Notes under the pieces: generated by a model
Told to the model about the DNA's origin: nothing
Database searches by the model: none
Seen by the model: the letters and a program-made list of their open reading frames with translations, nothing else
Translations under genes and position numbers: made by a program
Shown: positions 1 through 64,000 of the stretch, one piece after another
Layout of the letters: each line of letters opens with the position of its first letter
Numbering within the stretch: the first letter of the stretch is position 1
Assembly (NCBI GenBank): GCA_025352885.1
Contig: JANXRZ010000102.1
Coordinates: forward strand, 2,205-66,204
Direction: 5' to 3'
Source of the DNA: Pseudomonadota bacterium
GTDB lineage: Bacteria; Pseudomonadota; Gammaproteobacteria; Burkholderiales; SG8-39
Length of the DNA stretch: 64,000 bases

Positions 1-11
1 AGCGCCAGGCG

Positions 12-1322
<1,311 letters not shown>

Positions 1323-1346
1323 CGCAATAAGAACAGGAGGCGTGCC

Positions 1347-1802
1347 GTGGCCAGTAGGGCAGACTCGTTAGCTCCGCCGGTGGAGATCCTGCTGGTCGAA
1401 GACAATCCGGGCGACGTGCGGCTTACGCGTGAAGCGCTTCGCGAAGGAAAGGTCTACAACAACCTGCACTGGGCCAAGGACGGCGTCGAGGCGCTCGAGT
1501 TTCTGCGCCAGGAAGGCGCGCATGCAAAGGCTCCGCGCCCCGACATCATCTTGCTCGACCTCAACCTGCCGAAAAAAGACGGCCGCGAGGTGCTCTTGTC
1601 GATCAAGAATGACGACCGCTTCAAACAGATCCCCGTGGTCGTGCTGACGACCTCGGAGGCCGAGGAGGACGTCCTGCGCAGCTACGAGCTGCATGCGAAC
1701 TGCTACATCACCAAGCCGGTCGACTTGGAAAAGTTCATCACCGTCGTGCAGTCGATCGACCGGTTCTGGCTGACGATCGTCACCCTCCCGCCCACGAGGT
1801 GA
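1347..1802 (+). CDS. Single-domain response regulator (CheY-like receiver, Rcp1-like)
   Basis: Motifs ILLVEDNPGDVRL, DIILLDLNLPKKDG, VVVLTTS and NCYITKPVD. GTG start is preceded by AGGAGG at 1335-1340. Confidence 0.9.
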   Translation: MASRADSLAPPVEILLVEDNPGDVRLTREALREGKVYNNLHWAKDGVEALEFLRQEGAHAKAPRPDIILLDLNLPKKDGREVLLSIKNDDRFKQIPVVVLTTSEAEEDVLRSYELHANCYITKPVDLEKFITVVQSIDRFWLTIVTLPPTR

Positions 1803-3556
1803 CGAACGTGGACGTGTCGGCGCTGGACGGGCTCCAGACCGTCCTGCTGATCGAGGACAATCCGGGCGACGCCCGCCTGATCCGGGAAATGCTCCTCGAG
1901 GAACCGGCCTCCCCCTTCCACTTGGACTGCGCCGATCGCCTCACCCGCGGGCTCGAGTCGCTCGCGAAGGGCGATGTCGCGCTCGTGCTGCTCGACCTGT
2001 CGCTGCCGGACAGCCAGGGCCTGGAAACTTTCGCAAAAGTCTACGCGCACTCCCCGAAGATCCCGATCATCGTGCTCACCGGCAACGACGACGAGGCACT
2101 CGCGCTGTCCGCGGTCAAGAGCGGCGCGCAGGATTACCTGGTCAAAGGCAAGACCGACAAGCAGTTGCTCGTGCGCGCGATGCAGTATTCGATCGAGCGC
2201 AAACGCTACCAGGAAGAGCTCGAGCGCCAGGCCAACTACGACGGCCTCACCGGGCTGCCGAACCGGCACCTGCTGAACGACCGCCTCAAGCAGGCCGTGT
2301 TCGCGCAGCGCAACCCGCGCTCGATCTCGGTGGTGTTCATCGACCTCGACCATTTCAAGGTGATCAACGACAGCCTCGGGCACAACGCCGGCGACGAAGT
2401 CCTGCAGCATGTGGCCGAGAGGCTGCGCCTGGCGGTGCGTGACGGCGACACGGTCGCGCGTCTCGGCGGCGATGAATTCGTGCTGATCCTCGCGGACCAG
2501 ACCAAGGAAGACGTGATCTTCCGGGCAATGAACCGGATCATCGGCAAGGTGAGCGAGCCGCTGACCATCGGCAGCCGCGAGTTCAACATCACCTGCAGTG
2601 CCGGTATCAGTGTCCACCCGCAGGATGGCACGGACGTGGAGACGTTGCTCCAGAACGCCGATGCAGCGATGTACCGCGCCAAGGCTCACGGGCGCAACAA
2701 CTTCCAGTTCTACACTTCCGAGATGAACGCGCTCGCCAACGAGCGCCTGTCGCTCGAGCACAGCCTGCGCCGCGCGCTCGAGCGGAAGGAGTTGCTGCTC
2801 TACTATCAACCGCGCGTGAACCTCGCCACGGGCGTGATCGACGGGGTCGAGGCGCTCTTGCGCTGGCAGCATCCCGAGCACGGGCTCATCCTGCCGGGTC
2901 GGTTCATCGCGCTTGCGGAGGAAACCGGACTCATCGTGCCGATCGGCGAGTGGGTGTTGCGCACGGCGTGCTCGCAGAACCTTGCGTGGCAGAAAGCCGG
3001 GCTACCCGCAGTGGCGGTGTCGGTGAACCTTTCGGCGCGACAATTCTGGGGCGGGGGCTTGGCGCGCATGGTGGGCGCGGCGCTTACCGAGACCGGCAGC
3101 AACCCCGTTCACCTGGAGCTCGAACTGACTGAGAGCATGGTCATGCACGATGCCGAGACGGTGATTGCGACGCTGCGCGAACTGAAGGACCTCGGCGTGC
3201 AACTCTCAGTCGACGACTTCGGTACCGGATACTCAAGCCTGAGCTACCTGAAGCGGCTTCCGGTCGATGCCCTCAAGATCGACGGGGCATTCGTGCGTGA
3301 TATCGACGCCGGCGGCGACGGCGAGGGTGACAGCGGCATCCTGGCCAAGGCCATCATTTCACTCGGCCACAGCCTGCGCCTTAAGGTCGTGGCGGAAGGT
3401 GCGGAGACCGGCAAGCAGGTCGATTTCCTGCGCGAGCAGCGCTGCGACGAGGTGCAGGGCTATTACTTCGGCAGGCCCATGCCCGCCGAGGAATTTGCGA
3501 GCATGCTCAAGTCGGGCACCGGGATCCCACAGCCCGGCTGCCCGCCTTCGGATTAG
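1799..3556 (+). CDS. Response regulator receiver-GGDEF-EAL protein (c-di-GMP turnover)
   Basis: Receiver motifs LLIEDNPGD and LVLLDLSLPD. GGDEF motif RLGGDEFVL. EAL motifs EALLRW and DDFGTGYSSLSYL. The GTG start overlaps the upstream TGA (GTGA at 1799-1802). Confidence 0.92.
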   Translation: MTNVDVSALDGLQTVLLIEDNPGDARLIREMLLEEPASPFHLDCADRLTRGLESLAKGDVALVLLDLSLPDSQGLETFAKVYAHSPKIPIIVLTGNDDEALALSAVKSGAQDYLVKGKTDKQLLVRAMQYSIERKRYQEELERQANYDGLTGLPNRHLLNDRLKQAVFAQRNPRSISVVFIDLDHFKVINDSLGHNAGDEVLQHVAERLRLAVRDGDTVARLGGDEFVLILADQTKEDVIFRAMNRIIGKVSEPLTIGSREFNITCSAGISVHPQDGTDVETLLQNADAAMYRAKAHGRNNFQFYTSEMNALANERLSLEHSLRRALERKELLLYYQPRVNLATGVIDGVEALLRWQHPEHGLILPGRFIALAEETGLIVPIGEWVLRTACSQNLAWQKAGLPAVAVSVNLSARQFWGGGLARMVGAALTETGSNPVHLELELTESMVMHDAETVIATLRELKDLGVQLSVDDFGTGYSSLSYLKRLPVDALKIDGAFVRDIDAGGDGEGDSGILAKAIISLGHSLRLKVVAEGAETGKQVDFLREQRCDEVQGYYFGRPMPAEEFASMLKSGTGIPQPGCPPSD

Positions 3557-4272
3557 GCGAAGTCCGAGGACTGCACTCGCTTCACGCCGGCCTTGGTCAT
3601 GTCGGCCCAGGCCTTGGCGACCGAGCCGTTCAGGTCGATGCCACGCGAGGCGTCCTCGATGACCGAAGCCCTGAAGCCGGCCTTCCGCGCGTCGAGCGCC
3701 GTCCAAGCAACGCAGAAATCGGTCGCAAGTCCTGCAACGTACACTTCCTTGATGCCGCGCGCCTTGAGATACGCGGCGAGGCCCGTGCTGGTCTTGCCGT
3801 CGGCTTCGGTAAAGGCTGAGTAGCTGTCGGTGTCCTTGTGGAATCCTTTGCGGATCACGAGTTGCGCCTGCGGGATGTCGAGGTCCTTGTGCACGGCGGC
3901 GTCCTGCGAGCCCTGCACGCAGTGGTCCGGCCAGAGCACCTGCGTGCCGTAGCGCAGCTTGGTCGTCTCGAACGGCTTCTTGCCCGCGTGGCTGGAAGCG
4001 AACGATGCGTGGCCCGTCGTATGCCAGTCCTGCGTCACGACGACGTTCTCGAACCCCTTGGCAAGCTTGTTGATGATCGGCACGACCTGCTCGCCGCCCT
4101 TGACCGGCAGCGTACCGCCGGTGACGAAGCAGTTCTGCACATCGACCACGATGAGTGCGCTGTCCGCGCCCGGCTTGATCGGCGCAGCCCACGCTCGCTG
4201 GCCAAGGCCTGCCAGGGCAACGACGCCAAATGCGGCAACCGCTTTGAGACTTTCACGACGCTTGCTATCCAT
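3553..4272 (-). CDS. pncA: Nicotinamidase/pyrazinamidase (isochorismatase-like hydrolase) with a Tat-type signal peptide
   Basis: PncA-type motifs VVDVQNCF, QDWH, LWPDHCVQGS, DSYSAF and GLATDFCV. The N-terminus is KRRESLKAVAAFGVVALAGLGQRAWA/AP. Confidence 0.85.
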   Translation of the reverse strand: MDSKRRESLKAVAAFGVVALAGLGQRAWAAPIKPGADSALIVVDVQNCFVTGGTLPVKGGEQVVPIINKLAKGFENVVVTQDWHTTGHASFASSHAGKKPFETTKLRYGTQVLWPDHCVQGSQDAAVHKDLDIPQAQLVIRKGFHKDTDSYSAFTEADGKTSTGLAAYLKARGIKEVYVAGLATDFCVAWTALDARKAGFRASVIEDASRGIDLNGSVAKAWADMTKAGVKRVQSSDFA

Positions 4273-5788
4273 GGGGTTCTCCTTCGATGGGCCAGGGGTT
4301 GGGAGTGCGCCAGGCTTCGGCGCGAAACGACGCTGACCGCAGGACGTCCTGCAGTCGAACGACCTTGCCCATGTGCCCGCCCATCGCCGCGTACGCGGAC
4401 AATGGGAGGGTGAATTCGATCGGCAGCACGAGCGCCGGCGTCGGCACGTAGCCGAACGAGTTGTCCGGCATTGCGAGGATGTCGACCATGACCGTGATCC
4501 CGCCGCCCGGCCAGACGTAGACCGGCGCGCCGCCGCAGGTGACCCGCGTGATCAGGTCTTTCACCGAGCGCGTAAGGCGGACGGGATTTTCGGTCACGCC
4601 TGCCCGCAAGCTTCCGCCGGCACCGCCCATGAAGAGCACGCTGCACAAGGCTGGCTCGCAATTCTCTGCGATGCGATCGACTACGACCTTTACCGGATCA
4701 GGCATCGGCGCTTTATGTGGCTTGAGGTTCTCGTCGAGCACGAACCACTCTGCATCCTCGCCGGTGGTCGAAACCATGAGCAGGCGTAGGCCGGGCCACG
4801 CGGTCTTCGGGTCGATCCTGTCGATGATCGAAAGCGGGTCTTCAACATTGGTGCCGCCCCAGCCCGATCCCGGTTCGGCCACCTTGAAGTAGCGGCCCGG
4901 CGTCGACTTGCGGCCGCGCACGCGGATGCCCGCTGGCTTCATGTCGAGGAACCTGCCGGCCTGGTGCTCCGTCAGCACGCCGGTGATGTGGTCATCGACC
5001 ACGATCACTTCGTCGCAATGATCGAGCCATTGCTGCGCGAAGATGCCGATGGTCGCCGAGCCGCAGCCCACGCGCATGCGTTCCTCGCGCTCGCCGTTCA
5101 CGACCGGCGGCTTGCCGGCCTGCACGAGCACAGTGGAGCCGCCGTCGATCGAAACCTCGACGGCTTCCTTGTTGGAGAGCTTCAACATCGCGTCGCAGGT
5201 CGCGTTGCCTTCCTTCTTGCTGCCGCCGGTCAGGTGATGGACGCCGCCGAGCGCAAGCATCTGCGAGCCGTACTCGGCTGTAGTTACATGGCCGACCGCT
5301 TCGCCGCCCACGCGCACGGCGGCCTGCTCAGGTCCGAGCCAGCGGTCGGTATCGATCTTCAGCTTGAGGCCGCAGTAGCTGAAGATGCCTTCGGTCACCA
5401 CGGTCACCATGTCCACGCCGGACATCCTGGAAGACACGATGAAGGGCGCGGGCTTGTAGTCCGGGTACGTCGTGGTCGAGCCGATGCCGGTCACAAACGT
5501 GTTCTCAGCTGAAACGAGGCTGCCGTCCCAGGGCTTGCCGGGCTCGAAGAAGGGGACGAGCCCTTTACCGCTTTCGACCGAGCGCTGGAGGATCACGAGC
5601 GGATCGCTCCGGACCAGCTTGCCTTCAAGGTTTGCGTATCGGTCACACGCCCCGGACTGGCCCTTGCGGATGCGGCAGAGCACCGGACATGCGTCGCATC
5701 GAATGACCTCGCCCGAGGCCGGCTCGACGGCCGCGCCTGCGCTTTCGGGCGCGTCCTGCGGATCGACGCGGTCGAGGGGATGGCTCAT
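4265..5788 (-). CDS. 6-hydroxynicotinate reductase-like Fe-S protein (family assignment from memory, not searched)
   Basis: N-terminal Cys motif CDACPVLCRIRKGQSGACDRY. It is about 500 aa long. It sits between a nicotinamidase and a Mo-hydroxylase, as in known nicotinate clusters. Confidence 0.55.
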   Translation of the reverse strand: MSHPLDRVDPQDAPESAGAAVEPASGEVIRCDACPVLCRIRKGQSGACDRYANLEGKLVRSDPLVILQRSVESGKGLVPFFEPGKPWDGSLVSAENTFVTGIGSTTTYPDYKPAPFIVSSRMSGVDMVTVVTEGIFSYCGLKLKIDTDRWLGPEQAAVRVGGEAVGHVTTAEYGSQMLALGGVHHLTGGSKKEGNATCDAMLKLSNKEAVEVSIDGGSTVLVQAGKPPVVNGEREERMRVGCGSATIGIFAQQWLDHCDEVIVVDDHITGVLTEHQAGRFLDMKPAGIRVRGRKSTPGRYFKVAEPGSGWGGTNVEDPLSIIDRIDPKTAWPGLRLLMVSTTGEDAEWFVLDENLKPHKAPMPDPVKVVVDRIAENCEPALCSVLFMGGAGGSLRAGVTENPVRLTRSVKDLITRVTCGGAPVYVWPGGGITVMVDILAMPDNSFGYVPTPALVLPIEFTLPLSAYAAMGGHMGKVVRLQDVLRSASFRAEAWRTPNPWPIEGEPHG

Positions 5789-5833
5789 GACAGTGGCAGC
5801 AATTTGGCAGGAAACCCAGTATCCGCGCGGGCC

Positions 5834-8611
5834 TTAGCCATTTTTTGGCAGCAATGCCGCGCGCAGGCGGTGCGGCAGGACGGGCACTTGCCGCATGCGC
5901 ACGCCGGTGGCGTTTTCGATTGCGCCAAGAATTGCGGGCGCCGTGGGAATGAGCCCCGGCTCGCCGACGCCCTTGGCGCCGTACGGCCCGAGCGGTTCGG
6001 GGTTTTCGACGAGGATGCAGTCCATCTGCGGCACGTCGCCGATCGTGGGAATCAGGTAGTCGTGCAGGTTTTCGGTCCGGCCCGGCAGGTACTCTTCCAT
6101 GAGCGCAAGCCCGAGGCCCTGCACAGTGCCGCCTTGGATCTGGCCTTCGACCTGGATCGGGTTGATCGCGCGGCCCACGTCATGCGCAGCGACGATGCGC
6201 AGCACCTTCGTTGTGCCGAGCTCGAGATCGACTTCCACTTCGGCAATCTGCGCGGCGAACGCGTAGCTCGCATACGGCACGCCTTGTCCATCGGCGTCGG
6301 CCGGTGAAGTCGGCGGATCGAAGTAGCCCATGCCGATGAGGCCCTTGCGGATCGGGACGCGATGCGTGACGCCTTTCTTGCGGATCGCGATTTCGGCACC
6401 TTTGCCTCCTTTGCGCTCGAAGGAGAGCAGGTAGGCACGGTCGAGGTACTCGCCCTCGGGCGCATTCGCCATCGCGAAGACCTGCCTGCGAAGGTCGAGC
6501 GCCGCGAGCTCGGTTGCCTTGCCGGAGACGAAAGTCTGCCGCGAGGCGGACGTCTTGCCGGCGTCGGCGGTGAGGTCCGTGTCGCCGGTGATGCGCTCAA
6601 TGGTGTCCATGGGCACGCCCAGCGCATCGGCCGCGATCTGCGTGAGGATCGTGTTGGATCCCTGGCCGATGTCGACGGCGCCGCTGCACAGGGTCACCAC
6701 GCCCTTTCTCGAGACGCTCAGGTGCATGGTCGACGGGTTCGACAGCGACGTGTTGCCGATGCCGTACCACATGCAGCCGATGCCCACGCCGCGCTTGAGG
6801 TGCGTCGATCGCGCATTGAATGCCGCAATTTCTTTTTGCGCGCGCTGCCAGTGAGGCCGCAGTTCTTCGAGGCATTGCCCGAGCCCGGCTGAATGCTCGA
6901 GGATCTGGCCGGTGGCCGTTGCGTCGCCGGCCTTGAGCGCGTTCCTCAGACGGAACTCGAGTCGGTCGAGTCCGATTTTGTCGGCGAGTTCATCCATCAG
7001 CGCCTCATGCGCGATTGCGCCCTGCGGCACGCCGAACCCGCGGAAGGCGCCGGACGGATGGCAATGGGTGAAGAACCCCCGCCCCCGCGTGCGCACGTTC
7101 GGCACGCAATAAGGGCCGGTGGCGTGAATGGGCACCCGCGTCGCGACCGTCGGCCCCCAGCTTGCATAGGCGCCGGTGTCGAACTCGGCTTCGACTTCGC
7201 AGGCGACGAGGCGGCCTTCTGCATCACAGCCGAACTTTGCATGCACACGCGCCGGATGCCGCTTGGTCGTCGAGGCCATGCTTTCCGGCCGCGTGTAGAC
7301 GCATGCGACTTTGCGGCCCGTGAGCCAGGCGGCGATGCCGATGAGCGGTTGCACGGACATGTCGAGCTTGCCGCCGAATCCACCGCCGCAGGCCGTGGGG
7401 ACGATGCGCACCTGCGCGTTCTTCAGCTTCATGACGATCGCCATCTCGTCGCGGTCCATGTAGGGCGTCTGGGTCGTCACGTGGATCTCGATCCTGTCCT
7501 TGACGCGTTCTGCCCAGCCGGCCTCCGGTTCGATGTAAGCGTGCTCGACGAAGGCGGTTTCGAAATCGCCTTGCGCAACCGCCGCGCACGTTGCCAACGC
7601 TTCTGCGGCATTGCCTTTGCGCACGCCGCCGTCCTGCAGCAGGTTGCCCGGGCGGTCCGGCAGGACGAGCGCCGCGTTCGGCGCCATGGCGGCGTCCAGC
7701 CCCATGATCGGCGGCAGGACTTCGTAGGCGATCGGCAGCGTAGATGCATCGAACGCTTCTACTGCCACCCGGGACCCGACGAGCGCAACGACAGCTTCGC
7801 CACGAAAGCGCGTTTTGCCATCGGCCAGCACGGGCTGGTCCTTGATATGCGGGTAAATGCCGAATCCGTTGGAGGGGACATCTTTGGAGGTGAGGATGCG
7901 CACGAGGCCAGGGGTGCGCGCGACGACGGCGTCGAGGTCGCCGAGCGCGAACCTCGCATGATGATGAGGCGAGCGGATCACGCGCAGCCACAGCGCATCT
8001 TTAGGGATTGCATCGGCGCCGAACAGCTCCGTGCCGATCAATCTCGGCACGCCATCTACTTTGGGAACGCGTGCGCCCACTGCGCGTTCAGCTTTCGGCG
8101 GTCGGTCGAGCTTTGGGTGCGAAGCTACATCGAGCACTGCTTCGATAATCTTCTGGTAGCCGGTGCAGCGGCAGAGCACGCCTCCGAGCGCGTCTTTTAC
8201 TTCGTCCTCGCCCGGTTCGGGGTTGCGGGCAAGAAGGTCCGTGGCGGCCATGAGCATGCCCGGCGTGCAGATGCCGCATTGCGCCGCGCCATGTTTCTGG
8301 AATGCGGTTTGCAACGGCGAGAGGGCGTCGGCTTTCATGAGGCCTTCGACCGTGACCACTTCGCGTCCGGCAGCCTGGCCGAGCGCCGTCAGGCAGGCGC
8401 ACACCTGGTGACCGTCGAGCAGCACCGTGCAGGCGCCGCAGTCGCCGGCATTGCAGCCGATCTTGGTGCCGGTGAGATCCAGCTCGTCGCGAAGGACGTC
8501 GGCCAGGCGCGTTACCGGCGGCGCGGTCACCTTCACGGTTTTGCCGTTGACCTTCAGCGAAGTAGTCGCAGCTTTTTCCAGGAACTCCGCGTTGGGCTTG
8601 TTCATGCGCAC
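5834..8611 (-). CDS. Xanthine dehydrogenase-family hydroxylase, fused [2Fe-2S] and molybdopterin-binding subunits (candidate nicotinate dehydrogenase)
   Basis: N-terminal motifs GCNAGDCGACTV and CGICTPG...CRCTGY mark two 2Fe-2S sites. These are followed by a ~750-aa aldehyde oxidase/XDH Mo-binding region (GGGFGGK, GEPG). Confidence 0.85.
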   Translation of the reverse strand: MRMNKPNAEFLEKAATTSLKVNGKTVKVTAPPVTRLADVLRDELDLTGTKIGCNAGDCGACTVLLDGHQVCACLTALGQAAGREVVTVEGLMKADALSPLQTAFQKHGAAQCGICTPGMLMAATDLLARNPEPGEDEVKDALGGVLCRCTGYQKIIEAVLDVASHPKLDRPPKAERAVGARVPKVDGVPRLIGTELFGADAIPKDALWLRVIRSPHHHARFALGDLDAVVARTPGLVRILTSKDVPSNGFGIYPHIKDQPVLADGKTRFRGEAVVALVGSRVAVEAFDASTLPIAYEVLPPIMGLDAAMAPNAALVLPDRPGNLLQDGGVRKGNAAEALATCAAVAQGDFETAFVEHAYIEPEAGWAERVKDRIEIHVTTQTPYMDRDEMAIVMKLKNAQVRIVPTACGGGFGGKLDMSVQPLIGIAAWLTGRKVACVYTRPESMASTTKRHPARVHAKFGCDAEGRLVACEVEAEFDTGAYASWGPTVATRVPIHATGPYCVPNVRTRGRGFFTHCHPSGAFRGFGVPQGAIAHEALMDELADKIGLDRLEFRLRNALKAGDATATGQILEHSAGLGQCLEELRPHWQRAQKEIAAFNARSTHLKRGVGIGCMWYGIGNTSLSNPSTMHLSVSRKGVVTLCSGAVDIGQGSNTILTQIAADALGVPMDTIERITGDTDLTADAGKTSASRQTFVSGKATELAALDLRRQVFAMANAPEGEYLDRAYLLSFERKGGKGAEIAIRKKGVTHRVPIRKGLIGMGYFDPPTSPADADGQGVPYASYAFAAQIAEVEVDLELGTTKVLRIVAAHDVGRAINPIQVEGQIQGGTVQGLGLALMEEYLPGRTENLHDYLIPTIGDVPQMDCILVENPEPLGPYGAKGVGEPGLIPTAPAILGAIENATGVRMRQVPVLPHRLRAALLPKNG

Positions 8612-9450
8612 ACCGCCGCGAGCGTTCTCTTGACGACCGTCAGGGCGGCGTCGATCCGGTATGCGGCGCTTGCCCGGACGTCTTCGATGGGCTTGAGAAG
8701 CGCGAGGTGTTCAATGCGGGCGATCTCCGGCAGGCGCGCATCGAGGGGTTTTCCGGGAAGCGTGTCTTCGAGTGCCGTTAGCCGCAACGCGACAGGTGAA
8801 CACGAGCCGACCGCGATCCTGGCTTTGCGAACGATACCGGCCTCGTGCTCGATTACCACGCTCGCCATGGCAATCGATATGACGAGGTACTTGCGGGCGC
8901 CGAGCTTGAGGAAGTGGCTTTTCGCCTGGAACTGCGGCTTCGGGATGAGGATGGCGGTCATCAGTTCATCCGGCCGCCTCGCGGTGCTGCGCGGTCCGAG
9001 GATGAATTTATCGAGCGGCAGCACGCGCATCGCCTTGGCGCTCGAAAGCTCTACGGTGGCGTCGAGGCCAAGCAGAGCCGGCACGCCGTCCGCCGCAGGA
9101 GAAGCGTTGCAAAGATTGCCCGCGAGCGTGCCGCTGTTCTGGATCTGCACCCCGCCGATCTCGCGTGCCGCAAGTTTTAGCCCGTCGAACACTGGCGGCA
9201 GCTTTGCTTCGAGGACGTCCGTCCAGGTGGTGAGGGCGCCGATGCGCCAGTGGTCGGGCGCCGAGCAGATGCCGCGCAACTCGCCGATTGACGTGACGTC
9301 GAGGATGGCCTCGGTCAGCGGCTTGCCGACCCGCGCCGCATAGTGATCCGTTCCGCCGGCAAGAACGGTGAACGCTCCTCGCGCAAGGTGCTGGAGCGCT
9401 TCATCTGACTGAGTAGGGCGAAGGTAGCGGGGAGCCGAGGACGCAGCCAT
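8602..9450 (-). CDS. FAD-binding subunit of the xanthine dehydrogenase-family enzyme (CoxM/XdhB-like)
   Basis: Motifs LAGGTD and GTLAGNLCNASPAAD. It overlaps the downstream Mo-subunit start by 10 nt. Confidence 0.85.
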   Translation of the reverse strand: MAASSAPRYLRPTQSDEALQHLARGAFTVLAGGTDHYAARVGKPLTEAILDVTSIGELRGICSAPDHWRIGALTTWTDVLEAKLPPVFDGLKLAAREIGGVQIQNSGTLAGNLCNASPAADGVPALLGLDATVELSSAKAMRVLPLDKFILGPRSTARRPDELMTAILIPKPQFQAKSHFLKLGARKYLVISIAMASVVIEHEAGIVRKARIAVGSCSPVALRLTALEDTLPGKPLDARLPEIARIEHLALLKPIEDVRASAAYRIDAALTVVKRTLAAVCA

Positions 9451-9498
9451 GCGCCTATTTTGCCCCTTTTTGTCAGGTTTGAGCCTGGCCCCTTTTTG

Positions 9499-12400
9499 TC
9501 AGGCGGCTTTGCGTTCGGGGCGAAGCTTGAGCTCGCGAAGGCACCGGTCGATCCACTGGGCGGTGAGCTTTTCCTGCACGCCGTTCTGGCCGAGGCGCTG
9601 GTTGAGGGCGGCGAAATCGACCGAATCGAGCGGCTGGTCCTGGTTGAAGCAGGAGAAGACAAACGTCTGCTTGCCGGTTTTGGCGTCGGTATGCGGCTGG
9701 ATGCACTGGGCGCAGATCTCTTTCATCATGCATTGCATCGGGGAGTTGATCGACCCGATACCGACGTGCGAATCCTTAAGGTAGGGCTTCAGCGTCCCGT
9801 GCCGGGCGAGCGCCACCGCGCCCATCATGCGGTCCGACCCGATGGCGATGATGCGGTCGCAGTCCCGGTAGGCGATGACTTGATCACCGAGCGCGCCGCC
9901 TGCGTAGGCTTTCATCGCTTCCACGATATTGCCGACGAAGGTACGGTCCTGCCGCCTCGTTGGCTTGAATCCGGGAGCTTCGTCGCTGCACCACACCACG
10001 ACATCCGCAGCCTTCTCAATCTCCTCCACCTTGTATCGGTCGATCATCTTCTTGTAGCCGGCGAAGTAGAGCACCTTCGATCCGGCTGTGCGCAGGGCCT
10101 GGCCGATCGAGAACAGCACGGCATTGCCAAGGCCGCCGCCGACCAGCACGACTGTTTCATCCGACGGAATTTCGGTCGGCGTTCCCGTGGGCCCCATGAG
10201 GACGACGGGCTCGCCGGGCTTAAGGTAAGCGCACAGGTCCGCCGACCCGCCCATCTCGAGCACGATGGTGGAGAGCAGGCCCTTGCCCTTGTCGACCCAT
10301 GCGCCCGTGAGCGCCAGGCCCTCCATTGCGAGCGTCGTACCCGCAACGCGCGTTGCCAGCGATTCGAAATTCTGCAGGCGATAGAACTGGCCGGGCTTGA
10401 ACTTGCGGGCCGCGACCGGCGCACGCACCACGACTTCGACGATCGTCGGCGTGAGGCGCTTCACCTCGTGGACCACCGGACGCAGGTCCGTGTTGATCGA
10501 TGCGAGGAAGGCTGCATCGTCGAGTTTCGACGCCGCCGGGACTTTTGCGAGCACCCCGCTCACGACCGGATAGCCTTGCTTGGCGCCGCCCATCGCTTTC
10601 ACGACGTTGCCGAAGAACGAAGGGTGCAGGTCGCCGAAGAAGCTGATGAAGCGGCCATCGCCGTTGCGATGCAATAGGACGTCTTTGCGCTCGGGCTTGG
10701 AAATGGCGCGCTCCGGCTTGACCGTGTTCCCGTCTTCGTCACACGCCTCAAAATACTTGCCGTCCAGCTTGAAATTCGCCGCGTCCTCGCGTGCAAGCAC
10801 GGTATTCGGCTGGGTGCCGGCGGCGACGAGCAGTGAGCGGGCCGGCAACGCGGTTGATCCGGCTTCCGCCCATTTGCCGTCCGCGCCCATTGTCTGGACG
10901 GCGAACTGGACGGCCTTTGTATGCCCGAACTCGTCGATCTCGACGCGGATGGGGGAGAGGCCCTCGGCAAACGTGATGCCTTCCTCGAGTGCCTTCTCCA
11001 CCTCTTCGTGGTTCAGCGTGTAGGACGGGCTGTCGACGAGCCTGCGGCGATAAGCGATCGTCACGCCGCCCCAGGATTTAAGCAGCCCGACGTGCTCGGC
11101 AGGTGGCGCTTTACGCAAGGCGCGGCCATGCGCAATGAACTCGTCCGCAATGGCTTGTTCTTCGCGATTCCACGGGGCGCGCACGGCTTGCTCGCCTTTG
11201 CTTGCCACCAGGGAGTCGTAACGCGAAAGGAACTTCGCCACCTGGACGACGTAATAGGCAAGCGATTCGGTGGCCGTGTCGATTGCCGTCAGCCCGCCGC
11301 CGATCACGACGACCGGGAGGCGGATCTGCAGATTGGCGATCGAGTCGGCCTTCGCTGCACCCGTAAGTTGCAGCGCCATTAGGAAGTCGGACGCAGCGCG
11401 CACGCCTCGGGCAAAGCCGTTCGGGATCTCGAGCAGCGTTGGGCGGCCGGCCCCTGCAGCAAGCGCCACGTGATCGAATCCAAGCCCGCCAGTTTCACGC
11501 GATGCGAAGGCATCCTCTGCGGTGATGGTTCCGCCGAACCGCACGCCGCCGAACATCGAGAACTGCGAGCGCCGCTCGAGCAGCAGGCGGATGATCTTGA
11601 GGAAGTTCTTGTCCCAACGCACGGTGATGCCGTACTCGGCGACGCCGCCGAACCCCGCCATGACCCGATCGCTCAGGGATTCGTACAGTTCCTTCACTTC
11701 ACGAATCGCCTTGAAGGGCACGCGTCTGCCCACCGGATCGACGCCGGAATACTCCGCGGGCAGCGGCTCGATCTTGAGCCCGTCAATGGCGACGACCACA
11801 TGCCCGTCGTTCATCAGGTGATGCGAGAGCCCGAAACCGGCCGGGCCGAGCCCGACCACCAATACGCGCTTGCCGCTCGACCCTTTGGGGAAGGGCCGCG
11901 CAAGATGCAGCGGGTTCCAGCGCGTGAGGAGCGAATAGATCTCGAAGCCCCACGGCAGTTCCAGCACGTCCTTGAGCGTACGTGTCTCGGCTTGCGGGAT
12001 GTCGACCGGCGCCTGCTTCTGGTAGATGCAGGATTTCATGCAGTCGTTGCAGATGCGATGGCCCGTCGCCGCGACGATCGGGTTGTCGACGCAGATCATG
12101 GCCAGCGCGCCGAGAGGCTCGCCCCGCGCCTTGAGGAGATGGAACTCGGAGATTTTCTCCTCGAGCGGGCACCCGGCAAGCGTCACGCCGAACACGCTTT
12201 TCCTGTATCCCCCAGCCGGTGCCTTCTCTCGCAGCCCCTTGGAGCAGGAGTCCTTGCCCTGCTCATGGCACCAGATGCAATAGTTGGCCTGGTCGAGCGC
12301 GCCGTTGAGATCCGTCCCCGCATCCGTAAGACCAAATCCTTCCCGCAGGCGCAGGTGGTCGTCGGACAACGTGTGCTGCGGGAACCCTTTCGACTCGTCA

Positions 12401-13020
12401 GTGTGGACGGGTACGAGACGCATGAAGTCGAGCTTGGCCGGCACCTTGAAGAGCACCCCCGCGCGATGCTTCTTTTTTCCTTCCGGGCTCGTCGTGGCCC
12501 ACGCCGCGTAACGCGCGGCCAGCTCCAGCTTCGCCGCGTTCAGTGCCTCGTCCTTCTGCCACTCGGTCACATGCCACGCGAACGCGAGCTCGGTGAAAGG
12601 CTCCTCGAACAGGGTCGCCAGTTCTTTCTCGACGGTCTCGCCGTTTACCGCCGCGGCGTCCTCGGCTTTGACCTTATGCACTGCGCGCCGCTGCACGAAC
12701 AAGCGCTTGACCGAGTAAATCGGCGCCAGTTCGTGATGCTGGGCCGCGAGCGCTTGCAGCTCCGATTCGATCCCGAAAAGCTTGCCCAGGAAATCTTCCA
12801 GATGCGGCGCGAGCGCAATCAGGAGCTCCGATTCCCCTTTTTCTGCCAACGCGGAAGGATCGTGGCGCGCTGCGATCAGGCGCTCGACAAGCCCATCATC
12901 GGCTTCACGCATGAAGTCGAGGAAAGCAACATCGAGCCGGACGAGGGCGTCGCGATCGTAAAGGTCGGCGAAGGAGAGGCCGAAGCGCAGAGACGGGACG
13001 GGATCATTACTGGTTATCAA
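9499..13020 (-). CDS. Large fused oxidoreductase: unknown N-terminal domain, then a GltD/NfnB-like Fe-S + FAD/NAD(P) module, then a PyrK/NfnA-like FAD + [2Fe-2S] module
   Basis: Cys clusters CIWCHEQGKDSC, GCPLEEK and RICNDCMKSC. Dinucleotide fold motifs VLVVGLGPAGFG and VVVIGGGLTAID. C-terminal motifs FKPGQFYRLQ, VVLVGGGLGNA and MQCMMKEICAQC...FSC. TTG start at 13020. Confidence 0.75.
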   Translation of the reverse strand: MITSNDPVPSLRFGLSFADLYDRDALVRLDVAFLDFMREADDGLVERLIAARHDPSALAEKGESELLIALAPHLEDFLGKLFGIESELQALAAQHHELAPIYSVKRLFVQRRAVHKVKAEDAAAVNGETVEKELATLFEEPFTELAFAWHVTEWQKDEALNAAKLELAARYAAWATTSPEGKKKHRAGVLFKVPAKLDFMRLVPVHTDESKGFPQHTLSDDHLRLREGFGLTDAGTDLNGALDQANYCIWCHEQGKDSCSKGLREKAPAGGYRKSVFGVTLAGCPLEEKISEFHLLKARGEPLGALAMICVDNPIVAATGHRICNDCMKSCIYQKQAPVDIPQAETRTLKDVLELPWGFEIYSLLTRWNPLHLARPFPKGSSGKRVLVVGLGPAGFGLSHHLMNDGHVVVAIDGLKIEPLPAEYSGVDPVGRRVPFKAIREVKELYESLSDRVMAGFGGVAEYGITVRWDKNFLKIIRLLLERRSQFSMFGGVRFGGTITAEDAFASRETGGLGFDHVALAAGAGRPTLLEIPNGFARGVRAASDFLMALQLTGAAKADSIANLQIRLPVVVIGGGLTAIDTATESLAYYVVQVAKFLSRYDSLVASKGEQAVRAPWNREEQAIADEFIAHGRALRKAPPAEHVGLLKSWGGVTIAYRRRLVDSPSYTLNHEEVEKALEEGITFAEGLSPIRVEIDEFGHTKAVQFAVQTMGADGKWAEAGSTALPARSLLVAAGTQPNTVLAREDAANFKLDGKYFEACDEDGNTVKPERAISKPERKDVLLHRNGDGRFISFFGDLHPSFFGNVVKAMGGAKQGYPVVSGVLAKVPAASKLDDAAFLASINTDLRPVVHEVKRLTPTIVEVVVRAPVAARKFKPGQFYRLQNFESLATRVAGTTLAMEGLALTGAWVDKGKGLLSTIVLEMGGSADLCAYLKPGEPVVLMGPTGTPTEIPSDETVVLVGGGLGNAVLFSIGQALRTAGSKVLYFAGYKKMIDRYKVEEIEKAADVVVWCSDEAPGFKPTRRQDRTFVGNIVEAMKAYAGGALGDQVIAYRDCDRIIAIGSDRMMGAVALARHGTLKPYLKDSHVGIGSINSPMQCMMKEICAQCIQPHTDAKTGKQTFVFSCFNQDQPLDSVDFAALNQRLGQNGVQEKLTAQWIDRCLRELKLRPERKAA

Positions 13021-13031
13021 GGTCTGGGCAA

Positions 13032-13046
13032 TTTTTCAATGAAAAA
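13032..13046. promoter_or_regulatory. Perfect 7-1-7 inverted repeat TTTTTCA-A-TGAAAAA (candidate operator)
   Basis: Read directly from the sequence. It lies between the predicted -10 and the TTG start of the 1173-aa gene. Confidence 0.4.
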
Positions 13047-13052
13047 CATGAA

Positions 13053-13081
13053 ATTATCGCCGACCGGCGCCCTGTGCTCAA
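13053..13081 (-). promoter_or_regulatory. Putative sigma70 promoter for the 1173-aa oxidoreductase gene
   Basis: On the minus strand: -35 TTGAGC (13081-13076), a 17-nt spacer, and -10 GATAAT (13058-13053). Confidence 0.45.
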
Positions 13082-13097
13082 CAGGGATATTGGCGTC

Positions 13098-14051
13098 TCA
13101 ATCAGGGTGGGATATGCCGGCACGTTGAAGGTCGCGGATGAGTGCATTGTGCTCGTCGGCTGTGAGACCACGGACCGGCGGGCGCGTCGGTCCTGCGGCC
13201 AGGCCCATCTGTGCAGCCCATACCTTGAGCGCCGCATTGGGCGGACGGCCGGTCGTGCGCATCGGTTCCATTATCCAACGGTCGTAGATGGGCCGAAGCG
13301 GGGCGAGTTGCTCGAACCCCGCGCGACAGCCTTCTAGATCACCGCTTTGAAACTTCGCGTAGTACCCGGCGATCGGTCGATGGCCGGCGCGCTGGTAGAG
13401 GTAAGGCTCGGGATCCGCGAAGAGCAGCGTTTGCCGATGCTCGGTCAGGTTCTCGAACCAGTGCTTCTCCATGGGATCGCTGACCACGACTTTTGCGCCG
13501 CAGGCCCGGCGGACCTCGACGCGATCCTTGTCATCTCCCGCCGCCTTGATGCCGCGGACATTCGGGATCTCGCAGAGCCGCGCCAGCAACGGCGGATTCA
13601 GCAGGTAGCCCGAGGCTGGCGTGTTGAACAGGATGATCTCGATGTCTGACGCCGAGCACACGGTCTCGAAGTAATCGAGCAAGGCTTCATCGGTACGCGG
13701 GCCGACCGCCGGGTTCATCAGCGTCGCGTAATGGCAGCCCGAGGCCGCGGCGTGACGAATCAAGTCGATCGTCTCGGTCGGGGAGTGATGGGTGCAGTTC
13801 GGCGCAAGTCCCAGCCGGCCTCCGGCAGCCGAAGCGAGCGTTTCGACGACCAATTTTCTCTCAGGCAGCGTGAGCGACCAGTACTCGCCCATGAGACCGC
13901 AAAAGAACACGCCTTTCAATTGGAGGGCCTGGGTGTAGATGTCGGCGTTCTTCCGCAGCCCCTCGGTATCGAGCGCCCCGTCCGGCCGGAAAGGCGTATG
14001 AATGGCGGCCCAGATGCCGCCCTCTTCAATCCTGAATGCGTGCTTGCCCAT
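13098..14051 (-). CDS. Dihydrodipicolinate synthase (DapA)/N-acetylneuraminate lyase-family protein
   Basis: DapA-family-like sequence from MGKHAFRIEEGGIWAAIHTPF onward. The ATG at 14051 has GGAG 8 nt upstream. The longer track ORF (to 14435) overlaps the divergent SDR gene. Confidence 0.75.
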   Translation of the reverse strand: MGKHAFRIEEGGIWAAIHTPFRPDGALDTEGLRKNADIYTQALQLKGVFFCGLMGEYWSLTLPERKLVVETLASAAGGRLGLAPNCTHHSPTETIDLIRHAAASGCHYATLMNPAVGPRTDEALLDYFETVCSASDIEIILFNTPASGYLLNPPLLARLCEIPNVRGIKAAGDDKDRVEVRRACGAKVVVSDPMEKHWFENLTEHRQTLLFADPEPYLYQRAGHRPIAGYYAKFQSGDLEGCRAGFEQLAPLRPIYDRWIMEPMRTTGRPPNAALKVWAAQMGLAAGPTRPPVRGLTADEHNALIRDLQRAGISHPD

Positions 14052-14135
14052 CTTCTCCAATCCCAGAACGTGATGCCGGTTGCTGGCCGGGGGCGGAGCC
14101 TTTAGCATCTCTCCCTCGTCAAAAAGGATGATGAC

Positions 14136-14897
14136 ATGCAACTCAAGGACAGCGTATTCCTCATTACCGGCGGGGCATCGGGCCTGGGGGCCGCCAGCGC
14201 GCGCATGGCTGCGGAAAACGGCGCAAAGGTTGTCATCGCGGACCTGCAGGACGGCTCCGCCTATGCAAAGGAGCTTGGGGCCAACGCCCGCTACATCAAG
14301 ACCAACGTGACGGCGGAAGCCGATGGCAAGGCCGCGGTGGAACTGGCGCTCAAGGAATTCGGCGGACTGAACGTGTTGATCAATTGTGCGGGCATTGCGA
14401 TCGGCGAGAAGACCATCGGCAAGAACGGCCCGCATGCACTCGATTCGTTCTCCCGCGTCATCACGGTCAACCTGATCGGCACGTTCAACATGATCCGCCT
14501 CGCAGCCGAGGCAATGGCAAAGGGCAAGCCGAACGCATCAGGGGAGCGCGGCGTAATCGTGAATACCGCTTCGGTTGCCGCCTACGACGGCCAAATCGGG
14601 CAGGCGGCCTATTCGGCCTCCAAAGGCGGCGTGGTCGGCATGACCCTGCCGATTGCACGCGACCTTTCTCGCGACGGCATTCGCGTCTGCACGATTGCGC
14701 CCGGCATCTTCGAGACGCCGATGCTGCTCGGCATGCCGAAGGAAGTGCAGGACGCGCTGGGCAAGATGGTGCCATTCCCTTCACGCCTTGGCCGTGCCCC
14801 GGAATATGCCGCGTTGGCAAGGCACATCGTCGAGAACGAAATGCTCAACGGCGAGACCATCCGGCTCGACGGCGCAATCCGCATGGCGCCGAAATAA
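14136..14897 (+). CDS. Short-chain dehydrogenase, 3-hydroxyacyl-CoA dehydrogenase type II-like
   Basis: Motifs [13 protein letters not shown], and the S...YSASK catalytic motif. Overall resemblance to the HSD17B10/FadB2 type. Confidence 0.85.
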
Positions 14898-14944
14898 GCC
14901 GTCCGCGCAACGCCGCGATCATCGGCGGCGGGCCGGCCGGCCTG

Positions 14945-16120
14945 ATGGCAGCAGAGGTGCTCACTCAAGGCGGCGTACAGGTCGATCTCTTCGACAGCAT
15001 GCCGTCGGTGGGCCGCAAATTCCTGTTGGCGGGCAAAGGCGGGCTGAACCTTACTCACTCGGAGGCCTCCGGTCCCTTCCTTGAGCGATACGGCAAGCGT
15101 CGTGACGCGATCGAGCCGCTGCTCGCGGCGTTCGGTCCTGCGGCCCTCGTTGAATGGGTCCGGGCGCCCGGCTTCGAAGTCTTCACAGGAAGCTCCGGCC
15201 GAATATTTCCAGTCGGCATGAAGGCTGCGCCGATGCTTCGCGCATGGCTGCATCGCCTGCGTGCCTCTGGCGTGCGGTTCCACCTGCGGCACAAATGGAA
15301 CGGGTGGAGCGAGAGCGGTTCCCTTCAATTCGAGACGCCACGTGGGGCTGTCACGGTGGATGCCGATGCGACGGTTCTGGCGGCAGGAGGAGGCAGCTGG
15401 CCGAAGTTGGGCAGCGATGCGTCATGGGTTCCGCTGTTGGCTTCGCGCGGCGTGTCGATCGCGCCGCTTCGACCAGTCAATTGCGGCTTCGACGTCGAGG
15501 GAGGGTGGAGCGCGCACTTCCGGGCGCGGTTTGCCGGCCAGCCGATCAAGCCAGTGGTCCTCGACTTCGGGGCATCCTTTCGCCGCCAGGGCGAATTTGT
15601 CCTGACGGACACCGGCCTGGAAGGGAGCCTAGTGTATGCAGCGTCTGCTGAGATCCGAGACGAAATCGAAGCCCATGGCTTTTCCGTCATGCACCTGGAC
15701 CTCTTGCCCGATCGCGACGCCGAACGTGTGCTGAGAGAAGTCAGCCATCCCCGCGGCAGCCGGTCGATGTCTTCGCACCTCCAGAGCCGGACGGGCTTGA
15801 AAGGCGCGAAGGTCGGGCTGTTGCGCGAGCTGGTGTCAAAGGAAGACTTCGCCGATCCCGGGCGCCTCGCTGCCGCGATCAAACATCTGCCCGTGCGGCT
15901 GGCCGCACCTCGCCCGCTCGAAGAAGCGATCAGCACGTCAGGCGGCGTGCGGTTTGAAGATCTCGACGCTTGCCTGATGTTCCGTTCGCTGCCTGGCATT
16001 TTCTGTGCAGGCGAGATGCTCGACTGGGAAGCGCCTACGGGCGGCTATCTGCTCACTGCATGCTTTGCGTCGGGGCGTGCTGCGGGGCGTGGTGCGTCCC
16101 GCTGGCTAGCCACGCAGTGA
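14945..16120 (+). CDS. HI0933/BaiN-like NAD(P)/FAD-dependent flavoprotein (TIGR03862-like); start codon unresolved
   Basis: The homologous region begins at AAIIGGGPAGLMAAE (nt ~14912), upstream of the first canonical start (ATG 14945). Also GRKFLLAGKGGLNLTH and C-terminal FCAGEMLDWEAPTGGYLL. Confidence 0.7.
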   Translation: MAAEVLTQGGVQVDLFDSMPSVGRKFLLAGKGGLNLTHSEASGPFLERYGKRRDAIEPLLAAFGPAALVEWVRAPGFEVFTGSSGRIFPVGMKAAPMLRAWLHRLRASGVRFHLRHKWNGWSESGSLQFETPRGAVTVDADATVLAAGGGSWPKLGSDASWVPLLASRGVSIAPLRPVNCGFDVEGGWSAHFRARFAGQPIKPVVLDFGASFRRQGEFVLTDTGLEGSLVYAASAEIRDEIEAHGFSVMHLDLLPDRDAERVLREVSHPRGSRSMSSHLQSRTGLKGAKVGLLRELVSKEDFADPGRLAAAIKHLPVRLAAPRPLEEAISTSGGVRFEDLDACLMFRSLPGIFCAGEMLDWEAPTGGYLLTACFASGRAAGRGASRWLATQ

Positions 16121-16365
16121 AGACCTGGACGCTGTATCTGCTTGAATGCGTCGACGGCAGCATTTACACGGGCATCACCGTCAATTTGACGAAGCGCTTC
16201 GCGGCGCATGCAGCGGGACGAGGCGGAAACTACACGCGCTCTCATGCGCCGGTGCGCGTCCTGGCCACTTTCGAGTACCCGGACCGCTCGGCCGCTTCGA
16301 AAGCCGAATACGAAATGAAGCAATTGCCTGCGGCGGAGAAGCGCAGGAAGGCCGGCGCCGCCTAG
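16117..16365 (+). CDS. Small GIY-YIG nuclease-superfamily protein (UPF0213/YhbQ-like)
   Basis: Motifs WTLYLLECVDGSIYTGIT and RFAAH...NYTR. The GTG start overlaps the upstream TGA (GTGA). Confidence 0.8.
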   Translation: MKTWTLYLLECVDGSIYTGITVNLTKRFAAHAAGRGGNYTRSHAPVRVLATFEYPDRSAASKAEYEMKQLPAAEKRRKAGAA

Positions 16366-18086
16366 TTCACATCGGCGGCGAAGAGCTTGTCGTAAGCCTC
16401 GAGCAAAGTCTGGTGCATTGCGCTGCCTTCCATGTCCACGCCGAGCGTCTCAAGGTCGAAGAAGCGCTCGCTGCGGTCGAGAAGCGCACGCGCCTGCCGC
16501 ACTGTCTGCGCCCCATACAGCAACGTGAGCGCGCGCAGGTGCGCGGGAACGTCATCGAGGTCCATAAGGGTCTCAATGCAGCGGTATACGAGCCGTCGCG
16601 ACGGTGTCATTTGTTGGTAGTGGCGGATCCAGTCGCAGCCTTCGCGGATGGCTTCTTCATCGCCGATGGCCAGGGCAACGAGGGTCTTCAGTTCGCCGAT
16701 GCGCAACTGCTTCCAGGGCGTACCCGGCGGGATCGCGAGCCCGAGAATCTCCCAAAGCGGCCGCTCGTCGTTCAAGTTGAGCGTCTGGAGATCGGCGAGC
16801 AGGTCGGTGAGTTCCGGCTCTTTAAGTTCATGCAGCTTTACCAGTGCAGGCCTGATGTGGTTGCCGACACTGTTGTTTTCCCATTCGAGGTCTTCGACCG
16901 GATAGATCTCCGACATGCCGGGCACGAGGATGCGGCAGCTGTATGCGCCTTGCTCGGAGAAATCCGCCACGTAGATGTCCTTACCCTCGCGCGTGATGCA
17001 CTCGCACAGCCACGCGTAATCCTCAGCCGTGGTCGTGCTGAAGTTCCAGTCCGCGAACGGGAAGTCCGGCGTATCGCGCAGGAAATTCCAGTGGATCACG
17101 CCGCTCGAGTCGACGAAGTGGATCTCGAGGTTGGACGCCATCGTGATCTCTTCCATGTCGAAGCTGGGCTCCGGGAAGCCTTCCAGCGATTCCAGCGCCC
17201 GGCCTTGCAGCAACTCGGTCAGCGCCCTTTCGAGTGCGATCTCGAATCGCGGATGGGCGCCAAAGCTGGCAAAACACCCCTGATCCGTGGGATGCAGCAG
17301 CGTCACGTTCATGACCGGGTAGCGTCCGCCGAGGGAAGCATCGCGAACGAGGATCCCGAACCCTGCCTCGCGCAGCCCCTTGATGCCGGCGGCGATGCCG
17401 GGGTAACGGGCGATGACGTGCTCCGGCACCTCGGGCAGGCACAGGCCTTCGGCGATGATCCGGTTTTTGATGTGGCGCTCGAAGATCTCGGACATCGCCT
17501 GGCTGCGCGCTTCCATCAGTGTGTTGCCGGCGGCCATCCCGTTGCTGACGTACAGGTTGCCGATGATGTTGACCGGGAACCAGGTCTTCACACCGTCTCG
17601 AAGGCGCGTGTAGGGGAGGGCGCAGATGCCACGCGCCACATTGCCGGAGTTGAGATCAATCAAGACCTCGCTGCCGATCGAGCTGTCCGGGTTGTAAAAG
17701 GCATGCAGCTCCGGATTGAGCAGTTCCGCCGGCCAGGCCGGGTCGCCGGTCGGCGCAAACCAGCGCTCCTGGGGGTAATGGACGAAGGGCCGATTCGCTC
17801 TCGTCTGCCCTAGGTAAAAGTGGGTCCAGAAATAGTGGGTGTTCAGGCGCTCGAAAAATTCTCCGAGGGCGCTTGCTCGCGCGGCTAGTTTCGTCGCGCC
17901 CTTGCCGTTAGAAAACAGCATCGGGCAATCCCTGTCGCGGACATGCACCGACCAGATCGACTCCACCGGATTGAGCCAGGACGACTCGTCCATGTGGAAG
18001 CCGCGCGCAGCAAGCTTGTCCTGCATAGTGCGGATGGTCGACTCGAGCGAGGCATCCTTGCCCGGGATGAAGCTTTCGGTTTGCAT
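16362..18086 (-). CDS. ycaO: YcaO, full-length E. coli type (ATP-dependent amide-activating superfamily, non-TOMM class)
   Basis: Collinear with my recollection of E. coli YcaO across FIPGKDASLE, FSNGKGATK, ALGEFFERL, GNLYVSNGMAAGNT, FASFGAHP, ELLQGR, CRILVPGMSEIYP and LRIGELK. The ATG at 18086 has AAGGA upstream. Confidence 0.9.
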   Translation of the reverse strand: MQTESFIPGKDASLESTIRTMQDKLAARGFHMDESSWLNPVESIWSVHVRDRDCPMLFSNGKGATKLAARASALGEFFERLNTHYFWTHFYLGQTRANRPFVHYPQERWFAPTGDPAWPAELLNPELHAFYNPDSSIGSEVLIDLNSGNVARGICALPYTRLRDGVKTWFPVNIIGNLYVSNGMAAGNTLMEARSQAMSEIFERHIKNRIIAEGLCLPEVPEHVIARYPGIAAGIKGLREAGFGILVRDASLGGRYPVMNVTLLHPTDQGCFASFGAHPRFEIALERALTELLQGRALESLEGFPEPSFDMEEITMASNLEIHFVDSSGVIHWNFLRDTPDFPFADWNFSTTTAEDYAWLCECITREGKDIYVADFSEQGAYSCRILVPGMSEIYPVEDLEWENNSVGNHIRPALVKLHELKEPELTDLLADLQTLNLNDERPLWEILGLAIPPGTPWKQLRIGELKTLVALAIGDEEAIREGCDWIRHYQQMTPSRRLVYRCIETLMDLDDVPAHLRALTLLYGAQTVRQARALLDRSERFFDLETLGVDMEGSAMHQTLLEAYDKLFAADVN

Positions 18087-18118
18087 TCGGGGTCCTTGCG
18101 AAATCGGAACGTGAAGAG

Positions 18119-19387
18119 TCAGCGCTTTTTTGCGGCCGCCTTGATGTGGCAATGCTCGGCGAGGCTGCGCACGATGGGATCCATCGCGCCATCAGGGTCC
18201 TCGAGAATCAGCTGCTCGATCATTTCGGGGTAGAACTCGTCGTCCCAGAGCGCGATCAGGTCGTCGATCATTTCGTGCGGCGCGCTGCGGCGGATGAACT
18301 CCGGCACGGTCCTCACCGCCGCCCCATCGGTGCGGATCGCTTTAATCGCGGCCTTTGCCTCTGCCACCGTAATGGACGGCTTGGCCGTTTTGCCGGCGGC
18401 GAGGCACAGGAATACGGTATTCATCGAATCCGTATCCGTCATGCCCTTGGTCACCTTGCGCCATTCGTCGGTGACCATCGTGTCGTAGTCGCTGACTTCG
18501 GAGGACAGCGAAAAATGGTGGAAGCGGTCGTGGTACTCACGCACGAGGTCATTGAACGGCACTTTCGCATCCGCGATGCGCGCGAGATCCTTCGTCACCA
18601 GGCGCGTGAGGTGGCGCGCCGTAGCCTTGAGATGCTCGTCAGGCACGTCCAGCACCAGTTCTTCAAGCGCGTCGCGCGAAGGCTTCGCCTTCTTCTTCGA
18701 GCGCCGCACCGACTTGAGGAAAGCCTTGAGCTCGGCGGCGCTGAGCAAGGCGCCTTCGAACCGGCCGGCCATGCGCGTGAGCAGGCAGGCGTCGAGGACG
18801 CTTTCCGCCGATTCCCCGTACAAGGCCTCGCGCGCAATCTCCATGACGTCGGCGAACCACAGCGCAGCCTGGATCTCCTCGACAAAGACTTGCCGCTCGG
18901 CCAGGCGCGCGCGGTACTCGGCCACGCTCCACGGTTCCGCGAGTGTGCGAAGGCGCAGGAACTCGCGTACATCGTCGGGCTCCGAGGGTTCGGGGATCGC
19001 GGAGTCGGTGGGCATCGCGAACAACGCCTTGAGCATCTGCGAGCCGCCCCGGGAATGGGACAGGAAGGAATTCTCCTGCAGGGACCGGGCTGCACGGTTC
19101 ATGCTCCCGTCCGAGACATGCTCCAGATAGAAGCTCGCGAGGTACACCATGCGCTTGAGCGCCTCGTCGAGGTCGGTCCGCAAGTGCGACGTGCCGAAGT
19201 AGTCGGCAATCTGCACGATGCCTTTGGCGCCCTCGGAGCGCAGCGTTTCCAGCTTTTCGGAGTCGATGAGGCCGTTCTTGAGGCCGTGGTCGAGGGCGCG
19301 CGCGAAGTAGGGCCGCGCGTCGTAGGACGCGAGGGACTGCGACGCGTTCGACTGCGACACATCTGCGGTGGGCGCCGGACTGCTCAA
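18119..19387 (-). CDS. Hypothetical protein (422 aa, helical-looking, internal KKKAK patch); no family recognised
   Basis: Long ORF in an operon with ycaO. The TTG start overlaps the upstream TGA (TTGA at 19384-19387). An alternative GTG start lies at 19360. Confidence 0.65.
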   Translation of the reverse strand: MSSPAPTADVSQSNASQSLASYDARPYFARALDHGLKNGLIDSEKLETLRSEGAKGIVQIADYFGTSHLRTDLDEALKRMVYLASFYLEHVSDGSMNRAARSLQENSFLSHSRGGSQMLKALFAMPTDSAIPEPSEPDDVREFLRLRTLAEPWSVAEYRARLAERQVFVEEIQAALWFADVMEIAREALYGESAESVLDACLLTRMAGRFEGALLSAAELKAFLKSVRRSKKKAKPSRDALEELVLDVPDEHLKATARHLTRLVTKDLARIADAKVPFNDLVREYHDRFHHFSLSSEVSDYDTMVTDEWRKVTKGMTDTDSMNTVFLCLAAGKTAKPSITVAEAKAAIKAIRTDGAAVRTVPEFIRRSAPHEMIDDLIALWDDEFYPEMIEQLILEDPDGAMDPIVRSLAEHCHIKAAAKKR

Positions 19388-20121
19388 AGCGCGGACTCCT
19401 CAGCAGGCGGCTGCCCTGGCTTCTTCTCGCTGCTTTCGGGCGCGGCATCGGGATCCTTGGGCGCTGCGACCGGACCGGCCGCCTCTTCTGCCGCCTTTGC
19501 GCGGGACGAGAGGCTTTGGAACACATGGAAGAACTCGTCCGGGAAACCATGCGCCAGGCGCCACGTGAGTTCCATCCAGTCGTGGTCGGTGACTTCGTCA
19601 AGGCCGACGCCGCCCTTGGGCAACTGGAAGTGATCCTCGCGGACCGTGTCTTCCTCTTCGTCCTTGGGCGTGCGCTCTTCATCGATCACGACGAAGCTGC
19701 CCGTGTTCTTGAAGATTGTCACCTCCTCGAAACGCTCGTCGAGGTAGTCGGCGAGCACCTCGAGGCCGAGGTCTTTCTCCGACAGGGCGCCGATGAAGTC
19801 GTCTGGGTCGACGTCATCGCGGAAGATCACCGAATTGATGAGCGAACGCAGCCGGTCGCGATTACGCTCGGCGTAAAGCCTTTCCATGATGACTGCGTCG
19901 GCAAACTGCTTGGGCGTCACCAGGAGGTTGATGACCGAAGGCTTGGCCGAGTCGTACTCGCGGATGATGGCGAGAAGATCTTTTGGCGCGAGCTCATCGA
20001 GCACGGTCACGAGCGCCGTGTCGCCTTCAGTTTCGACGAGGTCGACGAGCGCCGACTCCGCCGCGCTGATGTCGCCGGCATGGATGAGGGCTGAGGCCTT
20101 CAAGACTACGGGGTGGGACAT
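19384..20121 (-). CDS. Hypothetical acidic protein (245 aa) with a Pro/Ala/Glu-rich C-terminal tail; no family recognised
   Basis: The ATG at 20121 has AGAGG upstream. Codon usage is consistent with neighbouring genes. Confidence 0.65.
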   Translation of the reverse strand: MSHPVVLKASALIHAGDISAAESALVDLVETEGDTALVTVLDELAPKDLLAIIREYDSAKPSVINLLVTPKQFADAVIMERLYAERNRDRLRSLINSVIFRDDVDPDDFIGALSEKDLGLEVLADYLDERFEEVTIFKNTGSFVVIDEERTPKDEEEDTVREDHFQLPKGGVGLDEVTDHDWMELTWRLAHGFPDEFFHVFQSLSSRAKAAEEAAGPVAAPKDPDAAPESSEKKPGQPPAEESAL

Positions 20122-20142
20122 GGTGTACCTCTGGATCCTTGG

Positions 20143-20688
20143 TCAGCTTCGGCGATCGAAGCCTTGGTCGCTCAGATAATCTTCGCCGGCATCGCCCAGG
20201 TCGTCCCCGGAGCCGTCGTCGTCGTCGTCGTTGTTATTGCTTACTTCGCCGGGCTCCTTGGGCTCCGACGCAGCTTCAGCTTCGGCAACGTCCGCGGGAC
20301 CCGGTGAGGACAGGATGTATTCCAGCCCCGCGGCGAGCAGCATTAATTGTTCGCCGCCCGGCGCAGACAGGGCTTGCGTCGCCAGCTTGCCCGCCCAGGG
20401 CTCGAGCTCGAGCGCGGCCGCGACCGTCTCCCACGACGCGAAGTTTTCGGGCTGCGCCGAAACCAGGCTTTCCAATACGGCCTTGTCCTTGAACTTGAAG
20501 CCGCGATGGAAGGCGGGCGCGACCATCTCGGGAGCGGACTCGCTCATGGGCAGGAGCTGCGCAAACTGGTCGCGCTTTACCTTGAGGCGCGAGGCGAGAA
20601 CGTCGTCGCCGCCCGAGTCGTACCTGAGGTCCTCGATTTCGTAGCCGTAGCTCGACGACAGTTCCTTGAAGAACCGGGAGAGCTTCAT
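20143..20688 (-). CDS. Hypothetical acidic protein (181 aa) with a poly-Asn/Asp C-terminal tail; no family recognised
   Basis: The ATG at 20688 overlaps the stop of the J-domain gene (ATGA). The tail is NNNDDDDDGSGDDLGDAGEDY. Confidence 0.65.
   Translation of the reverse strand: MKLSRFFKELSSSYGYEIEDLRYDSGGDDVLASRLKVKRDQFAQLLPMSESAPEMVAPAFHRGFKFKDKAVLESLVSAQPENFASWETVAAALELEPWAGKLATQALSAPGGEQLMLLAAGLEYILSSPGPADVAEAEAASEPKEPGEVSNNNDDDDDGSGDDLGDAGEDYLSDQGFDRRS
20215..20229. repeat. (GTC)5 trinucleotide run encoding the poly-Asp tract
   Basis: Read directly: gtcgtcgtcgtcgtc, followed by gttgttatt. Confidence 0.9.
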
Positions 20689-20963
20689 GAGAGTGCCGCC
20701 TTGAGGTAGGCGCTCCAGATTTCGCGTGCCGTCTCGATCGGATGCTCGATCAGGCTGCGCCGGCGGTTCTCGTCGTAGGCGCGGCGGCGTTCCGTGTCGG
20801 ACAGCACATCGTAGGCTTCCTGCAGGTCCTGGAACTCGGCATGCGCGCGGATGTCGGGGTTGCGGTCCGGGTGAAGGGCGGATGCACGCTTGCGATAGGC
20901 GCCCTTGATCTCGGTGAGCGTTGCGGCCGGCTGGAGCCCAATGATGCGGTAATAGTCCTTCAT
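20685..20963 (-). CDS. J-domain-only protein (DnaJ-like co-chaperone, 92 aa)
   Basis: J-domain motifs DYYRIIGL, YRKRASALHPDRN (HPD motif), FQDLQEAYDVLSD and RRAYD. AGGAAA RBS lies upstream. Confidence 0.88.
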   Translation of the reverse strand: MKDYYRIIGLQPAATLTEIKGAYRKRASALHPDRNPDIRAHAEFQDLQEAYDVLSDTERRRAYDENRRRSLIEHPIETAREIWSAYLKAALS

Positions 20964-21054
20964 CGCTTTCCTGGTGGGACAATCTCAAACATTTATTAAT
21001 GTAGAGGCAATAACCGCGCGGCGTTCAAGCCAATATACTTTCCTAAAACGGCAA

Positions 21055-21600
21055 TTAGCGTGCCGAGTCCGGAAGGGCTTGCTCACGCAGAGACCGCCTG
21101 AATACTTCGGCCCGCTCGGCGTAGCCGTGCGAGATTTCCAGCACCCGCGCCTGCTCCTCGGCGGTCAGGTCCCGCACGACTTTGGCGGGCGAACCCATTG
21201 CCAGGACGCCCGCCGGGATGTCCTTGCCTTCGGCTACCAGGCTGTTGGCCCCGATAAGCGTGCCGGCCCCGATCCGCGCGCCGTTCAGGATCACGGTGTT
21301 GATCCCGACCAGCGTCCCGTCGCCCACCGCGCACCCATGCAGCATCGCCTTGTGGCCTATCGTCACGTTCCGCCCGAGCCGCATCGGGAATCCCGGATCC
21401 ACGTGCAGGACAGACCCGTCCTGCACGTTGGTGGCCTCGCCGATGGTGACCTGGTCGTTGTCGGCGCGGATGACTACGCCGAACCAGATGCTCACGTCGT
21501 TGTCCAACGCGATCGAGCCGGCAAGGGTGGCATTGTGGGCAATGTAGTGGCGGTCCCCGCGAAATTCAATGCGGCGCTCGCCAATGGAGAAAATCGGCAT
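21055..21600 (-). CDS. Gamma carbonic anhydrase-family / hexapeptide-repeat protein (YrdA/PaaY-like)
   Basis: Left-handed beta-helix repeats from MPIFSIGERRIE onward, plus VTIGHKAMLHGC. The upstream part of the 481-aa track ORF is a shadow extension. Confidence 0.88.
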   Translation of the reverse strand: MPIFSIGERRIEFRGDRHYIAHNATLAGSIALDNDVSIWFGVVIRADNDQVTIGEATNVQDGSVLHVDPGFPMRLGRNVTIGHKAMLHGCAVGDGTLVGINTVILNGARIGAGTLIGANSLVAEGKDIPAGVLAMGSPAKVVRDLTAEEQARVLEISHGYAERAEVFRRSLREQALPDSAR

Positions 21601-21681
21601 GATCGGACGGGTTCCAGGGTGGCCGGGGCCGCCATCATACCGGCACCCAAGCCCCCACCCGCTGCTATCATCGCGCCCGCC

Positions 21682-22563
21682 ATGCGCCAGAGCGACTCCA
21701 CTTTCCATGACATCCGCGGCCTGCGTTATCACGTGCGGCACTGGCCCGGCGACCCGGCGCGCAAAGTGGTTTTGCTGCATGGCTGGATGGACGTGTCGGC
21801 CTCCTTTCAGTTCCTGGTCGACGCGCTCGACCCTCGGTGGGACGTTTACGCCCCCGACTGGCGGGGCTACGGGCTCACCGACTGGGTGAAGGCGGACAGC
21901 TATTGGTTCCATGACTACGTGGCGGATCTCGACCAGGTGCTGGAGCGCATCCAGCCCGATGCGCCCCTCAACGTAATCGGGCACAGCCTTGGCGGCAATG
22001 TGGCTTCGATCTACGCGGGCACTCGCCCGGAGCGGGTCGCGAGGTTCGTGAACCTCGAAGGCTTCGGGATGTCCCGCAACAAGCCGGAGCAAGCACCGGC
22101 TCGCCTGGTGCGATGGCTCGGCGAATTGCGCAACCCGCCTGCGCTGCGGCCTTACGCGAGTTTCTCCGCTCTCGCCGACCGGTTGCAGAAGAACAACCCG
22201 CGCCTGCTGCGCGAGCGTGCCGAATTTCTCGCCCGTCACTGGGGGAAGGAGACGCCTGACGGGCGCGTCGAGCTTCGAAGCGACCCCGCGCACAAGATCG
22301 TGAACGCAACGCTCTCTCGCTACGAGGAAATGGTCGAGTTCTGGCGCCGCGTGGCCGCGCCAGTGCTCTGGGTCGATGCCGCCGAATCGAAAACGCTCCA
22401 GCAGATCGGCATCGATTCGGAGGACTACGCGAGCCGCCGCGCGGCGTATAAGACGTTGCGCTACCAAACCGTGCAGGAGGCCGGTCACATGCTGCATCAC
22501 GACCAGCCGGAAAAGGTGGCGAAGCTGATCGACGCATTCCTGAACGAAGACCTCCCCGGCTGA
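21682..22563 (+). CDS. Alpha/beta-fold hydrolase
   Basis: Motifs VVLLHGWMD and nucleophile elbow GHSLGG, plus a C-terminal AGHMLHHDQP. Confidence 0.85.
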   Translation: MRQSDSTFHDIRGLRYHVRHWPGDPARKVVLLHGWMDVSASFQFLVDALDPRWDVYAPDWRGYGLTDWVKADSYWFHDYVADLDQVLERIQPDAPLNVIGHSLGGNVASIYAGTRPERVARFVNLEGFGMSRNKPEQAPARLVRWLGELRNPPALRPYASFSALADRLQKNNPRLLRERAEFLARHWGKETPDGRVELRSDPAHKIVNATLSRYEEMVEFWRRVAAPVLWVDAAESKTLQQIGIDSEDYASRRAAYKTLRYQTVQEAGHMLHHDQPEKVAKLIDAFLNEDLPG

Positions 22564-23396
22564 TGGACGTCGACCTGCATTCGCATTCCGTCGTTTCGGA
22601 TGGCGCCCTCCGGCCGGCGGAGGTAGTGGCGCGAGCTGCCGCGAACGGTGTGAACCTCATGGCGCTGACCGACCATGACGAGATCGGCGGGCTCGATGAG
22701 GCGAGGCGGGCGGCCGCGATGGCCGGCATCCGATTCGTGGACGGGGTCGAGATTTCCGTGACGTGGCGGGGTACGACCGTGCATATCGTGGGGCTGTGCA
22801 TCGACCCGGCCGACTCAACGCTCGCAGGCGGACTCGAATCGGTCAGGAGCGGCCGCGTGGAGCGCGCCCGCCGCATCGGCGAGCAACTGGAAGAGGCCGG
22901 AATCCCGGGGACGTTCGAAGGCGCGCTGACCCACGCGGGAAACCGCGCGATGGTTGGACGGACGCATTTCGCGCGCTACCTCGCGGAGATCGGCGTCGTG
23001 CCGGACGTCAAGGCGGTCTTCAAGCGCTACCTGGTTCCGGGAAAGCCCGGCTACGTGCCCCACGAATGGACGGACCTCGCGTCGGCGGTTGGCTGGATAC
23101 GCGCCGCCCGCGGTCGCGCGGTCGTCGCGCATCCGGGTCGCTATGGGCTGTCCGCCGACGCGCTCGACGCGCTGCTAGTTGAATTCCGTGCAGCCGGCGG
23201 CGAAGCGATCGAGGTTGTCACCGGCAGTCATTCGCCGGACCAGTATTCGCTGTTCGCGGCAATCGCGCAGAAGCATGGCTTCCTGGCCTCGCGTGGTTCG
23301 GACTTCCATGCGCCGGGCGACTACCGTGCCGATTTCGGCAAGCTCCCGCCTCTGCCGCACCGTCTCACACCGGTGTGGCACGACTGGCAGGTCTAG
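22563..23396 (+). CDS. PHP-domain phosphoesterase (TrpH/YciV, RNase AM-like)
   Basis: Motifs DLHSHSVVSDG and LTDHD. It is adjacent to a yciO-like gene, as in E. coli. Confidence 0.85.
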   Translation: MDVDLHSHSVVSDGALRPAEVVARAAANGVNLMALTDHDEIGGLDEARRAAAMAGIRFVDGVEISVTWRGTTVHIVGLCIDPADSTLAGGLESVRSGRVERARRIGEQLEEAGIPGTFEGALTHAGNRAMVGRTHFARYLAEIGVVPDVKAVFKRYLVPGKPGYVPHEWTDLASAVGWIRAARGRAVVAHPGRYGLSADALDALLVEFRAAGGEAIEVVTGSHSPDQYSLFAAIAQKHGFLASRGSDFHAPGDYRADFGKLPPLPHRLTPVWHDWQV

Positions 23397-23397
23397 C

Positions 23398-24033
23398 GTG
23401 GCGCAGTTCTTCAGCATCCATCCGACTCACCCGCAGCAGCGGCTCGTCAGGCAGGCGGCGCAAATCGTCCGGGAGGGCGGGCTTATCGCCTATCCAACAG
23501 ACTCCTGCTATGCGCTCGGCTGCCACATCGGCGACAAGGAAGCGATGGACCGCCTGCGCCAAGTCCGCGGCATGGACGACAAGCACCATCTCACGCTCAT
23601 GTGCCGGGACCTTTCCGAAATCGCGACTTATGCGATCGTCGACAACACGCACTACCGCCTCATGAAGGCGGCCACGCCGGGCAGCTACACGTTCATCCTG
23701 CGCGCGACCCGCGAGGTCCCGCGACGGCTCCTGCATCCCAAGCGTCGGACGATCGGCGTGCGCGTCCCGCAGCACCCGGTCGCGCATGCGCTTCTCGCCG
23801 AACTTGGCGAGCCGATGCTCTCGGCAACGCTGCAGCTCCCAGGCGATGACACGCCGTTTTCGGAAGGCAATGAAATCCGGGAGCGGCTCGAGCACCAACT
23901 CGACCTGGTCGTCGATTCGGGGCACTGCGGCATCATGCCGAGCACCGTGATCGACCTGACCTCCGATGTGCCGGTCGTGATACGGGTGGGCAGTGGTCCG
24001 GTGGAAGCCCTGGGACTCGAAACGAGAGGCTGA
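23398..24033 (+). CDS. yciO: YciO / L-threonylcarbamoyladenylate synthase (Sua5/YrdC)-family protein
   Basis: Motifs YPTDSCYALGC, KHHLTLMC and YTFIL. GTG start is 2 nt after the upstream stop. Confidence 0.85.
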   Translation: MAQFFSIHPTHPQQRLVRQAAQIVREGGLIAYPTDSCYALGCHIGDKEAMDRLRQVRGMDDKHHLTLMCRDLSEIATYAIVDNTHYRLMKAATPGSYTFILRATREVPRRLLHPKRRTIGVRVPQHPVAHALLAELGEPMLSATLQLPGDDTPFSEGNEIRERLEHQLDLVVDSGHCGIMPSTVIDLTSDVPVVIRVGSGPVEALGLETRG

Positions 24034-24126
24034 TCGGGTCGCTCGATTCGAAGTAAAAGGCCGGCCGCAGGGCCGGTCGCCGGGTCCCATCTGTTAAAAT
24101 CCACGGATCAGGCAATTCACCCGGCG

Positions 24127-24780
24127 ATGGAAATCAATCAACTCGTACAGACCATTGCCATCTATGCACTGCCCGTGCTTTTTGCGATTACGCTGCACGA
24201 GGCGGCGCATGGGTTCGTGGCCCGCCATTTCGGCGACATGACGGCGTTCGCGCAGCGGCGCATCAGTCTCAACCCGATGCGGCACGTCGACCTTGTGGGG
24301 ACTGTCCTGGTGCCGCTGGCTATCCTGCTCGCCTCAGGTGGACGGTTCCTCTTCGGCTGGGCAAAGCCCGTCCCGGTGAATTACTCGGCGTTGCGCAAGC
24401 CCAAGCAGCACATGACCCTCGTCGCGGCGGCAGGCCCTGCGGCGAACCTCACGATGGCCATCGGATGGGCCCTGCTCCTCAAGCTCGGCATGGCGCTGCC
24501 CGAAAGCAGCTACTCGGAGCCGATGGTGCGCATGGCAGAGGCGGGGGTGCGGGTCAACCTGATCTTCATGCTCCTGAACCTGTTGCCGATCCTGCCGCTC
24601 GATGGCGGGCGAATCCTCGCCGGCTTGTTGCCGAACCGCGTGTCGGGCCAATACTCACGCCTCGAGCCGTGGGGGCTTCCGCTGCTGCTGGTGCTGGTCG
24701 TGACCAACGTGCTGGACGGCCTGCTCGGGCCGCTCGTGATGTATTCCGAATCGCTGATCCACGCATTCGTGTCCCTCTAG
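24127..24780 (+). CDS. Site-2 protease-family (M50) membrane metalloprotease
   Basis: Motifs HEAAHG and NLLPILPLDGG, with multiple hydrophobic segments. Confidence 0.85.
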   Translation: MEINQLVQTIAIYALPVLFAITLHEAAHGFVARHFGDMTAFAQRRISLNPMRHVDLVGTVLVPLAILLASGGRFLFGWAKPVPVNYSALRKPKQHMTLVAAAGPAANLTMAIGWALLLKLGMALPESSYSEPMVRMAEAGVRVNLIFMLLNLLPILPLDGGRILAGLLPNRVSGQYSRLEPWGLPLLLVLVVTNVLDGLLGPLVMYSESLIHAFVSL

Positions 24781-24796
24781 AGTCGACCGTCGAACA

Positions 24797-25999
24797 ATGT
24801 ACGAACCTAGAGTCCTTTCCGGAATGCGCCCGACCGGCGCGCTGCACCTGGGCCACTACCATGGCGTGCTCAAGAACTGGGTGCGGCTGCAGGCGGAGTA
24901 TCCGTGCCTCTTCTTCGTTGCCGATTGGCATGCGCTGACGACCAACTACGACGAGACGGGCTCGATCGAGCAGAACACCTGGGACATGGTCGTCGACTGG
25001 CTGGCCGCGGGCATCGACCCGGCCCAGGCGACGCTGTTCATCCAGTCGCAGGTGCCCGAGCATGCGGAGCTCCACCTGCTGTTGTCGATGATCACGCCGC
25101 TTGGCTGGCTCGAGCGCGTCCCGACTTACAAGGACCAGCAGGAAAAGCTCTCGAACAAGGACCTGTCGACTTACGGCTTTCTCGGCTACCCGCTCCTCCA
25201 GTCGGCCGATATCCTGATCTATCGCGCGAACATGGTGCCCGTCGGCGAAGACCAGGTGCCGCACGTGGAGTTCACGCGCGAAGTGGCGCGGCGCTTCAAC
25301 CACCTTTATGGCCGCGAGCCGGGGTTCGAGGACAAGGCCAAGGCCGCAGTCAAGAAGATGGGCAGCAAGAAGGCGCGGCTTTTCAACGAGCTGCGCACGA
25401 AGTTCCTGGAGCAGGGCGACGAGGATGCATTGGGTTCGGCCCGGGTGCTGCTCGAAGAAACGCAAAATCTGCCGCGCGGAGATCTCGAAAGGTTGTTCGG
25501 GTGGCTCGAGGGCAGCGGAAAGAAAATCCTCGTCGAGCCCGACGCGTTGCTCACCGAAGCCGCACGCCTGCCCGGGCTCGATGGCCAGAAGATGTCGAAG
25601 TCGTACGGCAACGACATCTCATTGCGCGAGGACGCGGCCTCCGTGACGAAGAAGATCCGCACGATGCCCACCGATCCGGCGCGGGTGAAGCGTACGGATC
25701 CGGGCAATCCTGAAATGTGCCCGGTCTGGCAACTGCATCTTGTCTACTCGGACGATGCGCGCAAGGACTGGGTGCGCAAGGGCTGCACCACCGCGGGCAT
25801 CGGGTGCCTCGAGTGCAAGCAGCCGGTGATCGACGCGGTGCTCGCCGAACAGGCGCCCATGCGCGAGCGCGCGCAGGTCTACCTCGACGATCCAACGCTC
25901 GTGAAGAACATCATCGCCGACGGCTGCGAGAAGGCCCGGCGCCTCGCGGTGGAAACGATGCGTGAGGTGCGTGAAGCTATGGGACTGGCGGCCTCCTGA
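24797..25999 (+). CDS. trpS: Tryptophan--tRNA ligase (long form with an insertion before KMSKS)
   Basis: Motifs SGMRPTGALHLGHY, GEDQ and KMSKSYGN. Confidence 0.95.
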   Translation: MYEPRVLSGMRPTGALHLGHYHGVLKNWVRLQAEYPCLFFVADWHALTTNYDETGSIEQNTWDMVVDWLAAGIDPAQATLFIQSQVPEHAELHLLLSMITPLGWLERVPTYKDQQEKLSNKDLSTYGFLGYPLLQSADILIYRANMVPVGEDQVPHVEFTREVARRFNHLYGREPGFEDKAKAAVKKMGSKKARLFNELRTKFLEQGDEDALGSARVLLEETQNLPRGDLERLFGWLEGSGKKILVEPDALLTEAARLPGLDGQKMSKSYGNDISLREDAASVTKKIRTMPTDPARVKRTDPGNPEMCPVWQLHLVYSDDARKDWVRKGCTTAGIGCLECKQPVIDAVLAEQAPMRERAQVYLDDPTLVKNIIADGCEKARRLAVETMREVREAMGLAAS

Positions 26000-26832
26000 T
26001 GACAACTCCGGTCTCCCAGGCAGACATGCCGCTCGAAGACGCGGCGCCCGAGGAGGCGCACGTCGCCATGATCTACGGCGAGCGGCTGATCCAGCTGCCG
26101 CTCGATCTCTACATCCCGCCGGACGCGCTCGAAGTCTTCCTCGATGCATTCGAGGGGCCGCTCGACCTCCTGCTGTACCTCATACGCAAGCAGAACCTGG
26201 ATGTCCTCGATATCGCGATGGCGCCGCTTACGCGTCAGTATCTCGAGTATGTGGAAGCCGCGCGCGCCAAGAACCTCGAGCTCGCGGCCGATTACCTCGT
26301 CATGGCGGCCATGCTGATCGAAATCAAGTCGCGGATGCTGTTGCCGCGTCCGCCGTCCGTCGCGGGGGAAGAAGAGGATCCGCGCGCAGAGCTCGTGCGC
26401 AGGCTGCTGGAGTACGAGCAAATGAAAAAAGCCGCGCGCAAGCTCGATGAGCTTCCGCAGGTCGGCCGGGACGTGATGGCGGTATCGGTCTGGATCGAAC
26501 GTACCGTCACGGAAAGGCTGCCCGATGTAAACGCGCAAGACCTGGCCGAGGCCTGGAGGTCGCTCCTGCACCGCGCAAGGCTCTCGGCCCATCACCACGT
26601 CACCAAGGAGCAGCTTTCCGTCAGGGAGTACATGTCGCTGATCCTGCGCCAGCTGAACGAGGCGGGCCTTCGCGAATTCACCGAGTTGTTCGATGTCCGC
26701 AGGGGCGCGCCGATCCTCGTGGTGACCTTCATTGCGCTCCTGGAACTGGTGCGCGAATCGCTCGTGGAAATCACCCAATCGGAATGCTTCGCCCCGATTT
26801 ACGTAAAATTGGCCAATGCTCAATCCCACTGA
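25999..26832 (+). CDS. scpA: Segregation and condensation protein A
   Basis: Motif FEGPLDLLLYLIRKQNLDV, with scpB immediately downstream. Confidence 0.92.
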   Translation: MTTPVSQADMPLEDAAPEEAHVAMIYGERLIQLPLDLYIPPDALEVFLDAFEGPLDLLLYLIRKQNLDVLDIAMAPLTRQYLEYVEAARAKNLELAADYLVMAAMLIEIKSRMLLPRPPSVAGEEEDPRAELVRRLLEYEQMKKAARKLDELPQVGRDVMAVSVWIERTVTERLPDVNAQDLAEAWRSLLHRARLSAHHHVTKEQLSVREYMSLILRQLNEAGLREFTELFDVRRGAPILVVTFIALLELVRESLVEITQSECFAPIYVKLANAQSH

Positions 26833-27520
26833 AGCCAAACGCATCATCGAAGCGGCGTTGCTTGCCTCGCAGGAGCCCGTTCCGCTCAATGGGATCCGCC
26901 GGCTGTTCGAGGAAGACATCGGCCCCGACACCTTGCGCCGCCTGCTCGGCGAGTTGCGCGAGGAATGGACTGGACGCTCGGTAGAGCTGGTGAACCTGGC
27001 CACGGGCTGGCGGTTCCAGACGCGCCCCGAGTTCCAGAAATTCGTCGACCGCCTGATCCCCGACAAGGCTCCCCGGTATTCGCGCGCGGTCATGGAAACG
27101 CTTGCCATCATTGCCTACCGCCAGCCGGTGACGCGAGGCGACATCGAGGACATCCGCGGTGTGGCGGTGTCCGCGCAGATCGTGCAGTCGCTTGAAAATC
27201 GAGGCTGGATCGACGTAGTCGGCCACCGCGAGGCACCGGGCCGCCCGGCGCTGTATGCCACCACGAAATCCTTCCTCGACGACCTTGGCCTGCGCTCGCT
27301 GCAGGAATTGCCGCCGCTAGAGGAAGTCGCCAGGACATTGCCCCTTGAGCCAACGCAACCAGCAGAAACCGGCGGCGAAGCCGCCCAAGTCAGCGAAGCC
27401 GCCCAAGCCAGCGAAGCCGCCCAGGCCGGCGAAGACAGCGAGCCAGAACAAGACGCACCAGAGGAAGGCGCGCCCGAACTCGCCGTTGCGTCCCCCGAGG
27501 CGGGCACAAGCAGCCACTGA
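26816..27520 (+). CDS. scpB: Segregation and condensation protein B with a repetitive acidic C-terminal tail
   Basis: Motifs IIEAALLAS, SRAVMETLAIIAYRQPVTRGDIE and GRPALYATT. The tail is EAAQVSEAAQASEAAQAGE. Confidence 0.92.
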   Translation: MLNPTEAKRIIEAALLASQEPVPLNGIRRLFEEDIGPDTLRRLLGELREEWTGRSVELVNLATGWRFQTRPEFQKFVDRLIPDKAPRYSRAVMETLAIIAYRQPVTRGDIEDIRGVAVSAQIVQSLENRGWIDVVGHREAPGRPALYATTKSFLDDLGLRSLQELPPLEEVARTLPLEPTQPAETGGEAAQVSEAAQASEAAQAGEDSEPEQDAPEEGAPELAVASPEAGTSSH

Positions 27521-28334
27521 GCGCCGCTCCGCGGAGGAAGGCGGCGGCGTTTCGCGTACCCAGGCGGCCGTCCACCGGCGAGCGTCCGAGTCCACTGCGA
27601 GCGAGCCCGTTCGTTTGCAGAAGCTGCTCGCGCAAGCTGGCTTCGGCTCCCGTCGCGAAATCGAAGACTGGATCAGCGGCGGCAGGCTCGTGCTCAACGG
27701 CCGGCCGGCCCAGCTCGGAAACCGCGCGACTCCGCGGGACAAGATCGAGCTGGACGGCAAGCCGCTCGTCTTCGAGCAGGCGTCCGACGAAACGCGAGTC
27801 CTCATGTATCACAAGCCCGAAGGCGAGCTCGTGTCGCGCAACGACCCGAAAGGGCGGCCTACTGTGTTTGCGCATCTTCCGAAGATCAAGGGCGCGAAGT
27901 GGATGTCCATCGGCCGGCTCGACTACAACACCAGCGGGCTGCTGCTGTTCACCAACTCCGGGGAGCTTGCAAACGGCCTCATGCACCCCAAGTTCGAGGT
28001 CGAGCGCGAGTACGCGGTCCGCGTGTTCGGCGGCCTGACCGAAGAGGAAGTCGCCCGACTCCAGTCGGGCATCCCGCTGGGAGACGGTCCCGCAGCCTTC
28101 GGAAAGGTAGTTCCGGCTGGCGGGGAGGGCGCGAACCGCTGGTACAAGGTCACGCTCAAGGAAGGACGCAACCGGGAGGTGCGCAGGCTCATGGAAGCGC
28201 TCGGCAAGCAGGTGAGCCGCCTCATGCGCCTTCGCTACGGCAGCGTTGTGCTTCCGGAGGATCTCCGTCCGGGCGAATGGCGTGAACTTGGCGCGCAGGA
28301 AGTAGCGGGGCTGACCGCCGGCTTTCGAGCCTAA
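27345..28334 (+). CDS. rluB: 23S rRNA pseudouridine synthase B; start ambiguous (in-frame TTGs at 27345, 27486 and 27615)
   Basis: S4 domain RLQKLLAQAGFGSRREIE. Catalytic region VGRLDYNTSGLLLFTN. No ATG or GTG lies upstream of the S4 domain. Confidence 0.88.
   Translation: MSQRNQQKPAAKPPKSAKPPKPAKPPRPAKTASQNKTHQRKARPNSPLRPPRRAQAATERRSAEEGGGVSRTQAAVHRRASESTASEPVRLQKLLAQAGFGSRREIEDWISGGRLVLNGRPAQLGNRATPRDKIELDGKPLVFEQASDETRVLMYHKPEGELVSRNDPKGRPTVFAHLPKIKGAKWMSIGRLDYNTSGLLLFTNSGELANGLMHPKFEVEREYAVRVFGGLTEEEVARLQSGIPLGDGPAAFGKVVPAGGEGANRWYKVTLKEGRNREVRRLMEALGKQVSRLMRLRYGSVVLPEDLRPGEWRELGAQEVAGLTAGFRA
27377..27439. repeat. 18-bp tandem repeat, 3.5 copies (gaagccgcccaagtcagc / gaagccgcccaagccagc / gaagccgcccaggccggc / gaagacagc)
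   Basis: Read directly. It is open in two frames: EAAQxS in the scpB frame and KPPKxA in the rluB frame. Confidence 0.9.
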
Positions 28335-28407
28335 AAGTACCGGAGAGATTGTCCGGGCGTCCAAAATACGTTATACTTCCAATGATTTATTGGGTGCGTT
28401 GGTTTAA

Positions 28408-28429
28408 GTGGGCTTCAGGCCCATTTTTT
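28408..28429 (+). terminator. Weak intrinsic terminator after rluB
   Basis: Stem TGGGC / GCCCA with a 5-nt loop, followed by TTTTTT. Confidence 0.45.
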
Positions 28430-28484
28430 ATTTGCGCGCCCGGTTTTGGGGCCGGATGGCCCGGGATTGGCGGCGAGAACACGC

Positions 28485-28919
28485 ATGGGACCTTTGGCAG
28501 GCAGGCTGGAACCGACGCTCGCGGGCCTCGGATACGAGCTGGTGGATGCGCAAGCCTCCAACCACGGGCGCTTTTTGCGTATTTTCATTGACAAGCCGGG
28601 GGGCATCACGGTGGATGACTGTGCCAACGTAAGCAGGCACCTGGGCCGCTTTCTTGCGGTCGAAGGGATCGATTACGAGCGGTTGGAAGTGTCTTCCCCG
28701 GGGCTGGACAGGCCCCTCACGAAGGCTGCGGATTTCGCCCGGTTTACCGGGCAGAAAGCCGACGTGAGGATGGCGCAGGCGCGTCCCGATGGTCGCAAGC
28801 GGTTCATAGGCGTGCTGCAGGGCGTGGAAGGGTCGACGCTGTCGATGGAAGTGGAGGGCGCAAGGGTTGCGCTTGAACTCGAAGGTGTGGAACGGGCGAA
28901 GCTCGTTCCGGACCTGTAG
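28485..28919 (+). CDS. rimP: Ribosome maturation factor RimP
   Basis: Motifs [14 protein letters not shown] and [12 protein letters not shown]. The ATG at 28485 is preferred over the TTG at 28446. Confidence 0.9.
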
Positions 28920-28942
28920 GCATTAGTCAGGAGAGCGGGAAG

Positions 28943-30463
28943 ATGAGCCGGGAAATTCTGCTGCTGGTAGACGCGCTGGCGCGCGAGAAGAACGTCAATC
29001 GGGACACGGTGTTTGCCGCTCTCGAGATGGCGATCGCCTCGGCGACCAAGAAACGCTTCACGGAGGACGTCGACGTGAGGGTGGCGATCGACCGCAACAC
29101 CGGCGCTTACGAGGCCTTCCGCCGCTGGCACATCGTGCCGGACGACACGGCCGACTACAACACCGCTCAGATGACTTCGCTTGAGGAAGCGCACGAGAAG
29201 ATGCCTGAAGCGCTCATGGACGAATACATCGAGGAGCCGCTCGAGCCGGTGGAATTCGGCCGCATCGGCGCCCAGACGGCCAAGCAGGTCATCCTGCAGC
29301 GCATTCGCGATGCCGAGCGCGAACAGATCCTGAACGACTTCCTTTCGCGAGGCGACGAGCTCGTCACGGGCACCGTCAAGCGCATGGAGCGCGGCAGCGC
29401 CATCGTCGAATCCGGCCGCATGGAAGCATTGCTCCCACGCGAGCACATGATTCCCAAAGAAAACCTTCGCATCGGCGATCGCGTGCGCGCCTGGGTCATG
29501 AAGATCGACCGCTCGGCCCGGGGCCCCCAGCTCATTCTGTCGCGCACGGCGCCCGAATTCATCATGAAGCTGTTCGAGCTCGAGGTGCCCGAGATCGAGG
29601 AAGGTTTGCTCGAAATCAAGTCGGCCGCCCGTGACCCCGGCATCCGCGCGAAGATCGGCGTACACACGAACGACCGTCGCATCGACCCGATCGGCACTTG
29701 CGTAGGCATGCGCGGCTCGCGCGTCCAGGCCGTGACACAGGAACTGGCCGGCGAGCGCGTCGACATCGTGTTGTGGTCGGCCGATCCTGCGCAGTTCGTC
29801 ATCGGCGCGCTTGCGCCAGCCGAAGTCAGCTCGATCGTGGTCGACGAGGAAAAGCACAGCATGGACGTGGTGGTCGACGAGGAGAACCTCGCCATCGCCA
29901 TCGGGCGCAGCGGCCAGAACGTCCGCCTCGCCTCCGAGCTCACCGGCTGGACGCTCAACCTCATGACCCAGGAAGAGTCCGTGAAGAAGCAGCAGGAAGA
30001 GGGGCGCAGCATCAAGGACCTTTTCATGGAGAAGATCGACGTCGACGAGGAAGTCGCCGACATCCTCATCCAGGAAGGCTTCTCGACGCTCGAGGAAATT
30101 GCATACGTGCCGATCACCGAAATGATGGAGATCGATGCGTTCGACGAGGACACGGTGAACGAGCTGCGCAGCCGCGCCCGCAACGCGCTGCTCGTGCAGG
30201 CGATCGCGAGCGAGGAGCAGGTGCAGGGCGTGGACCAGAACCTGCTGACGCTCGACGGGATGGACAACGCGCTGGCGGCGAAGCTAGCTGAAGGCGGAAT
30301 CAAGACGCGTGACGACCTCGCCGACCTCGCAGTGGATGAATTGTTGGAATTGACCGGTGTCGACGACGAACGGGCCAAGACGCTCATCATGGCGGCACGT
30401 GCGCACTGGTTTGCAGACGAGCCTGCCGCCGAGCCGGTCGCGGCGCAGAAGGAGGCTTCATAA
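28943..30463 (+). CDS. nusA: Transcription termination/antitermination factor NusA
   Basis: N-terminal [19 protein letters not shown]1 and KH regions, and the C-terminal acidic repeats. Confidence 0.97.
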
Positions 30464-30465
30464 GC

Positions 30466-33174
30466 ATGGCCCAGACAAGCGTCGCCCAATTCGCGAGCGA
30501 GCTCAAGGTCCAGCCTTCGGTCCTGCTCGAGCAGCTCAAGGCTGCGGGCGTTCAAAAAGCGGTGCCCGAGGATTCGCTGACCGAGCAGGACAAGTCGCGC
30601 CTGCTCGAGTACCTGCGTCGCTCGCATGGCTCCCAGGAGCCCAAGAACAAGATCACGCTCACGCGCAAGCAGACAAGCGAGATCAAGAAATCCGATTCGA
30701 GCGGCAAGGCCAGGACGATCCAGGTCGAGGTGCGCAAGCGCCGCGTTTTCGTCAAGCGTGACCCGAACGAGGCGCCTGAAGTCGAAACGCCGGAAGTCGC
30801 GCCCGCGCCGCAGGCCGCTGCACCCGCACCCGCACCCGCTCCGGTCATCGAGCCCGTCAAGGCACCTGAGCCCGCGCCCGCACCGGTCGCTGCGCCAACG
30901 CCGGCGCCTGCCCAAGTCCAGCCCCCTGCAGCGGTTCCCCCAGCGGCGCCCACCCCGGCACCTGCGCCCGCGTACGGCCTCGATCCCAAGCAGGTGGAGC
31001 TGCGTAAGGAAGAAGCGAAGCGCCACAAGAAGCTGTCGGACATCCAGGAAGCGGAACTGCGCGACAAGCAGGAGCGTGAGCGCCGCGATTCCGAAAACAA
31101 AGCCGCTGAGCGTGAAGCGCAGGCTGCTCTTGAGAAGGCCAAGGCCGATGCAGCCAGCAGGCCGGCCGCAACGCCAGGTACCGACGGCACGCTGCACAAG
31201 CCCAAGCTCAGCGCCGCAGACGCCGCGAAGGCCGACAAAAAACCGAAGAAAGTCAAGACCACAACAGTCCTCAAGGACGATTCCGCACGGCGCCGCATGA
31301 TCAAGACCCGCGGCGACGCGGGCGGCGGCGTAGCGGGTTGGCATGCGCGTGGCGGACGTCACAAGACAGGCCACGCCGAGGCCGATACCACGGCCTTTTC
31401 GGCGCCGGTCGAGCCCGTAATTCGTGAAGTGGCCGTACCCGAGACGATTACCGTTGGTGAACTCGCGCACAAGATGTCAGTAAAGGCTGCCGAGGTCATC
31501 AAAGCGCTGATGAAGCTCGGTTCCATGGTCACGATCAATCAGGTCCTGGACCAGGAAACGGCCATCATTCTCGTCGAGGAAATGGGTCACAAGGCGAAAG
31601 CCGCGAAGCTGGACGACCCGGAAGCGTACATCGCCGAGAACGAAGAGGCGTCGACTGCAGAACAGACCACGCGACCGCCGGTGGTGACGGTGATGGGCCA
31701 CGTCGACCACGGAAAGACGTCGCTCCTCGATTACATCAGGCGTGCGAAAGTCGCGGCCGGCGAAGCTGGGGGTATCACCCAGCACATCGGCGCTTATCAC
31801 GTCGAGACGCCGCGGGGTGTCGTCACCTTCCTCGATACGCCGGGCCACGAGGCGTTTACCGCCATGCGGGCGCGCGGCGCGAAGGCAACGGACATCGTTA
31901 TCCTGGTTGTTGCTGCGGACGACGGCGTCATGCCGCAAACGATCGAAGCTATCAACCATGCGAAGGCTGCGAACGTGCCGATCGTCGTGGCGCTCAACAA
32001 GATCGACAAGCCCGAGGCCACACCGGAAAAAGTACGCCAGGAGCTCGTGAGCCATGGCGTAATTCCTGAGGAATACGGTGGTGAGTCGCCGTTCGTGCCG
32101 GTTTCGGCAAAGACCGGGCAGGGCATCGATGAACTCCTCGAACAAGTCCTGCTGCAGGCTGAGGTGCTGGAACTGAAGGCGCCGGTGGATGCGCTGGCGA
32201 GGGGAGTGGTGATCGAGGCTAGGCTCGACAAGGGCCGTGGGCCTGTTGCAACGCTGCTTGTGCAATCCGGCACCCTTAAGCGCGGCGATGTCGTCCTTAC
32301 CGGTTCGGTTTTCGGTCGCGTGCGAGCGATGCTCGATGAGGCCGGTCGTCCGGTGCAGACCGCCGGCCCGTCCATCCCCGTCGAGATCCAGGGCTTGTCT
32401 GACGTGCCGCAGGCCGGCGAGGAAATGGCTGTGCTTACGGACGAGCGAAAAGCTCGCGAAATCGCGCTTTTCCGCCAGGGAAAGTTCCGGGATGTGAAGC
32501 TCGCCAAGCAACGCGCGGCGAAGCTCGACGGCATCTTCGACAACATGGGCGAGGGCGCGAAGAAGTCGCTCGCGCTCGTGGTCAAGTCCGATGTGCAGGG
32601 GTCCCAGGAAGCGTTGGTGCATGCGCTCTCGCGCTTGTCCAACGAAGAGGTCAAAGTCACCGTGGTTCACGCGGGCGTCGGCGGTATAACGGAGTCGGAC
32701 GTCAACCTCGCGATGGCCTCCGGGGCGGTGATCGTCGGCTTCAACACACGAGCGGATGTGACGGCTCGCAAGCTGATCGAGTCGGCGGGCGTCGATGTGC
32801 GCTACTACAACATCATTTACGAGGCTGTCGACGAGATCAAGGCGGCGCTGTCCGGGATGCTGTCGCCTGAGCAGAAGGAAAGCGTGCTCGGGCTGGTGGA
32901 AGTGCGGCAGGTATTCCGCATCTCGAAGGTGGGCACCGTTGCCGGCTGCTACGTGCTCGAAGGACTCGTCAGGCGCAATGCGCAAGTTCGCGTGTTGCGT
33001 GACAACGTGGTCATCCATACGGGCGAGATCGATGCGCTCAAACGATTCAAGGATGACCAGCGGGAAGTGAAGGCCGGGTTCGAGTGCGGCATCTCGCTCA
33101 AGAACTTCAACGACCTGAACGAGAAAGACCAGTTCGAAGTGTTCGAGGTGCAGGAGGTGGCGCGCACGTTGTAA
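30466..33174 (+). CDS. infB: Translation initiation factor IF-2
   Basis: G-domain motifs [20 protein letters not shown] and NKID. The N-terminal linker is Pro/Ala-rich. Confidence 0.97.
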
Positions 33175-33190
33175 GCGCGCCTTCCAATCC

Positions 33191-33571
33191 ATGCCACGCC
33201 CGTCGGGACGCTCGCAAAAGGTCGGAGACCAGCTACAGCGCGAGCTCTCCGAGATCATCCACCGTGAGCTGCGCGACCCCAGGGTTGGGTTGATCACGCT
33301 CACGGGTGTAGATGTATCGGCTGACTGTGCCTATGCGACGGTGTATTTCACCTGCCTGGATGCCGATCAAGTGAAGGCGGCCAAAGCGGGACTCGAGCGT
33401 GCAACAGGATTTCTTCGCACGCAATTGGGTAAGCGCATCAAGCTCTGGATGACGCCGGAGCTCAAGTTCGTTTATGACGAATCGGTGGAGCGGGGCGACC
33501 GGCTTTCGAGACTCATCGACAGCGCCAACAAATCGCACCCCGGACAGCCTGCAGATCCTGAAAAAGGATAA
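33191..33571 (+). CDS. rbfA: Ribosome-binding factor A
   Basis: Motifs RSQKVGDQLQRELSEII, DPRVG and VDVSADCAYATVYF. Confidence 0.95.
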   Translation: MPRPSGRSQKVGDQLQRELSEIIHRELRDPRVGLITLTGVDVSADCAYATVYFTCLDADQVKAAKAGLERATGFLRTQLGKRIKLWMTPELKFVYDESVERGDRLSRLIDSANKSHPGQPADPEKG

Positions 33572-34496
33572 CGCGAGGCCCGCTCCCCGGCCGCGCCGGC
33601 GGGTTGACGGCATCCTCCTGCTCGACAAGCCGGTCGGGTTGTCTTCGAACCACGCGCTCCAGGCGGCAAAGCGGCTTTTCCAGGCGGAAAAGGCAGGTCA
33701 CGCCGGAACCCTCGACCCCCTCGCTTCGGGTCTCCTGCCGGTGCTGCTCGGGGATGCGACACGCTTTTCCGGATACCTGCTTGATGCGCCGAAATGCTAC
33801 GAGGCGAACGTTCAGCTGGGCGTGACCACCACCACTGCAGACGCCGAGGGCGCGGTCCTCGAACGCAGGGAGGTCGATGTAAGCCGCGGGCAGCTTGAGT
33901 CGGTGCTCGAGCGATTCTTGGGCACCCAGACGCAGGTTCCGCCAATGCATTCGGCACTTAAGCGCGAAGGTACGCCGCTTTACGTCCTGGCTCGCCGGGG
34001 GGAGACCGTCGACCGGCCGGCTAGAACCATTGAAATTTCGGCAATCGAGCTGGTTTCCCACGAAGCCGATCGCTTTACCGTCCGGGTCGCGTGCAGCAAG
34101 GGAACTTACATCCGGACCTTGGCTGAGGATATTGGCGCAGCACTTGGATGTGGCGCCCATCTCTACGGGCTGCGCCGAACGGCTACCGGCTCGTTCAAGA
34201 TTGAAGAGGCCGTCTCCCTCGACCGGCTTTCTGAAATTGCGGAGGGTGATCGCGACAGCCTCCTGGCTCCGCCTGATTCCATCGTCAAACAGCTCGAGCG
34301 CGTGGATCTGGACGCCCTCGCGGAAGCCAGGTTTTGCCAGGGACAGGCTGTGCCCAAGGAGGGGTTTCCACAAGGGGTTTGCCGCGTCTATGGCGGTACC
34401 GGGCGGTTCCTCGGGCTGGGGGAGATGCAGGGCGAGGACCGGCTCGCGCCTAAGCGCCTCTTGGCGGAGCGCAAAGAGCCGACGGCAACAGGCTGA
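33474..34496 (+). CDS. truB: tRNA pseudouridine(55) synthase TruB; the first canonical start overlaps rbfA by 98 nt
   Basis: Motifs GILLLDKPVGLSSN, AGHAGTLDPLASGLL and PPMHSALK. Confidence 0.9.
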   Translation: MTNRWSGATGFRDSSTAPTNRTPDSLQILKKDNARPAPRPRRRVDGILLLDKPVGLSSNHALQAAKRLFQAEKAGHAGTLDPLASGLLPVLLGDATRFSGYLLDAPKCYEANVQLGVTTTTADAEGAVLERREVDVSRGQLESVLERFLGTQTQVPPMHSALKREGTPLYVLARRGETVDRPARTIEISAIELVSHEADRFTVRVACSKGTYIRTLAEDIGAALGCGAHLYGLRRTATGSFKIEEAVSLDRLSEIAEGDRDSLLAPPDSIVKQLERVDLDALAEARFCQGQAVPKEGFPQGVCRVYGGTGRFLGLGEMQGEDRLAPKRLLAERKEPTATG

Positions 34497-34511
34497 AAAT
34501 CATCGGAAAAC

Positions 34512-34541
34512 TTGCGAAATAGCGGCCGTTTCAGCTAAAAT
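34512..34541 (+). promoter_or_regulatory. Putative sigma70 promoter of rpsO
   Basis: -35 TTGCGA (34512-34517), an 18-nt spacer, and -10 TAAAAT (34536-34541). Confidence 0.5.
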
Positions 34542-34567
34542 CGCGGTTTCGCAAGGAGAAAGAGAAA

Positions 34568-34837
34568 ATGGCTTTGCAGGTCGCGCAAAAAGCGCAGGTC
34601 GTAAAACAATTCCAGCGGGCGGTCACCGACACCGGCTCGTCAGAGGTTCAGGTTGCCTTGCTCACCGAGCGCATCAACGGGCTCACCGAGCATTTCAAGG
34701 CGCACACCAAGGATTTCCATTCGCGTCGCGGGTTGCTGAAAATGGTCAGCCAGCGCCGCAAGCTGCTCGATTACCTGAAGCGCACGGATGCGGACAAGTA
34801 CCGCAACGTGATCGAACGGCTCGGGCTGCGCAAGTAA
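34568..34837 (+). CDS. rpsO: 30S ribosomal protein S15
   Basis: Motifs [31 protein letters not shown] and RRKLLDYL. Confidence 0.97.
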
Positions 34838-34858
34838 AAAACCAGATGTTCCGCCCAG

Positions 34859-34892
34859 AAACGCTCATCTCTCCGGTGAGCGTTTTTGTTTT
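34859..34892 (+). terminator. rpsO terminator/attenuator hairpin upstream of pnp
   Basis: Stem AAACGCTCA / TGAGCGTTT with a 9-nt loop, followed by a TTTTTGTTTT tract. Confidence 0.7.
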
Positions 34893-34984
34893 CGGCGTTC
34901 GCCGTCATCGATCGCTTCACGCCAGAGCGCCGGCGCAGTGATCGCCTCGATGGGCGAGTAACCCGTTCCATAAGGACACTCCCT

Positions 34985-37096
34985 TTGAATCCCTTCAAGA
35001 AAACATTCACGTACGGCACCCAGCAAGTCACCCTCGAGACAGGTGAAGTCGCGCGCCAGTCGCACGGCGCCGTGATCTGCACGATCGACGACACCGTGGT
35101 CCTCGCCACCGTTGTCGGGAAAAAAGACGCAAAGCCTGGACAGGATTTTTTCCCGCTGACTGTCGACTACGTCGAAAAGACTTATGCCGCGGGCAAGATC
35201 CCGGGCGGATTCTTCAAGCGTGAGGGCCGGCCTTCCGAGAAAGAGATCCTGACCTGCCGGCTGATCGATCGTCCCATCCGTCCCCTGTTTCCCGACGGTT
35301 TCTACAACGAAGTGCAGGTGGTTGCTACGGTGATGTCCTGCAATCCCGAAGTGGATCCGGACATCGTTTCAATGCTGGCGGTTTCGGCGGCGCTGACGCT
35401 CTCCGGTATCCCGTTCAACGGCCCTATCGGTGCGGCACGTGTCGGATATGTGAACGGCGAGTACGTTCTTAACCCCACGGCTAGCCAGCTGAAAGACTCG
35501 CAGCTCAACCTCGTCGTCGCCGGTACTGAGCAGGGCGTGCTGATGGTCGAATCCGAGGCGATGGAGCTTGCTGAAGACGTGATGCTCGGCGCCGTGACGT
35601 TCGGGCACGATCAGATGCAGGTGGCCATCGAAGCCATCCATTCATTGGCGGAAGAAGCCGGCAAGCCGTCCTGGGATTGGCAGGCCCCGTCTAAAGACGA
35701 GGCAATGATCGCGCGCGTCAAAGAGATTGCAGAAAAGGACCTGCGCGACGCCTTTGCAATGAAGCAGAAGCAGGCTCGCTCGACGGCAATCGACGGGATC
35801 TGGAAGCGCGTGTTCAACGAGCTTGGCGTAGGCGCCGATAACGGCCCGGACGCGAATACAGTCAAGGACGTCTGCTTCGGCCTGGAATCGAGCATTGTGC
35901 GCAGCCAGATCCTCGATGGCGAACCGCGAATCGACGGTCGCGATACCCGCACCGTGCGCCCGATCACCATCCGCACCGGCGTGCTGCCCCGTACCCACGG
36001 GTCGGCGCTCTTTACGCGTGGCGAAACGCAGGCCCTCGTCGTTGCGACCCTGGGAACCGGTCGCGACGAGCAGATCATCGACGCCCTGATGGGCGAGTAT
36101 CGCGATCGGTTCATGCTCCACTACAACATGCCCCCCTACGCGACTGGCGAGACCGGCCGCATGGGGTCGTCCAAGCGCCGGGAGATCGGCCACGGCCGCT
36201 TGGCCAAGCGCGCGCTCCTCGCAACGCTTCCGAGCGCCGAAGAATTCGGCTACTCAATGCGCGTGGTTTCCGAAATCACGGAGTCGAACGGGTCATCCTC
36301 GATGGCCTCAGTGTGCGGCGGAAGCCTTGCGTTGATGGACGCGGGCGTGCCCATGAAAGCGCATGTGGCCGGCATTGCGATGGGCCTCATCAAGGAAGGC
36401 AACCGGTTTGCAGTGCTGACCGACATCCTCGGCGATGAGGACCACCTCGGCGACATGGATTTCAAGGTGGCGGGCACGGAGAAGGGCATCACCGCGCTCC
36501 AGATGGACCTCAAAATCGAGTCGATCACCAAGGAAATCATGCTGGTGGCGCTGAACCAGGCACGCGAAGGCCGGGTCCACATCCTCGAAATCATGAAGCA
36601 GTCGATGCAGGGCTCGCGCACGGAAATCTCGACGTTTGCGCCGCGCATCATCAAGCTGAAGATCAATCCCGAGAAGATTCGAGATGTCATCGGCAAGGGC
36701 GGCGTGGTCATTCGCGGCCTGCAGGAAGAAACCGGCACCACGATCGAGATCCAGGACGACGGAACGATTTCCATCGCATCCACCAGCGCAGACGGCGGCG
36801 AACTGGCCAAGAAGAAGATCCAGGAACTCACGGCGGACGTCGAGGTAGGCAAGGTCTATGACGGCACGGTCCTGCGCCTGCTCGATTTCGGCGCCATCGT
36901 AAGCATCCTGCCGGGCCGCGACGGATTGCTGCATATTTCCCAAATCAGCAACGAGCGGGTCAATGCAGTAGCCGACCACCTCAAGGAAGGCCAGGCCGTC
37001 AAGGTCAAGGTGCTGGAGGCGGACGACAAGGGCAGACTGCGCCTGTCGATGAAAGCGATCACCGCGGCGCAAGCCCCGGCGGCCCAGCAAAGCTAG
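34985..37096 (+). CDS. pnp: Polyribonucleotide nucleotidyltransferase (PNPase)
   Basis: The TTG start at 34985 has AAGGA upstream. The N-terminus [25 protein letters not shown] matches the PNPase consensus. KH and S1 domains lie at the C-terminus. Confidence 0.96.
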
Positions 37097-37116
37097 GAGC
37101 CGCTCGCCGAATAAAA

Positions 37117-37139
37117 GGGGCGCCTCGGCGCCCCTTTTT
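37117..37139. terminator. Bidirectional intrinsic terminator between convergent pnp and dksA
   Basis: Hairpin GGGGCGCC-TC-GGCGCCCC, flanked by AAAA upstream and TTTTT downstream. Confidence 0.8.
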
Positions 37140-37163
37140 ATTTCACCGGCGTGCGCAGAAAAA

Positions 37164-37589
37164 TTACTTCGCGACCTGCTTCTCGCGCAATTCGTCGAGG
37201 GTCTTGCAATCGATGCACAAAGTAGCGGTCGGCCGCGCTTCGAGGCGCTTCAATCCGATCTCCACCCCGCAGCTGTCGCAATAGCCGTATTCGTCGGCCT
37301 CGATCCTCGCGATGGTCTCGTCGATTTTCTTGATCAGCTTCCTTTCCCGGTCCCGGTTGCGAAGTTCGAGGGCGATGTCGGATTCCTGACTCGCGCGGTC
37401 GTTGGGGTCTGCGAAAACCGTCGCCTCGTCCTGCATCGTGTGCACCGTGCGGTCGATCTCTTCGGAGAGCTCGGACTTCAGCTGCTCGAGGATCTTGCGG
37501 AAGTGCTGGCGCTGCTTCGCGCTCATGTACTCCTCTCCCTTTTTGGGAGCGTACGGCGTGAAGCTCTTCCGGGCCAAATCCAGTGCCAT
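37164..37589 (-). CDS. dksA: RNA polymerase-binding transcription factor DksA
   Basis: Zinc finger CDSCGVEI...CIDC, and coiled-coil tip FADPNDRASQE. The ATG at 37589 has AGGA upstream. Confidence 0.95.
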   Translation of the reverse strand: MALDLARKSFTPYAPKKGEEYMSAKQRQHFRKILEQLKSELSEEIDRTVHTMQDEATVFADPNDRASQESDIALELRNRDRERKLIKKIDETIARIEADEYGYCDSCGVEIGLKRLEARPTATLCIDCKTLDELREKQVAK

Positions 37590-37716
37590 TTCAGTCCTGT
37601 TCGGAAAAAAGGAAAGCGGCTTTGTAGCAGAAAAGGAGGGGTGCCGCAAGCAACCCGGCGCGTGCCTGAATCGCGTTGCCGCAGCATGGCGAACGGCGTA
37701 TCATTCGTGCCCTTTT

Positions 37717-37793
37717 CGGGGTGTAGCGCAGCCCGGTAGCGCGCCTGGTTTGGGACCAGGATGTCGGAGGTTCAAATCCTCTCACCCCGACCA
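37717..37793 (+). tRNA. tRNA-Pro (anticodon TGG)
   Basis: A cloverleaf was built by hand: acceptor CGGGGTG/CACCCCG, anticodon stem CCTGG/CCAGG, loop TTTGGGA, T-loop GGTTCAAATCC, and encoded CCA. Confidence 0.9.
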
Positions 37794-37825
37794 GAAGAGA
37801 AGTGTCGTTGCAAGTGCAGGCCCGG

Positions 37826-37902
37826 CTGCCCGTAGCTCAACTGGATAGAGCACCAGCCTTCTAAGCTGGGGGTTGTGGGTTCGATTCCCGCCGGGCAGGC
37901 CA
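37826..37902 (+). tRNA. tRNA-Arg (anticodon TCT)
   Basis: Acceptor CTGCCCG/CGGGCAG, D-arm GCTCAACTGGATAGAGC, anticodon loop CTTCTAA, T-loop GGTTCGATTCC, and encoded CCA. Confidence 0.88.
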
Positions 37903-37926
37903 GAAGGGTATTGGAGCGAAGTCAAC

Positions 37927-38003
37927 GGTGGCCGTAGCTCAACGGTTAGAGTCCTGGCTTGTGAAGCCAGTTGTTGTGGGTTCGAATCCCATCGGCCACC
38001 CCA
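37927..38003 (+). tRNA. tRNA-His (anticodon GTG) with an encoded G-1
   Basis: GGTGGCCG...CGGCCACCCCA, with the extra 5' G opposite discriminator C. Anticodon loop TTGTGAA. Confidence 0.9.
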
Positions 38004-38012
38004 GTTCCCTGT

Positions 38013-38921
38013 TCAGGACGGCAGCTGCTCCTTTTCAAGCGCGAATACGAAGCGGTCTCCCGCGCTCGTGTCGAGCCACGTGAAAGGCACTCTCGGGTAC
38101 GCGCGTTCGAGCGCCGCGCGGTTGTGGCCGATCTCGCAGACAAGCAGCCCACGCGCATTCAGCCGGCTGCCCGACTCGGCCAGTATCCGGCGCACAAGCA
38201 CAAGCCCGTCGTCGCCCCCTGCGAGCGCCATCGAGGGCTCATTGGCATATTCACGGGGTAGGGTCTTCATGCTTGCCGATTTCACGTACGGCGGATTGCT
38301 CACGATCAAGTCGTACCTGCGAGCGGGCAGCGCTTCGAACAGGTCAGACCGGGTGAGCCGGACCCTGCTGCGCAGCTTGTAGGTTTCCACGTTCTTCCTG
38401 GCGACGGCCAGGGCGCCGGAAGACAGGTCGACTGCGTCGACCGATGCTTTGGGAAAAGCAAGGGCGATGAGGATGGCAAGGCATGCGGAGCCCGTGCACA
38501 TGTCTAATGCCAAACGCACGGGTCTGCGCAGTAAATAGGCGAGGCTTTCGGGCAGCAACTCCGCAATGAACGAACGCGGAACGATCGCCCGCCGGTCGAC
38601 GTAGAACCGGAAGTCGCCAAGCCACGCCTCGCGAATGAGATAAGCGACGGGCAATCGCTCGGCGATCCTGCGCGTTACTAGGTTCTGGAGGCGCCGAGCT
38701 TCCGCGGGGCTCAAAATGCGCGCAACGTTCTCTTCGAACGCTTCGAAAGGGATGCCGCACGAATGCAGCACGAGCCAGGTGGCTTCTTCCTGGGCGTTAT
38801 GCGTCCCGTGCCCGTAGGTAAGTTTTGCCCGATTGAATTGCCTTGCGGTGTCGAGGATGGCTCGACGGACTGTGAGGCTCGGTGCGTCCTTGTCGGGACG
38901 CTTACCTGAAGCGGATGGCAA
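38013..38921 (-). CDS. prmB: 50S ribosomal protein L3 N5-glutamine methyltransferase
   Basis: Motifs DMCTGSACLAI and SNPPY, with a PrmB-type N-terminal region. Confidence 0.88.
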   Translation of the reverse strand: MPSASGKRPDKDAPSLTVRRAILDTARQFNRAKLTYGHGTHNAQEEATWLVLHSCGIPFEAFEENVARILSPAEARRLQNLVTRRIAERLPVAYLIREAWLGDFRFYVDRRAIVPRSFIAELLPESLAYLLRRPVRLALDMCTGSACLAILIALAFPKASVDAVDLSSGALAVARKNVETYKLRSRVRLTRSDLFEALPARRYDLIVSNPPYVKSASMKTLPREYANEPSMALAGGDDGLVLVRRILAESGSRLNARGLLVCEIGHNRAALERAYPRVPFTWLDTSAGDRFVFALEKEQLPS

Positions 38922-38936
38922 CTGGCTGCAGTCCCG

Positions 38937-40139
38937 CTACCCGGCGCTCACGTCGATCTTGATGTCGCCGAAGGAGGTATTGGCAGTGCCCGGTGGAGAG
39001 AAGATGGATTCCTTTTTCTCTTCTTCCTTCTTCGCCTCGCCGGGAGGCGGTGCCGCCACTACGTTGGTGATGTCGCCCGCCGTGGCCTGGTTGATCAGCC
39101 ACAGCATGTTCGTGGCGGAATCCGCGTTCGCCATCGCCTCTTCCTGCGAAATTTTGCCGTCCATGAACAGCTTGAAGAGCGCCTGCTCGAATGTCTGGGA
39201 GCCGGGAGACATGCTCTTCTCCAGCGCTTCCTTGATCTCGTTGATCTCGCCTTTTTCGATGAGCTCGGCAACGTGCCGCGTATTGAGCAGCACCTCGACG
39301 GCCGCGAGGCGTCCCCCGCTTTTCGTCCTGATGAGCCGCTGGGAGATGATCGACTGGAGCGCCGCCGAAAGGTCCAGCAGAAGGCTCGGCCGGTTCTCCA
39401 GCGGATAGAAGTTGATGATCCGGTTCATCGCGTGATAGCTGTTGTTCGCGTGCAGGGTCGCAAGCGCGAGGTGACCGGACTGCGCGTAGGCCAGGGCCAT
39501 TCCCATCGTGTCCTTGTCGCGGATCTCGCCGATGAGGATGATGTCGGGGGCCTGTCGAAGCGCATTCTTGAGGGCAACGTGGAAGCTCTTGGTATCGGTA
39601 CCCACTTCGCGCTGGTTCACGATCGATTTCTTGTTCTGGAAGATGAATTCGACCGGATCTTCCAGCGTCAGGATGTGGCCGGCCTTGCGCTCGTTGCGGT
39701 AGTCGATCATCGATGAAAGGGACGTCGACTTCCCGGAACCGGTGGCGCCGACCATCAGGATCAGGCCGCGCTTGGCCATGATCACTTCCTTGAGAATTTC
39801 GGGAACGCCAAGGCTGTCCAGCGGCGGAATACTTCCGGGAATGAACCGCACCACTACCGCCGGTGAGTTCTTCTGCCGGAATGCGCTGATCCGGAATGCG
39901 CCGACGCCTTCCAGCGCATAGGCGGTGTTCAGTTCCAATTCTTCTTCGTATTCCTTGATCTGCTTCTCGTTCAGCACCTCATAGAGAAGCGACCTGACGG
40001 CGTCGCCGGTCATCACCGTCTGGTTGACCGGCACCGCGTTACCGTTGATCTTGATGTTGATCGGCGCTCCGGCCGAAAGGAAGATGTCCGAGGCCTTCTT
40101 TTCGGCCATCAACTGGAACAACCGTTTCATCGCCGACAT
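38937..40139 (-). CDS. pilU: PilT/PilU-family type IV pilus retraction ATPase with a low-complexity C-terminal extension
   Basis: Walker A GATGSGKST, plus TLEDPVEF, GEIRD and ATLHAN. The N-terminus LMAEKKASDIFLSAGAP is PilU-like. Confidence 0.85.
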   Translation of the reverse strand: MSAMKRLFQLMAEKKASDIFLSAGAPINIKINGNAVPVNQTVMTGDAVRSLLYEVLNEKQIKEYEEELELNTAYALEGVGAFRISAFRQKNSPAVVVRFIPGSIPPLDSLGVPEILKEVIMAKRGLILMVGATGSGKSTSLSSMIDYRNERKAGHILTLEDPVEFIFQNKKSIVNQREVGTDTKSFHVALKNALRQAPDIILIGEIRDKDTMGMALAYAQSGHLALATLHANNSYHAMNRIINFYPLENRPSLLLDLSAALQSIISQRLIRTKSGGRLAAVEVLLNTRHVAELIEKGEINEIKEALEKSMSPGSQTFEQALFKLFMDGKISQEEAMANADSATNMLWLINQATAGDITNVVAAPPPGEAKKEEEKKESIFSPPGTANTSFGDIKIDVSAG

Positions 40140-40175
40140 CTCTTGCCCCCTGCTGTCTTCGTGCCTGTTAGCTTT

Positions 40176-40997
40176 CTAGTCGCCGCGCAGCAAGTCGTTC
40201 AGGCTGGTTTTAGCCCGCGTCTTCGCGTCCACCCGTTTTACGATCACGGCGCAGTACAAGCCGTATTTTCCGTCAGCGGACGGAAGCGTCCCGGGCACCA
40301 CGACGGACCCGGACGGCACGCGGCCGTACAGGGTTACGCCGCTTGCGCGGTCGTAGATGCGAGTGCTCTGGCCGAGAAAGACACCCATGGAAATCACGCT
40401 GTTCTCTTCGACGATCACGCCTTCGACAACCTCGGACCGCGCACCCACGAAGCAGTTATCTTCGATGATTACGGGATTTGCCTGGATGGGTTCCAGGACA
40501 CCGCCGATGCCCACGCCGCCGGACAGGTGGACATTCTTGCCGATCTGCGCGCAGGACCCGACCGTCGCCCAGGTGTCCACCATGGTGCCCTCATCCACGT
40601 ACGCGCCAATGTTCACGTAAGAGGGCATGAGGACGACGTTTTTCGCAATGAACGCGCCGCGACGGGCCATTGCCGGCGGCACTACGCGAAAACCGCCCGC
40701 CGCGAATTTTTCCGCGCTGTATTCGTCGAATTTCCCGCGAACCTTATCGAAGTACTGAGTCCCGCCGCCCGCGATTACGGCATTGTCGGCCAGCCTGAAC
40801 GAAATCAGGACGGCCTTCTTGATCCATTGGTGCGTGGTCCACTCACCGCCGATCTTTTCACATACGCGCAAGGTTCCCGCATCGAGGCCCGCCATCACCT
40901 CTTCAACGGCGTTGCGCACAGGGCCGGGGGCCGATGACGGGCTGAGCGCGGCGCGCTCTTCCCAGGCTTGGTCGATTATTTCTTGGATCTGCTGCAT
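40176..40997 (-). CDS. dapD: 2,3,4,5-tetrahydropyridine-2,6-dicarboxylate N-succinyltransferase
   Basis: DapD-type N-terminus [15 protein letters not shown], followed by hexapeptide repeats. Confidence 0.95.
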
Positions 40998-40999
40998 GG

Positions 41000-42229
41000 C
41001 TATAGGCTTTCGGAGAATCTGGCTATGCGCTTGATCGCGTCCACGCAGTCCTGCAGCGGCTGAACGAGCGCAATTCGGATATGGTTTTGTCCGGGATTGG
41101 CACCGTCTATCTCACGCCCGAGGAAACTGCCCGGGAGAACGAGGACATTATAGTCGCGGAGCAGGTGTCTCGTGAATTGCGCATCGTCGATGGGCGTGCG
41201 CATCCACAGGTAAAAACCGCCGTCGGGCCTCTTTGCGTACAACGGTGGGCGCAGCAACGGCATGATGGCTGCGTATTTCGCGGCGTAGAGGCTTCGGTTG
41301 CTAACGACGTGCCTTTCATCGCTCCACGCGGCAACGGAGGCTTTCTGAACGGTGACGCTCATCGCGCTGCCATGGTAGGTGCGGTACAGGAGGAATTGTT
41401 TGAGGAGGGCCGCGTCGCCCGCAACGAAACCCGAGCGCATGCCCGGAGCGTTGGAGCGCTTCGACAAGCTTGAAAATACGGCAAGCCTGGGGAATCCGGT
41501 GCGGCGGAGAATCGATGCGGCTTGCAAAGCTCCCATCGGAGGCGCCGCTTCGTCGTAGTACAGCTCGGAATAGCATTCGTCGGCGGCTATGATGAATCCG
41601 TAGCGATCGGAAAGCGCGAACAGCGCTTTCCAGTCCTCGAGGTTCATGACTGCGCCTCCAGGGTTCGCAGGCGAGCATGCGTAAACCAGCTGGACGTCCT
41701 TCCACGTAGCTTCCTTCAGGGCCCGGTAGTCCGGCTTGAGCCCGGTCTCTTCCGTCGCGGCAAGGAATACGGGCTCTGCGCCGGCCAGGAGCGCTGCGCC
41801 TTCATAGATCTGGTAGAAGGGATTCGGGCAAACGACAAGCGCCTTCCCGCGGGAAGGATCGATCACCGTCTGCGCGAAGGCGAAAAGGGCCTCACGTGAC
41901 CCGTTCACCGGGACGACTTCGGTCTGGGCATCGACTGAATCTAGGCCGTACCGTTTCTTCAGCCAGGCGGCAATCGACTCGCGCAGTTCGGGCAAGCCGG
42001 CGGTTGCCGGATAAGCCGACAATCCGTCCAGGTTGTCGACGAGCGCTTTCCTGATGAGCTCTGGGGTTGCGTGCTTCGGTTCACCGATGGAAAGGTTGAC
42101 CGGCGTGAAAGCCGGATTGCCTTCGACGCCGGCCAGCATCTTGCGAAGCTTCTCGAAAGGGTAGGGCTGCAGCCGCGCAAGGCGTGGGTTCACTGGGTGC
42201 GCGCGATGGTCGACGATTTGAGCCGGCAA
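41000..42229 (-). CDS. dapC: Succinyldiaminopimelate transaminase (TTG start at 42229; alternative GTG start at 42193)
   Basis: Motifs [16 protein letters not shown] and the class I aminotransferase PLP lysine region SLSKRSN. It lies adjacent to dapD. Confidence 0.9.
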
Positions 42230-42232
42230 CGC

Positions 42233-42664
42233 CTAGCTGCCGGCGAGCGGATTGGCGGCCGGAAACGAATCAAGCGCCACGATTGGCGCAGGGCGCCATC
42301 CACGTTTGCGATGGTCAACAACGACGGTGGTAAAAATCCCTCCGCGCACGTTGAATCGGGCAGTGAGGCGCAGGTAGCGCGGCCGGGTGGCCGTTGCCAG
42401 GTCGCCGAGGATGCGATTGGTGACCGCTTCATGGTAGGCGCCCTTGTTGCGATAGGACCATACGTAAAGCTTCAGCGACTTCAGCTCCACGCAAGTCTTG
42501 TCAGGCACGTAGTCGAGCAGCAGCGTTGCGAAATCCGGCTGGCCTGTCATGGGACACAGGCAGCTGAACTCCGGAATTTCCATGTGTATGAGGTAGTCCC
42601 GCTCCGGATTGGGATTGGGAAATGTCTGCAGGTCGCTGCTAGGTCGTGAGGGCATCGAGCACAC
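42233..42664 (-). CDS. queF: NADPH-dependent 7-cyano-7-deazaguanine reductase (type I QueF)
   Basis: Motifs [15 protein letters not shown] (catalytic Cys) and [13 protein letters not shown] (QueF motif). Confidence 0.92.
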
Positions 42665-42807
42665 GCTTCTGTGAGCGGCGAAGAGTAAGGTGCGAAGCGC
42701 GAAAATGGTATCATAGCCCGCTTAATTCCCATGGCGGATTCCCGTTCTCCTCGCGAGCGGTAACTGCTGGTGCCAGGGGCTGTCGAACCCAGAACACACA
42801 AGCGTCC

Positions 42808-45800
42808 GTGCGCCTCACCCAAATCAAGCTTTCAGGTTTCAAGTCGTTCGTCGATCCCACTTCCATTCACGTGCCCGGCCAGCTCGTGGGCATCGTCGGG
42901 CCGAACGGTTGCGGAAAATCGAACGTGATCGACGCGGTCAGGTGGGTTCTCGGCGAAACCCGCGCCTCGGCATTGCGCGGCGACTCGATGATGGACGTCA
43001 TCTTCAACGGCTCGATCAATCGCAAGCCGCTCGCACGCGCTAGCGTCGAGCTGATCTTCGACAACACGCTCGGCCGGGCCGCGGGGCAGTGGTCGCAGTA
43101 CGCGGAGATCTCGGTCAAGCGAATCCTCCAGCGGGATGGGGATTCCTCGTACCACATCAACAACACGCATGTCAGAAGGCGTGACATCACCGATATATTC
43201 CTTGGTACCGGCCTTGGCCCTCGCGCGTACGCGATCGTTGAGCAGGGCATGATTTCACGAATCATCGAGGCGAAACCCGAGGAATTGCGGGTGTTCCTGG
43301 AAGAGGCCGCGGGGATCTCGAAATACAAGGAGCGGCGCAGGGAGACGGAAAACCGGCTTTCCGACACTCGCGAGAACCTGTCCCGGGTCACGGATATCCG
43401 AACAGAGCTCGGGTCGCAGATCGACAAGCTCGAGAAGCAAGCGGAGGTGGCCGGACGCTACCAGGAATTCCACGCCGACCTGCAGCTGAAGCAGCAATTG
43501 CTCTGGTACCTGCGAAGGCGCGATGCCGCGGCGGAGCGCGAGCGTCATGCGCAGGAGATCGCGCGGACGACGAACGAGTTGGAGTCGGAGACGGCCCGCC
43601 TTCGGGAGTCCGAAAGCCATATCGAAACTGCCAGGGCTGCTCACTACGCGGCGGGGGACGGGCTAAACGCGGCCCAGGCCGCGTTGTACGGCGCTAACTC
43701 GGAGGTAGCGCGAAACGAGTCTGAACTGCGCCATGTCGAGGAAACCCGGCAGCGCCTCGAGAACCGCCATATCGAATTGCGAGCGCAGCTGGGCTCGTGG
43801 CGCGAGCAGCGCTCGCAACTTACCCAGGCTTTGCATATGTGGGCCAACAGGCAGGCCGGCGCGAAGCAAAGGGTGGAAGGCGCCCAGGTCGCGCTTCAAG
43901 GCGAGGCCGACAAGCTTCCAGGCGCGGAAGCCCACTTCAGGCTTACGCAGGAAAAGCTTAACGAGGTACGCAGCCAGGCCATGCAGTCCGAAAGCCGCCT
44001 GCAGCTTGAAAAAGCCAATCTAGATCACGTAGAGCGGTCCTTGGCGACGCTGGCTCAACGCGAACAGAGGCTGGCCGCAGAGCTCGAGACGCTCGACCAG
44101 CCCGACCAGCAGGCACGCGTGGACCAGGCCGAGCACGTGAAGGAGCTCGAGCGGCTCGTTACGCAAGCGCAGAACGAGACCGTGGCCCTTCAGGAAGCAT
44201 GCGCGGCGCTCGATGTGGAGAGGCAGGGCGCGGTGGCGCGGTTGAGCGAGGCATTGCGTGAGCACACCGCAGCTGAGGCGCAGCTAGGCACGCTCAAGCA
44301 GATCCAGGACTCGATGGCCGAGGACGGCAAACTCGGCGAGTGGCTGGATCGTCATGGGCTCTCGGGCAGCCCGCATCTCTGGGAAAAGCTTCGGATAGAG
44401 CCGGGATGGGAAACAGCGGTCGAGGCAGTGCTGCGGGAGCGCTTGCACGCCCATGAGCTCGATGCGGCGAAGATCTTGCCGATCATCGAGACGGACAGGC
44501 CCCCTGCCAAGGCGAGCTTCTACATCTCTGCGCCGGCATCCTCTGCGACCGGTTTGCAATCCCACCGACCTTTGGCCGGGAAAATCACTGCGAGCGATCC
44601 CGGTCTATCCGGTGCAATCGGAGACTGGCTTGCCGGTGTGTATGCGGCAGAAACGGTTCCGACCGACGCAATGCGGGGCGCCCTTCCGCCCGGAGCATTC
44701 TTCGTGGATCGGGCCGGCGACAAGTTTTCCAGGAACACGGTCAGTTTCCATGCGCCCGACTCAACGGATTCCGGCGTCCTGCTTCGGCAGGCGGAAATCG
44801 AGTCACTGCAAAAGCGGTGCGCAAGCTTGTCGGAAGCCCTATCGACGGCCCGTGCGGGTGTCACTGAGTCCGAACAAAAGCTGTCCGATCGCCAGGACGA
44901 GCTCGGCGCGGCTCGCGACAAGGCGGCGGAACTGCAAGGCGGCATACATGAAGCGAATATCGAACTGCTGAAGCTGACCCAAGCTGAGGAACGATACCAG
45001 GAGCGCAGCGGCCAGATCGGTGCGGAACGCCAGGGGATTGCGCTGGAAAGCGGCACCGGGGGCGAAAGGAAAGACGAACTGTTGCGGACCCTTGAGGCTA
45101 TCGAGACACAAATCATCGAAATGCGCTCGAGCCTTGTCGCGGTACGTGAAGCGCATACCGCTGCTGAAGTCGCCCTCACTGACCAGCGCAGGACGTTGCA
45201 ACAAGCCGAACGCGAAGCCCAGGAGGCGGTTTACGCCGAGCGTGAGTGCGTTTCAAAAATCAACGAGATCGATAACTCAGTCAAGATCGTTGACCAGCAG
45301 ATTGAAAGAGCCGATCTCGACCTTGTAAAACTCACCGAAGAACTTGCAATCGACCCGGTTCCGGAAGTGCGGACCGCACTGGATGCGGCCGTCGAGGCCA
45401 GGATTTCATGCGAGAAGACGCTGGGCGAAGCACGCAACGTCGTTGAAGCGGCTTCTTCGGCCCTGCGTGGACTGGAAGAAGAGCGCTCGGCGATCGAGGC
45501 GCGCATGAATCCGCTCCGCGAGCGGGTAGGGGAGCTTCGCCTCAAAGAGCAGGCCGCCAGCATCAACCATGACCAGTTTGCCTCCCAACTTCTCGAGGCG
45601 GCGGCCGACGAGGCGACGCTCGCCACCAATGCAGAGTCCGCGCCTCGGCCGTCTGCCCTGCAGGCCGAAATAACGAGGCTTACTCAGTCGATCGCCGAAC
45701 TCGGTGCAGTCAACCTCGCCGCCCTCGAGGAATTGAAGACGAGCAGCGAGCGAAAGGGCTTCCTGGATTCGCAATCTGCGGATCTCGAGGAAGCCGTCAA

Positions 45801-46323
45801 GACGCTGGAGGACGCGATCAGGCGGATAGACCGCGAAACGCGCGAACTCCTTCGCGAAACGTTTGAGAGCGTAAACCGGCATTTCGGGTCTCTCTTCCCC
45901 ATGCTCTTCGGCGGCGGCGAAGCCCGGCTCATAATGACGGGGGAGGAGATCCTCGATTCGGGCGTGCAGGTCATGGCGCAGCCCCCGGGCAAGCGCAATA
46001 GCAGCATTCACCTGCTTTCCGGTGGCGAGAAGGCATTAACCGCCATCTCGCTCGTATTTTCGCTCTTTCAGCTCAATCCCGCGCCGTTCTGCCTGCTCGA
46101 CGAGGTCGACGCACCGCTGGACGATTCGAACACCCAGCGGTTTTGCGACCTGGTCAAGAAAATGTCCGCCCAGACGCAGTTCCTCTATATCAGCCACAAC
46201 AAGATCACCATGGAGATGGCAAGTCAATTGGTGGGCGTGACGATGCAGGAATCCGGCGTCTCGCGTGTCGTTGCCGTCGACATCGACGAAGCGTTGCGCT
46301 TGCGCGAGGAGCTCGCAGCCTGA
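42808..46323 (+). CDS. smc: Chromosome partition protein Smc
   Basis: The GTG at 42808 gives VRLTQIKLSGFKSF. Walker A GPNGCGKSN, long coiled coils, signature LSGGEKALTA, and Walker B FCLLDEVDAPLD. Confidence 0.95.
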   Translation: MRLTQIKLSGFKSFVDPTSIHVPGQLVGIVGPNGCGKSNVIDAVRWVLGETRASALRGDSMMDVIFNGSINRKPLARASVELIFDNTLGRAAGQWSQYAEISVKRILQRDGDSSYHINNTHVRRRDITDIFLGTGLGPRAYAIVEQGMISRIIEAKPEELRVFLEEAAGISKYKERRRETENRLSDTRENLSRVTDIRTELGSQIDKLEKQAEVAGRYQEFHADLQLKQQLLWYLRRRDAAAERERHAQEIARTTNELESETARLRESESHIETARAAHYAAGDGLNAAQAALYGANSEVARNESELRHVEETRQRLENRHIELRAQLGSWREQRSQLTQALHMWANRQAGAKQRVEGAQVALQGEADKLPGAEAHFRLTQEKLNEVRSQAMQSESRLQLEKANLDHVERSLATLAQREQRLAAELETLDQPDQQARVDQAEHVKELERLVTQAQNETVALQEACAALDVERQGAVARLSEALREHTAAEAQLGTLKQIQDSMAEDGKLGEWLDRHGLSGSPHLWEKLRIEPGWETAVEAVLRERLHAHELDAAKILPIIETDRPPAKASFYISAPASSATGLQSHRPLAGKITASDPGLSGAIGDWLAGVYAAETVPTDAMRGALPPGAFFVDRAGDKFSRNTVSFHAPDSTDSGVLLRQAEIESLQKRCASLSEALSTARAGVTESEQKLSDRQDELGAARDKAAELQGGIHEANIELLKLTQAEERYQERSGQIGAERQGIALESGTGGERKDELLRTLEAIETQIIEMRSSLVAVREAHTAAEVALTDQRRTLQQAEREAQEAVYAERECVSKINEIDNSVKIVDQQIERADLDLVKLTEELAIDPVPEVRTALDAAVEARISCEKTLGEARNVVEAASSALRGLEEERSAIEARMNPLRERVGELRLKEQAASINHDQFASQLLEAAADEATLATNAESAPRPSALQAEITRLTQSIAELGAVNLAALEELKTSSERKGFLDSQSADLEEAVKTLEDAIRRIDRETRELLRETFESVNRHFGSLFPMLFGGGEARLIMTGEEILDSGVQVMAQPPGKRNSSIHLLSGGEKALTAISLVFSLFQLNPAPFCLLDEVDAPLDDSNTQRFCDLVKKMSAQTQFLYISHNKITMEMASQLVGVTMQESGVSRVVAVDIDEALRLREELAA

Positions 46324-46336
46324 GCGGCTGCACGCC

Positions 46337-47404
46337 ATGAGCGAATTCCAGGCCGGCCTCCTGTTGATCGGTGCCCTGGTGATCGTCGGGGTTATCGCCT
46401 ACAACAAATGGCAGGAGCGCCGCGCGCGCAACGCCGCGGATGAGGCATTCAAATCGAGGCACCCAGACGTCCTGATTGGAGGCGGTGATGCCGTCGGACC
46501 GTCCGATCACCGGCCAATGGACTCCCGCAGCGAGCCAAGCCTCGGTCAGCGACCGATACCGCCGGTCACTGCGGACACCGAAGCGCCGATCGTGCCGCTA
46601 CCGCATTCTCGCGTCGACTATGTGATCGAGTTGTCAACCGATGAACCGGCCAGCGCCTCCGGGATGCAACAGGCATGGGCCGGCGTAGAGCATCGGTTCC
46701 CGCGCCGGACAAGACTTGCCGCCTGGCTCGACGGGCAGTGGGTCTCTGTGCGATCCGACGGCCGCTATGACCGATTTCAGGCTGCCCTGCAACTGGTCAG
46801 TCGAAAGGGCGTAGTCGGCGAATCGGAATTGCTCGAATTTCGCTCCGGTGTCGAGACGCTGGCATCCAGGCTTCGATTGTCCGCTGCCGCGCCGGAGATG
46901 CGGGATGCGCTGGAGGCCGCGCGCGCGCTGGATCATGTGTGTGCCAACGCCGACATTCAGGTCGCCTTTCACGTTGTCGCCCAGCCGGGAGCCGCTTTCG
47001 CCGGCACAAAGCTGCGCGCGGCAGCCGAGGCGTCAGGCTTTGTTCTCGGGCCTGACGGACGATTCACTCTCGAAGACGAGGCGGGCCGCGAACTCTATGC
47101 GCTCAGCAGCCGGGACGGCACTCCGTTTTCGGCAACCACGATGAAAGATGCGACGCCCGAAGCGCTGACCTTGTCAATGGATGTGCCGCGCGCCCCGGAA
47201 ACGCAGCGGACGTTCGATTCGATGGTCCGCTTCGGGAAGCACCTGGCCAACCTCCTCGGGGGCGCACTGGTAGACGACAACAACCAGCCTTTGGATGAGC
47301 GCTCGGTCACGACAATAAACCTCCAGCTTGCGGCCGTCCGCAGGAGCCTGGAGGAGCAGGGCATTGCCCCGGGAAGCGCACTGGCGCTACGCCTCTTTTC
47401 CTGA
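46337..47404 (+). CDS. zipA: Cell division protein ZipA
   Basis: N-terminal transmembrane helix LLLIGALVIVGVIAY, then a charged linker. It lies in smc-zipA-ligA synteny. Confidence 0.85.
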   Translation: MSEFQAGLLLIGALVIVGVIAYNKWQERRARNAADEAFKSRHPDVLIGGGDAVGPSDHRPMDSRSEPSLGQRPIPPVTADTEAPIVPLPHSRVDYVIELSTDEPASASGMQQAWAGVEHRFPRRTRLAAWLDGQWVSVRSDGRYDRFQAALQLVSRKGVVGESELLEFRSGVETLASRLRLSAAAPEMRDALEAARALDHVCANADIQVAFHVVAQPGAAFAGTKLRAAAEASGFVLGPDGRFTLEDEAGRELYALSSRDGTPFSATTMKDATPEALTLSMDVPRAPETQRTFDSMVRFGKHLANLLGGALVDDNNQPLDERSVTTINLQLAAVRRSLEEQGIAPGSALALRLFS

Positions 47405-50296
<2,892 letters not shown>

Positions 50297-50304
<8 letters not shown>

Positions 50305-50845
50305 CGCCGCCGTCGCCTGGGAACTTTTGAACAGCGCCGATCTCATCTGCACTGCGGAAGAGGTGAATAGCGCAATCGGACGGCTGGCTGAAGACCTTAC
50401 CTCGACGCTCGGAAAGACGTACCCGCTCGTGCTCACAGTGATGGGCGGCGCCGTATTTTTTGCCGGCCAGTTGCTGCCTCTGCTGCGCTTTCCGCTTGAT
50501 TTCGATTACATCCATGCGACGCGCTATGGATCCTCGACTTCGGGCAAACAGATCGACTGGCGGGTCAGCCCTCCTGAAGCCGTTCGCGGGCGCACGGTCC
50601 TGGTCCTCGACGACATTCTCGATGCGGGCGACACGATGGGCGCCATTCGAAAGAGGGTGCTCGAGCAAGGAGCCGCCAAGTTCTACTGCGCGGTGCTCGC
50701 GGAGAAAAAACTCGACCGGCCCAAACCGATCCAGGCCGATTTCATCGGCCTCACCGTTCCGGACCGGTTCGTTTTCGGATGCGGCATGGATGCGCGCGGG
50801 TATTGGCGCAACCTGCCCGAAATTTATGCTTTGAAAGGAACATAA
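50297..50845 (+). CDS. hpt: Hypoxanthine-guanine phosphoribosyltransferase
   Basis: PRPP-binding loop [13 protein letters not shown], plus FVFGCGMD. Confidence 0.88.
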
Positions 50846-50847
50846 AC

Positions 50848-51585
50848 GTGCTTGCAATCATCGGGGGCAGCGGCCTCTCGGGCCTCGCCAACCTGGAAGT
50901 CACGCGGCGGCAGGTGCTCCGCACACCCTACGGAGAGCCATCCGGTCCGCTGACTTTCGGCACGATCGCCGGACGGCCGATTGCCTTCCTTGCGCGCCAT
51001 GGCTACGGTCACACCATTGCGCCACATGAGGTGAATTACTGCGCCAACATGTGGGCCCTGAAAGATCAGGCCATCACGACCGTCGTATCGGTGGCGTCCG
51101 TCGGCGGCATCGCGAAGGAATTCGGTCCTGGCCGGCTTGTCCTTCCGAACCAGATCATCGACTATACGTGGGGCAGGCAGTCGACCTATTTCGAAGGCCC
51201 CGGCGCGAAAGTGACGCACATCGATTTCACGGAGCCTTACACGCCCGGTCTGCGCGAGAGAATCCTGGTCGCTGCCAAAGCATGCGGACAGGAGATGGCG
51301 AACGGCGCGGTTTACGCCGCGACACAAGGCCCGCGACTCGAGACCGCGGCGGAAATCGACCGGCTCGAACGTGACGGCGCCAGCCTTGTGGGGATGACTG
51401 CGATGCCCGAAGCCGCGCTCGCCCGCGAGCTGGGGCTCGAATACGCAACCATTGCCGTAGTGGCGAACTACGCGGCGGGTCGCGGTGACAGTGTGGGAGG
51501 CGTTTCGATGGACAAGATCGGCGTGGTACTGGAGGCGGCGATGGCGAAGGTGCGCAAGGTAATCGAACAGCTGGCGGCCCAATGA
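50848..51585 (+). CDS. S-methyl-5'-thioadenosine/thioinosine phosphorylase (MtnP family)
   Basis: Motifs [21 protein letters not shown] and VGMT. GTG start. Confidence 0.88.
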
Positions 51586-52112
51586 TTCGCGAAGTGCTCA
51601 AGATGGGCGACGAGAGGCTCCTCGCCAAGGCGCGGCCGGTCGAAAAGTTCGACACCCCCGAGCTGCACGAGCTTTTAGCCGACATGCACGACACGATGGA
51701 GCACCTCAGTGGCGCCGGGCTCGCCGCGCCCCAGATTGGCGTGGGCCTGCGCGTCGTCGTCTTCGGGGTACAGAATAATCCTCGCTATCCACAGGCCGAA
51801 GACGTGCCTTATACCGTGCTCATCAACCCGGATGTCGAGCCGCTCTCCCAGGAGATGGAGGAGGCATGGGAAGGGTGCCTGTCGGTGCCCGGGTTGCGCG
51901 GCGTGGTGCCTCGATACAAGAGCCTGCGCTATCGCGGCTTCGATGCGACCGGCGCGGCGATTGATCGGGTGGCTGAGGGCTTCCACGCGAGGGTGGTGCA
52001 GCATGAATGCGACCACCTCGACGGCATCCTGTATCCGATGCGCGTCCGGGATTTCACGCGCTTCGGCTTCATCGACGCGCTGTTCCCAAACCAGGAAATA
52101 CAGGACGACTAG
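51582..52112 (+). CDS. def: Peptide deformylase
   Basis: Motifs [18 protein letters not shown] and HECDHLDG. Confidence 0.95.
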
Positions 52113-52119
52113 TGACCGG

Positions 52120-54696
52120 TTAGACGTGCAGCTCTTCGAGAAGGTCCTGTTCGAGAAGCAGGACGACCCGCTGGTTTGACAGCGAATCCCCGGCTACCAG
52201 AAAAACGTCTTCCGCACGATCGCCAAGCGTGTTGACCTTGGCTGTTCTCAGGTTGACGTTATAGCGGGAAAGCACGCGAGCGATCCCATAGAGCAGTCCC
52301 GGCCGGTCGCTCGCCACGATTGACAGCAGGTACAGCGTGCCGCGCTCATCCGGGCGGATATCCACGGACGGCGTGACAGGGAAGTGCCTGACCCGACGCG
52401 AGATCCGGCCTCGTGCCGAGGGACCCAATGGGGTGTCGGCCTGCAGTTCGCCCGCGAGCTCGGTCTCAATGAGGCTGATCATGTCCCGGTAATGGGCCGC
52501 TTTGCCCTTGCCCATGATCAGGAAAGTGTCGAGGGCATGTCCATGGCGAGTCGTATGAACCTTCGCCTCTACGATGTTGAAATTCGCTCGCTCGAAGTAC
52601 CCGCAGATGCGCGCGAATAGCTCCTTTCGGTCGGGCGTGTAGATCATCACCTGAAGGCCTTCACCGAAGTTCGACAGCCGGGCTCTCACGACCGGTTTGT
52701 CAGAATCGACTCGATAATGGAGGTTGCGCGTCTGCCATGCGATTTCCTGCGCGTCATGGCGGAGGAAATAGGCTGTGTCCAGCTGCGCCCAGAAGCGGTC
52801 CTTGACGGTGTCGGACAATGCATAAAGGCGCAAAAGCCGCATCGCTTCGGCCTGCGTGTCGGCTACCGCCGAGTCAGGCTTGATCACGCCACCCGTAAGC
52901 AAGTAGCGCGCGGAGCGAAACAGGTCTTCGAGAAGCTTGGCCTTCCAGGCGTTCCAGACTTTAGGGCTCGTGCCACGCACGTCTGCCACCGTTAGTAAGT
53001 ACAACGCCACCAGCCGGCGCTCGGTCCTTACCGTGGCAGCAAAAGACTTGATCACCTCGGGATCCGAAACGTCCTGCTTTTGCGCAACCGACGTCATCGA
53101 GAGATGGTGCGTAACCAGGAAGGCGACCAGGTCGAGGTCATCGGCAGCCAAGCCATGGCTGCGCCCGAAACGCCGGACATCACGCGCTCCGAGTTGCGAA
53201 TGGTCTCCGCCTCGCCCTTTGGCGATGTCGTGATACAGGGCGGCGACGTAAAGCAGCCAATGGTGCTCGAATCCGCTCATGAGCCGGCTCGCCAGCGGAA
53301 ATTCATGTGCGAATTCCGGCATGGTGAACCGCCGCAGGTTTCGCAGCACCATGAGGATGTGCTGGTCCACGGTGTACACGTGGAACAGGTCATGCTGCAT
53401 CTGGCCCACGATCCGGCCGAATTCGGGGATGTACCGGCCGAGGATGCCGTACTGGTTCATGCGCCTGAATTCATGCACGATGCCCCGGGATTGCTGGAGG
53501 ATCTGCAGGAAGAGCAGCCGGTTGAGAGGGTTGCGCCGGTAGGCCGCATCGATTCGAGGTCGCGCGCGCCACAGTGCGCGAAGCGTGGAGGCGGTCATGC
53601 CACGCAACTCGCCGTGCTGCTGCATGAGCAGGAAGCTTTCGAGAATCGCGGATGGTTCCGTCTCGAACAGCGACTCGTCCCTTGCGGCCAGGAGTTCGCC
53701 CTGCACCTGGAATCGCTCGTTCAGTTCCCGCGGCTCCGTCTGCTCTCGACGTGACAGCCGCGCGCCGAGGCTTTGCAACAGGATTGCATTGAGTTGCGTA
53801 ATCGCCTTGGCCGCACGGAAGTAGCGCTGCATGAGCGCTTCGCTCGCACGCCGGGTGCCCGTAGCGTGCGCACGCATTTGGCCGGCCAGGGCGGTCTGGT
53901 AGTCGAAAACGATGCGATCTTCGCGCCGACCGGCGAGGTAATGCAGCCGGATTCGTAATTCGTTGAGCAACTCCTCGTTGCGGCCAAGTTCTACGGCTTC
54001 GGCGCGGGTTACGAGACCATTCACCTCGAGATCCTTCCAGCGCTTTCCCAGGCCGCATGCAGAAGCGATCCACCTGATCGTATGCAGGTCTCGCAGTCCG
54101 CCCGGGGCCTCCTTGAGATTCGGCTCCAGCGCATACGGCGTGTCCTGATGCTTGGCGTGACGGTGTTCCTGCTCCAGCCGCTTGGCTTCGTAGAACATTT
54201 CGCAATCAAGGTGGGCTCGCATCGCCGCGGAAAGACGATCGAAGAGAGTACGGCTACCGCATACGAGCCTCGCCTCTAGGAGCGACGTCTGCACGGTGAT
54301 GTCGCCTGAGGCCGTATCGAGGCACGCTTCGATCGTGCGAACGCTATGGCCCGTTTCGAGGCCGACATCCCAGAATGAGCCGACGAGGGCCTCGAGCTTC
54401 TCCCGCTCGCGCTGAAGCGGTTCTCCCTCGATCAGGATGAGAATGTCGATATCGGAAAACGGGAACAATTCCTGGCGGCCATAGCCTCCGACGGCTATGA
54501 GCGACGCGTCTCGCGGCATGCCGGCGTTCTTCCACAGGGACTTGAGGGTCCCGTCGATCAGCGCGGCGTGGGCGTGAAGGAGGCGATGTGCGCGAGGTGA
54601 GGAAAAAAACTCGCCTCGCAGCTTGCTGCGCCCCGTCTGGAGGGTCGCACGAACGCTGTCGATTTCTGCGGGCGCCGCAAGGAGCGCTGCAGTCAT
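52120..54696 (-). CDS. glnD: [Protein-PII] uridylyltransferase / uridylyl-removing enzyme
   Basis: Nucleotidyltransferase GGYGRQELFPFSDIDI, an HD domain YHDIAKG, and two C-terminal ACT domains. Confidence 0.96.
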   Translation of the reverse strand: MTAALLAAPAEIDSVRATLQTGRSKLRGEFFSSPRAHRLLHAHAALIDGTLKSLWKNAGMPRDASLIAVGGYGRQELFPFSDIDILILIEGEPLQREREKLEALVGSFWDVGLETGHSVRTIEACLDTASGDITVQTSLLEARLVCGSRTLFDRLSAAMRAHLDCEMFYEAKRLEQEHRHAKHQDTPYALEPNLKEAPGGLRDLHTIRWIASACGLGKRWKDLEVNGLVTRAEAVELGRNEELLNELRIRLHYLAGRREDRIVFDYQTALAGQMRAHATGTRRASEALMQRYFRAAKAITQLNAILLQSLGARLSRREQTEPRELNERFQVQGELLAARDESLFETEPSAILESFLLMQQHGELRGMTASTLRALWRARPRIDAAYRRNPLNRLLFLQILQQSRGIVHEFRRMNQYGILGRYIPEFGRIVGQMQHDLFHVYTVDQHILMVLRNLRRFTMPEFAHEFPLASRLMSGFEHHWLLYVAALYHDIAKGRGGDHSQLGARDVRRFGRSHGLAADDLDLVAFLVTHHLSMTSVAQKQDVSDPEVIKSFAATVRTERRLVALYLLTVADVRGTSPKVWNAWKAKLLEDLFRSARYLLTGGVIKPDSAVADTQAEAMRLLRLYALSDTVKDRFWAQLDTAYFLRHDAQEIAWQTRNLHYRVDSDKPVVRARLSNFGEGLQVMIYTPDRKELFARICGYFERANFNIVEAKVHTTRHGHALDTFLIMGKGKAAHYRDMISLIETELAGELQADTPLGPSARGRISRRVRHFPVTPSVDIRPDERGTLYLLSIVASDRPGLLYGIARVLSRYNVNLRTAKVNTLGDRAEDVFLVAGDSLSNQRVVLLLEQDLLEELHV

Positions 54697-54699
54697 TTG

Positions 54700-55500
54700 C
54701 TAGGCAATAATCGACGGTGGGGGCGGCGTGCCTGCCGAGCGGGTCAGGACGTCGTAGCCGGTTTCGGTGACCAGCACCGTATGCTCCCACTGGGCGGAAA
54801 GGCTGTGATCCTTCGTGACGATCGTCCATCCGTCTGCAAGTTCCCGGATTGCCGGCTTGCCTGCATTGATCATCGGCTCGACCGTAAAGGTCATTCCCTG
54901 TTCGAGCGGAAGCCCGGTTCCCGGTTTCCCGTAGTGCAGGACCTGGGGGTCTTCATGGAATTTGCGTCCGATGCCATGCCCGCAGAATTCCCGAACGACG
55001 GAGAAGCCATGCTTTTCGGCGTGCGCCTGGATTGCCGCGCCAAGGTCGCCCAGTCGCGCACCCGGCCGAACGCCCGCGATCCCGACCCACATGCATTCGT
55101 AAGTCACATCGCACAGGCGCCTGGCCTGGATGCTCGGCTCGCCCACAAAGTACATTCTGCTCGAGTCGCCATGGAAACCGTCCTTGATGACGGTGACATC
55201 AATATTGACGACGTCGCCGGGCCTGAGGACGCGGTCTCCCGGAATGCCATGGCAGACCTGGTGATTCACAGAGGTGCAGATGGACTTGGGGAACGGCTTA
55301 TAGCCCGGCGGAGCATAGTTGAGTGGTGCCGGGATCGTGCCTTGCTCACCCACCATGTAGGCGTGGCAGAGGTCGTTCAGTTTCCCCGTGGTTACCCCCG
55401 GCTTCACATGAGGCGTGATGAAATCAAGGACTTCCGAGGCCAGGCGCCCGGCCACCCGCATTTTCTCGATTTCTTCGGGGGTCTTGAGGGTTACGGACAT
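54700..55500 (-). CDS. map: Type I methionine aminopeptidase
   Basis: Motifs VCHGIP, DVTV, GHGIG and EHTVLVT. Confidence 0.96.
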   Translation of the reverse strand: MSVTLKTPEEIEKMRVAGRLASEVLDFITPHVKPGVTTGKLNDLCHAYMVGEQGTIPAPLNYAPPGYKPFPKSICTSVNHQVCHGIPGDRVLRPGDVVNIDVTVIKDGFHGDSSRMYFVGEPSIQARRLCDVTYECMWVGIAGVRPGARLGDLGAAIQAHAEKHGFSVVREFCGHGIGRKFHEDPQVLHYGKPGTGLPLEQGMTFTVEPMINAGKPAIRELADGWTIVTKDHSLSAQWEHTVLVTETGYDVLTRSAGTPPPPSIIA

Positions 55501-55570
55501 GACGGGAGGGGGCGGTTGGCTTGCGAACCGGCGCGAGGATACGGCAATAGCATTTGCTAGGCAACGTTCA

Positions 55571-55600
55571 TTGAGTCTTGAGCACTGATTATGCTAGAAT
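55571..55600 (+). promoter_or_regulatory. Putative rpsB promoter with an extended -10
   Basis: -35 TTGAGT (55571-55576), an 18-nt spacer ending in TGc, and -10 TAGAAT (55595-55600). This implies a ~120-nt leader to the ATG at 55729. Confidence 0.5.
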
Positions 55601-55728
55601 TTCGGGCTGGCTAAGTGGGGTTCAAAGCGTGCCTGCAAGGCCAAATTTCCCGCCTGTCGTTTTAGGGTGCCCCATACGGGGTTTCGCGGCGCACGGGCGG
55701 TAGTGATCAACCCTAAAGAGGATGGCTC

Positions 55729-56475
55729 ATGTCTGTAACCATGCGTGAAATGTTGGAAGCGGGTGTCCATTTCGGACATCAGACCCGCTATTGGAATCCG
55801 AAGATGGAGCAGTTCATCTTCGGCCACCGCAATAAGATTCATATCATCAATCTCGAGAAGACCCTGGTCATGTACCAAGGGGCGCTCAAGTTCATCCGCC
55901 AGCTCTCGGCGAACAAGGGCAACATAATGTTCGTGGGCACGAAGCGGCAGGCGCGCGAGATCGTCCACGAGGAAGCCCTGCGGTGCGGTTCGCCGTTCGT
56001 CGATCACCGTTGGCTGGGTGGCATGCTCACCAACTTCAAGACCGTGAAGCAATCGATCAAGCGCCTGAAGGAGATGGAACTCATGGCGCAGGACGGCTCG
56101 TTCGAGCGCATCGCCAAGAAAGAAGCGCTTGGCCTGCAGCGCGAAATGGACAAGCTGCGGCGCAGCCTTGGCGGGATCAAGGACCTCGTGAGCCTCCCGG
56201 ATGCGCTGTTCGTAATCGACGTGGGGTACCACAAAGGTGCGATTACGGAGGCAAACAAGCTCGGCATCCCCGTGGTGGCGGTCGTCGATACCAACCACTC
56301 GCCCGAGGGGATCGACTATGTCATTCCCGGCAACGATGACTCGAGCCGCGCCATAAGGCTGTACGCTCGGGGCGTTGCGGATGCCGTGCTAGAAGGGCGC
56401 ACGCAGTCGGTCGAAAAAGTGATTGCCGCCTCACGCGACGAATTCGTCGAGGTGAACGACGAGGTGAGCGCCTGA
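55729..56475 (+). CDS. rpsB: 30S ribosomal protein S2
   Basis: Motifs [22 protein letters not shown] and FVGTKRQA. Confidence 0.98.
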
Positions 56476-56503
56476 ACAGGCCCCGCGCGATACGCGTGTA
56501 CAA

Positions 56504-56524
56504 GGGGCCGCGGGCCCCTTTTTT
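56504..56524 (+). terminator. rpsB-tsf intergenic hairpin with a T-tract (attenuator/partial terminator)
   Basis: Hairpin GGGGCC-GCG-GGCCCC, followed by TTTTTT. Confidence 0.7.
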
Positions 56525-56559
56525 GAATCCATGTCTGGCAAATCGGTAGGAGCAAGGTA

Positions 56560-57429
56560 ATGGCAGAAGTTACAGCGGCGATGGTCAAGGAATTGCGCGA
56601 GATGACCGGCCTTGGAATGATGGAATGCAAGAAGGCGCTGCAGGAGACCGGGGGAGACATCGGCAAGGCTGAGGAGTTTCTCCGCATCCGCAGCGGCGCC
56701 AAGGCAAGCAAGGCTGCGGCTCGCGTGGCAGCCGAGGGCGTGGTCGGCATGTATGTCTCGCCGGATGCGAAGCTCGGCGCGCTTGTCGAAGTGAACTGTG
56801 AAACGGATTTCGTGGCCCGGAACCAGGATTTCCTGGCCTTTGCGAATGGCCTCGCGCGCATTGTCGCCGAAGACAACCCGACGGACGCGGAAAATCTCGC
56901 CGGGCGCTCGATCGATGGAACCACCGTCGAAGCCAGGCGCCAGGCGCTGGTGCAGAAAATTGGTGAAAACATCTCGATCCGGCGGTTCAGCCGCCTCGCA
57001 GCCACCGGAAAGTTGGCGTCTTACCTGCACGGAGCGAAGATCGGAGTGCTCGTGGACTTTGAGGGTCCGGAGGAGACAGGCAAGGATCTCGCCATGCATA
57101 TTGCTTTCGCCAAGCCGAAGTACATGCGCAAGGACGAAGTTCCGGCGGAAGCGGCGGCGAAAGAACGCGAAATCCTGTCGGCGCGGGCGGCCGAGTCCGG
57201 CAAGCCCCCGGAGATCGTTGCAAAAATGGTCGAAGGCGGGATCAACAAGTTCCTCGGTGAGATTTCCCTGCTTGGCCAGCCGTTCGTCAAGGACGACAAG
57301 CAAACGGTCGAAAAAATGCTGGCCTCCAAGAAAGCGAAAGCTCACGGCTACGCGTTCTTCGTCGTTGGCGAGGGCATCGAAAAGAAGAGCATGGATTTCG
57401 CCGCCGAAGTCGCCGGCCTGGCCCGCTAG
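56560..57429 (+). CDS. tsf: Elongation factor Ts
   Basis: Motif [22 protein letters not shown]. Confidence 0.98.
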
Positions 57430-57441
57430 GGAACACGGCCT

Positions 57442-58155
57442 GTGACCCCCAAATACAAACGGATCCTGCTGAAACTGTCCGGCGAGGCGCTGATGGGGGG
57501 CGATGCCTTTGGAATCAACCGGCAAACGATCGAGTCGATCGTCGCTGAGATTGCCACAGTGGTTCGAATGGGCGTCGAAATCGGCGCCGTGATCGGCGGT
57601 GGCAATATCTTTCGCGGGGTGGCGCCCGGCGCCGCAGGGATGGACCGCGCAACTGCGGACTACATGGGCATGCTTGCAACCGTGATGAACGCACTGGCCC
57701 TGCAAGATGCCATGCGGCACGCCGGGATCGCCAGCCGCGTGCAGTCGGCCCTGAACATCGAGCAGGTTGTGGAACCCTACATCCGCGGCAAAGCCATCCG
57801 CTATCTCGAGGAAGGCAAGATCGTCATCTTCGCTGCCGGAACTGGCAATCCGTTCTTCACCACTGATACCGCCGCTGCATTGCGCGGAAGCGAGATGGGC
57901 GCGGAGATCGTCCTCAAGGCCACGAAGGTGGACGGCGTCTACACAGCCGATCCGCAGAAGGACCCGGCAGCCAAGCGCTACAGCAGGATCAGCTTCGATG
58001 ACGCCATCCACCAGGACCTGAAGGTGATGGATGCCACGGCGCTCACCCTTTGCCGTGACCAGAAGCTGCCGATCAACGTATTCAGCATTTTCAAGGCCGG
58101 TGCGCTCGCCCGGGTGGTTGCCGGGGAAGACGAAGGCACGCTGGTGCACATCTGA
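57442..58155 (+). CDS. pyrH: UMP kinase
   Basis: Motifs [13 protein letters not shown] and [11 protein letters not shown] start. Confidence 0.97.
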
Positions 58156-58179
58156 GGTCTCACGTACACGGAGGATGGG

Positions 58180-58737
58180 ATGATCGCTGAGCTGAAAAAG
58201 ACCACCGAGACGAAGATGAAGAAGTCGATCGAGGCGCTCAAGAACGATCTCGGAAAGGTGCGCACCGGTCGTGCCCATCCCGGGCTCCTGGACCACGTGA
58301 TGGTGGACTACTACGGCACCCAGACCCCGTTGAGTGGGGTGGCGAACGTTACGCTCATCGACGCGCGGACGATCGGGATCACCCCGTGGGAGAAGAAAAT
58401 GGTCGCTGCGATCGAGAAGGCGATCAGGGAATCGGATCTCGGCCTGAACCCTTCGGCCATGGGCGACATGATCCGCGTGCCGATGCCGCCGCTTACCGAG
58501 GAAAGGCGCAAGGAACTGATCAAGGTGGTGCGCGGGGAGGGGGAGAACGCGAGGGTCGCGGTACGAAACCTGCGGCGTGACGCGAACCACGTACTCAAGG
58601 ACGCCCTCAAGAATAAAGACATTTCCGAGGACGACGAGCGCCGTGCGCAGGACGAGGTGCAGAAGCTGACCGACCGGCATGTTGCCGAGATTGACAAAAT
58701 GCTCCAGCACAAGGAAGCGGAGCTGCTTGCCGTCTGA
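58180..58737 (+). CDS. frr: Ribosome recycling factor
   Basis: Motifs [17 protein letters not shown] and [11 protein letters not shown]. Confidence 0.97.
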
Positions 58738-58757
58738 GTCCAGGAGGACTGCGATTC

Positions 58758-59576
58758 ATGCATAACAGCTCGACACTCGTAGTTCCCGAAGCATCCTCGA
58801 TTCCGCGGCACGTCGCGGTGATCATGGACGGCAACGGGCGATGGGCCAAGCGCAGGCACCTGCCGCGGTTCGCCGGCCATCAGCGTGGCGTGGAAGCGGT
58901 GAGGGCAGCCGTCAAGTGCTGCGTGGATCGTGGGATCGGATATCTCACCCTCTTCGCATTCAGCTCCGAGAATTGGCGCCGTCCTGCAGAGGAGGTTGCC
59001 CTTCTCATGGAACTGTTCACCGGCGCCCTCACGAAAGAGGTAGCCAAGATGCATCGCAACGGCGTGCGCCTCCGGGTGATCGGGGATTTGCGCCGCTTCG
59101 ATTCGCGCATCCAGAGCCTGATCACGGAGGCTGAGCGGCTTACCGAGGCGAATACCACGCTCACGGTCACCATTGCCGCCAACTACGGTGGGCGATGGGA
59201 CATGCTGCAGGCGCTGGCCCGCCTCGTTAAGGACAATCCCGAACGGGCGTCCGGCGAATTCACCGAAGCCGACCTCGCGCCTTACCTGTCGATGAGCTAT
59301 GCCCCGGAGCCGGACCTGTTCATCCGGACCGGCGGGGAACATCGCATCAGCAACTTCCTCTTATGGCAGCTTGCCTACACGGAGTTGTACTTCACCGATG
59401 CGCTCTGGCCGGATTTCGGGGCCGAATGCCTCGATGAGGCGATTGCCTGGTATGCAGGTCGGGAACGCCGGTTCGGCCGCACCAGCGAGCAGCTCGAATC
59501 CGGAAAGCGGGCGTCCAGCGGCGCCGGGGACGTGGCTTCGCCAGGCGCGCCGCGCCGCACCCGGGCGAATGCTTAA
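58758..59576 (+). CDS. uppS: Ditrans,polycis-undecaprenyl-diphosphate synthase
   Basis: Motifs [24 protein letters not shown] and [15 protein letters not shown]. Confidence 0.96.
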
Positions 59577-60396
59577 AGAGCGGGTCGCCACAGCCGTTGT
59601 CCTGCTGGGCGTTTTCCTCTGCGCAGTCTTCTTCTTGCCGACGCGCCAGTTTGCCGCGTTGGTTGGCTGTGTCGTTGGGGTGGGCGCTTATGAATGGGGG
59701 ATGCTCGCAGGCTTTCGCAGGGGCGTCCGATACGTGTTTTGCGCTGTCTGCCTCGCCTTGTTCGCCGCGGTGGTCTGGGTTCTCCAGGCGATCGATCCTT
59801 CGCGGCCGGAAGTCGCATCCATATACGCTGTGCCGGCACTCTTCTGGGTCCTCGCCGTTCCTGTGTGGCTCGCTCGAATGAAAGCAGTCCCACGAGGACT
59901 CATGGCACTGGTCGGAGTAGTGGTCGTGGTGCCCGCCGGCCTCTCTATCGTGAGCCTGCATTCGGTTTCCCCGACGGTTCTGCTGATGGTGCTCGGGCTC
60001 ATCTGGATTGCGGATATCGCCGCTTATTTTTCCGGCCGCGCGTTCGGCAAGCATAAATTGGCGCCGCAGATCAGCCCGGGCAAGACATGGGAGGGCGTGG
60101 CCGGCGCCATCGTCGGCACGATGATCTACGCTATTATTTGCGCAATGGTTGCTCCGGAGCTGCGAGCGATCGTAAGAGGCGGGCTGTGGGTCCAATGCCT
60201 GGCCGTGGCGGCCTTGCTGTGCACCATCAGCATCATCGGCGACCTGTTCGAATCAATGGTCAAGCGTTTGGCAAAAGTCAAAGACAGCGGGACATTGCTG
60301 CCGGGCCACGGCGGTGTCCTCGACCGCATAGACAGCATCACTGCAACCGTTCCGATCTCGGCATTGCTCCTTTACTTCGTCACCGGCGGCCCATGA
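59569..60396 (+). CDS. cdsA: Phosphatidate cytidylyltransferase
   Basis: Multi-pass membrane protein with the signature SxxKRxxxxKDSGxLLPGHGGxLDRxDS. Confidence 0.93.
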
Positions 60397-61613
60397 TGCA
60401 CGGCCACCCTCGCACGGGTGCTGCGACGAAACGAAAACTCGCCATTCTCGGCGCGACCGGTTCGGTCGGCCGGAACACTCTGGATGTGGCCGCACGCCAT
60501 CCGGATGCCTATGCCATCCACTCGCTCACTGCGAATACCTCGGCCGATGAGTTGATCGAACTCTGCCTTGTGCACCAACCCGTCGTTGCCGTGCTGTCAG
60601 GGTCGGTAGACGAGGGGGCAGCCCGCCGTCGCCTGAAGGAAGAGGGGTGCCTGACGGAGCTGCTTTGCGGGAGTGCGGCGTTGTCGAGCGCAGTAGAAGG
60701 CGCGGACGTGGTCATGGCCGCCATCGTAGGCGCCGCCGGGCTTGCGCCTACGTTAAGCGCTGCTCGCGCGGGCAAGCAGGTTCTCCTCGCTAACAAGGAG
60801 GCGCTTGTCATGGCCGGCCCGCTGTTCATGGGCGAAGCTCGCAAGGCGGGCGCGGTGCTTCTTCCGATCGACAGCGAACACAACGCGGTATTCCAATGCC
60901 TGCCGGCCGGTCGCTCGGCGCGTGCCGACTTGTCGGAAGTCAGGCGCATCCTGCTCACGGCATCCGGCGGACCCTTCAGGACGATGCGCCTCGAGGCGCT
61001 CGAGAAGGTCACGCCGGACGAGGCTTGCGCGCATCCCAACTGGGTGATGGGTCGCAAGATATCCGTCGACTCCGCAACAATGATGAATAAGGGCCTCGAA
61101 GTGATCGAGGCCCGGTGGCTCTTCGACGTCGAACCTTCGCGAATCGAAGTCGTGATCCACCCCGAAAGCATCATCCATTCGCTGGTCGAGTACATCGATG
61201 GCTCGGTCATTGCTCAATTAGGCAACCCGGACATGCGCGTGCCGATAGCGCATGCCCTGGCCTATCCCCGGCGCATGGCCTCCGGTGCGAGCTTCCTCGA
61301 CCTGGCAAAGGTGGCGCAGCTCAACTTCGCGGCGCCGGATCTTGCGCGGTTCCCCTGCCTGGGGCTGGCCTATGCGGCCCTGGCGGCTGGCGGGACTGCG
61401 CCCGCGATCCTAAATGCGGCCAATGAAGTGGCAGTGGAAGCATTTCTCCGAAAGCGGATCGGCTTTACCGAAATAGGACCGGTGATCGAGCACGTCATGG
61501 GACGCATAGCGGCCGGCGAGGCGACCACGCTTGAAGAGATCCTGGAGGCCGATCACGTTGCGCGCGCCTGCGCGATGGATCGCGTCGAACACTGCGAGGA
61601 GAGAGCCGCATGA
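60393..61613 (+). CDS. dxr: 1-deoxy-D-xylulose 5-phosphate reductoisomerase
   Basis: Motifs LAILGATGSVG, LANKEALV, PIDSEH, and NKGLEVIEA together with HPESIIHS. Confidence 0.96.
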   Translation: MMHGHPRTGAATKRKLAILGATGSVGRNTLDVAARHPDAYAIHSLTANTSADELIELCLVHQPVVAVLSGSVDEGAARRRLKEEGCLTELLCGSAALSSAVEGADVVMAAIVGAAGLAPTLSAARAGKQVLLANKEALVMAGPLFMGEARKAGAVLLPIDSEHNAVFQCLPAGRSARADLSEVRRILLTASGGPFRTMRLEALEKVTPDEACAHPNWVMGRKISVDSATMMNKGLEVIEARWLFDVEPSRIEVVIHPESIIHSLVEYIDGSVIAQLGNPDMRVPIAHALAYPRRMASGASFLDLAKVAQLNFAAPDLARFPCLGLAYAALAAGGTAPAILNAANEVAVEAFLRKRIGFTEIGPVIEHVMGRIAAGEATTLEEILEADHVARACAMDRVEHCEERAA

Positions 61614-62974
61614 TGCTCTTGCAGACGATTGCCGCGTTCATCGTGGCGCTTGGCGTGCTGATCGTGGTGCACGAGTTCGGGCATTACCTCGTAGCCCGCT
61701 GGTGCGGAGTCAAGGTCCTGCGATTTTCGGTCGGCTTCGGCCGGCCGCTCGCAGTCCTCCGGAGCGGACCTGACCGAACCGAATGGGTGCTCTCGGCCAT
61801 CCCCTTCGGGGGCTACGTGAAGATGCTCGATGAAAGAGAGGCGCCGGTCGAACCTGCAGAACTCCCACGCGCGTTCAATCGCAAGAGCGTTTGGCGGCGC
61901 TTCGCGATCGTCATGGCAGGGCCGCTCTTCAATTTTGTCTTTGCAATTCTAGTGTACGCGGGCCTGTACATGCATGGGATGCCCGAAGCGCGCCCCGTGA
62001 TAGCAGAGCCCGTCGCCGGCAGCGTTGCGCGCATCGCCGGATTTCACGGTGGCGACACGGTGCGCCGCATCGACGACCATGTCGTCGGCACGTGGCAGGA
62101 GTTGCGCTGGCGCCTCCTGCAGGGCGCGCTGCAGCGGCAAGTGCTTTCGGTAGAAGTGCTCAATGCCAAACAGCAGGTGACGATCCTGAGGCTCGATCTC
62201 ACAGGCCTATCCGGGGACGACGTCGAGAGCGACATGCTGGAAAGGCTCGGCTTCAGGCTTCATCGTCCGCACCTCCCGCCCGTGCTCGGCAAAGTAGTCG
62301 CCGGAAGCGCGGCCGAGAAGGCGGGCCTTCGTCCGGGTGACCGGGTCGAGGCGAGCGATGGGCAGCCAGTATCCACCTGGGATGCGCTCGTTCAGGCGAT
62401 TCGCGACAAGCCCGAGCAACCGATCCGCCTGACGGTGAACCGGGCGGGCCAGCGGGTCCTGCTAGAAGTAACGCCTGAGGCGGCGAATTCCGGCGGGCAG
62501 CGCATAGGGCGGATCGGCGTCGCGCCTGAGGTGCCCGCCGAGCATGCGGACAGGATCTTCGTCCAGGTGAAGTATGGGCTCATCGAAAGCCTCGGCAAGA
62601 GCATAGAGAAGACCTACGATATCTCGGTCTTCAGCCTGAAGATGCTCGGCAAAATGCTCGTGGGCGAAGTCTCCCTGAAGCACCTGTCAGGGCCCGTCAC
62701 CATTGCCGATTTCGCCGGGCAGTCGGCCCAGCTGGGCTGGGTCTCGTATCTCACCTTCCTTGCCCTCATCAGCATCAGCCTCGGGGTGCTGAACCTGTTG
62801 CCCGTCCCGATGCTGGACGGCGGACACTTGATGTATTATTGCGCGGAAATATTGAAGGGTAGCCCGGTATCCGAGCGTGTCATGGAGCTCGGTCAGCGCG
62901 TAGGTCTCGCGCTTCTGCTGGTGATGATGGCCTTCGCCTTTTATAACGACCTAAACCGCCTCTTCTCCAGCTGA
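61610..62974 (+). CDS. rseP: RIP metalloprotease RseP (M50, two PDZ domains)
   Basis: Motifs HEFGHY and NLLPVPMLDGGH. Confidence 0.95.
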   Translation: MMLLQTIAAFIVALGVLIVVHEFGHYLVARWCGVKVLRFSVGFGRPLAVLRSGPDRTEWVLSAIPFGGYVKMLDEREAPVEPAELPRAFNRKSVWRRFAIVMAGPLFNFVFAILVYAGLYMHGMPEARPVIAEPVAGSVARIAGFHGGDTVRRIDDHVVGTWQELRWRLLQGALQRQVLSVEVLNAKQQVTILRLDLTGLSGDDVESDMLERLGFRLHRPHLPPVLGKVVAGSAAEKAGLRPGDRVEASDGQPVSTWDALVQAIRDKPEQPIRLTVNRAGQRVLLEVTPEAANSGGQRIGRIGVAPEVPAEHADRIFVQVKYGLIESLGKSIEKTYDISVFSLKMLGKMLVGEVSLKHLSGPVTIADFAGQSAQLGWVSYLTFLALISISLGVLNLLPVPMLDGGHLMYYCAEILKGSPVSERVMELGQRVGLALLLVMMAFAFYNDLNRLFSS

Positions 62975-64000
62975 TGACTCACCGGTTCAATGCCTCGGTC
63001 GTATCCGGTTTGCTCGGCGTTTTCCTGAGCTTTGGTGCAAGCGCCTTCGACCCGTTCGTGGTCAAGGACATCCGGGTCGAGGGACTGCAACGAACTGAGC
63101 CGGGCACGATCTTCAGCTACCTGCCGGTCAAGGTCGGGGAGACGATGACTGACGAGAAGGCGCAGCAGGCCATCCGCTCGCTCTTCGCCACAGGCTTCTT
63201 CCGCGACGTGCGCCTTGAAGTCGACAAGGATGTGTTGGTCGTGCTGGTCGAGGAGCGCCCTGCGATCGCGCAGATCGACTTCTCGGGCATCAAAGAGTTC
63301 GAGCCCGACAACCTCAGGCGCAGTTTCCGTGAACTCGGTCTTTCCGAATCGCGCATTTTCGATCGCGCGCTTCTCGACCAGGCCGAGCAGGAGCTCAAAC
63401 GCCAGTACCTGGCCAAAGGCTTGTACGGCGTCGACGTGCAGACGACCGTCACGCCCCTCGAGCGCAATCGCGTCGGCATCAACTTCGCCGTGAAGGAAGG
63501 CGAGGTCGCTAAGATCCGCGGCATCAATATCGTCGGCGCGAGCTCGTTCAGCGAAAAGGACCTGCTCGACGAATTCGTGCTGCGCACACCCGGGTGGATC
63601 ACCTGGTACACGAAGCACGACCAGTATTCGCGGCAGAAGCTGGCCGGTGACCTCGAGTCCCTGCGGTCGTTCTACCAGAACCGCGGATTTCTCGACTTCA
63701 GCGTCGACTCCACGCAGGTTTCGATCACCCCGGATAAGCGGGACATCTACATAACGATCAACATTTCCGAGGGCGAGAAGTACACCGTCTCGGACGTGAA
63801 ACTGGCCGGCCAGTTGCTTTTGCCGGAAGAGGAACTCAGCAAGCTCGTCAAGCTCAAGCCGGGCGATGTTTTCGCAAGGGACAAGCTCACCCAGACGACC
63901 AAGGCCATCGCCGATCGCCTGGGCAACGACGGGTACGCGTTCGCGAACGCAAACGCCGTGCCGCAGATAGACAAGGACAAGCGGGAAGTTGCCTTCACGA
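62974..64000 (+). CDS. bamA: Outer membrane protein assembly factor BamA (5' part; runs off the window)
   Basis: The ATG at 62974 overlaps the rseP stop. A signal peptide is followed by the POTRA motif IRVEGLQRTEPGTIFSYLPVKVGE. There is no in-frame stop before the window end. Confidence 0.92.
   Translation, partial: MTHRFNASVVSGLLGVFLSFGASAFDPFVVKDIRVEGLQRTEPGTIFSYLPVKVGETMTDEKAQQAIRSLFATGFFRDVRLEVDKDVLVVLVEERPAIAQIDFSGIKEFEPDNLRRSFRELGLSESRIFDRALLDQAEQELKRQYLAKGLYGVDVQTTVTPLERNRVGINFAVKEGEVAKIRGINIVGASSFSEKDLLDEFVLRTPGWITWYTKHDQYSRQKLAGDLESLRSFYQNRGFLDFSVDSTQVSITPDKRDIYITINISEGEKYTVSDVKLAGQLLLPEEELSKLVKLKPGDVFARDKLTQTTKAIADRLGNDGYAFANANAVPQIDKDKREVAFT

Follow-up and report, generated by a model that had tools for sequence, protein, structure and literature searches.

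The closest described relatives of the protein reported here are the Nfn enzymes (NfnAB or NfnSL), which are two-subunit heterodimers. In the P. furiosus enzyme, E126 of NfnL is the known glutamate ligand of the proximal [4Fe-4S] cluster (PMC9503767), and Xfn/NfnII of P. furiosus (5VJ7) also consists of two subunits. Natural fusions have been described by Liang, Huang and Wang (2019, PMC6405883), whose Pattern C comprises fused Nfn homologues from Actinobacteria and from Alpha- and Gammaproteobacteria that are called uncharacterised; in the same review, a single aerobe is listed as a known carrier of an Nfn homologue. Related modules occur in GltD (the small subunit of glutamate synthase) and in domains I-III of dihydropyrimidine dehydrogenase (DPD), which have an Fe-S/FAD/NADPH module in common with the protein studied here, and in PyrK, which shares its FAD/NAD/[2Fe-2S] module and an all-Cys [2Fe-2S] site. 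The NCBIfam family NF005128 (PRK06567) carries the name 'putative bifunctional glutamate synthase subunit beta/2-polyprenylphenol hydroxylase', which assigns a putative function only.

Within the window, by which we mean the whole stretch of 64,000 nucleotides analysed, an uninterrupted ORF of 1173 codons occupies positions 9499-13020 on the minus strand (P0001). The sequence-only reading had left the strand unmentioned. The start codon is a TTG at 13020, with no obvious Shine-Dalgarno sequence found before it, and conservation among homologues sets in at about residue 9-11. A GC3 of 80% and thousands of full-length homologues indicate that the ORF is a real gene and, together with the uninterrupted frame, bear out the single polypeptide of 1173 aa that had been proposed, in which an RP005_N domain is followed by an NfnB-like and an NfnA/PyrK-like part. 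All motifs quoted earlier could be located in the translation: CIWCHEQGKDSC at residues 248-259, GCPLEEK at 283-289, ICVDN at 309-313, RICNDCMKSC at 322-331, VLVVGLGPAGFG at 386-397, VVVIGGGLTAID at 570-581, FKPGQFYRL at 874-882, VVLVGGGLGNA at 957-967, CMMKEICAQC at 1097-1106 and FSC at 1122-1124.

Sequence, profile and fold comparisons agree on an NfnB/GltD-like layout followed by an NfnA/PyrK-like one, as had been read from the letters alone. Domain searches support this order with matches to NF005128, PRK06222 (residues 852-1070), PF27156 and PF07992. The best PDB sequence and profile matches are the large and small subunits of Nfn (E-values of 5e-31 to 3e-21), with values of 5e-31 to 1e-25 for the large-subunit profiles. 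The AF2 model (pLDDT 94.5, pTM 0.94) also has Nfn subunits as its best PDB matches for both halves, with Foldseek target TM-scores of 0.79 (5jfc_L), 0.83 (5vj7_A) and 0.78 (4ylf_B) for the large-subunit half and of 0.90 (5jca_S) and 0.85 (4ylf_A) for the small-subunit half. Xfn/NfnII comes closest in fold to the large half (TM 0.83, rmsd 4.5) and also has the lowest sequence E-value, although this archaeal enzyme is without an N-terminal helical domain. GltD, DPD and PyrK match more weakly than Nfn does, and a GltB-, FMN-barrel- or PyrD-type partner is neither fused to the window protein nor conserved adjacent to it.

In contrast to the Nfn heterodimer, the window protein is a single polypeptide in the order large-then-small (B-A), with an additional helical N-terminal domain of ~215 aa and two insertions in the NfnB part (about residues 415-455 and 586-650), and its family is one of aerobic or facultative Proteobacteria and not of strict anaerobes. 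Pattern C resembles it as a natural B-A fusion with a-FAD, NAD and [2Fe-2S] at the C-terminus that exceeds the clostridial fused Nfn in length. Compared by description, however, Pattern C proteins exceed the ~750-aa clostridial fusion by ~200 aa, whereas the window protein exceeds it by ~400 aa and carries RP005_N (PMC6405883).

The Fe-S domain of NfnB/GltD type (residues ~216-370; 11911-12375, minus strand) contains seven Cys (248, 251, 259, 284, 324, 327 and 331) that never change in a set of 59 diverse homologues. The earlier proposal of eight Cys for two [4Fe-4S] clusters holds for these seven, but C310 varies in the same set, and the eighth ligand is probably E345, which is invariant. Its counterpart in the alignment is the Glu in the 'KLER' motif of 5jca_L, which is the E126 of P. 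furiosus NfnL introduced above. Going by this ligand pattern, the seven Cys and E345 would bind two [4Fe-4S] clusters, and with two flavin/dinucleotide modules and one [2Fe-2S] cluster the cofactor set would be that of Nfn. The FAD and NADPH domains (residues ~371-830; 10531-11910, minus strand) are assigned by sequence motifs, fold and profile, and harbor GLGPAG (390-395), GGGLTAID (574-581), YRR (657-659) and GD (796-797). GGGLTAID and the stretch AYRRR (656-660) align with the equivalent motifs of 5vj7_A, and conservation is complete at Y657 and at least 90% at R658. The second Rossmann fold and the YRR motif mark an NADPH site on the large-subunit part, as in Nfn.

After a linker of ~15 residues follows the NfnA/PyrK-like FAD/NAD module (9601-10485, minus strand), assigned by fold, profile and invariant Cys. 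The fold covers residues ~846-1140, and the small-subunit profile aligns positions 825-1131 with chain residues 8-275. All four ligands of the all-Cys [2Fe-2S] site (C1097, C1103, C1106 and C1124) are invariant. C1097, within the motif MQCMMKEIC, stands where NfnS and NfnA read 'V-DGTGMC', so that the first [2Fe-2S] ligand is Cys in the window protein and Asp in Nfn. This exchange may alter the potential of the high-potential branch.

The N-terminal domain had been described as ~240 residues long and as matching nothing. Its extent turned out to be smaller: by Pfam record and predicted structure, the all-helical domain spans residues 1 to ~215 (12376-13020, minus strand), and residues 223-233 (LRLREGFGLTD) already correspond to the start of T. 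maritima NfnB in the alignment. Nor is the domain uncatalogued, as PF27156.1 (RP005_N) is on record for a protein 100% identical to the window protein (P0002) and for all of the 120 best-listed homologues among more than 8000; PF07992 is likewise on record for the identical protein and all listed homologues. With regard to function and fold the earlier description stands, since no PDB fold match was found for residues 1 to ~215. The RP005_N domain has no conserved Cys or His, and probably serves as a scaffold or docking surface.

The whole window protein matches the NF005128 model at full length, including the N-terminal domain, with 780 bits (E 3.6e-234) in three stretches, the best of which covers residues 11-715. 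As the curated equivalog cut-off is 1072 bits, the window protein is a relative of the NF005128 seed group and not an equivalog. More than 8000 full-length homologues lie above threshold, the best 120 of them all at least 70% identical to the window protein. At 50% identity the family forms 4460 clusters, and more than 100 clusters of full-length proteins reach down to 35% identity. The window protein belongs to a very common and widespread proteobacterial family of single-chain iron-sulfur flavoproteins, of which it is the copy at this locus; for this window it adds a further example of an architecture already known and catalogued. Distant members adjoin housekeeping genes, one of them beside a TLC ATP/ADP translocase, and no partner catalytic gene was found conserved beside family members. 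In eight loci a gene for a 107-aa 7Fe-type ferredoxin lies directly upstream on the same strand, which hints indirectly at a ferredoxin-linked activity, and this neighbor is limited to a single clade.

In a relative that is 84% identical (L083), the gene order SDR, HI0933, YcaO, atc and PHP is common with the window, and in a second one (L001, 75% identical) the SDR gene and the large gene stand at the equivalent position without XDH or Hnr genes. In the tree, the window protein nests inside the clade of these two, and the gene is a resident orthologue at a conserved chromosomal position and probably not a duplicated dedicated copy. With a probability of roughly 0.6, we read this orthologue as a general NAD(P)H-linked, ferredoxin-coupled oxidoreductase. 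By homology to Nfn, hydride from NADPH would enter at the NfnB-like FAD. From there, electrons on one path would pass the two [4Fe-4S] clusters and reach an outside carrier of low potential, most likely a ferredoxin, and those on the other would run through the [2Fe-2S] cluster and the second FAD to NAD(H). The role of the family would probably be a general one, in which the ferredoxin pool is kept connected with the NADH and NADPH pools.

With thousands of members, and retained even in one genome that encodes an ATP/ADP translocase, the family is among the larger uncharacterised conserved redox proteins of Proteobacteria. Should its members be Nfn-type enzymes, aerobes would commonly carry out flavin-based bifurcation or, at the least, transhydrogenation of the Nfn type. 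A bolder form of this proposal, which we regard as rather unlikely when taken as a whole, holds that in aerobic Proteobacteria, obligate intracellular species among them, the family is an oxygen-tolerant single-chain Nfn run 'backwards'. From NADPH it would send electrons by bifurcation to NAD+ and to a 7Fe-type ferredoxin and act as the main low-potential source, and in some Burkholderiales it would have been recruited into a nicotinate operon, driving ferredoxin-dependent reduction of 6-hydroxynicotinate.

The genes downstream of the ORF all lie on the minus strand. An XDH-family FAD subunit (8602-9450) starts 48 nt downstream of the ORF and is followed by a fused [2Fe-2S] and molybdopterin subunit of the XDH family (5834-8611), presumed to be a nicotinate dehydrogenase. 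Next comes an Hnr-like protein of the 6-hydroxynicotinate reductase family (4265-5788; PMC3511419), which has no Pfam or NCBIfam model and does lie two genes away, as claimed earlier, downstream and on the same strand. A nicotinamidase/pyrazinamidase gene (3553-4272) is the last of the co-directional block. A sigma-70-like promoter match (TTGAGC-17-GATAAT, 13053-13081, minus strand) lies inside the 77-nt gap upstream of the ORF; it is the only one in 3400-14300, with one consensus match found against 1.2 expected in shuffles. No minus-strand terminator was found between the ORF and the XDH FAD gene. The large gene may be co-transcribed locally with the XDH, Hnr and nicotinamidase genes.

This arrangement had led to the suggestion that the protein is dedicated to supplying the Hnr-like reductase with electrons, by Nfn-type bifurcation from NADPH, directly or via ferredoxin, in an aerobe. 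We consider it unlikely, even though an equivalent tight arrangement occurs in five further loci (L003, L004, L083, L084 and L086), with gaps of 17-48 nt between the large gene and the XDH FAD gene in the window, L083, L084 and L086. Hnr of E. barkeri is reported by Alhapel et al. (2006) to use reduced ferredoxin, and typical Hnr clusters are without a conserved gene for a ferredoxin or reductase. Yet among 80 Hnr loci of bacterial genomes, 77 are without a homologue of the large gene within up to 10 kb, and the three exceptions are the closest relatives of the window, which speaks against both the dedicated supply and the co-occurrence expected from it. Of the partners that Hnr does keep, the XDH Mo/Fe-S subunit is present in 76/80 loci and an AbpE-like gene in 74/80, and the trio of two XDH genes and Hnr is nearly always there. 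The always-adjacent XDH could itself feed Hnr, since by our reasoning hydroxylating nicotinate and then reducing 6-hydroxynicotinate leaves the redox balance unchanged. The nicotinate module of the window is moreover truncated, without the AbpE-like gene.

Loci found via the large protein lead to the same picture. Nicotinate genes are lacking in 75/80 of them, the 75%-identical orthologue stands at the equivalent position without them, and the family reaches genomes of intracellular type and the housekeeping contexts described above. In one alphaproteobacterial assembly (JAHCJQ01) the two genes lie on separate contigs. The five independent loci with nicotinate genes near the large gene require at least five changes on the tree, and their share of 5/80 can be set against well under 1%, the rough figure expected for any random single-copy locus. 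Such a share is far above chance and argues that the link to nicotinate catabolism is more than mere accident. Nevertheless, with a family this common, whose genes adjoin nicotinate genes in some betaproteobacterial lineages only, the ring reductase does not have a dedicated partner in this protein, and its link to the Hnr-like reductase is weakly supported. As a general oxidoreductase, the window protein may also feed Hnr in this betaproteobacterial lineage, as a secondary arrangement at the level of the lineage and not as the purpose of the family. The local operon offers Hnr as a concrete candidate for a physiological acceptor, and bears on the low-potential electron source that aerobes use for the reductive nicotinate pathway.

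The protein could alternatively be a simple, non-bifurcating NAD(P)H-dependent reductase that feeds a partner enzyme without ferredoxin, as in the pairs GltD-GltB and PyrK-PyrD. GltD, DPD and PyrK likewise match it significantly in structure and sequence, the all-Cys [2Fe-2S] site is PyrK-like rather than Nfn-like, and the helical N-terminal domain could dock a partner. Such a reductase appears improbable, however, as the Nfn subunits are consistently the top matches for both halves, the Nfn-type Glu ligand is invariant and no partner catalytic gene is conserved adjacent. In addition, two complete NAD(P)(H) sites per chain suit a transhydrogenase and exceed the need of a simple reductase.

At five or more points of the family tree the large gene adjoins nicotinate genes, apparently since both have the same kind of ABC transporter as a neighbor. 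A binding protein 68-80% identical to that of Hnr clusters adjoins the homologue in 21/80 loci, co-directional or divergent, these periplasmic binding proteins nest inside the Hnr-cluster clade of the tree, and in L001 the transporter follows the large gene directly with nothing intervening. The least probable reading, in which this Liv-type transporter or the compound it imports is the true partner, the flavoprotein would act in the metabolism of that substrate (nicotinate or a related N-heterocycle or acid) and nicotinate genes would come to lie beside it through the shared transporter, suffers from an adjacency that is limited to part of the 63-87% identity group and may be inherited gene order, from unrelated genes (TctC, CoA ligase and enoyl-CoA hydratase) between the two in L091, as at a variable insertion spot, from the lack of such a transporter near distant members and the alphaproteobacterial L002, and from a protein in which, apart from the electron-transfer modules, no substrate-binding catalytic domain can be recognised. 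On the other side of the large gene, an SDR gene (14136-14897, plus strand) is the conserved divergent neighbor in this betaproteobacterial group, with or without nicotinate genes, and a DapA-family gene (13098-14051, minus strand) stands between the two only in the window, L004 and L085.

The flavoprotein gene of the window comprises 1173 uninterrupted codons on the minus strand (9499-13020), with a GC3 of 80%. The sequence-only reading was right about this ORF and left its strand unstated; the motifs it quoted were all found at their expected positions in the protein. Homologues are colinear with the protein from end to end, which rules out an ORF that arose by chance or through an artefactual fusion of frames. 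The start codon is a TTG at 13020, where a clear ribosome-binding site is absent. As the homologue alignment begins only at about residues 9-11, the start is uncertain by a few codons.

Domain searches and structure prediction give a consistent picture of the protein. Our local Pfam copy returned Pyr_redox_2 and a weak Fer4_20 alone. The NCBIfam model NF005128/PRK06567, named 'putative bifunctional glutamate synthase subunit beta/2-polyprenylphenol hydroxylase', matches with 780 bits from residue 11 onward, and residues 852-1070 are matched by the NCBIfam PRK06222 and PyrK models. Nfn large subunits (5vj7_A, 5jca_L and 4ylf_B; profile E 5e-31 to 1e-25) rank first among PDB sequences in both single-sequence and profile searches, followed by Nfn small subunits (5jca_S, E 8e-23; 4ylf_A, E 3e-21), with GltD and PyrK scoring behind both. 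The AlphaFold2 model, calculated with 59 diverse full-length homologues as input, reached a pLDDT of 94.5 and a pTM of 0.94. When the model was compared with the PDB by Foldseek, Nfn/Xfn large subunits gave target TM-scores of 0.79-0.83 and Nfn small subunits 0.85-0.90, with DPD and GltD lower. These sequence, profile and fold matches to Nfn therefore confirm the proposed layout of an NfnB-like followed by an NfnA/PyrK-like module. We regard as established the fold and module order of the protein, its ligand pattern and its pair of dinucleotide sites.

Conservation of the cofactor ligands offers a greater level of detail. Across the 59 homologues, which are 35-66% identical to the query, residues C248, C251, C259, C284, C324, C327, C331 and E345 are invariant, as are C1097, C1103, C1106 and C1124, and C310 varies. 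The NADPH-site YRR motif is conserved in the family. In a profile alignment, E345 matches the 'KLER' Glu of P. furiosus NfnL. By count this is E126, which has been studied by experiment as the Glu that ligates the proximal [4Fe-4S] cluster (PMC9503767). The first [2Fe-2S] ligand, in contrast, differs from Nfn: NfnS/NfnA read 'DGTGMC' at this position, whereas the flavoprotein carries an invariant Cys, and its [2Fe-2S] cluster is therefore predicted to be all-Cys. This resembles PyrK rather than the Asp-ligated cluster of Nfn, and on sequence grounds it represents one real departure of the protein from canonical Nfn. The predicted cofactor load of each chain is about 2 FAD, 2 [4Fe-4S] and 1 [2Fe-2S].

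The NfnB-like part begins at approximately residue 218, and T. maritima NfnB has 'RRRNFEEVALG' aligned to the stretch LRLREGFGLTD (223-233); the N-terminal extension is therefore about 215 aa long, somewhat shorter than the ~240 aa first proposed. It is predicted with high confidence to be all-helical, with helices between residues 18 and 184, and a separate AlphaFold2 model of the domain reached a pLDDT of 87. No conserved Cys or His is present in it among the 59 homologues. The domain had been described as matching nothing recognisable. Our local Pfam copy gave no match either, but the family is catalogued: Pfam PF27156 (RP005_N) is recorded for the identical protein and for every homologue listed. 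The description does hold for known structures, since no PDB relative was found by sequence or profile, and Foldseek with the domain model gave no PDB match at E <= 0.001 (best probability 0.06). The name RP005 probably derives from the locus tag of a Rickettsia prowazekii gene; no paper on the domain was found in the literature.

The family is large. A word-indexed search scored at least 8000 homologues, the best 120 of which are all full length and 70-100% identical to the query; these come mostly from Burkholderiales and Betaproteobacteria, with some Alphaproteobacteria, and their annotation goes no further than 'FAD-dependent oxidoreductase' or 'GltD-like/NAD(P)H-flavin reductase'. When representatives clustered at 50% identity were searched exhaustively, 4460 clusters matched, 1259 of them at E <= 1e-30; over 100 are full length, with identities reaching down to 35%. 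Two remote members, at 43% and 49% identity, lie amid housekeeping genes, and one of them adjoins a gene for a TLC ATP/ADP translocase, a hallmark of obligate intracellular bacteria. Fused Nfn homologues of Proteobacteria in the B-A order were described by Liang et al. as the uncharacterised 'Pattern C' (PMC6405883), which may correspond to the present family. The window protein is a further member of a known, catalogued family whose function is putative. What makes it interesting is the family at large, and the acceptor that the nicotinate operon offers for testing, more than this one copy.

In the window, two XDH-family genes follow the flavoprotein gene on the same strand, the first (8602-9450) encoding the FAD subunit and the second (5834-8611) a fused [2Fe-2S]/molybdopterin subunit; after them come the genes for the 6-hydroxynicotinate reductase (Hnr)-like protein (4265-5788) and a nicotinamidase (3553-4272). 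The Hnr-like gene thus lies two genes downstream, as had been noticed. The gap to the XDH FAD gene measures 48 nt in the window and 17-47 nt at four related loci (L083, L084, L086 and L004). The sole sigma-70-like site within 3400-14300 lies on the minus strand just upstream of the flavoprotein gene (13081-13053), and no minus-strand terminator-like site was found between this gene and the XDH gene, both in consensus scans that carry no statistical weight. Co-transcription of the flavoprotein gene with the genes downstream is plausible. The metagenome runs containing the window sequence are DNA only, from rock and sediment. The promoter-like TTGAGC-17-GATAAT site is followed by an AT-rich palindrome, TTTTTCAATGAAAAA (both within 13032-13081), which could be an operator. 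The nicotinate module (3553-9450) ends at the nicotinamidase, after which comes a GGDEF-EAL gene, exactly as at L084. The module is truncated relative to L003, L004 and L083: no AbpE-like, transporter, AA_synth, hydantoinase or amidohydrolase gene occurs within the 64 kb. Upstream of the flavoprotein gene is a member of the DapA family (13098-14051). Of the loci examined, only three, counting the window, have such a gene inserted between the flavoprotein gene and the conserved SDR gene (the others being L004, 1712-2647, and L085, 8886-9812), and it is not typical of Hnr clusters (1/80).

The proposal that the flavoprotein is a dedicated low-potential electron supply for the Hnr-like reductase predicts that the two genes travel together. 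A search with the Hnr-like query, one genome per species, gave 590 relatives; the best 80 of these 590 loci were taken together with flanks of up to 10 kb, and gene presence was scored by tblastn. The XDH Mo/Fe-S subunit was found near Hnr in 76/80 loci, the XDH FAD subunit in 60/80 (many contigs are cut), and an AbpE-like gene of ~290 aa (PF27030) beside Hnr in 74/80. The flavoprotein was found in three of the 80 (L003, L004 and L005), which are the closest relatives of the window; it is thus no regular part of Hnr clusters. A typical cluster also holds AA_synth (PF06684), a Liv-type ABC transporter, and hydantoinase A/B or an amidohydrolase; a ferredoxin or reductase gene is absent from it among these best 80 of 590 loci. 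Within the same loci (L003-L082), hydantoinase/oxoprolinase A and B genes occur in 24/80 and 18/80, and an amidohydrolase gene in 21/80. In many Proteobacteria, the tetrahydro-oxonicotinate ring may be opened by an ATP-dependent, oxoprolinase-like lactam hydrolase that takes the place of enamidase.

The flavoprotein loci were compared in the same manner. A metagenome scan supplied 80 loci with homologues 63-74% identical to the window protein. Nicotinate genes (at least 50% identical) lie within reach in five of them (L085, L086, L109, L111 and L125). Random placement of a single-copy cluster in a multi-megabase genome would bring it within 10 kb far more rarely than in 5/80 loci. The conserved SDR gene is near the homologue in 17/80, and a Liv-type binding protein, 68-80% identical to that of the Hnr clusters, in 21/80. 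Individual loci fit this picture. L083 (84% identical) shares the flanking gene order of the window and has a complete nicotinate cluster, and L084 (87%) has another upstream context and the same downstream order (flavoprotein, XDH, Hnr, nicotinamidase, GGDEF-EAL). At L001 (75%), SDR and flavoprotein genes are followed by an ABC transporter, without XDH or Hnr. The alphaproteobacterial homologue L002 sits between MarR and MBOAT genes, and in its assembly (JAHCJQ01) Hnr is on a different contig (L007).

In a tree of 87 homologues, the window protein falls inside a well-supported clade whose 16 members all have the SDR gene as neighbour, with nicotinate genes present in some and absent in others. 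Nicotinate adjacency requires at least five changes on this tree (the window clade, L086, L085, L109, and L111 with L125). We reject a specialised paralogue as the explanation for the window copy, which the tree places with same-position orthologues, the flanking genes being common to both. The transporter beside the flavoprotein gene is orthologous to that of the Hnr clusters, and binding proteins beside homologues without nicotinate genes nest inside the Hnr-cluster binding-protein clade. This Liv-type transporter (binding protein, ~627-aa fused permease and two ATPases) adjoins the flavoprotein gene at 21/80 loci and occurs in either of two orientations; L001, L087, L089, L091, L092, L102, L106, L107 and L116 are among the loci with this transporter. 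The cargo between the two varies, being nicotinate genes or, in L091, TctC, CoA ligase and enoyl-CoA hydratase. In our reading, the flavoprotein gene and the transporter are old neighbours in Burkholderiales, with nicotinate genes gained and lost in the space between. Hence, the flavoprotein-Hnr link is real but indirect: it exists at the level of the neighbourhood in one bacterial group, is dispensable, and is absent in Alphaproteobacteria, where Hnr clusters are commonest.

With the flavoprotein at 3/80 Hnr loci and nicotinate genes at 5/80 flavoprotein loci, electron supply to Hnr by the flavoprotein can be no more than a possible secondary role in the local setting. By our own inference, the oxidation of nicotinate to 6-hydroxynicotinate and the reduction of the latter to tetrahydro-oxonicotinate together would be redox-neutral. 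Since the XDH genes also almost always adjoin Hnr, XDH may normally feed Hnr, and most clusters would then need no extra reductase. The Hnr of E. barkeri reportedly uses ferredoxin. A literature search found no paper joining Nfn with 6-hydroxynicotinate.

By analogy with Nfn, NADPH would reduce the FAD of the NfnB-like module. One exit would lead through the Glu-ligated proximal and the distal [4Fe-4S] cluster to ferredoxin, the other through the [2Fe-2S] cluster and the second FAD to NAD+. In Nfn, ferredoxin docks at the distal [4Fe-4S] cluster. Coupled, the two exits would amount to bifurcation; uncoupled, the enzyme would act as a ferredoxin reductase or a transhydrogenase. The energetics may be altered by the all-Cys [2Fe-2S] cluster, by the insertions in the NfnB-like module and by the N-terminal domain. 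A ferredoxin gene upstream of the flavoprotein gene in a single lineage appears compatible with a ferredoxin-linked enzyme. Neither this 7Fe ferredoxin gene nor a DUF971/GBBH-like_N gene is present in the window. The ferredoxin gene (107 aa, 7Fe-type, FdxA-like) lies 10-50 nt upstream on the same strand at eight loci of one clade (L107, L109, L110, L114-L117 and L120). At L084, a 105-aa DUF971/GBBH-like_N gene (3925-4242) lies directly upstream of the flavoprotein homologue.
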